From NCBI GenBank assembly GCA_017654855.1, contig CM030332.1, positions 3,286,001 to 3,350,000 on the forward strand: a DNA stretch of 64,000 bases, given 5' to 3'. How positions within the stretch are numbered: the stretch's first letter is position 1; each line of letters begins with the position of its first letter. Shown here piece by piece: positions 1 through 64,000 of this stretch. This DNA comes from Podospora anserina. Taxonomy: Eukaryota. The notes beneath the pieces were generated by a model. The model did no database searches and was not told where the DNA came from. It saw nothing but the letters and a program-made list of their open reading frames with translations. The translations under genes and the position numbers were made by a program.

Positions 1-68
1 TGACCTGTAGGTGAGGAGCTGCGTCCTTCTTCAGTGCTTCATCCTCCCCGCATCAGTCTCTATCAACA

Positions 69-572
69 ATGTCTGCGACAACAACAGAAACCACGACGGC
101 GTCGGCGCCAGCGACCACCGCAAGTAAGCCCTTGGGCATGCGCGTAAATGGTTTGTCGATTTCCCATCTCTCAGCCTCTTCTCGACGGCCAATCTAAATC
201 ACAATGCTGACAACAAGCACAGGCAAGCAATGGCATGCCCCAAAGAAGGCATTCCGCCCAACCAAGGGTTTGACCTCGTATGAGGCGCGCGTCAAGTTGA
301 GAGCGGACCAGGCAGCGATGAAGGCAAAGGAGAAGGAGATGAAGGAAGAAAAGGAGGCTGAGCGCAAGGTGGGCATCGCTCTACACAAACTCGGGATATG
401 TCGGCAGTCCAAGCTAACTCAACATCTGCAGGCACGAATGGAGGCCCTCAAGGCGAAGCGCGCGGCGAAGGAGGAGAAGGAACGATACGAAAAGATTGCC
501 GAGAAGATGCACAAGAAGCGGGTGGAGAGGCTGAAGCGCAAGGAGAAGCGCAACAAGTTGATCAATTCGTGA
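69..572 (+). CDS. CGR1: rRNA-processing protein Cgr1 (3 exons: 69-150, 223-368, 432-572)
   Basis: Spliced product MSATTT...[18 protein letters not shown]...[22 protein letters not shown] has the Cgr1 family motifs. Introns 151-222 and 369-431 are GT-AG with CTGAC/CTAAC branch sites. Confidence 0.92.
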
Positions 573-1222
573 TCGCGTTGATGAGCAAGATACCCTTTTG
601 ATTTATTCGATACCCCTACGCTACAATGTCGTCGATAACCTGGAAACGACATCGACACAACTGCTAAGGGGGGCTCTCGGACGTCCCTCACCAGCAACAA
701 ACGACGACACGGAACTGAAAAGGGCTGGATGAGGGGGTGGTCGGTCGTGAGGTCTACACTATCATCACATAGTGTGGGTAGGGATTTGCTTGGACGAAAA
801 TCTGGCAACCGTCCTCCAAACCCAAGACTGTCGTTGGACCTGCCCTCGGGTTGTGTTGTGCAGGCTGAGTTGCTCTAGGACATGGAAAGTCCCAGGGTTA
901 CTCGTCTTTGGATCCATGTATACGGCTCAACATAGACAGTGAGATGTTATGAGAATCTATTAAACCCAAAAAAGTCCACTGCCACCTAATGCATACCAAT
1001 CTGCCTTATATGAATGTGCTAGACTGCGAGGCGCCATCACATGCCGGTACGACACACAGCTGATCCCTTCCGTCAACCAACCAGGTTGTGCCCCACCCCG
1101 CCCAGACACCAAATGCAGCCACCACGGTGCTTTTGACTCCCGCCTAACTTCACAAGCTTGCATCGAAACCAGGGACTATCGTTGTGCGACGGCGGCCACC
1201 CAGCCCAATTAAACAGAGGACG

Positions 1223-2352
1223 ATGTCTCAATATGCCGTGGAGACGTCTAAAGTCCCCTCCCCGGGGCGCCCGCGCCACCAAATCACTCGCTCCATCTCC
1301 GAGATATCGTCGCCAATCCGTCTCCATCGTCACCACTCGCATCGCGTCATCCGAGAAAGGGAGCGCGACGCTCTCAGCCCCATAACACAGTCCGCGACGT
1401 CACTCCAACGGCCGTCACCGCAACCGTACGAGGTCTCTTCCAAATCTGCAGGAGGCACCCCGAACATTAGCCCAAACCCAAGTCGACGACCCAGTCTTCT
1501 CTACGCCTCAGCCGACGACGAAGGGATGCCCGCCAGTCATGGACCAACGCTTGTGTCGACGTCTGCGCCTGCCTCGATAACGAAGTCCTCGGCCGAGGTT
1601 GACTTGGTGAAGGAGCAGCAAAAGGCAGCTGTAAGAAACAGGTTGGTTTTCCTTTTCGCCTTTTGCCATCCGCTTTCTCACACATACGACTAACCGCTGC
1701 TCAACACTCTCCCAGTGGACTCCAACGATCACTTAACGAACTAGAAACCTTTGCGAGTACGATTACTAGGCGCCTCGACGAGACGTACTATTCGGTGGAG
1801 GAGAAGCTGGGGACGCTTCAAAGCACGATTGCGGCCCTCAAGGGGCTCGCGGAGCTCTCCAACCAGCTCAACAACAGCTTCAGCGCCGAGGCCGAAGAAC
1901 TCGTGGCGGATGTCACCTCGCAGCTGGATGCGCTCGGTAACTTTGAGGACCAGCAGCAGCGTATCGAGTCGTTACAGAATCGCATCAGCACAGGCCGGGA
2001 GAGCATCAAGTCGTTGAGCGAGCGCGTTGATGTAGTCCGAGCACGTATCGAGGGCTGGGAGCGCGCAGACAGGGAGTGGCGGGAGGCTGTTAGGAAACGG
2101 CTCACGGCTCTGTGGGTGGTTGTTGTCACGGTTGGCCTGGTGTTGATTTTGCTCATGATCAGTGCCCAATATGTCCGGGAGAAGCCTGGGGATGGGGAGG
2201 TGAAGCAGCTGGCGGCCACGGCGGCGAACCAGTGGGGTTCGGAGGATGTTTCTACAGCTGCTCAAAAGGATAAGATTGGTTTGAATTGGACGGAAACGTC
2301 TGAGCTCTCATCTCGCGCAACCGAGATGCTGCGAGCTTTTGATGAGCTGTAG
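1223..2352 (+). CDS. Hypothetical fungal protein: S/P-rich N-terminus, coiled coil, single TM helix, C-terminal FDEL
   Basis: Exon 1223-1641, intron 1642-1715 (GTTGGT..GACTAAC..CAG) and exon 1716-2352 join two ORF-track ORFs in frame. Heptad-like region precedes hydrophobic LTALWVVVVTVGLVLILLMISA. Confidence 0.8.
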
Positions 2353-3102
2353 GGACGGGAAAGGGGGGTTGAAAAAGGAGTACAGCATGCATGTCTTTGA
2401 TTTGGTCATTTGAGCTTCTATTTTTGCATTGATACCCAAGCTTACCTGGTAACAGAAGCAGTCCTGCCTTATTACATACAGTTTCCCGTTCAAGGTACAT
2501 ATCAAGAGGTTCTTGAAGCCTAGTTTCTACCCAGCTATGTCGACCTGCCTTGAAGCAACCATATCGGATATCGGCAGTTGGGACAAGCGAGCTCCAACCT
2601 TACCAGGATATGACTCCCCACCATAGTGAGGCCTCTCACTTATATAGCTCCACAGTTGGATCGGATTTCGGAACAGGCAGTTTCGACTTGAACTTCTGTT
2701 TGAAATCTGCAGTGGATCATGGAATGAGTAAGCCAAGATTGGAAGTTGAAGAAACGCGCGGCCAAGGTTGCTTGGAAAGTAGAAAAGCGGCGCAGAGTTG
2801 CCGGCCGCACAGCATTTTTCTGTTGGGCGCTTGTAGTCTGGGCCCTGAATGTTGCAAAGCCCAGCGGGGACGTCATCACGGGTCGACTTGGCGGCACCCG
2901 CGCCACCAGACCACATGCGTCATCGGTCGCACTGGCGGGGTGTTTAGAGTGCCAAGCCTCACCTGGGAGGGAGAGCTTCTTGTGCGACAGAATGCGAGAA
3001 ATGTACTTTTCGGGCCTTGGATGCCGGCTTGTGTTGTGATTCGGTTGGTGATTCCAAGAGATTTGTGTCCTTGCTGCTTTGCCAAGTGTTGCTGAGCCTT
3101 GT

Positions 3103-3126
3103 TGCTGCTGCTGCTGCTGCTGCTGC
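3103..3126. repeat. (GCT)n microsatellite
   Basis: gctgctgctgctgctgctgctgc run. Confidence 0.85.
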
Positions 3127-3951
3127 CGCGTGCTTTCCAAGGTTGATGTGGTGGTTGGTCAGTGGTCATCTTGAAATATTTCCATCACCGGACCCCTGGG
3201 GGGAAGTAGGCGCTTGGTGAATGCTGGTTGCATGTGTCAGTCTCCATTAAAAAAGTATCCGTTTGCTCCGTACCTACATATTTTACTATACATTGGACCC
3301 CTTCTTCTTCCATTCATTCCTACGCCATTGAACGAGCGAGCCGGCCGAGTATCCGAGAGACGAACGGGCTTTTTGTGTTTGCTGCTTATCATACTTTTTA
3401 TTTTGAAAAGACATATAGGTTCCCCTTGCTACTACCTATTGCTGTTCCGTCAGCTGAGGCCTGTTCATTCGGAAACTGTTGGCCTGCTCCTTCTTCCACA
3501 AGCCAACCAGCCAGCCAGCTAGCCAGCCACCTACGCTCGTCGACCGAACAAAAACCGAAAGCGAACGTTTGTTGTGCGCGCCGCATACGTACCGCCGTTT
3601 CTTTCACACACGGCCGTGCTGAACGCCATTTTTGGGACCTGTCATTTCTGTTGGGCAAAGACTGTGTTGTGTACCAAGAGAATTCCAAGAGCTAAGTGGA
3701 ATCTTGAGTGTGTACGACACTTACCCCGCCATAATTCATCACACAACACACAGAGAGACGACCCCCTGTTCAGCACAACGCGGGCGGTTCCAGGTCCTCA
3801 TAGAAAGAAAGAAAGGCTTACCTTCTTTTCTTGCACTCCATTGCTGGGCATCTTGTTCTTCTTGATCGAACCTTTTCGAACGCGCGCGAAACAATAGACG
3901 GGAATATTTGGAGGTGCTAGCTAAAGGGAGGTTTCTGTGGTTGCTGTTGCA

Positions 3952-6900
3952 ATGGCTTCTTCCACGGAGGATGCAACAAACAAGGGGACGACGAATGGGC
4001 ATGCGGTTCGCCCTGGGGGGGAGGAGAAGAAGAAGGAGACTACACTTGCTGTGAGGACTTCGGGGACTGCTGTTGCGTCGTCTGGGCCACCGTCGCCTGC
4101 GCATACTTTGACGGGGAAGCAGGAGCATTGTGAGTTTTTGTTGTTGTGATGTTCTTCACCTCGAAAGCATGAACTAACATTGGGATTCTTTTCTTCTCTG
4201 TGCAGACCTCAAACGCGAACTTATTTCCCAGCAAGTACAATGGGAAGTCTCGGAGCTCAACTCGCCGACGGCGCTGAGGCGATTCGGGGCGCCGTTCAAG
4301 TCGCCGTTTGGGGAGGTGTCGCCGCTGGATTCGGAGCTGCCGATTCTGAGATATATCTTTGTGCACCACATTCGGGAGTTTCCGTTTTTGGACAAGGCGA
4401 GGGAGAAGGAGTTTTGGCAGGATAAGTTACAAGTGGTGAGCGACGGCCTTTCTGGGGATGCTGGTGATTGTCTTGTAGAGGGGAAGCTGACTTGTGACGG
4501 GTAATAGTTTCTCGAATCGTTCGCCAGCAAGGGGATTTCCTCCTCGGAAGACAGATTAGAAGAGACCAAGAGGAGGAAGCTTGCTGTGAAGGCGAAGAAG
4601 ATGGTGGAGTTGATGATGGTGTCTGGCGTGCCGACTTCTTCCGGGTTTGAGGAGAGGATTCGGTTCTCGGAGTTGGAGATTGTCGATGCTAATGCGATTG
4701 AGACGGGTGTTCTGTCGTCGATGCCCGAGGGTAACTACCTGAACGGGTGGGATGTCAATATTGCTGGGGTCAGGATAACGACGGCCCGGAGGAATATCAG
4801 ACAACACAAGCATGCCGTGGGTTTCCTCTGGTTGGCGTGGGTTCACTTTCGGGTGGTTCATCGAGTGCTAATGAGGGTGAAAAACAGGAATTCCTGCTTC
4901 GAGTCAAGCGCAAGGGCGGGATGGAGCAGTACATTGGCCGGAGATACGGGGACTTTGCCAAGCTGCACAAGAACCTGAGAACTGAGCTGCCTGGAAAGGT
5001 GCTGCCTACGCTGCCGAACAAGAACAAATCCAATACGACGACCACGACGGATAGTGTCAGTGGAGACAAGGACTCGGAGGCTTCTTCGATCTCGTCGGTG
5101 TCGACGCAGTTGCCGCCAAGTAGCCCGGCGAGGGATAGCTTTAGTCACCAAAGCGAGACGGGTTCGAGACTGCTTTCGGTAAAAGGTTCGTCTCTACCAC
5201 GATTGAGTTCACGACGGAACAGCGCGTTAACGACGTTCCTGATAGATCAACGGAGTGGAAGGCTTTCGCCGAGGGTTTCGGTGGATGGGAGACCCAGTAG
5301 CCCTGGTGGGTTTTCGGGCTCGAGGAAAGAAGAGGTGAGTTTCCGTTGAGACTGGGCAGCACAGGGACCAGGACTAAAGCATGATAGAACGTCGTATTGT
5401 GGCGGGAAAACCAGAGAGTGTCGCTGCGTGCGTTCTTGCGCTCGCTGCTTCAGAACCCACAAATAGCGACTACCAAGTCCATTGAGGAGTTCCTCACAGG
5501 TGAAGCTACCAAGCTTACGGATGCGGATGTTGAGGATATCATCCGTCGCAAGAACTTGGACAAGAAGCGGGTGGAGGAACAGAAGCGCTTCTATGAGATT
5601 GCGAGGAAACGGGCGGCCGAGTTGGATGTTTACATGGAACAGTAAGCTTGCCGTGAGACGCCGCCAGGAGGGAAGCTAACTTTATAAAGATTCCGGCAAG
5701 ACATTGTCGAACGCAATGGCCTAACGATGCTGTTCAAGGAGATCAAGGACAAGGAGACGATTCAAGACCTCAGCTTACAATATCAGAAATTTGCCGAATG
5801 GCTACGCATCGAAGTCGCGGCTACGATATATCACCTCTTCCTCGCCGAAGACAACTCACCAGAGTTGTTTGCCCAAGCGAAGAGGATTCACTCTCTGATT
5901 CCCTACACTCTCATGAAGAACGCCATCCGGATAGCCAACCCAGCAGCCGTCATGTCCCACATTCTGGACATCTTCCTCGCCCAACCCTTTGGCGCCCGGT
6001 CGTTGATGCAAAGGATATTCTCCCTCACGTTGAACGACGGCATCCGAAACTTTCAGCGCTCTATCGACGCGCTCGCAGCCAAGATCAACGACCAAGTCTT
6101 TGTTGACAAGCTCAAGGCTTACAGCGACTCGGAGGAGCAGGTCAAGGTGGCCATCCGGGAAGAGGCCGAGGCAGAGCAGATTGATGTCATAGTGGTGATT
6201 TTGAGGAGTGACTTGCTCAAGCCGGCGCTGAAGCCGGCCCAGATTGAGAGGCTGTATAATGCGTATGTGGCGTTCAACAGCGCGGTGGAGAACGTGGACG
6301 AGGAGCTGAAGCAGGGGGCGCAGCTGTTTTCGTATCTGAAGCAGTTGCTGAAGCTGCACATGCGGCAGAGGGACAAGGCGATGATGCTGAACCTGATTGA
6401 GGAGCCGGTGACGCTGCAGCTGTTTAGGGATTTGTTTACGATCTTTTACGAGCCGCTTGTGAGGGTGTACAAGTCGGCGAATGTGTATAACAGTGTGACG
6501 GATTTTGCGGCGTTTGTGGATGATTTGATTCAAGTAAGTTTCATTGCTGTTGCTGATGATGATGATGATGATGAAGAGGAGATGGCTGACAGTTGGAAAC
6601 AGGTCGTTGAAAAGTGCCGAGACCAAGACGCTTCTGCAGACCCTAACCAGACCGTGCAAGCCTTCATCGACCTTTGCCAGCGGCATGAGCACAACTTTTA
6701 CAAGTTTGTCCACGAGGTTCACACGCACGACAATGGGCTTTTCACGCAGCTGATGGGGTGGATTGAGGGCATTCTGGAGTTTTTGAGGCATGGCCCCAAG
6801 AACGGCAGTCTGGATATCAACGCCTTGTTTGAAGGGGGTGTCAGCACTGGAGTTGTCGACAAGGACAAGGCCATTGAGGAGATTGACAAGTTGATTGCCT

Positions 6901-7250
6901 GGCAGGAGGCCAGAAAGAAGTGGCATCACGACAAGACTAGGCAGAAGATGGCTGCGGAAGGGGGTGGCCCGGGGATGGTGGATGGGGTGCCGATGGCGTT
7001 CAAATCGAGTGATTTTGGGTTGAATGAGGATGATTTGGAGGATATGGCGTATGATGACGATTCGGAGTCGGAGGCGGAGCTGGAGATTGAGGATGAGATG
7101 GATCCGATTGAGGCGGAGAGGAGGAGGAGGGCGAGGAGGCAGGATCGGCTGAGGAGGAATGCCGGGGAGCCGGAGAAGCCTCAGGTGGAGGAGGTGCACA
7201 AGCTGAAGGAGAACTTTTTGGTGATGTTGAGGATGGTGCTTGCTGAGTAG
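3952..7250 (+). CDS. PX-domain protein, YPR097W/Lec1-like (PXB + PX + DUF3818-type), 8 exons
   Basis: LTGKQEHYLKRELISQQV N-terminus, RRYGDFAKLHKNLRTELPGK PX motif, ENQRVSLRAFLRSLL, and C-terminal IHSLIPY/DLFLAQPFG/FVHEVH. GT-AG introns at approx. 4130-4205, 4436-4508, 4817-4887, 5184-5244, 5335-5387, 5643-5689, 6534-6602. Confidence 0.85.
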
Positions 7251-8173
7251 GATGAGGCGGTGGCATTTTTGGGGAGGAGGGGGGTGGGCATGTGTAGTTG
7301 GGGGCACGGGACTTGGGAGGGGAGGTGTCATCATGGGCATCTGGACTGGTTTTTGGGGGGGTATGAGGTGAGGTGGAGTATTTAGAGGGGTGATAGATGG
7401 GATCTTTGCTACAGTGTTAAGAGGCTTGTTGTTGAGGGTAAGGTAATAGGAGGGTAAAGGGGGATACATTCTTTCCTATTTATCTCCATGTAGTTGAAGA
7501 AGCGATAGCTTTTTGGTGGCGTTGGTGGGGGACGGCGGTCGTCCCAATCTAATAGATCAGTTTAATATATTGTTTACTGTTGACTGTCATTGCACCAGGT
7601 AACGGTGCCAACCCCTGAATTATAAATCCGAGGCTCCCTATAGGCAGTTGTAGCATGCATGTCACCCAACGGCCGGGCAGGGCGCCGGGCTACTTTTGCT
7701 TGTATTCATGTCACTACAAGCCGAGGATGTCCGCCGTCCGAAGAGCGGCTTGGTAGACCCGCACATGCTTTTCCCGGTTTCTGTATCCGGTGAGAGCTTG
7801 AAGCGTGGCAAAGAGGACAGCAGCACGAGACACATATGGGAGTTACACCACGTGTGTGATATGCAGGTGATCCAAATTCGGACAGGACAGACACACGGCC
7901 AGACACAACCAGTGACGGAAGCAGAACAGGGCGATGGAGGGCATCTTTCGGGATTCTTCAAGATCTCAAGGCTGCCTGGGGTCTGAAAGAGAGTTGCGCG
8001 ATGGTCGCAAGGAAATTCGGAATCAGGCCGACCAGCTGGTGGATGAAGGCGAAAGCTAAACACACAATTGGCCACTGGTTGGTTCTGCCAGCCGCCAGGC
8101 GGGGGGACGTCAGCCCAGGAATTATGGAGGGGCACTGCGGAACTGGTTGCTGGGTTTGGTGTCGGCAACTCGG

Positions 8174-8195
8174 GTAATCAACAGGCGCTGATTGG
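8174..8195 (-). promoter_or_regulatory. Candidate CCAAT-binding complex:HapX bipartite site (CCAAT-N12-ATTAC) upstream of SDH1
   Basis: Minus strand reads CCAAT cagcgcctgttg ATTAC, about 230 bp upstream of the SDH1 ATG. Confidence 0.55.
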
Positions 8196-8426
8196 TCGAT
8201 CGAGGCTGGAACAGCCTTTGGTGCTTCGGGTCGTGGAATCATCGAAGGAGCCAGCCGGGAGCGAAGCTGCTTGCTTTGCCTGTGCGCAGGACCGGTCTGT
8301 GCATGTCGTCCATTTGAAAGAAGCTCAAATATTTTGAAGCATTTCAAGAGGAACACGACTTCTCCCCTCCCTCTGTTATACCCCCCCGCACCCACCCCCC
8401 CCTCTCCTCTCTTTTTTTAGACGACG

Positions 8427-10892
8427 ATGGCATCCTCAATGGCTTGGAGAAGGTTAGCCGCTGCGCCGGCGGTGAGTTTTGCCTTTTTGTTTGCTGAAAG
8501 AGAAGAAGCTGTTGTTTGTTTGCATTCGGCAATTGGGGGGTTGTGTTAAGGCGCAAGCCCGTGAATGCCGAGGTGATTTGGAAAAAGTTGGACTGACGAC
8601 GGTCGGGAATAGCTTCCTCGCGCTCTCAGAACTCCTACACAGAGGGCTTTTTCCACAACTAGACCAGCCGGTGAGTCAGCTGTCTTTATATACACCGTTA
8701 TATTGCATTTTTGGCAATTTGCGAAACACCAGATGGACTGACTCTCGCAGCCCGCGTTATCGCCAACGGGCCCCTCCGGGCGAAGGAGGCATCGCCATTC
8801 GTGAGCAGCAAGTACCCTGTCATCGTATGTTCTTCCCTCCCGTCGAACACAACCTCCTCCTCCCCCCTATTACCCCTTGAGAGATCGATTCCCGGCTTTT
8901 GGAGGTGGAAGCGGGGGGAAAGGAAGGGGGGAGACCCAAGAGCTAGTAATGAGGGAACACGGCCAGTTGACACATTGAACGCTTTCTTTGCTTGTAGGAC
9001 CATGAGTACGATGCGATCGTTGTTGGTGCCGGTGGTGCCGGTCTCCGTGCCGCCTTCGGTCTCGCTGAGGCCGGCTTCAACACTGCCTGCATTTCCAAGC
9101 TCTTCCCCACGAGAAGTCACACAGTCGCTGCCCAGGGTGGCATCAACGCCGCCCTCGGCAACATGCACAAGGACGACTGGAGATGGCACATGTACGACAC
9201 AGTGAAGGGCTCCGACTGGCTCGGTGACCAGGACGCTATTCATTACATGACCCGCGAGGCTCCCGCTTCTATCATCGAGCTTGAGAACTATGGCTGCCCC
9301 TTCTCCAGAACCGAGGACGGCAAGATGTGAGTAGACTTCAAGAGGCAGAATGGAGATGGCCAAGAAGCTGACATGTCAACTCAACAACAGTTACCAGCGT
9401 GCTTTCGGTGGTCAGTCTAAGGAGTACGGCAAAGGCGGCCAGGCTTACCGTTGCTGCGCTGCTGCCGATCGTACCGGTCACGCTCTTCTCCACACTCTCT
9501 ACGGCCAGTCTCTCCGTCACAACACCAACTACTTCATCGAGTACTTCGCCATCGACCTGATCATGCAGGATGGTGAGTGTCGCGGTGTTCTCGCCTACAA
9601 CCAGGAGGATGGTACCCTCCACCGCTTCCTCGCCAACAACACCGTTCTCGCCACCGGCGGTTACGGCCGCGCCTACTTCTCTTGCACTTCGGCCCACACC
9701 TGCACCGGTGACGGTATGGCCATGGTTGCCCGTGCCGGTCTCCCCAACCAGGATCTCGAGTTTGTCCAGTTCCACCCTACCGGTATCTATGGTGCCGGCT
9801 GCCTGATCACTGAGGGTGCTCGTGGTGAGGGTGGCTACCTCCTCAACTCCGAGGGTGAGCGTTTCATGGAGAGATATGCCCCTACCGCCAAGGATCTTGC
9901 CTCTCGTGACGTCGTCTCCCGCTCCATGACCATGGAGATCCGTGACGGCCGTGGCGTCGGTGCCGAGAAGGACCACATCTACCTCCAGCTCAGCCACCTT
10001 CCCGCCGAGATTCTTGCCGAGCGTCTCCCCGGTATCTCTGAGACGGCCGGCATTTTCGCCGGTGTCGATGTCCGCAAGCAGCCCATCCCCGTCCTTCCCA
10101 CCGTCCACTACAACATGGGTGGTATCCCCACTCGCTACACTGGTGAGGTTCTTACCGTCGACGAGTCTGGCAACGACAAGGTCGTTCCCGGTCTCTTCGC
10201 GTGCGGTGAGGCTGCTTGCGTGTCTGTCCACGGTGCTAACCGTCTGGGTGCCAACTCTCTCCTCGACTTGGTCGTTTTCGGCCGCGCCGTTGCCCACACC
10301 ATCCGTGACAACTTCACCCCCGGCGCCAAGTTGAAGCCCGTTGAGGCTGATGCCGGTGCCGCCGAGATTGAGATGCTCGACAAGATCCGCACTGCTGACG
10401 GCCCCAAGAGCACCGCCGAGATCCGTCTTGCCATGCAGAAGACCATGCAGCGCGACGTCTCCGTCTTCCGCACCCAGGAGTCCCTTGACGAGGGTGTTGA
10501 GAAGATCAACCAGGTCGACCAGACCTTCTCCCAGGTCGGCATCAAGGACCGCAGCATGATCTGGAACTCTGACCTTGTTGAGACCCTTGAGCTCCGCAAC
10601 CTGCTCACTTGCGCGTACGTATTTTCTGAGGGATTGAAGCAGAGAAAAAACATAGGCTAACGATTGACTCTACAGTGTCCAAACCGCCACCGCCGCCGCC
10701 AACCGCAAGGAGTCTCGTGGCGCCCACGCCCGCGAGGACTACCCCGACCGTGACGACGAGAACTGGATGAAGCACACCCTCACCTGGCAGAAGCCCCACG
10801 GCAAGGTCGACCTCAAGTACCGCCGTGTTATTGGCACCACCCTCGACGAGAACGAGTGCAAGCCCGTTCCTCCTTTCAAGCGTGTCTACTAA
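8427..10892 (+). CDS. SDH1: Succinate dehydrogenase flavoprotein subunit (6 exons)
   Basis: Mitochondrial presequence [21 protein letters not shown].., FAD motifs [31 protein letters not shown], and C-terminal PPFKRVY*. Introns 8472-8612, 8670-8750, 8825-8997, 9327-9390, 10615-10675. Confidence 0.97.
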
Positions 10893-11054
10893 AATAGGAA
10901 AAAAAGGCTCGCGGTGGGATGATGAGTTTGGGGTTGCTGCTTTTAATATTTTTATATACCAATTGTGAGGGATGAGAGAGTGATGAGGTGTGTTTGTTTG
11001 CCCGGGTTGTGGGGAGGAGGAGGGTTTTTACCTAGTTTTAGTAGTTTGGCATAA

Positions 11055-11079
11055 CACACACACACACACACACACACAC
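11055..11079. repeat. (CA)n microsatellite
   Basis: Uninterrupted CA run in the SDH1 3' region. Confidence 0.9.
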
Positions 11080-11806
11080 TACAACAGCATGAAAGCACGG
11101 CGTCGAGGTCTTGGGAAAACGGGAAATTAGGAGGGGGGGGAAGAAAGAAAGAAAACTGATCGGGTTGAGGGGAAGGTTGAGATGGAAGTAAAGGGGTTGA
11201 GGGGAACATGAGAAGATGAGAGGAGGAGGGGGGAATGCCCCAGAGGAATTGAAACGATACACACTCGCACATTTAAACAAAACATTTTCTTTTTGTAGTT
11301 GTTTGTGTTCGATTGTTTGTTTGTTTGCTGTTGCCCCTTGTTTTTTTTTTATATAGAAATTGGGGCGGCTGTGGCGAGGAGTGGTGAGAGAGGGTGGTAT
11401 GAATAGTTGTGTAAAAAAAATTGTTCCGTTTTAGTGTAAGTTTGTATATTGGTCCGGGAGATGGTGGATGGATGGTGTTGAATACAATGTTTTGTGAAAT
11501 GTTTTTTTTTGTCTTGTTGTTTGCTCATGTCTTGACGGCAACGAAGAAATACATGTTGGATTTACGACTCCTTTGTGGACTGTGTTGTAGGCAAGTGCGG
11601 GCAAGAGGAGAGTAGGTGGAAGAAGAGGCCCCTATTCGAACCCCCTCGAACGTCTCACTCGAGCAGACAGCTCCAACCACCATAACTCTGAACCTGACAA
11701 GAAACAAACAAAATATCAAGCCGCCCGCCCCAGTGGAGTTCAATTAAAAGGCGGAAATAGGATGTGAAAAAAAGAAAAAAAAAGTCAAAAGTAAAGAAGG
11801 ATTTTG

Positions 11807-11924
11807 GGGGCCACCCGGGGATTGAACCCGGGACCTCTCGCAATTTTTTTTTGTCGACTACCAAAGCAATCAACAAACTCAGGGTGGACCCTAAGCGAGA
11901 ATCATACCACTAGACCAGCGGCCC
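11807..11924 (-). tRNA. tRNA-Pro(AGG) with 46-nt intron (11843-11888)
   Basis: Minus strand GGGCCGCTGGTCTAGTGGTATGATTCTCGCTTAGGG-[intron]-TGCGAGAGGTCCCGGGTTCAATCCCCGGGTGGCCCC gives a 72-nt cloverleaf with A and B boxes and T-tracts downstream. Confidence 0.95.
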
Positions 11925-12034
11925 TTTTTTTTCTTTCTTTTTTTTTTCTTTTTTTTTTGGAATTGATGTTCTTTTTTTCGAAAGGGCGGAGGTAGAGGAT
12001 ATGATTCGAGCGCCACTTACGGAGTACCCATCCA

Positions 12035-12084
12035 GCAAACAGCATGGCAAACAGCATGGCAAACAGCATGGCAAACAGCATGGC
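12035..12084. repeat. 12-bp tandem repeat (GCAAACAGCATG)x4
   Basis: Four perfect copies about 110 bp upstream of the tRNA-Pro 5' end. Confidence 0.9.
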
Positions 12085-12674
12085 CATTATTGTTGCCTTC
12101 TGAAAAAAGGGGGGTCGAGTTTTGGGGGTGGGGGGAGCAGAGGGTGTCCCTCGGCATCAAGTGAAACAGTCTTGGGTGAGTGAGGTTAACGAAGAAAATT
12201 GACTGGAAAATGATCACTACTGCTTGCTTGAAACACCCCCAAGAAAGAAGTGAGAGTGTAGTTTCTTGAATCAGATTTAGGGGCATCAAGCCAGTAAGTT
12301 TGTCTCAACTCAAAAAACTATACATGTCAAAAAGGGACAACTCAACGGCCAAACCTGGATTTCCATCACTAACCCCCGAGAAATACACCCCCATTTTTGA
12401 CCTTAATCATCCATTCACACCATTTCTATCTCTCTCTACCTGTAGAAAAAAAAAGTGTTGAACTTTCGCTCCTTTTCCTTTTTAACCCCCCTTTTTTTAC
12501 AATCAAAAGCCCTATCCATCTTCCCAATCCCACCCACCCAGTGTCCTTTAAACCCATTTATATTTATTCTTCATTTTTCACACATCAGAACCAGACGGCA
12601 TGTCCGGGGGTATCGTTCATTATTGAGTTTCTCATCTCTTTTTTTTTTATTACTTCATTGTCATCATCGCACTC

Positions 12675-14622
12675 TTAGTGGTGGAACAGACGAATGTTTT
12701 GCTCCACAAAGGTGATGCCCAGCTTCTCGGCCGTCTCGAACACGGGAATGTCGTTTTGGCTGCCGAGGGGAGCGGCAATGTACTTGACGCCCGATCGGGA
12801 GGCGCGGTAGACATTGTCGGTGAAGGGGAACTGTTTTCACTCTTGTTAGTAGCTGCTTTTTGAGTGTTCAGAACAGGAAAAAAACCTACGAAAGCATCGC
12901 TGGAGACAACAACATCGGTAAGCTTGCCGAGCCACTCAGTCTTCTCCTCCTCGGTGAAGGCGGCAGGGACCTCCTCGAAGAAGCCCTCAAAGGCCTCACG
13001 CTCAGGGCCGGACTTGGGGACCTGACCACTGACGAGCAGGTCAATGGCGTTGCTCTTGTCGGGGCGCTTGGTGCCCTTCTTCCACTTGATGCCCAGGACG
13101 CGGGGGTGGAAGCGGAGCCACCAGTTGTCGGCCTTGTCACCGGCAAGACGGGTGCAGTGGATTCTGGACTGCTGGCCAGCGCCGAGACCAACAACCTGGC
13201 CCCTAGCAGCGTAGCAGACAGAGTTGCTCTGAGTGTACTTGAGAGCAATGGTGGCGACAGTCAAGTCACGCTGGGCGGTCTCGGAAAGAGGCCCGGCGTT
13301 CTTGGGGGTGATGATGTTGCGGAAGGTCTCGGGCGAGATCTCGACGTCGTTGCGGCCCTGGGCGAGGGTGATGCCGTAGACGGTTCTGGTCTCGGACTTG
13401 GAGGGCTCAAACTCGGGGTCCATCTGGAGGACGAGGTACTTGCCGCCCTTCTTCTTCTTGAGGATCTCAAGAGCAGCGGGCTCGTACCCGGGGGCGATAA
13501 CACCGTCGGAAACCTCCTTGGAGATGATGCTGGCGGTGGGGACATCGACAATGTCGGAAAGAGCAATCATGTCGCCGAAGCTGCTCATGCGGTCGGCACC
13601 TCTGGCGCGGGCATAAGCCTGAGCGAGACCGGAGCTCTCAATGCCGGGGATATCGTCAACCATGTAAACCTTGCGCTCCTCGGCGGTCAAGGGCTCGCCG
13701 ATGGCAGCACCGGCGGGAGAAACGTGCTTGAAGCTGGCGGCAGCGGGCTTGCCGAGGGCCTTCTTGAGCTCCTTGACCAAAGGCCAGCTGTTGAGGGCAT
13801 CGAGAAGGTTGATGTAGCCGGGGGCACCGCCGAGAACCTTGAAGGGAAGCTCACCCTCCTTGACGTAGGCGGAAGCGGGCTTCTGGTGAGGGTTGGCGCC
13901 GTAGCGGAGGGGAAGGTACTGGAGGCCGGTAGCGTACTGCTTGCGGAAGAACTCGGAGATGGCGGCATCGTAGTCGGCGGTGTGCTCGAAGGCCTTGAGG
14001 GCATAGAGTTTCCTGGTCTCCTCCTTGACCTCACCGGCCTCGATCTCTCTGAGGAACTCGGCGTAGTCCCTGGGGTCGCTGAGGATGGTGACGCGAGAGT
14101 GGTTCTTGGCCGCGGCGCGGATCAGAGTAACACCGCCGATATCGATCTCCTCGACCGCCTCGGGAACGGTGACATTGATCTTGGCAACCGTGTCCTTGAA
14201 GGGGTACAGGTTGCAGATGACATAGTCGACCTTGTCAATGTTTTGCTCGGCGAGGTCCTTCTCGTCCGAACCGAGGTTGCGAGCCAGGATGCCGGCGTGA
14301 ACGGCGGGGTGGAGAGTCTTGACACGGCCACCGAGCATCTCAGGGGCCTTGGTGATGGCAGAGATGTCCCTGGAGAAGAAGCCACACTGTCAGCCACTTT
14401 CTCCCAAAATGACTCACCCATGAAGCCGAAGCTGGGTGACCGATCTCGAAGTAGGGAGGGTGAGGGCACTCACTCGACAGGGAAACCAGACTCCCTGATC
14501 ATCTTGGAAGTGCCGCCGGAAGCGAGGATGCGCACATTGTTCTGGACAAGGCCCTTGGCCAAGTCCAACAGTCCCGTCTTGTCATAGACAGAGACAATCG
14601 CAATTCTTTGGGAGCCGGCCAT
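12675..14622 (-). CDS. ADE17: Bifunctional AICAR transformylase/IMP cyclohydrolase (PurH/ATIC; ADE16/17), 3 exons
   Basis: [49 protein letters not shown], and C-terminal IRLFHH*. Introns 14370-14473 and 12831-12889. Confidence 0.96.
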
Positions 14623-15350
14623 GGTGACTAGAGTGTATGTTGCGCGGGGCAATCTGTGATCGTGAAAGAAACCAGGAAGGTTTGTCAAGGTCAGTCAACT
14701 CTTCTCTCTTTCTTGATCATGTATGACGTGTGTGTGTCACTCACTGTCTTCCACACCAGAGGAGCAAAGCTTACCAGTTGTGTTTCTCTCTACCAACTCT
14801 CTGGATGTTACAAAGAAGAGAAGAAAAAAAAAAAAGAGAGAGAATCAATCACACCATGCAGAGGCTCGCCTCGTCTAGAGGAGTCTAATATTTTTTTGCG
14901 ACACCTCCTGCCCGTCCCATACCCCCCTCTTCCGTCACTCCCCTATCAACGCTAATGGAGGGGTAGCTACGGGTGCAATCTGCCCCACGATTCGCCGTGA
15001 TCGGGCATGGCCCCACACTTGAAGCAACAGGAAGTGCATCCACCAGACTTATGTAATTGCCGGGCTAGTCTCGATTGGACTGTGGGCTGGTATAAAAATC
15101 TCTTGCTGTGCCATTTTCCACACGGCGAGTCTCGCATCTTCAACCTGTTTTGGTGGTGATGTCGATGATGGGTTGCCACCACAGCCCTTGGAGCTTCAAT
15201 TGATTGACTTTTGACTTCAATTGAAGCTTCCTTCCCTGTTGTTTGGGACCTGGAGCAACCCACCGCCCGACAGCCAGCCAAAACCTTGTGCCAGACCGGC
15301 GCACAGCTGCGTCGACTGCTGACAGTCCGCACCTGCTCCCATCAGCCCTT

Positions 15351-15356
15351 TATATA
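15351..15356 (+). promoter_or_regulatory. TATA box of the U6 gene
   Basis: TATATA about 29 nt upstream of the inferred U6 5' end (15380). Confidence 0.7.
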
Positions 15357-15379
15357 CCAGTGCTCTGCAGCAGGACTTC

Positions 15380-15540
15380 GCCCTTTGGGGCATTTGGTCA
15401 ATTTGTAAGTTTGGCTCAACCATCTGCTTCTCACTTTGCCAATAAAACTAACCTCTCTCCCAGGAAACGATACAGAGAAGATTAGCATGGCCCCTGCACT
15501 AAGGATGACACGCTACTCAAAGAGATGCTAAAGATTTTAT
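15380..15540 (+). ncRNA. U6: U6 spliceosomal snRNA with a spliceosomal intron (15405-15463)
   Basis: 5' hairpin GCCC-TTTG-GGGC, then ATTTGGTCAATTT | GTAAGT..ACTAAC..CCCAG | GAAACGATACAGAGAAGATTAGCATGGCCCCTGCACTAAGGATGACACGC. This contains the ACAGAGA box (15472-15478), AGC triad (15484-15486) and internal stem-loop, and ends in T-tracts. Spliced length is about 100 nt. Confidence 0.96.
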
Positions 15541-15640
15541 TTTTTATTTTTGACGTTTCTATGTCCCCGATATGTTCAGCAATCACCTCGAGATTCCTGC
15601 TCAGAGGCCAGGTAGGTGGTTGACTTGAAGGAGGTCGAGC

Positions 15641-15650
15641 GTTCGAGTCC
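15641..15650 (+). promoter_or_regulatory. Pol III B box (GTTCGAGTCC) downstream of U6
   Basis: Matches GTTCRANNC about 100 nt after the U6 terminator, as in the S. cerevisiae SNR6 layout. Confidence 0.7.
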
Positions 15651-16064
15651 AGCCTGGATCGTCTTCATCCCGCTTTTTTTTCTCAACACCACTTGCTCCC
15701 ACTCCCAGTGACCCTCCCCTTCCCCCCCCCGGCATTAGTGTGTACAGCTCTGAGCAACTTCCCCGTACTCTTTTAGCTGAAGGATAATTCTTCGTGCCAA
15801 GAACAAACCCCCCATGCCTTGCTATTACCAAACACCTCTGTTCTTTCAACATAGACTCAAGGTGCATGAAAGCCGGGCAACATATTCCCAATCACCTCCA
15901 GACAAGAATCTTGATATTTAGCATCAACAGAAAAATACAAAGCGAATACCCAAAAACTGCATCATCCAACGCCTCCCAATGCCTTTGTTGTTTTGTTTCC
16001 CATAAAATATTCAGAAAGAACCAGCACCATTTTTTTTTTCCAGCCCTTTGATCAGACATCAAGC

Positions 16065-18173
16065 TCACTCTTGATACAACCTCCCCAGCAACCCCTTCTC
16101 GCCAACCCCCCTCCTCTCCTCATCCTCCGCAATCTTCAAAATCAGCTCCCCAAACAACCCATTAGCCCACCCGAACCAGCTCCTCGTAAAGTCAAACTCG
16201 CGCCACGCGTTCACCGTTTCATGGATAACCCCGGCGCCCGAAGTCGAATTAAGCACCATCAACATCTGCTCCCCAACCACCCTCCCCCTCTCCTCATCCG
16301 AAAACCCAGCAAGGTCCTCAAACGCCGTCAGCGCCGCCACCGTAGCAGCCATCGGCCACCCCTTTCCAGGACCAAGATGAGGACCGCCCACGGCCGAAAG
16401 CGCAGGACCCTTGGCATAATACGGGTTGGCCATGCTCAGCACAAACTTGCGAGTGTTTTGGTAAATCTTGGCATAGTCATGCTTGGCTTCTTCCTCCTCG
16501 TCCTTCTCCTTCTCCGAGTTCTTCTCAATCGTACCGTTGCGCGCGCCGAGGCTCTTGTTCACAGACTTGACCATGCGTGGCGTCGTCGAGGTCTTGGTGT
16601 TGGTGTAATTCCACAAGGGGAAGGCCAGCAGAGATGGAACATTGGCATCGTCCATCAAGTTGGCACCGCCATACCCATCAACTTCGTACGCAAAAATCTC
16701 GCCAAAGTCGCGGTGCTTGACAACGGCGTCTTTGGCAATGCCGTGGCGGATAGTCTTGGCCAGCTTGCGCATCTCTGTCGTAAGATTAGCAGCCTTGGGG
16801 TTGAGTTTCTGCTCGGCGAGCCCCTCCATGATCGCAGACGCCTGCTCGAGGTAGGCAGCAAACATCATGTTACTGGGAGTCAAAAGCTGGAAGATGCAGG
16901 CGTCATCGCTAGGTCTAAAGGCAGATCGAACCATGCCGTTCTCCTTGACGGGGTTACCGAGGCCGTCATTCGTCAAGGTCTCGGAGCCACGGTTGGTGTA
17001 CCCCGTAAAAGTCCAGGCCGACGGCAAGACGTGTCCCTCCTCATCGTATGTCCCGAGACGCATGGCGGCTGAAGCATCAACAGCCGCTTCCACAGCGTTG
17101 ACCCAGGAGTACCTGGAGAAGAACTTGAGGTCGTCGGTCCGGGTATAGTAAGCGGCGCTGATCTGGAGGAACGAAGCCAAGCTGTCCAGCTCCCACTTGC
17201 AGTCAAACACCAGCTTGGGGTTGTAAGGAGGCTGCGGGTTGTTCTGGTGGAAAGCACCATTGTGCGTCGGAGGAATGCCGCTCTCGGGAGGTGGCTGGAA
17301 CGAATGGCAGTAGGGCGAAATGACAATGTATCGAGAGTGTGAGTTGATCAACCCACGCCACAGACTGGCCAGGGAATCAAACTTGTCAGACGGCTCCAGC
17401 AACGGCAGATACGAATAAATCTGACTGGCAGAGTCACGGAGCCACATGGCGTCAATATCACCCGTGATCACATAGGTGAGCTCCTCATCCGTCATCACCG
17501 TCTGCACCTCGTTAGAGCCTTCTTCTCCCGAGCCGCCTTCCACCGTCTTGTTGGCATATCCACGCCATTTGACCATGGTGTCGAGCGTGTTCGGGTAGCT
17601 GTTCTCAAACAGACGATAGAGATCCGGGTCCTTGATCACCTTCTTCATGCGCTCAAGCAGAGCTTCAAGAGCGGGCAGCCGGAAAGTCCTGCACTCGGGG
17701 GGCGGGCGCACAAATGGGAACTTGCGCTTGCCTTCAGAGTGCGGTCCCGGCTTCTGTCTCTGCAGCTGTTCGAACCCGATACAGTCAACCTTGGCTGTGG
17801 CAGCCGGTCCGGCCTCTTCAGTGGTCGCGAACTGGTTCCCAAAGTCGGCCAGCCCAACGTCGCTATCGTCACCTTCTGCCGGAGGGACCTTGGTGGTCTC
17901 GGGCTTGGTAGGCGTGGCTCCATGTTCTTCGGTGACATCGTCTTCGCGCTCAGCAGAGCCTGCCGGGTTCGTGTTTGGGTGTGCTACTTGGCCACTGTCG
18001 TGGTGGTGAGGGGTAACATGTTCGGGAACTTTTGGAGCGTGTAAATCGAGCGTCTCCTGCCTGGGCGTGGCTATCGGGGACTGGTACCCAAGCCAGAATA
18101 TGATGACGGTCAAGAGGAGAGCGATACCGATGACTCTCCCCCTCCGGTTGCCGGTGAGAAATGGGACGACCAT
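16065..18173 (-). CDS. GH125 (DUF1237) exo-alpha-1,6-mannosidase-like protein with N-terminal membrane anchor
   Basis: Single 702-aa ORF with FENSYPNTLDT, ITGDIDAMWLRDS, KWELDSL, FRPSDDAC, MDDANVPSLL and FTRSWFGWAN. TM segment VIGIALLLTVIIFWLG. Confidence 0.9.
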   Translation of the reverse strand: MVVPFLTGNRRGRVIGIALLLTVIIFWLGYQSPIATPRQETLDLHAPKVPEHVTPHHHDSGQVAHPNTNPAGSAEREDDVTEEHGATPTKPETTKVPPAEGDDSDVGLADFGNQFATTEEAGPAATAKVDCIGFEQLQRQKPGPHSEGKRKFPFVRPPPECRTFRLPALEALLERMKKVIKDPDLYRLFENSYPNTLDTMVKWRGYANKTVEGGSGEEGSNEVQTVMTDEELTYVITGDIDAMWLRDSASQIYSYLPLLEPSDKFDSLASLWRGLINSHSRYIVISPYCHSFQPPPESGIPPTHNGAFHQNNPQPPYNPKLVFDCKWELDSLASFLQISAAYYTRTDDLKFFSRYSWVNAVEAAVDASAAMRLGTYDEEGHVLPSAWTFTGYTNRGSETLTNDGLGNPVKENGMVRSAFRPSDDACIFQLLTPSNMMFAAYLEQASAIMEGLAEQKLNPKAANLTTEMRKLAKTIRHGIAKDAVVKHRDFGEIFAYEVDGYGGANLMDDANVPSLLAFPLWNYTNTKTSTTPRMVKSVNKSLGARNGTIEKNSEKEKDEEEEAKHDYAKIYQNTRKFVLSMANPYYAKGPALSAVGGPHLGPGKGWPMAATVAALTAFEDLAGFSDEERGRVVGEQMLMVLNSTSGAGVIHETVNAWREFDFTRSWFGWANGLFGELILKIAEDEERRGVGEKGLLGRLYQE

Positions 18174-18847
18174 GGGTGTCTTCAGGTGGCGGCCGCCGGT
18201 TGGACAAGTTGTCCACGACCGAGTGGTGGGTCGAACAGATTATCCAACTTGGTGAGTGAGTGGCATGTAACGATATCGTAATGACCACCAGAGGCCAGAA
18301 CACAGCAAATTTCACCGCAAGAGCAGGTGAAGTTGACGAGGCAGAAACATGGAATTTGTGGCAAAAAGAAAAAGAAACAATCCCGGGTTTTCTCGTCAGG
18401 CCCCAAAATTCCCAGAAAGGGAGGAAGTCACGACAGGACCCCAGCTTGTTCATCGCATCTTGCTGTCCAGCCAGCTTCTTGGCGAGGTCTTGTTCTGGCC
18501 ACTTATAGGCTTGGGAATGGGACAAGCGGTGGGTTGGTCCAATAGACTGTGGTGGCCCAGAGGCAGGGATGTTCAGCCTGACTCTAACCCCTGAACCACA
18601 GCGGCCGTTGGAGATGCCGAGTGCCGATTCCTGAGAATACTCCGCAGTAGCCTCACTTACATGGCGCAACAGAAATGTCGGATGAATCATATTGCTTCTA
18701 AGTATATCGTGTTCCTTTCTCTAGATTACGCGAGAACCGTTGTCTGTCTGTCTATCCCATCAAAAACAAAAACTCCTTTTTCCTTGTTGCCGGGTATTGG
18801 ACTATTATCCTCCAGAGCCATACTCGCCATTATTACCATGCAGAATC

Positions 18848-18893
18848 TCACCGAGACAAGTCCTCACTGCTACTAGACTGCAACTCTTCCTCC

Positions 18894-18943
<50 letters not shown>

Positions 18944-21049
18944 CTCTTCCTCCCCCTCATCACCTGTCACTTCCTTCTTCTTAGGCTTCCAAGCCGGAAC
19001 ATCCTCACACCCCTTGGGAACCCGACAAAGACCCCTCACATCACACGTCTTCCACAAAACCTCCTTCACCTCCCTAAACACCTGCTCCGGCGCATCCATC
19101 GCCCAAATCACATCCAAATGCTCATACCCCGGAATGACCTTCTGATGCACCACCTCCACATGTGGCTCCCTCCCCCTCTCAAACCGCCTCAGCAACTTTT
19201 CTCCATCCACCAAATCATCATCCCCCGCCACCCAAAGCGCAAAAGGCGGCGCCCTCTCATCATACCAAGCCGTGCTCCCCTTCCTCCTCCTCCCCTTTTT
19301 TCTTTTCCTCCCCCCCCCACCACCATCAGCCATATCCCTATCTACCTCGCCCAAAACCCCCTCTTCCCCAACCTCCCCATCCTCCCTCTCCTCAGCCCTC
19401 CACTCCTCCTTTGTACTCAGTATGCACTTGTGCCTCGCAAAGCACTCCCTCCCCAACCACCACCTCATACTCTCGCTACTAACAAAAACCGGCGCAAACC
19501 TGAACATCCTGTCCCTCAACCCCCTATCCCACCTCCCATCCCCCCACCCAAACAAGAAGCCGAAAACCTTGTACCCCAACCAGCCATACACCCTCCCGTT
19601 TAGTCGCCTGTGCATCTCCATCATGAACGGAATAAACGCGTGAATCCCAAAAAAGACCCTGAAAAACCCCGGGCTTATGACCCTCATGAATTTAAAATAC
19701 ATCTTCCCAATCAACGGCCCCGCATACGCCGCCGGAGCCAACCCGCAAAAAACCGTTATTCTGTCTCCGAGGTCAGGTCGCTGCTCTTTTGCCAGCGCGA
19801 CCAGGGCTTGCGTCGTGCCCTGCGAGTGGCAGATCAGTCCTGTTTTTGAAAACCCCGTCTCGTAGCACACACGGGAGATCAAAGCCGGGAGGTCAAAGAC
19901 GCCCATTTGGCGGATGTTCCAGGCCCACATCCTCGGGTCGGAGTACTTCAGTAGCGTGTGCTTTGGCGTGAAACCGCAGCGGTTGTTGCCCAGCCAGACG
20001 TCATACCCTGCCTTGGCGAGTAGAAAAGCCAGGGAGTCGTCATCGTTGACGCAGTACGCCCCCGAGGATTGCAGTAAGCCGTGGATCAACAGCACCGGGA
20101 ACTTCGCTGGAGAGGATGGGGGTTTCCTCGGGGGTGTGAAGGTCTCCGGGCCGCGATGGGCACGTTCGCAAGCCGGCAAGGGGGTGTGCTCCTTCGGATC
20201 GTAGACATGCCAGAGGTCGATGAGGAAACCGTCTTCCGTCTGGACTTCAAAGGGTTCGATATCGAGGCCTACTCTTCTGGCGTAGTAGGCTGGGTCGCAG
20301 ACCAAGGGGTCGGGGCCGCCTTCGGTGGGGGGGTAGGGGGTTTTACCTGATGGGCGGTGGCCGGATAACCAGGCTTCTTCTTGCCGTTTCCTGATCTCGG
20401 CCCGGCGGGTTTCTTCCTTGTAAAAGGGGCGGGAGGAAGCGTCGGGGTTGCGAAGGGTGACGAGTCGCCAGAGGTGTTGGACCGAGGGGCCGATGGAGGT
20501 GAATAGCGCGCCGAGGACGATGACAGCTAAGAAACCGAGGGAGAGGAAGAAGGAGGTGAATCGGAAGATGAGACACTGGATGTGGGTCATAAGGGAAGGG
20601 GGGCCGTATAAAGGTAGAGGGGGGAACAAGGGGTTGGTGTGGGATGGTGGCATCGACCTTTTGAGGCTGGCGTCGGTCGATCTTTTGTGTGGGGAGGTGC
20701 CATTTTGCTGCTGGGAGAGGGCAATGGCTTTTTCTTCGTTGGGGGATTGGATTGTGTGGTGGTGGGTTGGTTCGAGTTGTGTTTCGAGTTCTTCTCGCAA
20801 GACGTTGAGCTTGTGAGCTTCTTGGACCGGGACGGTTGGGAGCCGGTGGCCGTCGGCTGTTACTATCACCGTGTCGTGGGGGGTTACGAATTGGGCTTCG
20901 ACCGCGATGGCGACGTGGTTGCCTTGTTCTGGTGGGAGGAGAGAGAGCTTTTCTGATTGCTCGGCGAACTCGACGGCTGTTTTGGCGAGTTCGTTTTCGT
21001 CTATGGCGCCTGGTGGTGAGGACTGGGTGAGGGTTGCTTGGACAGCCAT
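18848..21049 (-). CDS. Alpha/beta-hydrolase lipase, sterol esterase (Yeh1/Yeh2/Tgl1-like)
   Basis: 733-aa ORF with VQTEDGFLI, LLIHGLLQSSG, GYDVWLGNNR, nucleophile elbow CHSQG and YEHLDVIWA. One TM segment and a poly-Glu tail. Confidence 0.88.
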
Positions 21050-22305
21050 GGCTGAAGGTGAGGGTGGCTTAGTCTCCCTCTGAACGGGGAATATATTGCT
21101 GATATTATACAGATTGAACCGATTGGAAAGAAAATACCGTCATGATAGTAGAACAACAGGTGTCTAGATCTTGAAGGAACCGCCCGTCTCACAAACAGAA
21201 AAAACATCAATGAGACTCGAGGCATGCTATACTCCATCCCCACATGCCAGACGTCATTTGTGGCTGCAGTTACTAAACGGGACAAAAACGGTCTCGTTCC
21301 GGAGAAACCAGCCACTGTCGACAAGACTTTCCCCCTCTTGCGATCGAAACTGAAAAGGATAAACCATCCACATCGAGCGAAATGCAGGGTCACAAACAAG
21401 CTTCTTATCATGACATGGAAAGATGGATGTCAAGGGAAAAAATAACCCCCTGCGTCACCATGCAGCTGGGAGCATGGGCGTGGGGGTTGACAGGGCCTTG
21501 CGATTGGTTTAGGTCTATTTCAGGCATGTGAAGATCGTTGATCACAGTGGGGCTCTGCTGGGTGGGTGGCTGACAGCACAACCCTTGGGCTTGGGACTTG
21601 GGATGAACCTGAACCGTCATCAACAACAACAAGTGGAAAATATTTCCCATGGACAAGAAATCTGAATGATCGAGAGGTCGTGCCTGCTATTCGTTCTCCC
21701 AAAGATCGGCATAGATGTCGTGCATAATGAGACAAGTGACCACAAGTGACCCGGAACACTGGGTACCTGTCTGTTGAACTGAACATTGGACGTCTGGCAG
21801 GCTGGCACGAAAGAGCAAGACATATCATGGTGTGAAAAGTAAAAGACTAACCCGACAAGCCTATTTCGTAACATCATGCCGTTCTTCTAGCCTAGACACT
21901 ACATAACGTGAACCCAAAGAGAAGGGTTAGGGTTACCCTAGTCCCGGCTGGGTAAGCGGATCCGCGAATAGCCAATGCCATATGCCGAGGTGAAAGGAAG
22001 CCGAAGCCACACCACCAGCTGCTGCTGGGTTCACCACCACCAAAACAGGCGGGTCTACTTTCGCGCTGAGAGTCTCCTCGAATGCTTTAAACCCCAGAGG
22101 CCATTGGGTGTTCCTAGTCAGCAGCTGCATTGCTCTGCTACCTCCTCATTCTCACATAACCATCATCTAATTTTTCCCAACCACAACTGCCGAAACCGTT
22201 CATGTACCTTGCTGGACCGCCCCTACCCTACCCACACCACGACACCACGCGACGCTCGGAAGCCATAACCCCCACGACAACGTCGCACCGCGCGAACTTC
22301 CAACC

Positions 22306-25300
22306 ATGGCAGCAGCTTCAGAAGTAAGAGGAGCAAACAAGAGACGGGTCCGTCGACGCAGACAGGACAAGCCAGCGCTGGCGGCGCGTTTGGTGCTTGA
22401 TGACCATGTCAAGAGTGATGTGGGCATTGTGTCGGAGGACTTGTACGCAGAGTTGTTTCCGCATTTGCAGCATGGTTGGTCTCCTGTCTTTTCTATACTG
22501 ACTTGTCAAGCTGTTGATCCAGTGCTAACATTATCTTTTGCTACCACAAAGCCCACGAAGACGAAGACCACCACCCCCCTTTCGTCCACGTCGCCATCGC
22601 CCCCTGGGCACCAACCCCCACCCCCGAAGCCATCAACTGGTCAATCGTCCCCGTCACAAAATCCTCGGCCCTCGCCCCAAACACGGTCCAGTTTGCCCCC
22701 TCGTCCCTCGCCCTCCAGTCCTTCGCCATCAACCTCAAGCAAGTCGCGCCCTCGCGCCTGTCCAGCCACAGCAGCAGAAGCGGCATTGAGGTTTTGGTTC
22801 TAGACGTCACCGCGATCGCCCTCGACACCGTGTTCGTCAGCCTAGAAGGGGAACTAGCCAACCGACTGGAGAACGGCGAGGGCACCTTCTTCAGAGACCA
22901 CCGCCCCTCCAAGGGCAAGGTCACCTCCTCCGCGGGCGGCGCAACCCCCACCCCCGAGGACCGTCTCACGGCTGCGTTGCGCACGGCGCTTGATACGCTA
23001 AAGGTGGTTCACACGGGGGATATGTTCCCGCTGCCACTCCCCCCTCACCCCGTCACCCACATCCCGCCCAACCCCGGCAGGATTGCACTGTGCGAGCCCG
23101 TCGGTCAGGGGATTCTCGCGCCTAGTACCAAGATTATTGTCTCGCGCGGGAGGATTCACTCCAAGCACAACCGCTCGTCCGCTCCACCGATGCCGAGCAC
23201 CCGGATCGGTGGCGTGACCGAGGAGGATGAGGATACGTCCAATGATCAGTTTTACTCGGCAGCTGAGGAGGGCGCTCGCACAGATGCCCGGGTGGAGGAG
23301 GACGGGGATACCGAAACCGAAGTGGAAGAAGCCGAGGACGAAGAGGAAGATGCATTGTCAGACGACTCGATGGACGAGATGATCTCCCTCCAGGCTCCCA
23401 GCCTGACCTCTGCCATCACAAGCGGCATCGGCACGCCCACCACCATTGGGGGTCGAGGCCGCAAGACCAACGGCATGAGCAGCGCTGTGTCTGTCTTTTC
23501 CAGCTTCACCGCCGCAACCGCCCGACCCGACCGTCCCCGCGGTAGGCTGTTCAAAGCTCACGGTCTGGTCCAGCCTGTGCCTCCTGAGGTCCTGCATCCG
23601 AAACCTGCTCCCGAAGATGATGAAGAAGCGCGGATCTACGTCGACGTGAGGGATCTTCCCCGGATTGGGTGTTTTTCGGGGGATTGGGTCAGGGTTGAGG
23701 CGGCGCAGGAGCCGCCGTCGAACGGGTTTGGGCAGTTTGGGCTGGGGAGCTTTGTTGACGCCAGCCCTGATGAAATCCAGTGGAGACCGGCGAGGGTGTA
23801 TGGGTTGCCGGAGGGGTATTCGTCCAGGCCTGTGGCACGAGTGCCGAGCTCGAAACAGGAGGGGAGGAGGATGTCGTTTTTCGAGAGCCAGGTTCAGAAG
23901 GGGGGGGGCGGGACGGGGCCGGGGGTGTATGCCTCGCCTATATTTCTGGCGAACCTGGAGGGGCCGGCTTATTTGAGGGTGGCGCCCATTCAAAGGGGTG
24001 GGGGAGGGCGTGCGGGGATCAAGGGGAAGAAGACAACGCAAGGGGTGGCGGCGGTGCTTCAGCCGCCGGCGGCGAGGGAGGTGATTTTGCAGCATGTCAG
24101 GACGCCGGTGGCGGTGGAGAGGGATGTGCAGACTGCCGTGATGGCGGGGCTGAAGTTTTGGTTTGAGAGGAGGTTGAGGGTGGTGAAGGGGGGGGATCTG
24201 ATTGCTGTGCCGATTGATACGCAGCTTGGGAGGACGCTGCAGGAGGGGACGATGACGGGTGGTGGGGAAGGGGAAAGTGCGGTCGATGACGTGCTGGGGC
24301 TGATTGCCTCGAGGAGGACAGACCACCACAGCCTCAAGTATGACGAGGTGGCGTGGTTTAGGGTTGGGCATGTGTCGGCTGCGAAGCAGGAAGTTGGTGC
24401 GGAGACGATGGGGGAGGAGGAGGAGGAGGGGGAGGAGGAGGATCCCTGGGGGGGGGTGGCTTGTGTGGATATCTCGCTGGCGCATTTGGAGCAGACGGGG
24501 TCGACGACGAGTCGGATTCCGGGGATTGTGGGTAGTACTTGGAGGTATTATCTTGGAATTGATAAGTTGCCCAGACAGCCGTCCTCTCACGCCGGCAGCC
24601 CGTTGGTGATTGCGCCGGAGAGGACGGCGGCTGTCTCCCCTCTGAGGAGGAAACTGAGGGAGTTGATGGCTGCTGCTACTAGCAAGCCGGCGCTTCATCT
24701 CAAGATGCCACCCGTGGCTATCCTTCTTGTCTCTACCCAGCGCGCCATCGGGAAAGCCTTCACCGCGTCGCAAGCCTGCGCCGATATTGGGCTGCACACC
24801 TTTGCCGTTGACGCCTACGACATCGTCAACGACTCCGGCGCTGGCGGGAGCGACGTCAAGACTGCTGGGTTTCTGACATCGAGGGCGGAAAGAGCGATGA
24901 GCTGCGGCCCGGATTGCTGCGCGCTGCTGGTTAGGCATATTGAAGCTCTGACGGCGGACAGGATGGTGACCAGCATCAGGGAGGTGCTTCAAGATGCGAG
25001 GGTGCTGATCGCCACCACGACCGAGGTGGAGAAGGTGCCTGATGGGATTAGGGCGCTGTTTACGCACGAGCTGGAGATGACTGCGCCCGACGAGGGAGAG
25101 AGGGAGGCGATTCTCAGGACTATTCTGGACAACCAGGGTGTTGCTCTCGACCCCGAGGTTGAGCTCGGCGGGATAGCGCTCAAGACTGCTGCGCTGGTGG
25201 CGGGGGATTTGGTTGATGTTGTCGAGCGAGCCCTGGTTGCCCAGAAGGCGAGGCTGGAGGCCTTGTCGGCAAAGGCGTCCAAGAACGAGGGCGTGCCTGT

Positions 25301-26704
25301 CACGGTCCGGGACGTAAAAGTAGCTGGTGGGCCGGCGGCGCAGGGGCTGACAAAGTCTGACTTTGAGGTTGCGGTCGAGGCGGCACGGAAGAACTTTGCG
25401 GATGCGATTGGGGCGCCCAAGATCCCGAATGTGACTTGGGATGATGTGGGCGGGTTGAATAATGTGAAGGAGGCGGTGACGGAGACGATCCAGCTGCCGC
25501 TGGAGAGGCCGGAGCTGTTCGCCAAGGGGATGAAGAAGAGGTCTGGCATCTTGTTTTATGGTCCGCCTGGAACGGGCAAGACGCTGCTTGCAAAGGCGAT
25601 TGCGACGGAGTACAGTTTGAATTTCTTCAGTGTCAAGGGGCCCGAGCTGTTGAACATGTATATCGGTGAGAGCGAGGCTAATGTCCGGAGGGTGTTTCAG
25701 CGGGCGAGGGACGCGAGGCCGTGTGTGGTTTTCTTTGACGAGTTGGACTCGGTGGCGCCGAAGAGGGGGAACCAGGGAGATAGCGGTGGTGTGATGGATC
25801 GGATTGTCAGTCAGTTGCTGGCGGAGCTGGACGGGATGAGCGGGGGGGATGAGGATGCGGGGGGGGTGTTTGTGGTGGGAGCGACGAACAGGCCGGATTT
25901 GCTGGACCAGGCGCTGTTGCGGCCGGGGAGGTTTGACAAGATGCTTTACTTGGGGGTGTCGGATACGCATGAGAAGCAGATGAAGATTATGGAGGCGCTG
26001 ACGAGGAAGTATGTATTCCCCACCTTCACCTACCCGATAATGGTTGCTAACGACGATGTGAAAGATTCACCCTCCACCCCTCAGTCTCCCTCCGCAACGT
26101 CGCCGAGCGGTTGCCGTTCACTTACACCGGCGCCGACTTTTACGCCCTCTGCTCAGACGCCATGCTCAAGGCTGTAACAAGACAGGCTGCCCTCGTTGAT
26201 AAGAAGGTCAAGGCTATCAACACGGAACGTCAAGCGCAGAATCAACCTGAGATCACCACCGCTTACTTCTTTGACCACTTCGCCACGAAAGAAGACGTTG
26301 CGGTCATGGTGACGGAGCAAGACTTCCTTGACGCGCACAGTGAGCTTATTCCCAGCGTCAGTGCTGGGGAGCTGGAACATTACGAAAAGGTCAGGGCTAC
26401 GTTTGAGGGGGTGAAGGACAAGAAGGAGACGACGACGCAGCAGCAGCAGCAGCAAAACGGGAGGTTGGCTGTGGGGAAGAGGAGTGCCAGTGATCGGAGT
26501 GTGGTTGTGCATAGGGGTAAGGGGAAAGGAAAGGGCAAGGCGGTGGCGACGGGGAGTGAGGAGGATGAGTGTGATGATGGGGAGGGTGTGAATGGTGGTG
26601 GGTATAGGGATAAGGGGAAGGGGAAGGCGGTTGATGTTGGTGGTGGGAGTGGTGCGCCGTTTTGGGGGCAGGGGCAGGATGATGACGAGGGGTTGTATGA
26701 CTGA
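22306..26704 (+). CDS. PEX6: Peroxisome biogenesis AAA ATPase Pex6 (3 exons)
   Basis: GAPKIPNVTWDDVGG, GILFYGPPGTGKT, VKGPELLNMYIGESE, FFDELDS, GDSGGVMDRIVSQLLAELD, LLRPGRFD and YTGADFYALCSDA. Introns 22475-22551 and 26009-26064. Confidence 0.95.
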
Positions 26705-27017
26705 TATGAGGAGATATTTTGTTTATATTGTACAGAAGGGGTTATAAATGGGAAATAATACATGTTTTATGATTATTATTTTTCGACTGTGAAATGAAAA
26801 TCACATGTGATATTTATAGCGACTGTCTCCTCACCAACATGAACTGAAAAGCATCTGACATTGAAAAGTAAACCATATACACCATACAGGCAGGCCTTCC
26901 TTGCTACAGCACATATCAAATCACCTAGTTAAACCGAAACTATCAAACACCAACCTCACCTCCGAAGAACCCAAACTCCCAACACATTATCAACCCACGA
27001 ATCAAACATGTCCGTAT

Positions 27018-28027
27018 TTACTTCTTCTCCTCTGGCTTCTTGTCATTTTCAATACTCTCCTCCTCCTCCTCCTCCTCCTCCTCCTCCTCCTCACTGCTCT
27101 CCTCCTTAATCGCCTCGGCCTTCTCCACCGCCTCAATCTCCTCCTTGCTCACCCTCTCAATCGGGCTCCCATGCAAGTTCGTCACGGGCGGGTCCACGTC
27201 CTTGGGCAGACTCCCCTTCCAGCTCGTGGTCGTAGGGCTCTGAATCGTGGTCTCAATCGTTTTATCGCCAGAGCTCTTCCACCCCGTGCTCGTCGGGCTC
27301 TGCAATCCCGCTGGAGTCTCCTCTTTTTTGCTTTCCTTCGCCTCGTTCTCCTGCACCTTTGCACTAGCAGCAGCAGCCTTGCTCCTTAACGCATCCAGCT
27401 GATTCTTTTTCGCTTTTTGCGCAGCTTCTTCGACGATGGAGCGGATTGGCAACGAGGCAGGATGTTGCGGCGCGGGAGTGGTGGCCTTGACCGGGTTCTG
27501 AGGAGCCACCGGTGGAAGGGCAGGTTTGGAGGTGGTGACTGGTTTTTGGACGATGGGGGGAGGGGCGGCGGATTTGGAGGGGATGGTGAAGTCGTCGTAG
27601 TAGATTTGGACGTGTTGTTTGAGTTCGCCGTATTCGTTCCATTCTTCGATTTCTACTAGGTCCTACACACGGGGGTTAGGTGGGGGTGGTGAGGGTGTGG
27701 TATGGGAATAGGGGGGGGCAGAAGGGGGGGACGAACGCCGAGGACGAGGCCTTCTTGGACTAGGCCGGGGATCTTTCTCTGGCGGCCCGAGGCGTCTTTG
27801 CCTGCGCGGCGGCCCCAGAGCATGCGCGCTTTCTCGTCGACGGCGATGTCGATTGCTTTGAAGGGGACGCGGTTGGCGCGGAGGATGGTCTCGAGGCGGG
27901 AAGTGGCGGTGACGATGTGGGAGGAGCCGGCTGTGAGGGACGTGTAGATGTAGAGGGCGGGATCGGTTGAGTAGGTCTGCGGTGCTGCCGGCGCCGCCGT
28001 GGCCGGGGCGCTGCTTTCGGAGGCCAT
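27018..28027 (-). CDS. SH3BGR/glutaredoxin-like (thioredoxin fold, no CxxC) protein with low-complexity acidic tail (2 exons)
   Basis: LYIYTSLTAGSSHIVTATSRLETILRANRVPF..DIA.DEKARMLW..KIPGLV, joined through intron 27663-27736 to DLVEIEEWNEYGELKQ and then the 27018 ORF. Confidence 0.8.
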
Positions 28028-28958
28028 GATGGGGGTTGTTTGTGGTGGTGTTGTTTTGTTTCGCTACGACACCGAGCAACAAGGGGGGGAAGCTTCTTTG
28101 TTGGTTGGGTGATGTTGTTGTTTATAACAGGTATGGGGAGATGATGCAATTAGACCAACTCTCGGTTGTCGCGGCCCCAGGCACAAGGGGGAAGGGGGTT
28201 CGATCGGGTCGGGGGGTGTCGTGTTGATCGAAGGGCTCCTGAGCTGCTGCGGGGTACACGCGAAAGTGGAGGAGGGGTAAGATGACGGTCTGTCGTCAAC
28301 GTCAACGAAACTGCCCGTATAAAGACTCTCAACTGATGAGGGTTGTTTCCTTTGGGTTGCAAAGGTGAACCCACTTAAAGAAGAGAAATGTCAAAGAATG
28401 AAGAGCTCAAACACCCCAGAGTTGTCACAACAGATGGGATGAAACGAGGGGTCCAACGGAAACCCCGCGATAGGACGGCATGCCTCACTCGGGGTCTCGG
28501 GCCACATCGAGATTGATTGTTTCCTTTGGCTGCCGTTTGCATCTCATGGGCCATCGCGAAAACCTCTGGATGATCTCTCAGAACGCTGTTCTTTGATGCA
28601 ACCGGGACAGAGGAACTCCCACTGGCAAACAAGCCCACAGCTCAGCTTATATCCGAGACCAAGACTGTGGCCTTCTCATCATCAACTGGTCTAATAAGCT
28701 CTTGTGATGCTTGTGGGTGACGATGGCTGCATAGCGGGTAGTTAGTCCATCCCAAGACAACGAATTGCCGCAGGGCCTCAAAGAAGCTGAATGCCTCGAC
28801 AGATTCAGCTGCATGCCGGCCCTTGCCAGAACCGGCCTTTCTCTGGTGATGATGGAGCTATATAGATTGTCAGTGTGGATGTGAGTGGTGAGATGGAGTG
28901 GGAGACATCTGACAAAGTCTACATGCCATCTCCAGTCGATTTCTTCTCGAATTTCACA

Positions 28959-29567
28959 ATGTGTTTGATCGGCCTCTTGATTCCTGTACTCGGCCCTAGA
29001 AAGAGATCACCAAAGCACAAGCGCAAGCCCGAAAGAAGACAGCATCAAATATATGACGATCTCGAAAAGTCATCACCGCCATATCAAGACACCAACGTGT
29101 ACAGAGACCTAGCTCCAGCGGCTGACCACACCGAGCCACGAGTATATGCAACACTCGAAGAAGACTTTCTGGCATGTGAGCAAATCCGACACAAGGAACG
29201 TGTACGACTGCTTGGTGAAATCGAAAGGGAGATGGACAGGCTGGAGAGAGAATATGACCGGCGACAGCTATTCGAACCTAGTCTTCTTCCACTTGCAAAT
29301 TCCTCTACGACAGCAGAACAAAAAGTGCTGGTTGAACAAGACAGGCGGGTGACCAGCAACGATGCCTCGTACTACCAGGACACTCCCACCTGCCACTGCT
29401 ATGTCTGTCACAACCTTCGCCGATACAGCAGACAAGAGCCAACAGCATCTGAGTCTGGACGTCATTTGACCGGCGGGGTGGAGGCAAAGCCCGGAGGCCG
29501 GAACCGGACCATCGGATGCGGAGGGTTCGTGGATCTTCCCGGCCTCGAGAGCAGCCTTCTTCCCTGA
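28959..29567 (+). CDS. Hypothetical orphan protein (about 202 aa)
   Basis: Open frame with ATG in CACAATG context, a coiled-coil-like charged stretch and CHCYVC. No family recognised. Confidence 0.45.
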   Translation: MCLIGLLIPVLGPRKRSPKHKRKPERRQHQIYDDLEKSSPPYQDTNVYRDLAPAADHTEPRVYATLEEDFLACEQIRHKERVRLLGEIEREMDRLEREYDRRQLFEPSLLPLANSSTTAEQKVLVEQDRRVTSNDASYYQDTPTCHCYVCHNLRRYSRQEPTASESGRHLTGGVEAKPGGRNRTIGCGGFVDLPGLESSLLP

Positions 29568-30398
29568 CAGCTGGAGTTCGGATGGGATAAAGTTCGGGTG
29601 GTTCTTTGTTGTGCTCCGGCTGGTTGTCGGGGAAGGGATTCCCGCTGTGTATCAGGAAGCCCTTGCTACGGATTTCTTGGGACGGGCTCAGAGTCAGGGT
29701 CTGGCTGGCTGGATTCGGGAGAAATTGGAAAGGCATTTCAGCTTATAACCCCTCATGATAGCTTCGTTTCTGCTCATTGTTATCAACAAGACCCATGTCA
29801 TCTCCTTCCTGATTCTGGAGTCTTGACCCCAGATCTCGGTGGACCAGCATTTTAAACGGAGATTGAAAGGGGGGGTTCTTGAGCAAGTGGTTGCCCGTGG
29901 GCCCGTGGGTGTCCCCTGTTGGAGTTCCACCAGCGAAATAACCTTCTGCCAAGACCCATCGCGGCTCGAACTCCCCATTTCCCATCTTCAATCAAGCCAC
30001 TTAATTTGACGCTGGGTTTCAGGCCCATGACGTTGAGGTCTTTTCTGCGTCTTTTCCATGCGGGGAACCCGACTCAAGAAGATTCTCGACTGCATGTCGT
30101 GATTCTGGAAGCGGTGGTGAGATGAAGACGATGCGGGAATCCGTTTATACGACAGCAACAAACTCCAATAAAGCATGCTGTGCGCGCCCGCAATCTGCCC
30201 TGGTGGTCGCACAACTGCCGGTGAGAATGGTGATCAGCTAACGGCCAGCGACCAGCCGAAAGGCCTGTTGGGCGTCTTCTATTTATTATTCGGCGTTTCT
30301 CTCGGCTGCCTGTGGCGGTGTCGACGCCCTCTCATGCTCTCGGAATAGTATGGCGCAACATCTCGATACGAGTGATGTCAGGCTGACAGACTGTGAGC

Positions 30399-30464
30399 AA
30401 TATTGTAAAAATATTGTAAAAATCTTGTAAAAATCTTGTAAAAATATTGTAAAAATATTGTAAA
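30399..30464. repeat. AT-rich 11-bp minisatellite (AAT[A/C]TTGTAAA)x6
   Basis: Units occur in the order A,A,C,C,A,A. Confidence 0.9.
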
Positions 30465-31087
30465 AATATAAAAACCAAAAAAAAATCTGCAGTTTTCCTG
30501 CATGTTGAAAGCGACGTGGCAAGACGTGGAGAAAGGGAATCATGATCTGAGTGAGTTGTTGATCGTCGGGCCAAGCCGTCGACCGTTCTCTTGGGCAGGG
30601 AATGGTAACGCTGCCAAGCGGGAGGTCCACCTCGTCCAAACTGGTTGGCTGCCGTTGAACTCCCCCTGTCTGTTCCTGCATATGGGATGGCACCCAGCCA
30701 ATGACATCCCCCCGCTTGGGCTCTGCAAGGTACGCGGCAACCCGTCCGACCAGGTGTGGCAATCACAAAGGCCGCCCCCCCCAAGTCGGTAGCCCCCAGA
30801 AATCTCTGCGACACTTCGGGGGGCACGGGGGGTCTCTAAAAGGGAGCAATCCCACGCCGTTCCATGCTCCGCGTCCCCCTTCCCCTTCTGTTTCCTCTCA
30901 CCAGCCATCCCAGCTAGCCATCACGCTCTTTTCTGCTTTGCCATTCGGCATCAGCCTTACACTCTTTTTAAAACACTTTTAACATCATCATTCGGCTTCC
31001 TGGCTCGACTTATTCTTCACCCAACCAAATACAAGTTTACAACTTTGACACGCGTCACTTTTACAAACACCCAACCAAATATTCAAA

Positions 31088-31534
31088 ATGCAGTTCAAGA
31101 GCTTCTTCACCGTCCTGGCCGCCGGCCTCACCATGATGGTCGCCGCCGAGGAGGACATCACCACCACCGAGACCTCGACCCTCACCCAGACGCAAACCGT
31201 CACCATCACGCAGTGCAACCCAACCATCTCCAACTGCCCCGGCCACACCACCACCTCTGTCGAGACCTCCACCTCCACCCTCACCACCTGGACCTTCCCC
31301 CTCTCCAACTCCACCATCTCGGTCGGTCCCACCGCCACCTCCAAGTTCAGCATCATCACCTCCCGCCCGGTCGTCACCGAGACCTCCATCGTTGAGGTGC
31401 CCGAGGAGCCAACAGGCACCACCCCCGCTCCGGCCGAGTCCAGCGTCGTCGAGGGCGCCGCCGCCGGCCTCGCCGCCTCGCACGCTACCGTCCTCCTCGG
31501 TGTTCTCGGTGCCGGTATTGCTCTCCTCGCTTAA
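31088..31534 (+). CDS. Small GPI-anchored Ser/Thr-rich cell-wall protein
   Basis: Signal peptide MQFKSFFTVLAAGLTMMVAA, TVTITQCNPTISNCP motif, Thr-rich body, hydrophobic GPI signal (GAAAGLA..VLLGVLGAGIALLA), and strong C-ending codon bias. Confidence 0.9.
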   Translation: MQFKSFFTVLAAGLTMMVAAEEDITTTETSTLTQTQTVTITQCNPTISNCPGHTTTSVETSTSTLTTWTFPLSNSTISVGPTATSKFSIITSRPVVTETSIVEVPEEPTGTTPAPAESSVVEGAAAGLAASHATVLLGVLGAGIALLA

Positions 31535-33212
31535 AGAAGCAAGACATTGTTTACATCTTGTCTTTTTTCTTTTGAAGCGTTCATGATTTTCTAGAGCCAT
31601 ATACCCACCCAAATATACCACCGATATTTTTTTTTAAAAAAAAAACAAACAAACAAACAAACCACACCTTCGTTGATTTGCTTCTTGTTTGCTATTTACA
31701 ACTTTGCTTCTATTCCCAACATATTTGTCAAATCTTCCACGGGGAAAGGGAAAGTTTGGAGAAATTTCACACTGGCGGATTTATTAAGATTTAACTTGGA
31801 GGGAGAAAGACTTCTTTTCTATGTGCTTGCTTGCTTGTTTTTTTTTTGATGAGATACCCTAAAGGGAATAGGGGAAAGGGGGAGGAGGCTACTGGTTGGC
31901 GAAGGGGTTGTTGTTTATTTGATGGTCGTCAAGTCAGAGAGTGAGGGAGGGAGGGAGGAAGGGGGGGAGTCAAAACGGGATTATTTTTATTCAGAAAACA
32001 TTTTACCTACTTGCTTTTGTATTTTGTGCATGCATCTGCACGTATACAAGAGATTACGACTATGAAATGAGACAAAAAACTGATAAAAACCCCTAACTTT
32101 TTTGGGCTTTTCCCGTGTTTGGGTGTCTGGTGCAGAAGATGATGTTGTGTTTGATTCGTTGTGGGTGGTAGTTTTGGAGTTGTTACATAGGTTTAATTAG
32201 GGTTTCCCTAGGAGATGGAAACACTACATAGGACTAGAAATTAGTTTCCGGTTGTGTTCGAGGCGCGGCGTGTGTGTCAACGGTTCAAGGCCTTGTTTGT
32301 GCTCATTCATGTAGTCTCGTCGTCTTTGGTGACTACAACAACTCAAGTCGAAACAAAACATCAAGCACGCTGTTATATTTTCTGTCTCTTAGGCATCTCG
32401 TTGGAACACTCTCCGTTACATCTCGATCCCCAATCCTGTACTTTATAGTATATGATTCTCATAGTCGTGACTGCCTGCCGTCTTGGGCTACCTCTTTATA
32501 CTTGAAGAAACCGAGTCACCACCAGTCATCATCATCGTCTGATGAGTCAGAGATATCCCCATCAGTGCTGCTCCCGGTCACCCCATCACGGCACCACAAT
32601 CACTCTCCTCGCAGTACTGGCACGCGGTTTCGGGTTTCTCGACGTGGTTGTTGCAGTTGCATGCTGGTTTGTGGTGATGACGGCAGGGATAGGAATGGGT
32701 ATTCATTGCTTTTGTTTTTCAAGCAGGTGGCAGATGGGTAGCGGCCAGGTTCCAGGTATGATCGAGGGACTTGAAAGACTTTTGAACTGCTGTGTAGGAG
32801 CGCTTGTGTAAGTTGAAGACTTTGAGGTCTATAAAGACATTTCGGCGGCCTTTCATTGTTGATAAACATATGGACCACTCGTCACAGGTGCCAGGAGCAG
32901 CTCATGTCTATAGGCACTTCTAAAGAGCAACAACTCAAGGAAAGAAAGAGTTATCAAAGGACAATAAGTTGATTCTCAAATCGAAATTCCCAGTTCCAAG
33001 ATATCCCTCTATAGCCTTGAGCACCAAAGTCTCTCGCCAATGACCTTCCACCTACACGCCGCTCCTGTATGCTGACAAAACGACAAATGCTCCAGATAGA
33101 CAACATGGCTGCTTTTAGAACGAGACACTCTGTTGAACATCCCCCAAATGTCCCCGAAACGGTGGCCCAACTGACCCATTCTTCAAGACCTGTTCAGACT
33201 CCTGAAATTGCC

Positions 33213-33338
33213 TCAAGTCTGCTGGCCATCGACGAATCCGCAGTGTCCATCCTGACAATGGTCGCAAAGTGCGATACCGGCAGTGACCATGGCGGTGCAC
33301 CCATGTTTAGTCTTGTGGTCGCACCATTTATTGGACAT
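33213..33338 (-). CDS. Candidate 41-aa Cys/His-rich micropeptide MSNKWCDHKTKHGCTAMVTAGIALCDHCQDGHCGFVDGQQT
   Basis: ORF is below the track cutoff. Upstream TATAAAA (33512-33506) and a 5'-UTR intron 33424-33362 (AAG|GTACCA..GCTAAT..GGCAG). Confidence 0.65.
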   Translation of the reverse strand: MSNKWCDHKTKHGCTAMVTAGIALCDHCQDGHCGFVDGQQT

Positions 33339-35098
33339 GCTGGGAGCTTGGTACTGCGGGACTGCCGGACACGATAATTAGCTGGCTGAAGCAGCTCCAG
33401 AGTCTGAAGACGGCTTTGTGGTACCTTTGATGTTGAGTCGTGGTTTTGACAAGGGTGAAGATGGAGACAGGGTTGTTTTTAAGCACGGGTGATGAAGGGC
33501 TCCGATTTTATAGATCTTAAACTTGGCTGGCAACACTGGCTACAGAACTCTTCATATTCTTGAAGAGAACACCCATCTTATACCCCGATTCCCTCCGTGC
33601 CGCCGGGCTAAGAAGCTTGCCTCCTCGGTCAACCGCACCCGTTTCCCAACCATTCAAACCCCCTATATCACTTGCCACCAACTGAGAAAAAGAGGTAGGA
33701 AAATCAGAATTTGCTGATAACAAGGCGGGCGAGGCAAGGAAAAAGCTGACGATCCGGATCACGCCCATGGCTCTCTCTGTGTGTGTACAAAAGCAAACAC
33801 GGGGTTACTTGGGTCATCCAGCACCCGGTATCGTGACGTTGACTGGACCATCATGGTACACAAGTCACCCAGACAACACCCCTTCGACGGATAGCAACAC
33901 GAGAACACCCTACCTCGGCTGAGTCAGTTCTCGCAACAGCTTGGGATCTTGAAGCACGCTACATATCAGCATCCTGACATCCCCGGTAGGGCCATGCGTG
34001 GGATCCTTTTGGTTCTGGAAGACGGTCAACCCGTCGGGTTCCAGCACGTCCATCTACGGATCTCTCGGGCTAATATGCTCGACTTGTCAGCCAGGGTATG
34101 CCAAGGCGAGATGGCGAGCTTCGATATCGGACTCCTGCAGCAGAGCTGGGGAAGGCTTGCAGACGAATGACGATAGATCGATGATTTGCTTCAGGGGCTG
34201 GGGCGTGGTGCGCCTGGATGGATATGATATCAAATGCTTGTCTGCCGGGCATCGGTGAGAACTGTGATTTATGAAGTCATTTTGACTATTCGTCCGTGTG
34301 CCACCGACCGAGTCCTTGACAGGGCATAGCTGAGGCGATATTTTGAAGTTCTAATGAAAGGATGATTCGTTGGTGCCGCCGCAGTTTTTGAAGCATCGAT
34401 TATCTTGTCCAAGGCCTCTCTGCCTTCAAGTCCAGCGATAAGCCCCACATTCCTTATCGCACTGGGGTCCGAGCTGGGGTGCCCCTCCACTGACTGCTAC
34501 GCTTCCTGGACCTCTCTCCAAGCTCTCTCGACAGCTCCCTTCTCCCGTCAACATTTGTCTGAAGGCTTGCTGTTGATATATATGTCAGTTTGCAGTCAAC
34601 GACTCCCCTCACACAGCCGAGGAATATCGCTCAAGCTAGTGCTGGTATTCGCTTGGACGCGTTGGCAGGTGCCAGGCACATGACGACAGAGCATCACCCG
34701 CCTCCTTCATCATCGCGAATGGGAGTTGACTGAGATAAGCCGACCGATCCTCCCCGAGGCTCCAGATTTGCCCCTCGTACGATCCTAAAATCTGCCTTTT
34801 AGCATCGTGGCGTTATACTTTTGTTTCTTATTGCTCCAAACTCACAGGCATTCTTACTTTTATTTCTTGACCTTGATGAGCAGCCTAGCTGGTGAACTTG
34901 TAAACCCCAAATCCACTTCGACGCGGTAACTCTCTCGAACAGACGTCAGCCTATCGCCAGACACGAGAGCGAAAGCACCGCGAGTCAAGACTATAACGTC
35001 GAGCGAAGTGGGATACAGAAAGTGGACGCGACAAACCCCCAAATTTATTCGTACAATCGACACTGGTTATTCTTCGCATGTGCTGCTGAGCAGCAGGA

Positions 35099-37026
35099 AT
35101 GGCTACACGAGACTACGGCTCGGCCCACGCCCCCATCGAGCTCAGCAGCGATTCTGATTCCGACGGAGGTTCGTCCGTGAGTGGCAGCGACTACATAGAA
35201 AGACAGGACCAAGGGAGACAGGCTCACACTGCCGTGTGCGAGTGGCGGACAGCAAGATTCCACGATCGGGAATGCTCACGCTACTGGGATTGTCCGTCGC
35301 ATGCTGTTGAGCGCGCGCTCTCTGAACATCGTCAGGAAGAGGCACAGGGGCGAGGCGGAGATCACGATATGGATGACGGCGAAGAGAGACCTGATCCTGG
35401 GGCTGTCTCGCCTTTGAGTGAGGATGATGAGCCTGACCGTGGAGCTGAGGGTAACACAAGGCCGAGGTCTCCGTCTCCAGAGGTGCCAGCATCCGAGGCT
35501 CTGCCGGCTGCCAGAAACTTGAGAACTGAAGTGCCCAACGATTCCGGATATTCGAATGAACAACGCACAGCATCTGGGGCGAGTGCAGAAAATCCAATCA
35601 TTGTGGTTAGCAGTCCTGCGGCTGCCTTCCGGAGACAACCCAGGTTCTCAGAGTCAGCGCCAGGGCCGTCAAGGACAGAACCAAGGCGGACAAGAGACGG
35701 TTACACTAGCGTATTCCAGGAACAGGATGCGAGTTCAGGTCCCTCCGGTGCTGCCACCCCGAGGCACCAACCCCTTCTGCCTTCTCGTGGGGATCCTAGC
35801 GGCGAGTTGATACTGCCAAGATGGCAGCCAGACGCTGAAGTGACCTACTGCCCTATATGCAACGCTCAGTTCAGCATATTTGTTAGAAAACATCATTGCC
35901 GGTATGTACTGCTGGTCTGAGCCATGTGGAAACCAAAAGCTGACAGGATCATAGCAAGTGTGGGCGTGTTGTTTGCGCTTCATGCTCCCCGCACCGCATC
36001 ACGATACCCTACCAGTATATTGTTCAACCTCCTGGCGCTCCCCGTGTATTCCCGCAAGGAGCCGCGATGCCGCCTTCGGACCGCGACGGATGGTATCCAA
36101 GTCTGAGTGGTGGTGAAAGAGTGAGACTGTGCAATCCGTGTGTGCTAGACCCTAACACTACTCTACCGCAAGCCTTGGGAGCGGACAACGGAAATGCAGA
36201 CACAGCAGAAGGCGCCAGCCCTGGTTCGAACCGGTGGAGCTTCTACTTTGGCGGCGCTCAGCCTGCACCTACAAGCACCGCTCACGCTAGAAGCAGGAGC
36301 GTCACGATGGTAGGTAGCATGGCTAACGCCTTGATCACTTGTCTGCCCCTCTCCTCGCCCGTTGCTGAACACGAACAACAGCCGCAGCAGCCAGGTGCGC
36401 CATCATCCTCACGTCCGCAGAACCTCGCCTACTCGCAAGACACACTGAACCGGATTCTCTCTGGCACCCCGCCGGTCTACTTTCCTGCCGCCAGCGGATC
36501 AAGTTCCCGTCGTCATCGACCATATCCGGGACCGCAGCGCTACCAGTCTATGCTGAACATGGAGGGATCATCTTCTACCGTCATGGCTGGCCCGTCAGAC
36601 CACCATCCGCACAGCTCAAGACAGCTCCCTGCCGCCCCTCAAATTGCCGAAGAAGACGAATGCCCTGTTTGCCACCGTGAACTACCGCCTCGAACTCTCC
36701 CCAACTATGAAGCCGTGCGGGAGGCCCACATCAACATGTGCATCACCTCGCACAGCGCATACGGCGGGACAAGCAGTGCTTCGCCAGGAGAGAACCCGTT
36801 ACCGCCACCGCCGCCTAGAAGGACGGGGATGTTTCCGTACACGGCCACAGAGAAGGACTGCGTGGACTCGGCTGAGTGTTCCATCTGTCTAGAAGAGTTT
36901 GAAGTGGGTGTTGCGATGGCGAGGCTGGAGTGCTTGTGCCGGTTCCACAGGGCGTGCATTGGGGCTTGGTGGGAGAGGCACCCGGGACGGTGTCCGATGC
37001 ATTCGCACGATGGTTTTGGGTATTAA
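35099..37026 (+). CDS. PIB1: FYVE + RING-H2 E3 ubiquitin ligase (Pib1-like), 3 exons
   Basis: WQPD..CPIC..RKHHCRKCGRVVC..RLCNPC FYVE domain, ECPVC, and C-terminal ECSICLEEF..RLECLCRFHRACI..CPMH RING. Introns 35902-35954 and approx. 36310-36381. Confidence 0.88.
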
Positions 37027-37312
37027 TGGTTTTTTTTCTCTCCTTTTGTTTCCGGTTTGCATCTGCGTCGTCGTTGACTAGGTTTGGTGTGTTGGCATTT
37101 TTGAAGAAGTTTTGGGAAGGCGTTTTTAGTTTCTCAGATACCATTCACTGCTGCCCATGTGTTTTTTCTTGAGAGGGTTATAGATGACTTTGATGTTGTG
37201 AATCAGCGATCATAGTAGTTTAACAAGCGAAGATTGTGTGTGTGCGTGTGTGTGTGTATGTTGACCAAATAGTTTATTTGCTGCTGTCTTGTAAATCCAT
37301 ACAATAATACCT

Positions 37313-37913
37313 CTAAGAATCCCCCCTCCGCCCCAAATCCTCCTTCCCCAACGCCTCCGGCCCAAAGCTCAGGGGGAGTAGTTCCTTTAGTCTGAGGACC
37401 GCGTACCCGTTCTCACCGTCGAACATGATGATTGGGATTTCTACGGAGCAAAACTCGCGGATGGCCTGTCGGCACATGCCGCAGGGGGAGGCTGGGGGGG
37501 AGATGTCTGTTGCTACTGCTATGGCTTTGAACTTTAGGGTTTTGGAGGCCCAGGAGATGGAGTTGGGGGGGTGGACGGTGGTGACGGCTTTGCAGAGGGC
37601 GGTGCGCTCTGCGCAGGTTGTGACAGGGTAGGAGGCGTTTTCTACGTTCGCGCCTGTGATGATGAGACTGGTTTGGGTGAGGAGGGCGGCTCCTGCGGGG
37701 GGTTAGTCAAGGGGAATGGGAGGGGGAGGGAAGGAACTTGCCGACGCGGAATTTGGAGTAGGGGGAGTAGGAATGGCTTTTGGCTTCTTTTGCTGAGCGG
37801 TGGAGGTTGTCAAACTCCTCCCTGGAGAGGGCAAACGTCTCGCATGTGGAGGCGATGTCGGCCGGGGAGGTGGCGGAGAGGATTGGGGGTGGGATGGTGG
37901 TTTGGGTTGCCAT
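37313..37913 (-). CDS. CDD1: Cytidine deaminase (2 exons, GC-AG intron 37693-37741)
   Basis: SYSPYSKFRVG|AALL, GANVENASY, CAERTA, SPCGMCRQ and ELLPLSFG. Confidence 0.93.
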
Positions 37914-38680
37914 TGCGGAAGTGAAGTGAGTTGGTGGTGTTTGGTGGTGTTTGGTGGTGGTGGTGGTGATGAAAAACAAACTTCGATCAAAAAATAATAA
38001 AAACCAAAGAAAACGGCACAGTCAAAGTCAACGTCAACCTCAGCAAAGGAAACCTTCTTGTCGGGTCTCACACACCACCTTCCTCCAACTATGACGACGA
38101 TGTTTATAAACCCACCGCCTGTACAACCCCTGAAGATAGGTAAACCCCGCCGTTTTCCCGGCGGTATCCGCCCTTGCCCCTTTATCTAATCACTCACAAC
38201 TAGCCACTTGCCTATCCTAGCCACGACACATGCCAGTTGTCTCTCGCAACACCGCCGTTCGCATCCCAAGGTCACAAGACCACCCTCAATCCCAGTAAAA
38301 TCAATTCCAGTTTGCTAATAGTTTTACCACATGTACAACACACTATTATGTCTTCAAGTATCGGTCAAATTACGCTAGTACTCTTATTCCCGACCCAAAA
38401 GCTACAGTATATGTACGTTCCAGTTTGTTCCCTAGTACATCTACTGCACAAAGTCAATCCTACTACGCCCACTCACCAGCGCCACCACCACCAACAACAG
38501 AGAAGCACCTCAAACAGGACAGCAAAGACAAAAAATGTAGAGACACAAAAATCAAATGTCCACCCAACCCTTTTAAACCCCCTTCCCTCAACACCAACGC
38601 CTCCAAAAAACACCAACACCAAATGAAAAAAGCAAAACGCCATCAGATGAGGATAGTCACCGCTTCTTCACTGCTTCCCC

Positions 38681-41600
38681 CTACCTCTCCATAACCACAT
38701 CCTCTCCCTCCCCCTCATCCTCCTCCTCCTCCTCCTCCTCCTCCTCAGCATAGCTCTCCACGCCCGCCGCCGCCTTCCTCCTCTTATTATTCTCCCCAAC
38801 CTCCTCCGCCTTCGGAACCGGATGCTCCCTCTCATACTTCAACCTCAACTCGGTAGCCTTCCCATCCCACTCCTCCCCCAATTTCTTCCACTCCTCCATC
38901 CTTTCCGCATACGCCCTCTTCTGCTCCTCCACCATCTCCACAAACGGCCTCTTCTCCTCCTCGGTCGTCTCCTTCCACATCTTTGCGCTCATCACCCTCA
39001 CCTCGTTAGCAGAGGGCTTCCCCTTGCCCGGCCGCCTCCCCTCCTCCAGCTTCCTCCTCGCCCTGTCGTAGTTGGACTTGCTGAAAAAGATGTACGCGTT
39101 GCTCGCCGGCTTGGCCGGCATCGCAGGCCGCCTGTCAATCAGCGAGACAATGTGATCCCACATGTCAATCTCGTACTGCCTCAGCCGAGCCTCAAGGGAG
39201 CCGTCCTTCTGATTACCCCCCGACGCTTTGCGCTTAAGGGACGAGTGGTCCTTGGGGACAATGAGCGGGGTAGGAATCTCAATCGGCCCGAGCATGGCAT
39301 CCAGCACTTCCGACGCCGCGCGGAGTCCCGACAGATAAGCACCGTGAACAGTGGCAGGGTGCGTCCCGCTGGTGTGCTCGCCCGCAAAATACAAATTCCC
39401 AATCGGCCTCGCCATGGTGTCATAGTCATCCGCCTCCATGTTTGGCCCCGCCGATGAGTAACTCCCGCGGGCAAACTTGTCAGACGCCCACCGGGTCACG
39501 ACCGCCTCGACAGGTTGTTTGGGTACCCTAGAACCGTAAACACTGCGAAGAACCTCTGTCGCTTCCGCCACAAGGTCGTCGTTGCAGCTCTGCTCCGTGT
39601 CATACCCAGCGTCGCCAGCCATGAGCGCGAGCAAAACAGGCAGCCCGCTCGGCTTGGAGATGTTGAACCACTGAAAGAAGCGACCTCGCTGAGAGGAGTA
39701 ATCCTTCTGTTCCAGACTATGCCGGCTGGATGGCATCCGCAAGACACCAAAAATGTCGCGGTTCTCGTTCCAGAACGCCTCTCTGTACACAAGAATGACC
39801 TTGTTCAGCACGCCAAAACCTAGGCGGCTGATGGCGTCGGCCTTCCAAGACGGCAGCGGCGGGTCAAACTGCACGTTACCGTGCTTGAGCACACCGAGCG
39901 GGATAGTGTTGACAACGTAGTCCGCCTCCACCTTGTAACCATCTTCACACTCAACAGTGGCTTTACCCGTGTTGTCAGGACTGTATGTAATCTTTTGGAC
40001 TGGCGACTTTTGCTTCAGGTTCAATGGCGTAGGAAGCATCGCAAGACCTCTAGGCACGCTCTGATACCCCCCAACAACCATCGTATGGGCCCCTTCCCAC
40101 TCGTTTCCCGCGTCAATGTCCCACCCCCGAAGGCTCATCTGGTTGTAGTTGGTGGCATTGCTGTACTCAAGATTGGCAACGTGCCAGTTCATGAGCCTGA
40201 AATCCTGCGCCGTGAAGTCTACCAGATCTCTGTATTGCGGAATGATCTTGTCGATGACGCTGCCGAGCGTGGCATTGGGTTCTTTGGTAAGAGAATCAAT
40301 CTCGAGATCAGCATCGTCGCTGACGCCATGCTTGAGCGGCCAACCGATATCCCTCACCCTATGCGCCGCTTTCTGAGCCCCTGGGGTTCCTGGTTCGGTG
40401 TGAACCTTCCCAGTGGCGCGATCCGACGATACGGGTACCAGGTGAACCTGCGGCGCCATGTTTTGTTCCGACACAGGCGCCGCATACGGTTGCGCAGCAG
40501 CCGCCTCTTCAGCTTGCCGAATCGTCCTGTGCGTTTCCGCCGAACTATCCCTCCCCTCGTCTATCAAGTCGCGGTTGCCCTCGATCAGTTTCGACGTCGG
40601 CTGCTGAAACTTGTACTCGCTGACCCGCTCAAGACAGTCGTTGTAGAGCTTCTCCACCATCTGGTCCCGTACAAAATCGACAGGCTTGCCGTTCGAATCG
40701 AAAATGGTCATGTCGGGGTTCAGCTTGTGATAGTCAAGGCCCAGCTGGCCTCTGAGAAGGATGTTGATGGGATTGCCCCTATCAAAGCCCGTGATAATCA
40801 TGCCTCCCATCTCTGCGGTATATCTCTTGCCGTCAAAATGAGGTGGGACCTGTTTTGGTTTTGTGGTGAAAGCACGGGAATACACTCTCCCGCCAACACG
40901 GCTTCTCCCTTCCAGGACGACAACCCGTGCAGGCTCCTCACCCATCTCGCGAAACTTCCTCGAGTACTGCTTGAACAGGCCTTCCAGCTGTCTTGCGCAG
41001 CCAAGCCCGGACATCCCCGCGCCGATGACGACAATCGTCTTTTGTTTCCTCCGAGTAGATGGGCCTTCGGGCACTGGCTTACGTGACGACCGGATTTCAA
41101 CACACCCAAAGTTGATATATCCGCGACGGACGAGCCAGTCAAAGCTGAGGCTGGCAACGTCAAACCACCTCGAGTCTTTGGCACAGCCAACAGCCTCGTC
41201 ACGTGTGACAGCGATCTGTGGATTTCTGACCCAAAGTCTCAGGATTCCGTTACGGATATTCAGATACGTCGTCACTTGTGTATGGCTGATATGATCACGA
41301 AGCATCGAGTACTCCTCTGGATGAAGGGCATAAGGGTTTAGTCTCGACGCTTCGGCCCCGGAAATGCACTGTGTGGCGTATTCGTAGAGCGGAAGATCAG
41401 GCGGGATAGAGACCTTTGGCCGCACGTCATATCTCCGCCTCGGCTTGTCTTTTATTTGACTGGCGGGTTGGGCAGCAGGAGGTGCCATGCCCTCCTTGGA
41501 ACTTTCGTTATCAACTGGAGTGGTGGCTTTACTAGACACCGAGGATAGGGCGGGTGATAAGTCGGAGTGTTCCGATGCTAGAGATACTGATGATGATGAG

Positions 41601-42277
41601 CCTTCCGCCTTTGGAGCAACATCATTCTCCACAGTTTGGGATATTACTACTGCAGATGCCGGTGCCGGAGGTGATAATGGGGGGGTGGGTGGCGGAGGAT
41701 CATGTTGGAGAGGGGTGGTTGGTTCAAGTTGAGGAGCCGATGGAACATCTAGGGAGAGCGGCGGTGGCACTTCAGTGGGAAGAGATTCAGGCTGCATCGA
41801 GGGAGACGACGCAGGTTGAGAGAGGGGGGACGATGATGGCGACACGCCAGGTTCCCTTGTTCCATAGTCAGCACGTGACACTCAATCTGAAAATGACAGG
41901 TTGATTGGGCTGAAGAACAGGTCGAATCGAGACGCTTACATCTTCATGTCCTCAGCTGCCACATCAGCAATGTCTAACATCTCCGGCGGCGCCGATGTGG
42001 GTGACTCGGGCACATCCACATCCATAGTGTCTCCCGTCCAGACCACTATCTCGGCAGCGATATCCTCAGATGGACTCGAAGACTCCTTGACTTTCATCCT
42101 CCGGTCAGGGGTATTCAAAGATGTGCCGCCGGCAGGTGATGATGATGGCTTGGCAAAACTCGAGCTGGCCGGTATGCGGTTTGAACGTCGTGAATCAATA
42201 TTCGGACTAGAACCTCTTACAGGTCGTTTCCCAGCACCGCTAGAATCTCTAGATCGGGGGCGGGAAGGGGGCCCCAT
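38681..42277 (-). CDS. LSD1/Aof2-type FAD-dependent histone demethylase (SWIRM + amine oxidase + C-terminal HMG box)
   Basis: YLNIRNGIL..GYINFG SWIRM, VIGAGMSG, RVGGRVYS, FAGEHT..ATVHGAYLSG, and HMG-like PAKPASNAYIFF..AKMWKE. Intron 41856-41939 joins the 41936-42277 ORF. Confidence 0.9.
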
Positions 42278-43225
42278 CCTAGCGAAACTGGTGGTCTAAT
42301 CGGCTTGCGGGATGTGAGGTTGATGGTCGTGGATAGACAGATATATCGGATCGGATGGTGGTCAGGTCGCTGGTGGTGACTGACAACTCCGCTTCCACCT
42401 CATGCCATACACAGACAGGGGGATGGTGCCACAGGCTCCGAAAATTCAGCTTGATTGGCAGTCGAGATGTGGTTGTAGCTATAAGACGAAAAGGAACCGT
42501 ATATCTGCTTGACAAGGTCAGCAAATGGGTCTCTGGTGGTGAATCGATGATTATCTGCGCTGGCGTATCATTGATCTGATATCTGATTGGAATAGAAACC
42601 AAGACAAGACACCTCAAAAGCAAAAATGTCCAGGGAGCTGGGGCGTGGTATTACCTCGAGAGAACATATCGGCGGCCGCGCACCGTACGGACCGGGGAAA
42701 AGTGGCTCGAGGTTCGAGAGTGAGGCTAGTGAGTTACGGATGAGAGGGTTTGGTAATAAGAGAATGGCATTGAGGCCGTGATTTGCCGTCTACCTCGCAG
42801 AAGGGCAAGAGTCTGAAAGAGGGAGACAGTAGCGCAGATTCATCTCCACAGCACAGCTGAGCCGAACCGTGCAGTCACTGTAATCCAAGTCCATTCCAGG
42901 CCTGCCCGGCGCTATCACGTGAGCGCCTCTCCGCACCCATATCCCCCCAAAACACACCAACTCACCTCACCCGCCCGATATCAAGCCATCAGCCCATTCT
43001 TGTTGGTAGAGTTTGGCTATCTCTTTGAATTCTCACAGGGATATCTCGAGTCACCGTTTGCCTTTGTTTGCCTCGGTCAGCAGTTCACTTACCTGCTTCG
43101 ACGGAGCAAACAGTCTATTTTCCAGGGTGCAGTGCCCGGCCTAAGCTCTGCTGCTGCCAGCCACCAACTTCACGCATGGGACGACAGGTTGTTATATTTA
43201 AACATCATACCTAGGGTATATCATC

Positions 43226-45532
43226 TCATCTAGCAGCAGCGGCCGGAGAAGAAGCCGTCGCCGCAGCCGAGGCTTGTGGGTTTCTCTTCTCAAACGACTC
43301 CTTCTCAATTGCCGCATCCATCATCCTGTTCCCGCTAATAATCGAAGTCGTGCAGATAACCATCTTTCGCCGCGCTGTGTAGTACCATCAGTTAGCCATG
43401 ACTTCTACGTGTCGGGTATATGGTCCGACTTGCCTTCTTCCTGCTTTGCAATAAACCGCAGTGCGGCAATCTCAGTGAAACTGATGCCGCCCACGAACAC
43501 CACAAAGACCGTCTTTTGTTCACCACCTCCCGATAACAACGCCCTGGCTTTGACAGCCTTGTCCTCGCCCTTTTGGACCTCGTCGAACGTCTGGCCTCGA
43601 GCATGCTTGACAGCGTCGTCGAATCCACGCCATCCCTGTGCTCCACTTCCAGCCGGTCCAGCCGCACTCGTCACCCCGTTCCCTCTTGTGAGGGAAAGTA
43701 GATATTGTTTCTGGAGAATGCATTGGACAAGGCGAACCGATAAAGGGGCGTAGCCGCTATAGACGTAGGCAATATCGTTGGGGTCTTCTTCGTTGACCTC
43801 GTCCACAATGAGCCGGAGCTGCTTGCGGAGATATGTGTAGTTGGTTTTATTTCCAGTCGCACCCGCAGAGCCTGTCATTGGAATCATGGATGCCAGAGGG
43901 GATGACCTGGATAAAAACATCTGGAGCCGCTCTAGGTTATGGAGGGTCAGCAGATGCTGATATCCATACCCTTGAAGTATAAGTCGCCGAAAGTGGTCCA
44001 GCTCTTTGCTCTTGATACCCCCCGAGATGCAAGAGTAAACACACATCAGTCTCAAAACTTGAGGCAATGGTGTATCCCGCGCTATGAGCTCCTCAATGGC
44101 ATCAAATTGCGAAGATGGATCCGCTCCTGCTGCCAGATTCTGCTGCACCTCAAGGAGCTTCGTAAAGAGCTCAGTCTGCGTATACTTCATGATTTCTTCT
44201 GTAAGGCCCGTGTGTATCTTCAAGCTCTGTTGCTCTGCCTGATATCCGGGTAGCTTTTGCACGAATTCCCTAAGCTCCGCTGTCGTCTTTGAACTGTGTC
44301 TGCTATCAAAATCGCTTTGGAGTCGTCGGGCTATTTTGTGCAACTGAGTGCCTACGACGGCGAAATTGGTGTCGCGAAGCTGCGCAAACAACTTGTCAGA
44401 GCCGTCCAGCTGTATCTTGCGCTTTCTCGTCTGCCCATCTGTTGCCGTCGGGGCTGTCGTCGATCCGGCTTGAGGTCCAGGCTGTGGTGCTGCGCCAACT
44501 ATCGTCGAATCAACATCGGTTTGGTTATTTTGAATGCCAAACAGTTCGTCGATCAACCCTTCGTAAGTGAGCTGGGTGAGAAGAGGTGTAACAAAATCGA
44601 CTTCTCGGTCGATAATGATGATGCTTTCAGTTGTTGTGCTGGGGCTGAGCCCAACCTTGCCGGCCTCGCCAACATCTTCGCCGGCGAGTAACTCTTGTCT
44701 CATGCGCAAAAGAAGATCGGAAACCCTTTTGGCATTGTCGCCTTTGCCGACAATACGAGGAAACAGTCCATGCTTTTGTTGGATGCCCATCAAGGCGCGG
44801 GCGAGCAGGAAAACGGGCGTGGGGTCTTTGGCCAAATAAAGGTCGCGGAACGAATCGTCAAGCTCTAGGGACAAGACATCTTTATCCAGGGGAAAGAAGA
44901 AGAGCGGGAGTTCGGTGACATTGGTGTCTCCCAAGACTCCAGCTTCCTCCAAGATCTTGTCAGAAAGTAACGTCCGCCGAGGCACCCAGAACACATGGAA
45001 TTCGAGCGGGGTCTGCGCCTCTCGCTGAAGGCGAGTAATCTGGTCTGCTGTCTTGTCAGTGGCCCCAGTTGACTCTCATGAGCATACTCTCAGTTTTGCT
45101 CAAGGTGAGGTGTCGTCGCAGGGTGGGAAGGGTGGTGCGGATGTCTTACCGGCTATCGCATGAGCGTTGCGGGCAGACTCGCCGCGGGCAATGAAGACGA
45201 CATTGCGGTTGGTGGTATCCGTGTTCTTGTTCTCAAGAAAGAAGATCTTGTCGACATCGTATTCACGTAAAGTCGAGGCCTTGACTATCACACCGAGCGG
45301 GCCGGCGAGCTTCTCCTCAATGACGAAGTTCTTCTTTCCACGAACCTAGGGTGACGCTGCCTGTCAGTTCAGCAACTAACTCAGCACCGCACGCTGTAAC
45401 ATCGCAAGGGAACCGTGTGGTCCGTGATAGGGAGAGAGGTGGTTATGGTCTTACCCCTTCGAGAAGATGAAGCAGATCCCTCCGCGCCTTGTCTCTGATC
45501 TGTTCTGTGTCAAACTCCGGTTGAGGAGCCAT
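43226..45532 (-). CDS. VPS33: SM-family protein Vps33 (4 exons; last intron GC-AG)
   Basis: DLLHLLEG|VRGKK, FWVPRRT, IIIDREVDFVTPLLTQLTYEGLIDE, DIAYVYSGYAPLSVRL, VFVGGISFTEIAALRF and ICTTSIISG. Introns 45346-45454, 45045-45149, 43375-43433. Confidence 0.94.
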
Positions 45533-46159
45533 GGTGGTGAGCTGTCATGGCGATGTTGAAGTTGGTCCATGAAGCTTGCGAACCTCAGTAGGCAGCAAGT
45601 GACTAGCGAACGGACGCCTGGATGGATTACTTGGCGATGGCCCGAGCTCCAAAGCTCCACACGGGTCACAACGTCACACACTGATCGGTGGTCGGTGGAT
45701 AGCTTCACCGATACTCAGATATATAATTCCAGATCTACAAGTTGATCTTCCACTCTGGTGTTGATATCATTTTCTCTTCAATTCCTGCTCGCAATTGATA
45801 TGAAAGAGATGTTTATGGTGAACAAGTCTTTCGCTTTCTTTACGCACTTTATATGGCAGTCTGCCTCTCAACACAGACTATTCTTCGACAAGACCAAGTA
45901 TTGATCCATCAGTGATGAGCTTCTGTGAGCTCATTGAATAGCTTGTGAAAAACCCCCAGAAATTTTAGCCTGACAACCATGCTCGCAGAATTCCAAACTC
46001 CACCTCGGATGCTCGCTGTGACCGAGTGAGAGCAGCTCATTATGCAATCAGAGAATCTTTAATGCCCAGTATCCCAGTCATCCTCAATAAACGCCATATC
46101 CCAATCAATCAAAGCCAACTAGATATAAAACAGACAAAGTCAGACCCGTCCATCCCATC

Positions 46160-46774
46160 TCAGACGTTGTTATCATCGTAATAGAAGTCGATATCCTTGG
46201 GGCGCAGTCTGTTGGCACGCACAAACTCCTCGTCACCCGCGGGCCGTTCGTTTCTGCTGTTGCCCGTCAACATACTTTGGAGGCTCATGCACACACTCTC
46301 AACATTCTGCACCGGACTCCATCCTTGCTGTCCCAAGAGATCAAGGCAGATGATTCCATTGGAGTAAATGTGGGGATGGATCGGGATTGGTCGGTCGGCG
46401 AGCTTCACAAACGTCACCTCGGGAGGTTCTGGCAGATGTGGTGTCAGCGACTTTTGGGGTTGGACAGCAAGCAAAGGAAAGCAATCGTCCTCACCGATGG
46501 GATACTGCGCGCTGAAACGAAACTTGAGTCTGTAGATCTCGTTCAGGTAAAGAGGATTGTTGTCGAGTACCCGGATGTCCAGGAACCACTCTTCAAAGTT
46601 ATCGGCCGACACAAGTTCAATGCCCGGAGGGAGGGAGTTGCTGTTGATCTATGTGCGCACAAGGCAATGACAATGTCAGTGGGGTTGACAAAAGATAAAA
46701 GAAGTCGCAGGAGGAAAAGGATTGCTTACTTTCGACAGCTCTTTGCCGAGCCGCTTAGTCGCGAATCCGGCCAT
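46160..46774 (-). CDS. Ubiquitin-conjugating enzyme E2, UBE2W-like (3 exons)
   Basis: MAGFATKRLGKELSK..YPI|EPPEV..HPHIYSNGIICLDLL..WSP, with HPH in place of HPN as in UBE2W. Introns 46649-46729 and 46429-46494. Confidence 0.9.
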
Positions 46775-48162
46775 TTTGTCGACGACTTCTGTGCGTGCTT
46801 GCAATCGTCGCCGGTGAAGCCGTCAGCTGAAGGGTCGCCGAGAAGGAGTGACGCCGAGAAGGGGTGACGCCCAGCAGAGAGCCAACAATGGCTCGATGTT
46901 GGTGGCGGGGTACTTTTTCGAGAGCTTTAACGCGGGGGTGGGGCGAGGCACCAGCGCAACCTGAAGACCCTGGGGTAGCGAAAAGGAAAGAACCAGCCCC
47001 AGCTGGTCGATGCAGAGGAAGAACACAGGAAGAGAACACTTGAGGTTTGGTGGTGTTCTCAAAAGCTCTCAGTGGTGGCATTAAATTCCTAGACAAAAAG
47101 GTGCACGGGATGGATGACTGGCGGGTAGGTAGGCGAGCGGCCAAGGTTTCGATCACAACAGCGGCATATGTGTACGTGATAGACTCCACTCACACAGCTT
47201 GAGATTTCTTAGAGATCAGGAACCAAGACACCGGAACCCGGGAAAGGGTCACTTGGTGATTACTACCGGCTGAGATTCCTCCCTTGCTTCCAAGTAAGGG
47301 ACAATCTCTCATTCGCCTGCAACATATAGGAAGGAATCAAATGACCCCGTATTAGGTTTCTGATGCCCTTTAGATTTGTTGACTTCCCACCAGTTGAGAT
47401 ACTATCCGGAGATCCAAGATATTGGGGATCATATGCACCAGCAACTGACTAGTCAGCCACAAGGCCGTCGGGAAATCCAACCTCTTCCTCTTCCAAAGGA
47501 ATAAAGACCTACGGAAAGCCTCTTCAAGCTCCAGTTGATGTGTCCCTGAACCTTCATTACTACCCGACGGCAACTGGAAACACCATTCTGTCCCCAAGAG
47601 AGGCACAATCTGCACCCATGCAAGGCTGAGCCACAGGGAAACCTGAGAAGCCAAATCGAAGGCCCCATCTGCGGGAGGCGGTGCAGCTCGGGAAAAGACT
47701 TGCTCAGTCTAACGAAACATTACCACTCAGATTAACCACCATGCCGCGACTGGACTAGCGATTCTCTAGAGTACACCAAATCAGAAAATATCCTGGCCGA
47801 TTTTCCTCTCCGAGCAGTGGTCTATCGGCCTTCTCGAACAAGGAGGCTTCAATCAGATCCCGTCCCGTCAACCCCTCGGTTCCACTGACTGACTCCCCTC
47901 CCACCCCGCAGAGAGAGCCCGCCAGGCTGGGCAGATGGCTAGGGTCACACAGCCTGCAGAAGGGGAGATCCCCTGGCACATGCGGTGGCCAGTCAAGGAC
48001 CAACGCGGGAGACGAAATAAGGCATTTTCCGCTTTTGGTCTTGGGCCTTTTGGTGACCTCCCACGAGCTGAGCATGTTGGGCATGAGGGTACTCAGTAGA
48101 AAGAGGTACATACATAATACATAGCCATAGTCATCCCGACCTCTTTATTATCCTGCCGTGTG

Positions 48163-48200
48163 CTACTACTACTACTACTACTGCTACTACTACTACTACT
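48163..48200. repeat. (CTA)n microsatellite
   Basis: Near-perfect CTA run upstream of CMK1. Confidence 0.85.
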
Positions 48201-48759
48201 TCTTACTGCCTACCTAGGTGTTCATCCAGTAACCGCCAATAACGCCGTTTCCACTTCATCCCCGTATCCAGTCGCCGGCGGGGCAGCTAATCATCGCTTG
48301 GCAACCCCTCGTCCACCACCTTCCCAGCCCAATTGCTGCCAAGCCCACTCCTTGTGCATCTGCATCTGCCTCTTAGGTGCTCTGCCTCTATGCCTCTACC
48401 TCTCTGCCTCCTCCTCGCGCCGATACCAACCTAAGCACACTCAGGTACCGACGCACACCGTACGCTCTGCCTCAAGCGCCTGAAGGCTTGTCAGCTCCCC
48501 AGCTCCCCAGCTCCCCCCTCAGCCGCTCTCTACCGTCGCACGCGCCGCCCTCCTTCTCCTCGCTCTCGTCACTCTCTTCCTGCGAACTAAAACACAGCCA
48601 GGGGCTCAGGACGTGCCAACACGACATACTGGCACTCGGACACCAAGTGACATCTTCCAGAAATTAAGGTTACTTGAATCGTGCTGCCCGCAGCCACTTC
48701 AGAGCCAGAAGCCTCCTCCTACTTTTCCGCTTCTTGTTTTTTTGTCAAAGCTCGGCACC

Positions 48760-50433
48760 ATGAGCTGTAAGTCACCACCTCCATGTCACCTTCAGCCAAG
48801 TTCCGCCATGTCCTCTCGAGCTTCGGTGTGTCCCCTTGTTCTACGTCATGTAGTTTACCAGCTAGCCGGCCGGCCACGGCGCCGGCAGGAACAGCCCGTG
48901 CTGATATGAATTTGTGAACCGCAGTCTCGAACATGCTCAATCGCCTGCATGGGCAACCTGAGAGCTATGATAAGAAGTGCGCAAAGCTATCCCACCCTCG
49001 CTCTTTGTAGTAACATGTGTCGCTGATACCTCCCCTCTCAACAGGTCCAAATATCGTTTTGGGCGCACCTTAGGCGCGGGCACCTATGGCATCGTCAGGG
49101 AGGCCGAGGGCCCTGATGGCAGGGTTGCTATCAAGATCATCCTGAAGAAGAACGTGCGGGGCAACGAGCGCATGGTCCTCGACGAGCTGGATATGCTCCA
49201 ACGTCTCAAGCACCCTCACATCGTCAAGTTCGTTGACTGGTTCGAGTCGAGAGTGCGTTCCTCCTAGACAACAACGACTTTGGGCGCAGAGATCCAATCG
49301 CTGACTTTGGTCCTCTTGTAGGACAAGTACTATATCGTCACAGAACTTGCCACCGGTGGAGAGCTGTTCGACAGAATTTGCCAACAGGGCAAGTTCACCG
49401 AGAAGGACGCCTCCCAAACCATTAAGCAGGTCTTGGGCGCCGTCGACTATCTCCACAAGAACAATGTCGTTCACAGAGGTAAGCTTATCGGTGAAAAAAG
49501 GGGTAACGACAAGGGGCTAACCACGTCGGGTCCAGATCTCAAACCCGAGAACTTGCTCTACCTCACCAAAGAGGCCGATTCCGACCTCGTCCTCGCCGAT
49601 TTTGGCATCGCAAAGATGCTCGGCACCAAGGACGAGGTTCTCACCACCATGGCTGGCTCTTTCGGGTATGCCGCCCCCGAGGTCATGCTCAAGCAGGGCC
49701 ACGGCAAGCCTGTGGATATGTGGTCCCTGGGTATCATCACCTACACCCTCCTGTGCGGTTACTCGCCATTCCGGTCCGAGAACCTCCAGGATCTCATCGA
49801 CGAGTGCAGCGCCTGCCACGTCGTCTTCCACGACCGGTACTGGAAGGACGTCAGTGATGATGCCAAGGATTTCATCCTGAAGCTGCTGAAGGCTAAGCCT
49901 GAAGACCGGTGGTCTAGCGAGGTACTTTCCCCCTCGACCCCCTTTTACCCCTCTGCCCAGTCAACTAACAGCTTGTCTTTCCCCCCAAATAGCAAGCCCT
50001 CGCTCACCCCTGGCTCAGCGGCGAGAACGCCACCGACCACAACTTGCTGCCCGAGATCAGGGCTTATCTCACTCGCGCGCGCTTGCGCAGAGGCATCGAG
50101 ATGGTCAAGCTGGCCAACCGCATCGAGGCGCTCAAGATGCAGGAAGATGATCCCGAGAATTCGGACATGCCAAAGGATGCTACGTCAGCAGCGAACCAGA
50201 CGCGTCATTTCCAGTCGGGCAAGAATGCTAACGAAGAGGGCAGCAGCGGCGGTGGCGGCAGCAGTGGAGAGAAAAAGGAGGGTGAGCAAGCAGCGGGGGA
50301 GAAGCGCACATTGAGCAAGGCGATCAAGGGGGCTATTTTCCGTGAGGTTGTTATGGCCAAGGTCAGGGAAATGAAGGAGCAGGAGGAGACGTTGAAGGTT
50401 ACTGGGGAGGCTACGGGGGAGGGGTCGAAGTAA
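48760..50433 (+). CDS. CMK1: Calcium/calmodulin-dependent protein kinase (6 exons; first coding exon 7 nt)
   Basis: [50 protein letters not shown] and CaM-binding [16 protein letters not shown]. Introns approx. 48767-48924, 48977-49044, 49253-49321, 49479-49535, 49922-49992. Confidence 0.95.
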
Positions 50434-51963
50434 ATAATGATGCTGAGAATGTTGGGAGGGGGAGTGATGAAACCAGAGTGGAGGGGATATACCGATTGAC
50501 ACACGAAGCGTGCGTGGCATAGCAGGACTTTTTTGGTTCTTTTTCCTTCTTGCGGGAGAATTGTGATCAGAGCAAGCCTGGTTAGTTGGTGCGTTGGTGG
50601 TGTTGGTACCTTTTTGTCGCGCTGTAAGAGGTTGGGTTTGTTAAAGGAGGAGGCAATTTGATGATTTATTTTATTTTATTTTTTGGTTGCTCCAGGAGAG
50701 GGTTTAGTCAGTACCTGCTTCAAATCAGCTGTAGGGTTCATGATAGTCAATTATAGCCTATGTTATATCCTCGAGGTACCTATGTTGCGGTTGTGATGGG
50801 GAATATTCTCAGCGGCTAGGTAGTTTGTCGATGTCGTTCGTTGGGTTCCACCGAAGTGTGTTTTTGGTTTTTACATGAATTTTGTTTTTGATGATCATCT
50901 CGTATTGTTTATGCGGGATCGCTCGGAAATAGGTGGGGATGAAAGAGGGATTATCTTTGAGAGGTACCAACCAACTACTGTCGAGGTTTAGGGCGCTTGT
51001 CAGAGAAGGATGAAATTGGGTGATTTTCAAGATGTTAAAGAGGTGGTTAAGGGTGGGAGTACGTCACACAGGTTGTATGATGATGGCTTGTTGAGTTCAG
51101 TTACAAGATAGATACAGCAAGGGGAGCACAAAGATCTGGGTTGTGGTACGTACCCAGCCGTCTTTGCTTCCAGTTACTACATACTACCCCCTCAAACTCG
51201 AACGCAACAATAACAGCCCGGGGTGGTGATGAGCCCATGCCATGCCAGATGGCATATCAATCCGTTCGTGCTACGATATTCCATCACCCTACTACACCCG
51301 ACAGGCATGGAAGAAGAAGGACCGAAAAGCATGGAAAGTCTTGGTCTGGGTGGTTATTTTTGTTCCCCGAACAACAAGTTTGATTAAGAACCGCCACTTC
51401 ATACAATCTATCAATCGAAGGAGCAGCCCAGTTTATCGAACTTAATTACCACGTGAAACGCCGAAAGGTCGCACAAAGGTTTGCCCACTATCACGTTCAG
51501 CCTCACCTGTGATGGTCTGAGGGAGGGAATGAAGCGGCTGTGTGGGCTGGAGGCGCCTCACAGACAACAACAAGAGAGTAGCCCACCGGGGCTGTCTCAC
51601 ACAAGCATCAGAGGACAGAAGGGTGCAGTGGAGACAAACTATCTCCTCGCTGATGAAAGAAAATTGTACATTGAGACCAAAAGATGAACTGCAAAACTGT
51701 CGACATCGTGATTTGAAGCCCCTTCAAAGACTTCCTATCTACTATCCTACCTCAGCCTACCATATACACAACCCACAAAAACAACACAAAAGACAAACAC
51801 TTGAAGAAGCAAATCGTTCTCTCTTTGACTTGTAGTAGCAAGTAATAACCTCAAACCAACGCTCCCTCGCTCCATGCGCCTTGCTCCTAAAACGCTAAGC
51901 AGTTGTTGTAGTTGTTGTACAATAGGTAAGTGTTGCTCTTCCCAAATCTCTCCTCCCAAATCG

Positions 51964-51964
<1 letters not shown>

Positions 51965-52000
<36 letters not shown>
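51965..52000. repeat. (CA)n microsatellite
   Basis: About 18 CA units. Confidence 0.9.
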
Positions 52001-52002
<2 letters not shown>

Positions 52003-52298
52003 TCCAAAACTCTGTACACAGTGGCCGCCACCCATCCATCCCCCTTGCCACTTCCTCCCTCCCCAAATCCAAGAATGTACAAGTCCTTTCCCCTCCCTCG
52101 ACTCTCCCTCCTTCCAGTTTTTGAAACAATACCTCCTCCACCCACCCCTTGCCTGATGCATGAATGCTAATTGCCTGTTGTATGTCGAATAAAGTCGCTA
52201 AAAAAAAAGTAATAATTCCTCCCAGATATCATCTCGATATTGTTGTAGCGCCCGTTCGTAAACATCGTAAAAGTAGAACGAAAATTGTGAAAACAAAA

Positions 52299-53507
52299 TC
52301 AGGAAAGCTCCGCCATGACCTCCTCGCAAAGCTCCTCATATCGCGTCGGATCAAACCTCGTCCTCTCCCAGTTCATCTTCCGTAACCTCTCAATCCTGGC
52401 TTGCTTATCCTCCACCTCACTATTCGCCCTAGCACGAGCAGCAGAGGCAAAATTTGGCGACCTGAGCCACTGGTCCACATTGGCGGAATGACGGTTGAGT
52501 TGTTTTCGGAGACCGGAGAGGTGTTCGCAGCAGCGGTCGACAGTCTGGGAGATCATGTACGCGTTTTCGTCCTCTTCCTCTGACGTCACTGATGAGGGGG
52601 ATGCTAATGACGAGTCGTCATGCTCGTCTTCGCTTTCGTGAATGGTGTGTAATGGATATTCAACCTCTTGGAACCTTTCCTGGAACTTGGGGCTTACTGG
52701 CAAGTCGGGCAGCTTTTGCAAGAGGACTGGTGAGGAGAAGTAAAAGTCGTCAAATCCGAGGGTGGGTGAGTCTGGGCGGATCATGGGCTCTGGAATGTTG
52801 ATCTGGATGGGTTCCTCCTTGGGGAGGGAGAAAGAGACCTTCTTGACACGTTTGGGGGAGATATCCCTGCTGCAGCTATCTTCGCAAGATGAAACGGACT
52901 CGGTGGGTGTCTCTGGGGTCCAAGCTCGAGAGCTGCTGATGGAACTTGATGGCGAGTGGCAACTCGAGCCTCGTGACGACATGGATGAGCTGGATCGTGC
53001 TTTACTGACGACGGATTCCTCGGCAGCGTTGATGAGGGCGGATGCGCGATTAAAGTGGTTGCGGGCTTGTTGAAGGGTGTCGGTTCTGTGTGAGCTTGAT
53101 GGGAGAGGTCGGGCGAGAATCTCCAATGAAGTGGCGGCATAGAAGTGAAGATAGATCAGATATACTGGCTCAACCTGAGACTTGCCCTTGATGGCGTTGA
53201 GGATTTCCACACATCGTGCTGAGCAGGCCCTGTATCTCTTCTCGATGTGGTGTCTCTTGATCTCAGCGATGGCTTTCCTCCACTCTGCTGATGAATAGGG
53301 AATCATTGGAAGAGGTGCTGGTGCTGGAAGTGAGAAGCGCTTGACCGGCTTCGGACGCTGTGATCGGTAACTCTGCCATGTGTCGGTATTCTGTGTGGAT
53401 TGGCGTCTGAGCTTTGGCGCCGTCTCCGATGTTGGTGATGTGTTGTTGGACGGAGGCGGCATCCAGCTCGCTCTGTTGCCGAGCATCAAGGGAATGAGTC
53501 CAGGCAT
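52299..53507 (-). CDS. Hypothetical protein (helical N-terminal domain, Ser-rich middle, C-terminal RIERLR..W.R.RFD..RYEELC motif)
   Basis: Uninterrupted ORF of about 402 aa from ATG 53507 with protein-like composition. Function not recognised. Confidence 0.75.
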   Translation of the reverse strand: MPGLIPLMLGNRASWMPPPSNNTSPTSETAPKLRRQSTQNTDTWQSYRSQRPKPVKRFSLPAPAPLPMIPYSSAEWRKAIAEIKRHHIEKRYRACSARCVEILNAIKGKSQVEPVYLIYLHFYAATSLEILARPLPSSSHRTDTLQQARNHFNRASALINAAEESVVSKARSSSSMSSRGSSCHSPSSSISSSRAWTPETPTESVSSCEDSCSRDISPKRVKKVSFSLPKEEPIQINIPEPMIRPDSPTLGFDDFYFSSPVLLQKLPDLPVSPKFQERFQEVEYPLHTIHESEDEHDDSSLASPSSVTSEEEDENAYMISQTVDRCCEHLSGLRKQLNRHSANVDQWLRSPNFASAARARANSEVEDKQARIERLRKMNWERTRFDPTRYEELCEEVMAELS

Positions 53508-55851
53508 GGTGGGCGACGATGGCGAAGCTTTCCAGTCTGGTCTCGTTGGGTGCCGGCAGATGATGAGTTGAAGTTGGATACGTGCCTTCCAAGGGAGCCG
53601 GTGAGAGAAAGCTGAAGTGAGACTCTCCACGCGCAAGGAGGCAAGGCCGATAGATATTGCTAGTCACGGTGGTCTGGACAGGCATGCGCCCTGCTTTGAC
53701 TGTAATGAAAGCCGAAGGGGCCACAGGAGATGGCCGAACACGACGCTGATGGCAATTCCCTTTCGGTAAATTGGGGTGGGTTAGGACAGGGAGCCCTGAG
53801 ATGAGACGAGTGCTTGACAGCTCTTGACAGTTGACTGAGGGTCCGGGAGAGGGTCCGGCTGGATTTTAGCTCTTCCCAAGCAAGCGGGAGCCCAAGCTTC
53901 TGGAAGGTCTCTCTGGTAAATTGGATGCGATGCTGTGTCAATTTTGGAAATGCGTCCGAAGTCCCCGGGGCCCAGATGCGGGCAACGGAGCTGTGGGACT
54001 GGCACGGGACGGCGGACGGCCGGATGGTCAGTGATCACCGGTGCTGCGAAACGGGTGTCAGGTGTATGTAAGGGTCCGGGAGTCCGGGACCGTCTTGAAA
54101 AATATTAGCCTGATCCGGGACCAGTTGACCAGAGTTGACAAGAGAATGTCGGAAACACGGGGTGCGGTTGGGCGTCCAGGCGGCTGAATTGATCCAGAAA
54201 AGGTCAAGGAGTGGATTTCAACGGCGACCAAACGCGTTGAGATGGATAGGATGGGACGAAGCTGAACAAACACACTGGCGGCGGTGAGAAAGAGCGAATT
54301 CCAAGTTGCTGGTCGAACGAATGTGAGGCCAGGTGATGAAGCAAACAACGGCAGACCGAGTTCCTTCCAGAACAAAACCAGAACCAAGAAAGGAGGACTT
54401 GCTGGGGACGAGAGCGAGGGGATTCAATTTTTAACATGGATCACCTCACCCACCCACGCGCGCGCGGTGCCAGAAGGACACAGAGTGACAGGAGGCGTCA
54501 TCTTGTGCCTTCCAGCTTCCTAGCTGCATGACGCCAGAGAATCGGCGCAATTTTTCTGCAGGCCCCAGCAGAACGCCAGTGGCTGGATGGCCGCCGGGCC
54601 CAAGGGAGGGCTCGTGCTGCGAGCTAAAATTTCTGCAGGGGCTCGAGCCCGGGTCCCGTTCCCCTGAGCCCTAACACCAAACGGGAATAGGGGCACATCC
54701 CCCCTGAAAATGATCCTCTGTCAACCCTGCTAGCTTTTGGGTCTCCCCCCCTCCCGGAACTGAACGCGAGTGGACAGCATCGTACACGGCGTGGGTCGTG
54801 GGTCTCTCTATTGCTTCTTTTGGTTCTCGGGCTTTCTTCGTTATCTGGTTTTTTTTTTTTGTCTTGCTTCAGCACCACGATCTGTGTCACGGCAAGCAGA
54901 TTGTTTTCCGGTATCACAGCAGTCTCCCAACTCCCACAAAAACACGAGGGTCCAGGGACTTCTCGTGGGAGGTGTGCTCTCGGAAAACTGTGTATGTGAT
55001 AGTGATGATGGCGCCGCACAAATGCCTTCCCAGCTCACTCATCATTCATCCGAAGATCCGGCCTCTTCTCACCATACCAACCCTCACACCATACTGTAGA
55101 CAACAAACAACTCTCTCCTCTGCTTCCAACTCAGACCAAAGTCCGTTCGCATCAACAACTCCATATCTTGTTTGCCAGCGCCACACCTCGTGAAATAAAC
55201 CGTTTGCACCGTGTTGTCTGTCTGTCATCTGTCATCTCATCTCATCTCATCTCATCTCAACTCTGCTTGCTTCTCACCCGAGCGCCACACCCGCGCAAAT
55301 CTTGCCAATCCTCATCACATCCAACTTCCACAGCCTTCCCCCATTCATGTCTCTTTTTTCAAGCCCTCATATCAATTCCCATGTCACGGTATGTAAAACA
55401 TCGACAATCAACCATCTCTACCACTCCACCTTGGGCCTGGACCAACACCGAGATTTCGTGCAACCCCCCATCCTCATGCAAACCCCCTTCCCAACCCTAG
55501 TCCAGAGACGAGACGGGAGCTCCCTATCAAAAAATAACCTTCGCTACCACTCATTATCAGAACGTCGTATCAACACCACCGACAACAACCCCGCGCCCCA
55601 GTGCAACCTCAACAAACAACAGAGGGGCAATCTCAACCTCATACGGCACAGACAAAAGCCAGCGGCTCAGCATGAAAAACACCCAAAGAAAGGAGATGAT
55701 GATGTTCAATACATAAACACCGAATGTATATCCCCACCGACCACCAAGTTGTTTTCTCTGGGGCAACGGCTACGCCAACGTCCTCTACCACAGAGAGGAG
55801 GAAGAGGGGGGTATATGCCACCAGACTCTTCCCATTCACATCATTTCCATC

Positions 55852-55880
55852 CCACCACCACCACCACCACCACCACCACC
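55852..55880. repeat. (CAC)n microsatellite
   Basis: CAC run in the long intergenic region. Confidence 0.85.
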
Positions 55881-56388
55881 ATCGCTTCCAAAACTTACAT
55901 CCCATTACTACCCATAATAAACTCAAAAGTCAAAACACCAACCCAGAGCTATGACATTGTAGCTGCAAGCCTTCAACCGGAGAGCCCAAAGCCCAAAAGC
56001 CCTCGACCACTCCCCATCATCCTCGCACCGCTATGACCCCTGCCAAGCACACCGGCTTCTGCCCCCAGCTCAAAATACCAACAACCAGCCGGCAGGGTCT
56101 TGCGTGTGTCGCAGGTTTTGTGGGGGAATCCTTGTTGATAAGCTTCCATCGTGATCGGGATAGCGTCTCAGATTGGGTAACCACTAGACCAGTGGCGTGC
56201 AAAAGTACCCCAGACTAGAACGCTTCCAGTTCTCTCTGTCCTAGTAGGCAGCGGTGTGGGCAGAAAAGTCACGCGACTTTTGAATATACCGTCAAAAAAA
56301 ACATAGGCTGTCTAATATCCCGCTAATAGCCATCCCAACCAACTTTTTCAATGTGATTTTTGTTTCTTCATATCAAGACATCTCGACT

Positions 56389-58786
56389 TTAGTTCTCGGC
56401 CTTAACCTCCTCCCCCCCCTCTCCCTCCTTAGCCAGCTGCTCAACCTTCACATCCTCCCCCTTGATCCCCCCCACAACTCTCAACCCCTCCGCCTGCGCA
56501 ACAATAGCATCCAGCTGCTTCTTCCTCTCAATCCTCACCTGCACCTCCTTGGTCAAGTTCTTCAAATCAATCAGCTCTCCCTCCTTCAGCGGGTGATCCT
56601 CCGGCAGACCCATCTCCTTGATCTTGATCTTGCCCTGAGCCAGCTCGTCCTCTCCCAGAATAAGCGCAAACGGCACACCATTCGCCTCGGCAGCCTTGAA
56701 CTGGTTTTGGAGCTTAGGCTTGACCTTGTAGAGGAACTCGGCCTGATTGAAAATGTTAGTCTGCGGCGACGGTGATAGACATTGTTAGTAAGAGTGGTGG
56801 TAATCTTACCTTGATGTTAGCGTCCCACAAACGGGCCGCAATCTCACTTCTCTCCTTCAGTAAACCAGTAAAGTCCTTGCCGCCACCAAAGGCCATGACG
56901 AAGACATCAACCTCGTTTTTCCTCTCCTTCTTGGCCTGGTTCGCCCTCATGATGGAGAAGATACGGTCGATACCGAAGCTGATACCCACGCAAGGGACCT
57001 GGGTTTTGCCAGAGAACATGCCAACGAGGTTGTCGTATCTTCCACCAGCAGCGACGGAGCCAATGCCTACTGTCGGGTCATCAGAGCGATCCTCATCTTC
57101 CCCAGCCTTGCCCTTCTTCTTCTTGGACTTTTCCGCCGAGGCATCAGCAGACGCAGCAGAAACCTTGGGGGCTGACCCCTCGGTGACAACCTCGTAGATA
57201 ACTCCAGTGTAGTAGTCCAGACCCCTGGCTAGTGAGAGATCGAACGAGACACTGTGGCCGGCGTTGAAGGCGTCGAGGTAGGTGAAGAGGAGATCCATGT
57301 CGGCGAAACCTTGTTGCATCGAGGGGTTGGCGGCCAGCTCCTCGTCCTTTTGCAGCTGCTCGAGCAGGTCCCGCTTGCCCTTGAGCACGACGTACTTTCC
57401 GATCTTGTCGGCAATCTCTGGCGCAAGTCCCTTCTCCTCGACCATCTCCTTGCGGACATCCTCCCATGGCATCTTGTCAAGCTTGTCGACGGCGGACGAG
57501 ATGGGGCGGATGGAGGCCTCGGGAACACCACAGACCTGGAAGATGCCATCAAGAATCTTGCGTGAGTTGAGCTTGATGGTGTACTTTCCTTGCCAGCCAA
57601 GGCCCTCGAAGACTTCGTTGATGATTCTGATCTGCTTGCGTGTTAGCAGTGGTCAGCCAGTAATGGCGATGAATACGCACGATCTCGGCGTCTGGGATCA
57701 TTGGGTCGTAGAGTCCAGCAATATCGAAACTGTAAATCAGTTAGTGCTTCCTCAGACGGTTCTTGATAGTCTGTAATCTCCATCGCCCACGTACTCGCAT
57801 TGATACTAGAACTATGTTAGCCTTGCAGTTTTCAGGCAGTGAAAATTGGCCGACTTACAAACTCTCTCATACGGCCCTTCTTGACCGCAGGCTGGTCTCT
57901 TCGGTAGACCTTCGCAATGTGATAACGCTTGATCTGTGAAATGTCCTTGTTCATCGCCAGGAACCGAGCGAACGGGACGGTCAAGTCGTATCTCAAACTG
58001 CAGAGCTCGCCACCCTGATCGGCAAGGTCATACTGCAGCATATCTCGTGTTAGTTATGCCTTGTTCCCTAATGAGACATGAGGTGAGGCTGACGAACAAT
58101 GAGCTTGCTATCCTCTCCATATTTCCCTGTTGGATGCGGTTTCCTAGTTAGTCATAGATCCTCGGTTTCTGTCATCGATATCGCCGTTTCGTACCGGCAA
58201 GAATCTCTAGGGATAATTGTTAGCCAATGCGCCAGCGCCCATGTCAACAAGGCTCGCATACCCTTCAACTCAAAAACAGGAGTGTCGATTGTTACACCGC
58301 CGTGGCGCTCTTTTGCCCAGTCAGCCCTTTCTCTTGTCCTTGGCATGCTTGTTCGTCCATTACATACTGAAGACGTTGGTGATGGTGTTGAAGATCTTCT
58401 CCCTAAGGACCATGTCCGCGCCGGACCCTGCAGAAGCGCATTAGTATAAGCCGATATCGAGAAAGATACTCGGCCGAGTTCGAGATTGACGCACAGTCTC
58501 TGGTGCCCTTAGGGGTCCTATCATGGCATTGATTAGCTCACATGTTCAGGGTCGAGGATGTAGCACCAGAAAAAGCACAGGAGGTGCCGTACTTGATCTC
58601 GAACTTGGGGGCCTTTGGCGCCATGTCTTCGATAGCGGGGTTGATGTCCTGGGGTCTCGGTGACGAGATGTGGAAGCACCGTCTGGAAGCGGGAGCGGAG
58701 AGGCAGGTTGGGCGGAAGGTCAATGTCGGGGCCAGTCGTCGTGATGGTCGAACAGACCGGATGGCAAGTATCCACGAGCTCTGCAT
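56389..58786 (-). CDS. HTS1: Histidyl-tRNA synthetase, mitochondrial (ATG 58786) and cytosolic (ATG 58624) forms, 11 exons
   Basis: [73 protein letters not shown] and AAGGRYD. Exons 58786-58593, 58517-58495, 58427-58368, 58309-58262, 58206-58195, 58126-58098, 58032-57859, 57805-57795, 57729-57681, 57631-56810, 56742-56389. Confidence 0.96.
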
Positions 58787-58823
58787 TCAAAATGTGGCCG
58801 GTGGGAATTCGAGCGCTGCGGGG

Positions 58824-58830
58824 TGACTCA
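58824..58830. promoter_or_regulatory. CPC-1/Gcn4 element TGACTCA upstream of HTS1
   Basis: Perfect TGACTCA 38 nt upstream of the mitochondrial ATG and about 200 nt upstream of the cytosolic ATG. Confidence 0.6.
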
Positions 58831-60921
58831 ATTGTGCCTCGCCTTGTCGCAGGTTGACAGGAAAACCTTCTGCAACAGCTGCAAGGCTGATGCCTGACTA
58901 AGAATCCGGAAGCCATCTCATTGGCTGTTTCAAATGGATGTGAAGCGAGAGCGGGCGCCGGGACTTATCAGCGGCTGTCAATTGGTGCCCGGCTTTTGGA
59001 GAAAGTCCCACTTGGAAAATAACCCCGCCATATTTTTCCTTTGCCATATAAAACGACTTTGACAAGATATTCAGATGAAGATTTCCTCCAAGACGCCCGC
59101 TTGATTGTGCGCATCCAATTGTATATTCTCAATTTACTCGCTAACACGGACTTGTATGCCCTAGAAGACCCCCTCCAGGAGGGACTCTTGAGAAGCCCAT
59201 ACCTTTCAAGACTCTACAAGACTCCAGACGACTCACACCACGATCCCCACATCCTCATACCTGCCACCACTTTCTCATCATATTCGGTCCTGATTCTCAG
59301 ACTGGGAATAAACTTCAGGAACGTCGGAAAAGAAACCGGCTCCGATCTAGCAAACGTTTCCGTAGCCGCCGCTAATGACAGGTCTACTGAACACAGTTGT
59401 GCTTCTAGGACTCAGCATATTCAGAACCGACATGTACGAGGGACAATCACCCCCACATCGAGATGGCGGTCAACATAACAGTATGAGGCTCTGCTGTAGA
59501 ACGTATACTCGACTCCCTCGGATATCTTTGGTCGTCGAGGTGACTCTACTAACAAGTTACACAGTGACTCTACTGCTCAACTAAGTTGAGAGTGTGTGAT
59601 TCATTTTCGCGGCCACTGTATCATGGACCGACCCAAGGGATTATAAGGTTTCGGTAGCCGCACCCGATGTTGGACAAGTTGACATCGTCTGAACGGACTT
59701 TTACCCCTTCTGTCAAAAGATGAAGAGAAGTGTCGAGTTAAAGATCGCCCTGTGCACCCCCAAATCGCATCCCGTGACAGTGGGATTTATACTGCAGAAG
59801 AGCACCACCGCCGGACTGGTTCCCGTATTTCGCAATTGGCTCAGCAGCCCGCCGCCGCCTCTGCATCGGTCTGGAATAGCCAATCTCCTCCATGTTTGAA
59901 CCACCTTTTTTTAATTTTTTTTTAGGTGAATCCTTGCAGTGGAATCTGAAAGTGCCGGAGAAGGCTTGCCAAAAGAGGCTCGTCGCCAAAAACCCCTGAA
60001 TACGGTGGATACGGCATAGACGGTCCGGTATACAATGGACAACACCGACTTTTATGGCGGTAGATGGTATCTACAAACTGTTGATGTTGCACTGTTGAGT
60101 ATATCCGAGTCTTGTCCGATCTCGACAAAATCCATGGGGTTTTCGATCGCATTCTGGACATCGAATTGCGGGGAGAAATCGGGGTAAGACGGCTGAAAGT
60201 CCAGACTGACACACTGGCAGCGTGGTAGCAACCGCTCAATCGCCCGGAGACGGGCGCCGTAAGCATGGCGCGAACGGGGGTGACAGGGGAACGAATGCTG
60301 CCTCTTGGCATCAAGAGCTGGGATGATGGATAGTGGCCAAGAAGCCAAGGGGACCTGGGCTTGCTTCTGGCCTGCTTCGTTTGCTCTTTTGAAAGTTCCC
60401 ATCTGGACCGACACGAAGTTCAAAACAAAGGCCTGCGCTCCCTTCAAGGCAGCAATAGCGCTTGATTAGAACGCCCTACCGACAACCTTGCGGCGACTTC
60501 CCCCTTACGCAATTCCTCGTTGCTCAGGCTCTCACTTACGTACGCGTGTGGATCCAGTCCTACAGACAATTCCTTGTCGCTCATTCGTTTGTTCCCAAAG
60601 GCTGCCACAGCAGGAGCTCCGATACAACGCAGGCAGTCAATATACCTCCCTTGAGAACTCGGGCTTCGGATCTGTTCGTTTTCCGTATCTTCTAGGACCA
60701 AGCTTGTTGTGTCCTTTACCCGCATAGGACCTACAGAGTCTTTGACAGATATCTGCTTAACACTTATAAGGCACAGCCTCTCTCTTGTTGTTTGTTTCCC
60801 TTTTGGACGACATCAAGAACAACACGCGGCTCCACAAAGTCCCTTGCCCCTTTTCTGACCACCCCAATGCTCTCTTGATTGGTATTAGCCAGTCCAAACC
60901 TCTTCTCAGAGTCCATTCACA

Positions 60922-63900
60922 ATGGCAAGTGAGGTAGAGAGTATAGGGAAATCAGATCCCACCCAAGTTTCTGAAAACAACAAACCGGACTCTCTCGATC
61001 ATGCCACCAACGAAAAGAACGATGCGCCTGCTGTGACACCACCACCCAAGGACCCTCAGGCGCGCCCTGAAAGAGAGGCTACTTTCAAGGACTACCTACG
61101 GGTCTTCACCTATGCGACAAAATGGGACTTTGCCATGATGGTGGCCGCTGGCGTGGCTAGTATCGGCGCTGGTACCACGATGCCGCTCATGAACATTGTC
61201 TTTGGAAGACTGATTGGCGACTTTAACAACTATTTCACCCCCGCTGCTCAGTCACAGTCGGATTTCGAGGCACAAACCAACAAGATGGCGCTTTACATCT
61301 TTGGTCTGTTCATCGCCCGCTTCGGCCTCAACTACATCAACAAGTTCTGCTTCCGTCTCATTGGTATCCGCATGTCTGCCGCTATCAGATTGCATTACAT
61401 GAGATCTCTCTTTGGCCAAACGATTCACGTCCTTGACTCGATGCCCTCTGGAGCCGCAGCCAGCACCATCACCGGAACATCCAACACGCTGCAGCTCGGT
61501 ATCTCAGAGAAGCTGGGCACCTTCCTCGAGTTTTCTTCCACCATCACCACCGCCATCATCGTCGCTTTTACTTACGATTGGGCCCTCGCTCTCGTTACAT
61601 CCTCCGTCATTCTGTTCATTGCTTTGGTCATCGGCACCATGCTCCCTTTTATTCTCAAAGGTCAAACAAGGCTCACCAAGGCCGAGGCAAAGGGCACATC
61701 TGTCGCGACAGAGTCCTTCAGCGCCATCAGAATGATCAGCTCCTGCGGCGCAGAGTCTCGCATGGCGAAGAAGTACGCCGAATGGGTCAAGAAGGCGAGA
61801 CAAGCCGCCCAGTTTTCCTCTCCCTTCTTCTCGATCCAGTTTGGCGGCATATTCTTTGGCCTGTACGGTTCTTTTGCTTTGGCTTTCTGGTACGGGATGA
61901 AGTCTGTGGTGGAGGGACGGATCGACAACATTGGGACGATCATCATTGTGCTCACATCTGTGATGATGATGGTCATCTCTCTCGAGCGCATCTCCACCCC
62001 GCTTATTGCGGTTTCAAAGGCTATGGTTGCTGCTGCCGAGTTTTTTGCTGTTATCGATGCGCCAAAGCCGAAGATGGGAACGCTCAAGGAGCCGGATGTG
62101 ACTGCGGATCAGGATATTGTTTTTGAGGACGTGGTGTTTGCTTACCCGAGTCGGCCGTCGAAAAAGGTGCTGGATGGGCTTAACTTGAGGATTGCGGCGA
62201 ATATGAACACGGCTATTGTTGGGCCTTCGGGGTCGGGGAAGAGCACGATTGTGGGGCTGATTGAGGGGTGGTATACGCTTCATGATCAGTATGTTATTGC
62301 CAAGGCTGTGGCGAAGGATCCGGCGAAGGAGAAGAAGGAGAAGGAGAAGGAGAAGAAGAGGAAGGAGGGGAAGGTTGTTGAGAAGAGTGAGGATGAGGAG
62401 GAGGATGGACCGGCGCCTATTGATGCTGAGGATGTTGGTCCTCCTGTTGAGCTGAGCGGGAGTATTTCGACTTGCGGGAAGGAGTTGGGGGATATTGACA
62501 TCAAGTGGTGGAGATCGCAGATTGGTCTTGTTCAGCAGGAGCCCTTCCTGTTCAATAATACCATCTTTGAGAATGTCGCTACTGGGCTTATTGGGACTGA
62601 GCATGAGAATGCGTCCAAGGAAGAGAAGATGAAGTTGGTCAAGGAGGCTTGTGCTGAGAGTTTTGCTGACGAGTTTATCGACCGGTTGCCGGATGGTTAT
62701 GAGACCCAGGTTGGAGATTCCGGTGCCAAGTTGAGCGGTGGGCAGAGACAGCGCATTGCTATTGCCCGGAGTATCATCAAGAAGCCCAAGATTCTGATTC
62801 TGGACGAGGCTACCTCTGCCATCGATGTTCGCGGAGAGCGCATCGTTCAGGCTGCGCTCGAGAGAGCCTCCAAGGGCCGCACCACCATCACTATTGCCCA
62901 TCGGCTGTCTACCATCAAGAACGCGGATCGCATTATTGTCTTGCAAAACGGAAAGGTCGCTGAAGAAGGTACCCATGACGGTCTTCTTGCCAACGAGCTC
63001 GGTGTCTACTACGGTCTTGTTCACGCCCAGAAGCTGTCGCTTGGTGAGGACACTGGCGAGGATAACCTCCAGGAGGAAGATATCGCCGCCGTTCTGACGA
63101 GGGAGAAGAGCGCCGCAATCTCAGAAAAGGACGGCACCAAGAAGAGTGTTCCCGTTTGGAAGGATCGCAACCTCATCAATGGTTTTGGCAAGCTCCTGTC
63201 AGAGCAGAAGAGCAGATTTCCCTTCTACATCATCGCCCTCGTCGGTGCCATGGGAGCGGCCTCTGCTATTCCCATTCAAGCTTACCTCTTCGCCCAAGTC
63301 GTCGGCGTCTTCCAAGACCCCCTCAATCTGCTGGAAGGAGCCACATTCTGGTCCAAGATGTGGGCTGCCCTCGCTGCCGGCGTGGGCTTCAGCTACTTCC
63401 TCACAACCTACGTCTCAACCAGCGTTGAAGGCTTCATCTCGGCTGCCTACAAGCAAGAGTACTTTGAATCAATCCTCTTCCAACCCACATCCTACTTTGA
63501 CAAAGACGACAATGCCACTGGACAGCTCACCGCCCGGTTATCGTCTGACCCTCAGGCCTTGAAAGAAATGCTCGGCATCAACATCATGATGATGCTCATC
63601 GGCGTCTTCTCCCTCATCGGTGCCCTTACCATCTCCTTCGCCTTTGGCTGGAAACTCGCCCTGGTAGCCACCTGCGTCACCGTCCCTATGGGTTTGCTGG
63701 CGGGGTACTACCGCATCCGTTACGAGCTCCAATTCAACGCCATGAACGAAGCCGTCTTCCAGGAGTCGTCCAAGTTTGGCGCCGAGTCCATTTCCGCCTT
63801 CCGCACTGTCAGTGCTCTCGTCATGGAAGACAGCATCTGCAACCGGTATTCCAACCTCCTCAACGGGCACGTAACCGGCGCGTACAAAAAGGCTCGCTGG

Positions 63901-64000
63901 ACAACCTTCATCTTTGCCTACGCTGACTCTGTCGGGCTGGGCTGCACCGCTCTCATCCTCTGGTACGGCGGCCGTCTCCTCGCCGCAAGGGAATACGATG
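60922..64000 (+). CDS. ABCB/MDR full-length ABC transporter (3' end beyond window)
   Basis: Open frame from ATG 60922 to the window end, so absent from the ORF track. TMD1 (GTTMPLMNIVFG, GISEKLG), Walker A GPSGSGKS (62221), QQEPFLF, LSGGQRQR, ILDEATSA, IAHRLST, then TMD2. Confidence 0.95.
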   Translation, partial: MASEVESIGKSDPTQVSENNKPDSLDHATNEKNDAPAVTPPPKDPQARPEREATFKDYLRVFTYATKWDFAMMVAAGVASIGAGTTMPLMNIVFGRLIGDFNNYFTPAAQSQSDFEAQTNKMALYIFGLFIARFGLNYINKFCFRLIGIRMSAAIRLHYMRSLFGQTIHVLDSMPSGAAASTITGTSNTLQLGISEKLGTFLEFSSTITTAIIVAFTYDWALALVTSSVILFIALVIGTMLPFILKGQTRLTKAEAKGTSVATESFSAIRMISSCGAESRMAKKYAEWVKKARQAAQFSSPFFSIQFGGIFFGLYGSFALAFWYGMKSVVEGRIDNIGTIIIVLTSVMMMVISLERISTPLIAVSKAMVAAAEFFAVIDAPKPKMGTLKEPDVTADQDIVFEDVVFAYPSRPSKKVLDGLNLRIAANMNTAIVGPSGSGKSTIVGLIEGWYTLHDQYVIAKAVAKDPAKEKKEKEKEKKRKEGKVVEKSEDEEEDGPAPIDAEDVGPPVELSGSISTCGKELGDIDIKWWRSQIGLVQQEPFLFNNTIFENVATGLIGTEHENASKEEKMKLVKEACAESFADEFIDRLPDGYETQVGDSGAKLSGGQRQRIAIARSIIKKPKILILDEATSAIDVRGERIVQAALERASKGRTTITIAHRLSTIKNADRIIVLQNGKVAEEGTHDGLLANELGVYYGLVHAQKLSLGEDTGEDNLQEEDIAAVLTREKSAAISEKDGTKKSVPVWKDRNLINGFGKLLSEQKSRFPFYIIALVGAMGAASAIPIQAYLFAQVVGVFQDPLNLLEGATFWSKMWAALAAGVGFSYFLTTYVSTSVEGFISAAYKQEYFESILFQPTSYFDKDDNATGQLTARLSSDPQALKEMLGINIMMMLIGVFSLIGALTISFAFGWKLALVATCVTVPMGLLAGYYRIRYELQFNAMNEAVFQESSKFGAESISAFRTVSALVMEDSICNRYSNLLNGHVTGAYKKARWTTFIFAYADSVGLGCTALILWYGGRLLAAREYD

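Follow-up and report, generated by a model that had tools for sequence, protein, structure and literature searches.

The plus strand of the window, as we call the whole 64-kb stretch of DNA that was analysed, very probably holds a functional U6 snRNA gene at 15380 to ~15545, which is of the filamentous ascomycete type, putatively spliced, and equipped with an SNR6-like arrangement of TATA box and downstream B box; judging from its sequence, we give this reading a probability of roughly 85%. An Rfam search of the 64-kb window at gathering thresholds returned U6 (RF00026) as the sole RNA gene, with no U4 or U2 genes found, and matched it to 15462-15539; the score was 69 bits (E 2.4e-15; gathering threshold 44), and the alignment ran from model position 31 to 105, with positions 1-30 skipped. 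The matched segment corresponds to exon 2 (15464..15539, + strand), which comprises ACAGAGA (15472-78), the AGC triad (15484-86), the ISL-forming region and the 3' tail; both ACAGAGA and the AGC triad are intact and are aligned to the model with high posterior probability.

The skipped model positions 1-30 are accounted for by exon 1 (15380..15404, + strand), 25 nt long and made up of a 5' stem-loop and a conserved single-stranded stretch. Taken by itself in a permissive Rfam scan of 15340-15420, this exon gave a non-significant match (10 bits, E 2.6) of RF00026 model positions 1-34 to 15380-15408; the weak match begins precisely at G15380, 29 nt beyond the TATA box, and takes in the 5' stem (GCCC/GGGC, 15380-91), which is aligned with model positions 1-17. 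An earlier note had described a U6 gene with an intact core, split after nt 25, and every coordinate that it gave agrees with the sequence. Its warning that Rfam could overlook the split gene was not borne out, the gene being recovered at the gathering threshold, although with only exon 2 reported; the S. pombe U6 gene, according to one covariance-model survey, was missed there because of its intron (PMC10581693). An annotation that reported exon 2 only would misplace the true 5' end of the window gene, and with it the promoter, by 84 nt.

The exons are separated by a 59-nt intron of the spliceosomal type (15405..15463, + strand), with GTAAGT at 15405-10, ACTAAC at 15447-52 and CAG at 15461-63. 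The branch A in ACTAAC lies 12 nt from the intron 3' end, and the intron as a whole is placed 8 nt 5' of ACAGAGA, between the conserved exon-1 stretch and GAAACG. A search with the composite GTAAGT..ACTAAC..CAG intron pattern gave this one match in the 64-kb window and none in 100 dinucleotide shuffles, while relaxed settings produced 20 intron-like candidates on both strands of the window, with ~10 expected by chance; the U6 intron was the only one of the 20 to combine the full GTAAGT, ACTAAC and CAG. By its GT..AG ends, its branch site and its fungal length, as far as these can be read from the DNA, the intron is of a precise, canonical spliceosomal type.

We built the spliced RNA in silico by joining 15380-15404 to 15464-15540, which gave 102 nt. 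This sequence is 91.8-97.8% identical to all eight of the intronless environmental U6 genes among the matches listed, and the 20 nt across the exon junction are found exactly in seven of the same eight, so that taking out the 59 nt gives back, with base precision, the sequence of an ordinary fungal U6. The earlier claim of a 59-nt intron after nt 25 is borne out by these results, in its coordinates as well as in its signals. It is very improbable that the insert stays in the transcript, yielding an aberrant long U6-like RNA, or that it marks a U6 pseudogene disrupted by insertion: the ends are exact, the branch site matches the consensus at the proper distance, the interrupted sequence is restored without a base gained or lost, and independent loci share the arrangement. 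An insert left in place 8 nt from ACAGAGA would, moreover, interrupt the part of U6 that base-pairs with the 5' splice site.

The environmental relatives used in this comparison were obtained by querying metagenome contigs with the 16-mer at 15390-15405, which is unchanged by splicing since the intron and exon 2 both start with G. The query returned at least 120 loci; among the matches listed, 16 of 120 were U6 genes with the exact 16-mer and the other 104 were chance matches. Two of the U6 loci, L102 and L103, have one and the same sequence, recovered in two separate samples; counted once, they bring the distinct environmental U6 genes among the matches listed to 15, an arbitrary sample that consists solely of genes bearing the exon-1 16-mer. 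As a control for chance matches, the exon-1 16-mer was also looked up in prokaryote genomes and in viral contigs; it hit 122 and 59 loci, respectively, and none of these 181 loci was U6.

We also scored these relatives with Rfam. Among the matches listed, intronless full-length U6 genes (L016, L030, L040, L047, L059, L088 and L102/L103) reached 82.3-92.2 bits, and two genes cut by contig ends reached 75.3 and 77.6 bits, the latter being L089; the seven full-length genes and L089 are the eight intronless genes with which the spliced RNA was compared. The intron-bearing genes L038, L081 and L100 scored 71.9, 71.1 and 49.7 bits, a group into which the 69 bits of the window gene fit; L073 and L106, both cut by contig ends, were below the Rfam threshold.

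Introns were present in 5 of the 15 distinct environmental U6 genes among the matches listed, and in three of the 15 they occupy exactly the site used in the window (L073, 49 nt; L081, 52 nt; L100, 49 nt). All three begin with GTAAGT and finish with CAG, and the branch A of their ACTAAC is 11-12 nt away from the intron 3' end. On alignment, their bodies show little similarity to the intron of the window, and a shared site with shared splice signals in otherwise dissimilar introns fits selection on the splice signals. The other two cases differ in position, with a 60-nt intron 1 nt 5' of ACAGAGA in L038 and a 55-nt intron inside ACAGAGA, after ACAG, in L106. L100 carries a second intron further 3', after the 5' strand of the ISL (50 nt, GTGAGT..TAG; U6 gene at L100:181-284, - strand of the locus), and, in total, four distinct insertion sites were seen in the 15 environmental U6 genes among the matches listed. 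None of the seven U6 introns, that of the window and those among the matches listed, has a T run longer than 4, and such uniformly short runs are compatible with Pol III read-through.

The recurrence of the exact site in 4 of 16 U6 genes, window included, each time with best-consensus signals among the matches listed, raises the question of whether the intron is kept for a putative role of its own, either throttling U6 supply according to spliceosome capacity, in line with the autoregulatory loop suggested in the earlier note, or setting the spacing from A to B block. Splicing has been suggested to regulate U6 levels where paralogues differ (PMC5855946). We nevertheless consider such a role unlikely, as the stretch from the exon-1 motif to the core is uninterrupted in 10 of the 15 distinct relatives among the matches listed, so that any role of the intron would be dispensable. 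Furthermore, no promoter-like element was found inside the intron: the longest T run is 3, with no run of 4 or more, and the TTCGA core is absent from the 59 nt, unlike in S. pombe, where the B block is reported to lie within the U6 intron (PMC5855946). A B box in the S. pombe style was, for the same lack of a TTCGA core in the intron, rejected as a candidate. A more far-reaching version, on which we would place slightly less weight still, holds that the intron is old and orthologous across a filamentous-ascomycete clade, that its signals would be of best consensus since a Pol III transcript lacks Pol II-coupled recruitment of the spliceosome, and that it would act as a throttle tying U6 output to splicing capacity.

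It is also conceivable, if improbable, that the window gene is a silent or minor paralogue, with the functional RNA coming from at least one intronless U6 gene at another genomic location. Fungi can have several U6 genes, two being described for T. reesei (PMC10170752), and the environmental locus L030 has two U6 copies within 430 nt. In addition, the nearest relative of the window gene by exon sequence among the matches listed, L089, is intronless while being identical at 88 of 90 positions, and expression and splicing of intron-bearing U6 genes are described as still needing experimental validation (PMC5855946). Against this stand the exons of the window gene, which are intact at every conserved position, as opposed to those of the degenerate L093 (67 bits, with substitutions in the core), together with perfect splice signals and the presence of a TATA box, a terminator and a B-box-like element. 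The intron site, moreover, has been kept in three other loci among the matches listed while the intron bodies diverged, and we accordingly favour a functional, putatively spliced gene.

The elements surrounding the exons are those of a gene transcribed by Pol III. A TATA box (TATATA, 15351..15356, + strand) lies at -29 from G15380, the predicted start, exactly where the earlier note had placed it. Of 15 loci, the window and others among the matches listed, 10 have a TATA box between -25 and -34, counted from the 5' stem, and four have one at -42 to -58, while the degenerate L093 has none; this count leaves out L067, whose contig starts at the motif, and the duplicate L103. At the other end, a Pol III-type terminator (15535..15551, + strand) is formed by T4 (15535-38), A, T6 (15540-45), A and T5 (15547-51), and the relatives among the matches listed have runs of 6 to 9 T in the same place.

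An intragenic A box, on the other hand, could not be substantiated. Scoring was performed with a 9-position A-box consensus, of which six positions were matched at each of three overlapping sites, 15378, 15386 and 15395; 1.8% of all window positions do equally well, and the A box that had been proposed at 15395-15405 (TGGTCAATTTG) is thus no better than chance. The accompanying remark that the insertion preserves the last G of this A box says no more than that the intron and exon 2 share their first base. The yeast A block is reported to overlap the U6 5' stem-loop (PMC9670810), and this yeast-type position falls 5' of the 15395-15405 site.

Downstream of the gene, we located a B-box-like element, a candidate TFIIIC site, at 15640..15650 on the + strand (CGTTCGAGTCC), 89 nt beyond the last T run. 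The B-box consensus is GGTTCGANNCC, from which 15640-50 departs by 1 mismatch, and the sequence GTTCGAGTCC is present at 15641-50, in agreement with the B box put forward in the earlier note at 15641; a downstream B box in the manner of SNR6 is plausible on this match. The bare 10-mer is not enriched across the window, with 2 matches against 2.94 expected, the other match lying at 17768 inside the GH125 ORF, and any meaning of the element consequently comes from its position only. We searched the window and the relatives for a TTCGA core with at most 2 mismatches to GGTTCGANNCC, on the same strand and no more than 250 nt after the first run of at least 5 T. Such an element was found in 4 of 11 loci among the matches listed, namely the window (1 mismatch) and L030, L038 and L059 (2 each), while the remaining seven loci had no recognisable downstream B box in the same search; the count leaves out L016, L073, L089 and L106 (no terminator in the available DNA), L093 (33 nt downstream) and L103 (duplicate). 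Four hits compare with 0.33 expected (Poisson P 4e-4) at a rate taken from 285 non-U6 loci, mainly of prokaryotic or viral DNA. The test had been prompted by the window's own match, and with the window left out there are 3 hits against 0.30 expected (P ~0.004). A tRNA remnant was tried as an explanation of the B-box-like element and rejected, ARAGORN giving 0 genes and a permissive Rfam scan of 15545-15800 giving 0 matches. A run of eight T on the + strand (15674-15681) lies 24 nt after the B-box-like element and ~120 nt beyond the U6 terminator.

From these features, the following course of expression can be proposed. Pol III would start near G15380, its position set by the TATA box at -29, probably with the assistance of TFIIIC bound to the B-box-like element at 15640-50, as at S. 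cerevisiae SNR6. The polymerase would pass through the 59-nt intron, with its T runs of 3 or fewer, and halt in the T4/T6/T5 tract at 15535-51, yielding a precursor of ~160-170 nt. The major spliceosome would then act at GTAAGT, ACTAAC and CAG and join 15404 to 15464, leaving a mature U6 of ~100-107 nt with the sequence of an ordinary intronless fungal U6. As to its origin, the intron may have been reverse-spliced into a U6 RNA that was then reverse-transcribed, a route suggested in the literature.

We compared this organisation with that of known U6 genes. Like S. cerevisiae SNR6, the window gene has a TATA box near -30, a T-run terminator and a same-strand B-box-like element ~90 nt past the terminator, the B block of SNR6 itself lying ~120 bp past its terminator. 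Unlike the window gene, SNR6 is intronless, and the candidate A-block sites in the window match the consensus no better than chance. The SNR6 promoter is described as consisting of a TATA box, an intragenic A block and a B block downstream of the terminator, and the same account says that recognisable TATA, A and B elements may be present or missing in fungal U6 promoters (PMC5855946). In S. pombe, the sole U6 gene has a spliceosomal intron (Tani & Ohshima 1989), reported to be spliced by the spliceosome (PMC5855946). The S. pombe intron, as described, sits beside the AGC triad with the B block inside it, whereas that of the window lies 8 nt 5' of ACAGAGA, with the B-box-like element downstream of the gene.

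In 2016, a bioinformatic survey by Canzler, Stadler & Hertel reported introns in the U6 genes of many fungi. These introns are described as unrelated in evolutionary terms, as clustering around the catalytic core and 5' of ACAGA, and as having canonical signals in otherwise unconserved sequence, with a maximum of four in one gene (PMC5855946); another source likewise describes multiple introns as frequent in fungal U6 genes (PMC7827515). The window gene resembles the intron-bearing fungal U6 genes so described in being a Pol III-type gene with a short canonical intron, an unconserved intron body and an insertion in the hotspot zone upstream of ACAGA. Within the filamentous ascomycetes, a U6 intron is, by the published description of a T. 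reesei locus, already known and exploited. The window gene is one more well-formed case of something that has been known since 1989 and was surveyed in fungi in 2016. It holds little conceptual novelty, since fungal U6 genes with introns, insertions in the zone 5' of ACAGA and the notion of regulation by splicing have all been published already.

Practical consequences follow for the use of this U6 promoter to express guide RNAs, for which the correct start at 15380 would be needed and the intron and the downstream B-box-like element matter. A Myceliophthora U6 promoter is reported to drive guide RNA expression with ~500 bp of upstream sequence alone (PMC5209885), so that the downstream element may be dispensable. 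A culturable species with this clean single-intron U6 gene would, in addition, be a handy test case, given that the expression and splicing of fungal U6 introns are described as still awaiting validation (PMC5855946).

Several of the loci recovered with the 16-mer have features of their own. The 1.8-kb contig of L030 bears convergent U6 copies at 430-529 (+, 91.4 bits) and 758-851 (-, 68.1 bits), ~230 nt apart, the 5' part of the second copy being different from that of the first. At L093:228-324 (- strand), the degenerate U6-like copy of 67 bits has substitutions in the conserved core and no TATA box, and directly after it comes a long, probably intron-containing tRNA gene (L093:65-219, - strand, Rfam tRNA 45.6 bits); L093 is possibly a U6 pseudogene beside a tRNA gene. 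Among the viral contigs, a contig of a giant-virus MAG (L254) contains four same-strand copies of the 16-mer in a span of 160 nt (451-466, 502-517, 535-550 and 595-610), a small array of repeats that has nothing to do with U6. A single bacterial MAG chromosome among the genome contigs has three copies at ~3-kb spacing (L150-L152) that are not U6, which suggests a repeated element.

Finally, the U6 gene of the window is flanked by two ORFs of the minus strand and sits in the 1.7 kb that separates them, the two being an AICARFT/IMPCHase ORF at 12650-14338 and a GH125 alpha-mannosidase ORF at 16065-18173. The AICARFT/IMPCHase ORF begins within the MGS-like domain, of which it matches only profile positions 47-94, and another 5' exon of this gene is probable between 14338 and ~14700. 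With such a 5' exon, the AICARFT/IMPCHase promoter would be divergent from the U6 gene.

Follow-up and report, generated by a model that had tools for sequence, protein, structure and literature searches.

The DNA analysed here, a window of 64,000 nucleotides on chromosome 1 of Podospora anserina, contains between the genes Pa_1_9350 and Pa_1_9360 a minus-strand open reading frame of 41 codons (ORF1), whose deduced product is rich in cysteine and histidine. At least five cysteines are found in 13 of the 250 ATG-initiated ORFs of 30-60 amino acids within the window, and a Cys-rich short ORF is thus not rare in itself. The question raised by this locus is whether ORF1 is a gene and what kind of protein it would encode. 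An initial annotation made from the sequence alone had proposed an intracellular zinc-ribbon or metallothionein-like micropeptide, unannotated, in an otherwise empty gap. The parts of the proposed gene and its two neighbors are:

33512-33506, minus strand: TATA box (TATAAAA), 174 nt upstream of the ORF1 ATG, read from the sequence
33425-33505, minus strand: non-coding first exon, joined to 33361 in RNA runs X2 and X6; its 5′ limit presumes use of the TATA promoter
33424-33362, minus strand: 5′-UTR intron of 63 nt, GT-AG, with a CAG acceptor and the branch site GCTAAT at 33382-33377; seen in the sequence and as a joint in 2/4 runs
33338-33213, minus strand: ORF1, 41-aa Cys/His micropeptide, with A at position -3; the conserved core is residues 1-33
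32989-33212, minus strand: 3′ UTR ending near 32989, from the end of a published stranded transcript and of an X8 contig, which may not be independent data
33920-33926, either strand: TGAGTCA, a bZIP-type candidate site present in the sequence
31088-31534, plus strand: Pa_1_9350, Ser/Thr-rich protein with hydrophobic ends, GPI-type by inspection; convergent neighbor and synteny anchor
35099-37026, plus strand: Pa_1_9360, FYVE and RING-H2 gene, with a 53-nt intron (35901-35953) spliced in 4/4 runs

The TATA box, the leader intron with its branch site and acceptor, and the 41-codon frame all lie where the initial annotation had placed them. The proposed pattern C-x7-C-x10-C-x2-C-x4-C is also correct for ORF1, which has five Cys (spacing 7-10-2-4) and four His. 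No upstream ATG occurs in the spliced leader, which measures 104 nt when counted from the TATA box.

Splicing was followed in 4 of 23 listed runs, taken from four studies, whose RNA status is a tool's guess and whose contigs give neither strand, start nor level, so that contig depths cannot rank expression. The exact junction that had been named as a check, 33361/33425 (63 nt skipped, CT..AC on the plus strand), was found in X2 (side 255) and X6 (side 21), that is, in two of the four runs and in two studies. Because the skipped segment reads CT..AC on the plus strand, the intron belongs to the minus strand. An X1 contig runs unspliced through the leader intron, and none of the listed X8 contigs spans it. 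The control intron of the neighboring gene gave its joint (35900/35954) in all four runs. ORF1 is probably conditionally expressed. Elsewhere in the window, position 31994 is G in the assembly and C in 4/4 runs, which is a possible assembly error or strain difference.

Table S1 of PMC9801653 could be aligned to the window by a single offset that gives start and stop exactly for Pa_1_9350, Pa_1_9357, and Pa_1_9360; three other rows of this table were tried, and each agrees just at one end or to within a few codons. The gene list of PMC8105982 places 9350, 9357, and 9360 directly one after another, which leaves ORF1 unannotated in P. anserina; it falls inside the 1099-nt "3′ UTR" published for Pa_1_9357. 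In a wider sense, the claim that the gene is unannotated does not stand. The best protein match to ORF1 is the Podospora pseudopauciseta hypothetical protein QC763_0011190 (62 aa, 98% identical), a hypothetical 62-aa model that terminates in ORF1 is on record for two sister species, and a paralog sits in the gene model Pa_1_21895. The N-terminal extension of QC763_0011190 is not conserved, and no joint seen in the runs corresponds to the intron of this model.

Could ORF1 be a frame that is open by chance and never translated, lying in a non-coding RNA or in the 3′ UTR of Pa_1_9357? A single row of Table S1 describes a stranded minus-strand transcript, 34477-32989 (PMC9801653). This transcript has ATGs ahead of ORF1, which would not be decoded from it, and points to either a form with a long leader or a merge. 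Moreover, no exact 41-aa record was found among 15 billion proteins. We nevertheless regard an untranslated ORF1 as very improbable, since the frame is conserved at the protein level only, stands at a syntenic place, is restored by an intron in a distant relative, and keeps its TATA box in position, as follows.

A phmmer search with ORF1 over 1.84 billion representatives (E <= 0.001) gave five hits: the 62-aa Podospora model, P0002, the unnamed P0003 and P0004, and a 103-aa Podospora model. P0002, an insect repeat, was removed as spurious. P0004, a homolog of 99 aa, has no Met at the family start position and may represent either a decayed copy or a spliced gene with a faulty model. The 103-aa model is Pa_1_21895 (QC76x_121895), to which no function is assigned. 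It ends in a 33-aa paralog of ORF1 (C2:259843-259944, equal to L002:1504-1605, minus strand; 54-55% identical), and its N-terminal extension is not conserved. With its ATG only 14 nt downstream of a TATA box, the model is probably too long, the actual product being the final 33 aa; the leader may hold a short intron. A transcript covering the entire 103-aa model is given in a single row of Table S1 of PMC9801653, and the gene is H3K27me3-marked in the wild type according to PMC8105982. Searches with single proteins over the whole 35.96-Mb genome found two loci, ORF1 and this paralog.

A metagenome scan added further members, 5 of its 70 pattern matches being confirmed (L006 and L007-L010). L007-L010 represent one fungus in four assemblies. 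L006 encodes 35 aa in one exon, with one extra residue in the spacing. In L007, a 134-nt GT-AG intron (3041-3174) lies inside the Cys14 codon, and once it is taken out the spacing is complete and the product has 34 aa; among the GT-AG cuts tested, it is the only one that restores the spacing. L010 has a 9-nt deletion located within this intron. The L007 gene faces an ortholog of Pa_1_9350 (44% identical, E 1.6e-13) in the same orientation as in the window. Its other neighbor, which we take to be an OLA1-like gene, has its P. anserina counterpart (84%) 194 kb away on the same contig, so L007 comes from a distant relative and stands at a syntenic place. Starts and ends nearly coincide across the family, the paralog having 33 aa, L006 35 aa, and L007 34 aa. 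Beyond ORF1, the family thus comprises the paralog, the syntenic ortholog, and three further homologs, a range that is a lower bound given by phmmer and by protein and metagenome pattern searches.

Over 33 codons, pS was 0.75-1.02 (saturated) and pN 0.23-0.35 in all six pairs formed by ORF1, the paralog, L006, and L007, with one L006 codon omitted and with homologs chosen by protein likeness, which biases pN downward. For this reason, the independent part of the evidence is the synteny of L007 and its second exon. The flanking DNA of the same four genes shows no likeness. A profile built from three homologs with ORF1 excluded ranked ORF1 first among 1540 segments (56.3 bits, E 2e-16). TATAAA is found at -174 in ORF1; the paralog has it at -224 and the L007 ortholog at -227, and it was not found in the 394 nt upstream of L006. 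On these sequence data, ORF1 is a protein-coding gene under selection and belongs to a small unnamed family conserved in other fungi. We infer its translation, and that it is a true protein-coding gene is very likely.

The initial annotation recognized no named family for the peptide, and had overlooked that a family exists, including a possible tandem copy (see below). No significant Pfam or PDB match was obtained for ORF1. Among the family members, Pfam gave a single row, ALAD (E 0.042, under the cut-off, in 1/5 members), which was dismissed as chance, and the PDB sequences gave 0 matches at E <= 10. The literature listings, which cover sources outside subscription journals, contain no description of the family and no text naming Pa_1_9357, Pa_1_21895, or Pa_1_9350. 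Pa_1_21895 and Pa_1_9357 are not in the bacterial-response tables of PMC4835503. Pa_1_21895 has no row in the supplements of PMC3495915, which is uninformative on metallothionein traits such as thiolate clusters with several metal ions, induction by metal, and tolerance, and is not in the main text of 10.1101/2024.12.09.627484, whose supplements may bear on expression in sexual development.

What, then, would the peptide do? An alignment of few sequences (A2, n=4) has 13 invariant columns: C6, H8, C14, C25, C28, and C33, together with the non-ligand residues K4, D7, G13, V18, L24, D26, and G31. Every homolog has either His or Cys at position 12, which gives seven putative ligands (C6, H8, H/C12, C14, C25, C28, and C33) in the pattern [C]-x-H-x3-[H/C]-x-C-x10-C-x2-C-x4-C. 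His27, His32, and the tail beyond residue 33 are not kept across the family; the duplicated CDH pointed out initially is present in ORF1, but its second copy is not shared by the family. An exchange of His and Cys is tolerated at metal ligands and not at disulfides. The exchange at position 12 and the odd number of Cys therefore argue for metal ligands rather than disulfides, and the seven kept positions point to a metal site. Metal binding by the ORF1 product is likely on this pattern; seven ligands would fit two bridged zincs, or a single zinc with ligands to spare.

The same features bear on a disulfide-bonded, defensin-like peptide exported without a signal peptide. ORF1 is small and Cys-rich with fixed spacing, and adjoins a gene for a cell-surface protein, as might be expected of such a peptide. 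Secreted Cys-rich peptides and defensins, however, have a signal peptide and an even number of invariant Cys, whereas ORF1 and its paralog have an odd number, position 12 alternates between His and Cys, and no member has a signal peptide. A defensin-like product is thus most improbable. ORF1 has no hydrophobic stretch at its N-terminus, in agreement with the intracellular location initially proposed.

The initial annotation had offered a zinc ribbon or a metallothionein-like peptide, and we find support for neither in its classical form. A zinc ribbon needs two CxxC knuckles on a three-stranded sheet, whereas ORF1 has a single CxxC followed by a predicted helix (residues 26-30), and no zinc-ribbon Pfam family matched. 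Classical fungal metallothioneins have about 20-33% Cys, CxC or CC clusters, and no aromatic residues; ORF1 has 12.2% Cys, two aromatic residues, no CxC, and a conserved core of non-ligand residues. Cys content in the homologs is 14-17%. The heptaCys motif of basidiomycete metallothioneins, C-x4-C-x-C-x2,3-C-x-C-x4-C-x-C (PMC12508003), differs in spacing from ORF1, whose Cys content is also lower. The fungal metallothionein PaMT1 was ruled out, as the PaMT1 primer in PMC2654708 gives another N-terminus. The PF02069 profile finds its Synechococcus control and does not find the ORF1 locus, its sole match in the genome lying elsewhere (15.3 bits against a cut-off of 33). Not being PaMT1, lacking the heptaCys motif and a PF02069 match, and having a single CxxC, ORF1 was classed neither as a metallothionein nor as a zinc ribbon.

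A looser relation is harder to set aside, namely a His-containing metallothionein-like buffer that would store or detoxify Zn, Cd, or Cu in the manner of RaZBP1/2 or SmtA/BmtA. The family has the size (33-42 aa), the Cys plus His content (21-26%), the seven ligands, the several copies, and the lack of a targeting signal that such a buffer could have. SmtA and BmtA presumably resemble ORF1 in that they fold around a zinc site which includes His ligands and have a Cys-x-x-Gly-His stretch close to the end, but neither PF02069 nor any PDB sequence or fold matched. The RaZBP1/2 peptides of Russula bind Zn through Cys and His (PMC9696665; cf. PMC8003315). Likened by description rather than by sequence comparison, they are small, intracellular, and Cys/His-rich like ORF1, which may work like them. 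Against a buffer stand a Cys content of merely 12-17%, the fixed spacing, the conserved non-ligand residues, the absence of any Pfam metallothionein match at the locus, the distinctness from PaMT1 as judged by its primer in PMC2654708, and upstream regions whose common motifs do not rise above background. We consider a buffer possible though rather unlikely.

Conserved non-ligand residues combined with 12-17% Cys argue instead for a folded module, and the ORF1 core is probably a one- or two-zinc module of this kind. Only one of five AlphaFold models of ORF1 was confident (pLDDT 80.8, the other four 52-60; pTM 0.49), and this model shows a strand-turn-strand followed by a helix at residues 26-30 at the CxxC. 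With the predicted model, Foldseek gave 0 matches at E <= 0.001 in the PDB and viral libraries, and a fold comparison against 48,161 chains gave 0 with Z >= 2. Weak viral rows (TM 0.4-0.6 over ~30 residues, E >= 0.41) include NinG, HNH, RING, and zinc-binding proteins. Treble-clef fingers have a knuckle and hairpin plus a helix, with two ligands contributed by each. The predicted strand-turn-strand and CxxC helix of ORF1 would fit such modules, but these have four ligands against seven in ORF1, which forms a complete protein by itself, and every row stays at E >= 0.41. In an Atlas look-up, the best values for ORF1 (0.86) and for the possible tandem copy (0.85) were both under the trust level.

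Cys/His ligand sets bind Fe-S clusters and Cu(I) as well as zinc. As the identity of the metal is not fixed by the ligand set, a redox-active or Fe-S/Cu-binding thiol peptide, acting as a redox switch or cluster carrier, could be considered in place of a zinc module. No Fe-S or redox family of Pfam matched at the thresholds used, however, and the CxxC-helix layout of the predicted model would be typical of zinc sites; we hold this reading to be improbable.

In the zinc-module reading that we prefer, ORF1 would be transcribed from the TATA promoter and its leader intron spliced out. The product, a microprotein that is not secreted, would fold with its first 33 residues round one or two Zn2+, the seven conserved Cys/His positions serving as ligands. 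Residue 5, V18, and L24 would form a small core, and the CxxC would stand where a short helix begins, as it does in zinc modules of the treble-clef type. The peptide would then serve as a folded binding module with a zinc-dependent fold, either a small adaptor or an inhibitor of its partner, and not as a bulk metal sponge. It is the conservation pattern alone that makes a binding module, rather than a metal buffer, the most likely function. The full proposal, a zinc-folded cytosolic or nuclear microprotein that binds a partner, has in our estimate about an even chance of being right.

The gap around ORF1 is not empty, as had been claimed, but also holds the following:

32706-32578, minus strand: ORF2 (42 aa), which lies 500 nt downstream of ORF1 and is possibly a diverged tandem copy
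33476-34375, plus strand: polyadenylated opposite-strand RNA over the ORF1 promoter (extent of the X8 contig)
34087-34396, minus strand: Pa_1_9357, gene model with a span of 310 nt that requires an intron

ORF2 aligns without gaps on the seven-position spacing and has 5/6 of the invariant ligands, with His replacing Cys6 and with Cys at position 12. A match of this grade occurred in 1 in 150 simulated 64-kb windows, and BLAST gave 10/31 identities (E 1e-4). Against the family profile, it scored 6.4 bits (E 0.78), under the best chance scores. It has no TATAAA, matches only itself in the genome, and has no counterpart in the L007 gap. A structure predicted without an alignment was uninformative (pLDDT 52.8). 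The weak cover of ORF2 in the runs was counted as no evidence, and a motif drawn from ORF1 and ORF2 together (2 vs 0 in 200 simulations) was not counted. We lean slightly towards a real divergent copy. A run variant at 32596 lies in the last Cys codon of ORF2 and is synonymous. Upstream of Pa_1_9350, AT-rich short repeats (30378-30503) translate as FYKIFT-like words.

The opposite-strand RNA is followed by nine untemplated A behind 34375 in one contig of one run (X8), at a place where the genome has no run of A; contigs of X6 (34376) and X2 (34382) end within 7 nt of it. It contains short ORFs only (33767-33922 and 33994-34170). No list of coordinates for the 1732 nTARs is given in the readable files of PMC9801653, so this RNA may be one of them. 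The intron of Pa_1_9357 is recorded as retained in PMC9801653, and no joint for it was found in 4/4 runs; Pa_1_9357 is doubtful as a protein gene.

As to regulation, the TGAGTCA pointed out in the initial annotation is present, but a role for it finds no support. The motif is absent from the four other upstream regions examined, and occurs at five sites in 64 kb (10 counts on two strands), which gives a chance of ~8% within 1 kb. Upstream 7-mers common to the family numbered 4 against a null mean of 5.3, that is, no motif above background, and CAAGGT, TTTGCKC, and MRE-like sites were not common to the upstream regions of the family. Control of ORF1 by overlapping transcription is a hypothesis only. 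It enters a bolder proposal, which we judge unlikely: in filamentous ascomycetes, the core would form a microfold not described so far, with seven ligands and two zincs, which annotation has overlooked or modelled wrongly and which stands alone, with paralogs and the tandem ORF2. As a zinc- or redox-dependent regulator, it would be switched by overlapping transcription, through the RNA that crosses the promoter on the opposite strand and through RNAs with long leaders from which ORF1 is not decoded.

Three gene models are corrected by this analysis, namely the UTR of Pa_1_9357, Pa_1_21895, and QC763_0011190. Small Cys/His zinc peptides are already known, and what is new here is an overlooked gene and an unnamed family. 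A conserved microprotein family is thereby added to a genetically tractable model fungus, and it would be the greater surprise if the seven-ligand core turned out to act as a regulator or to have a new two-zinc fold.
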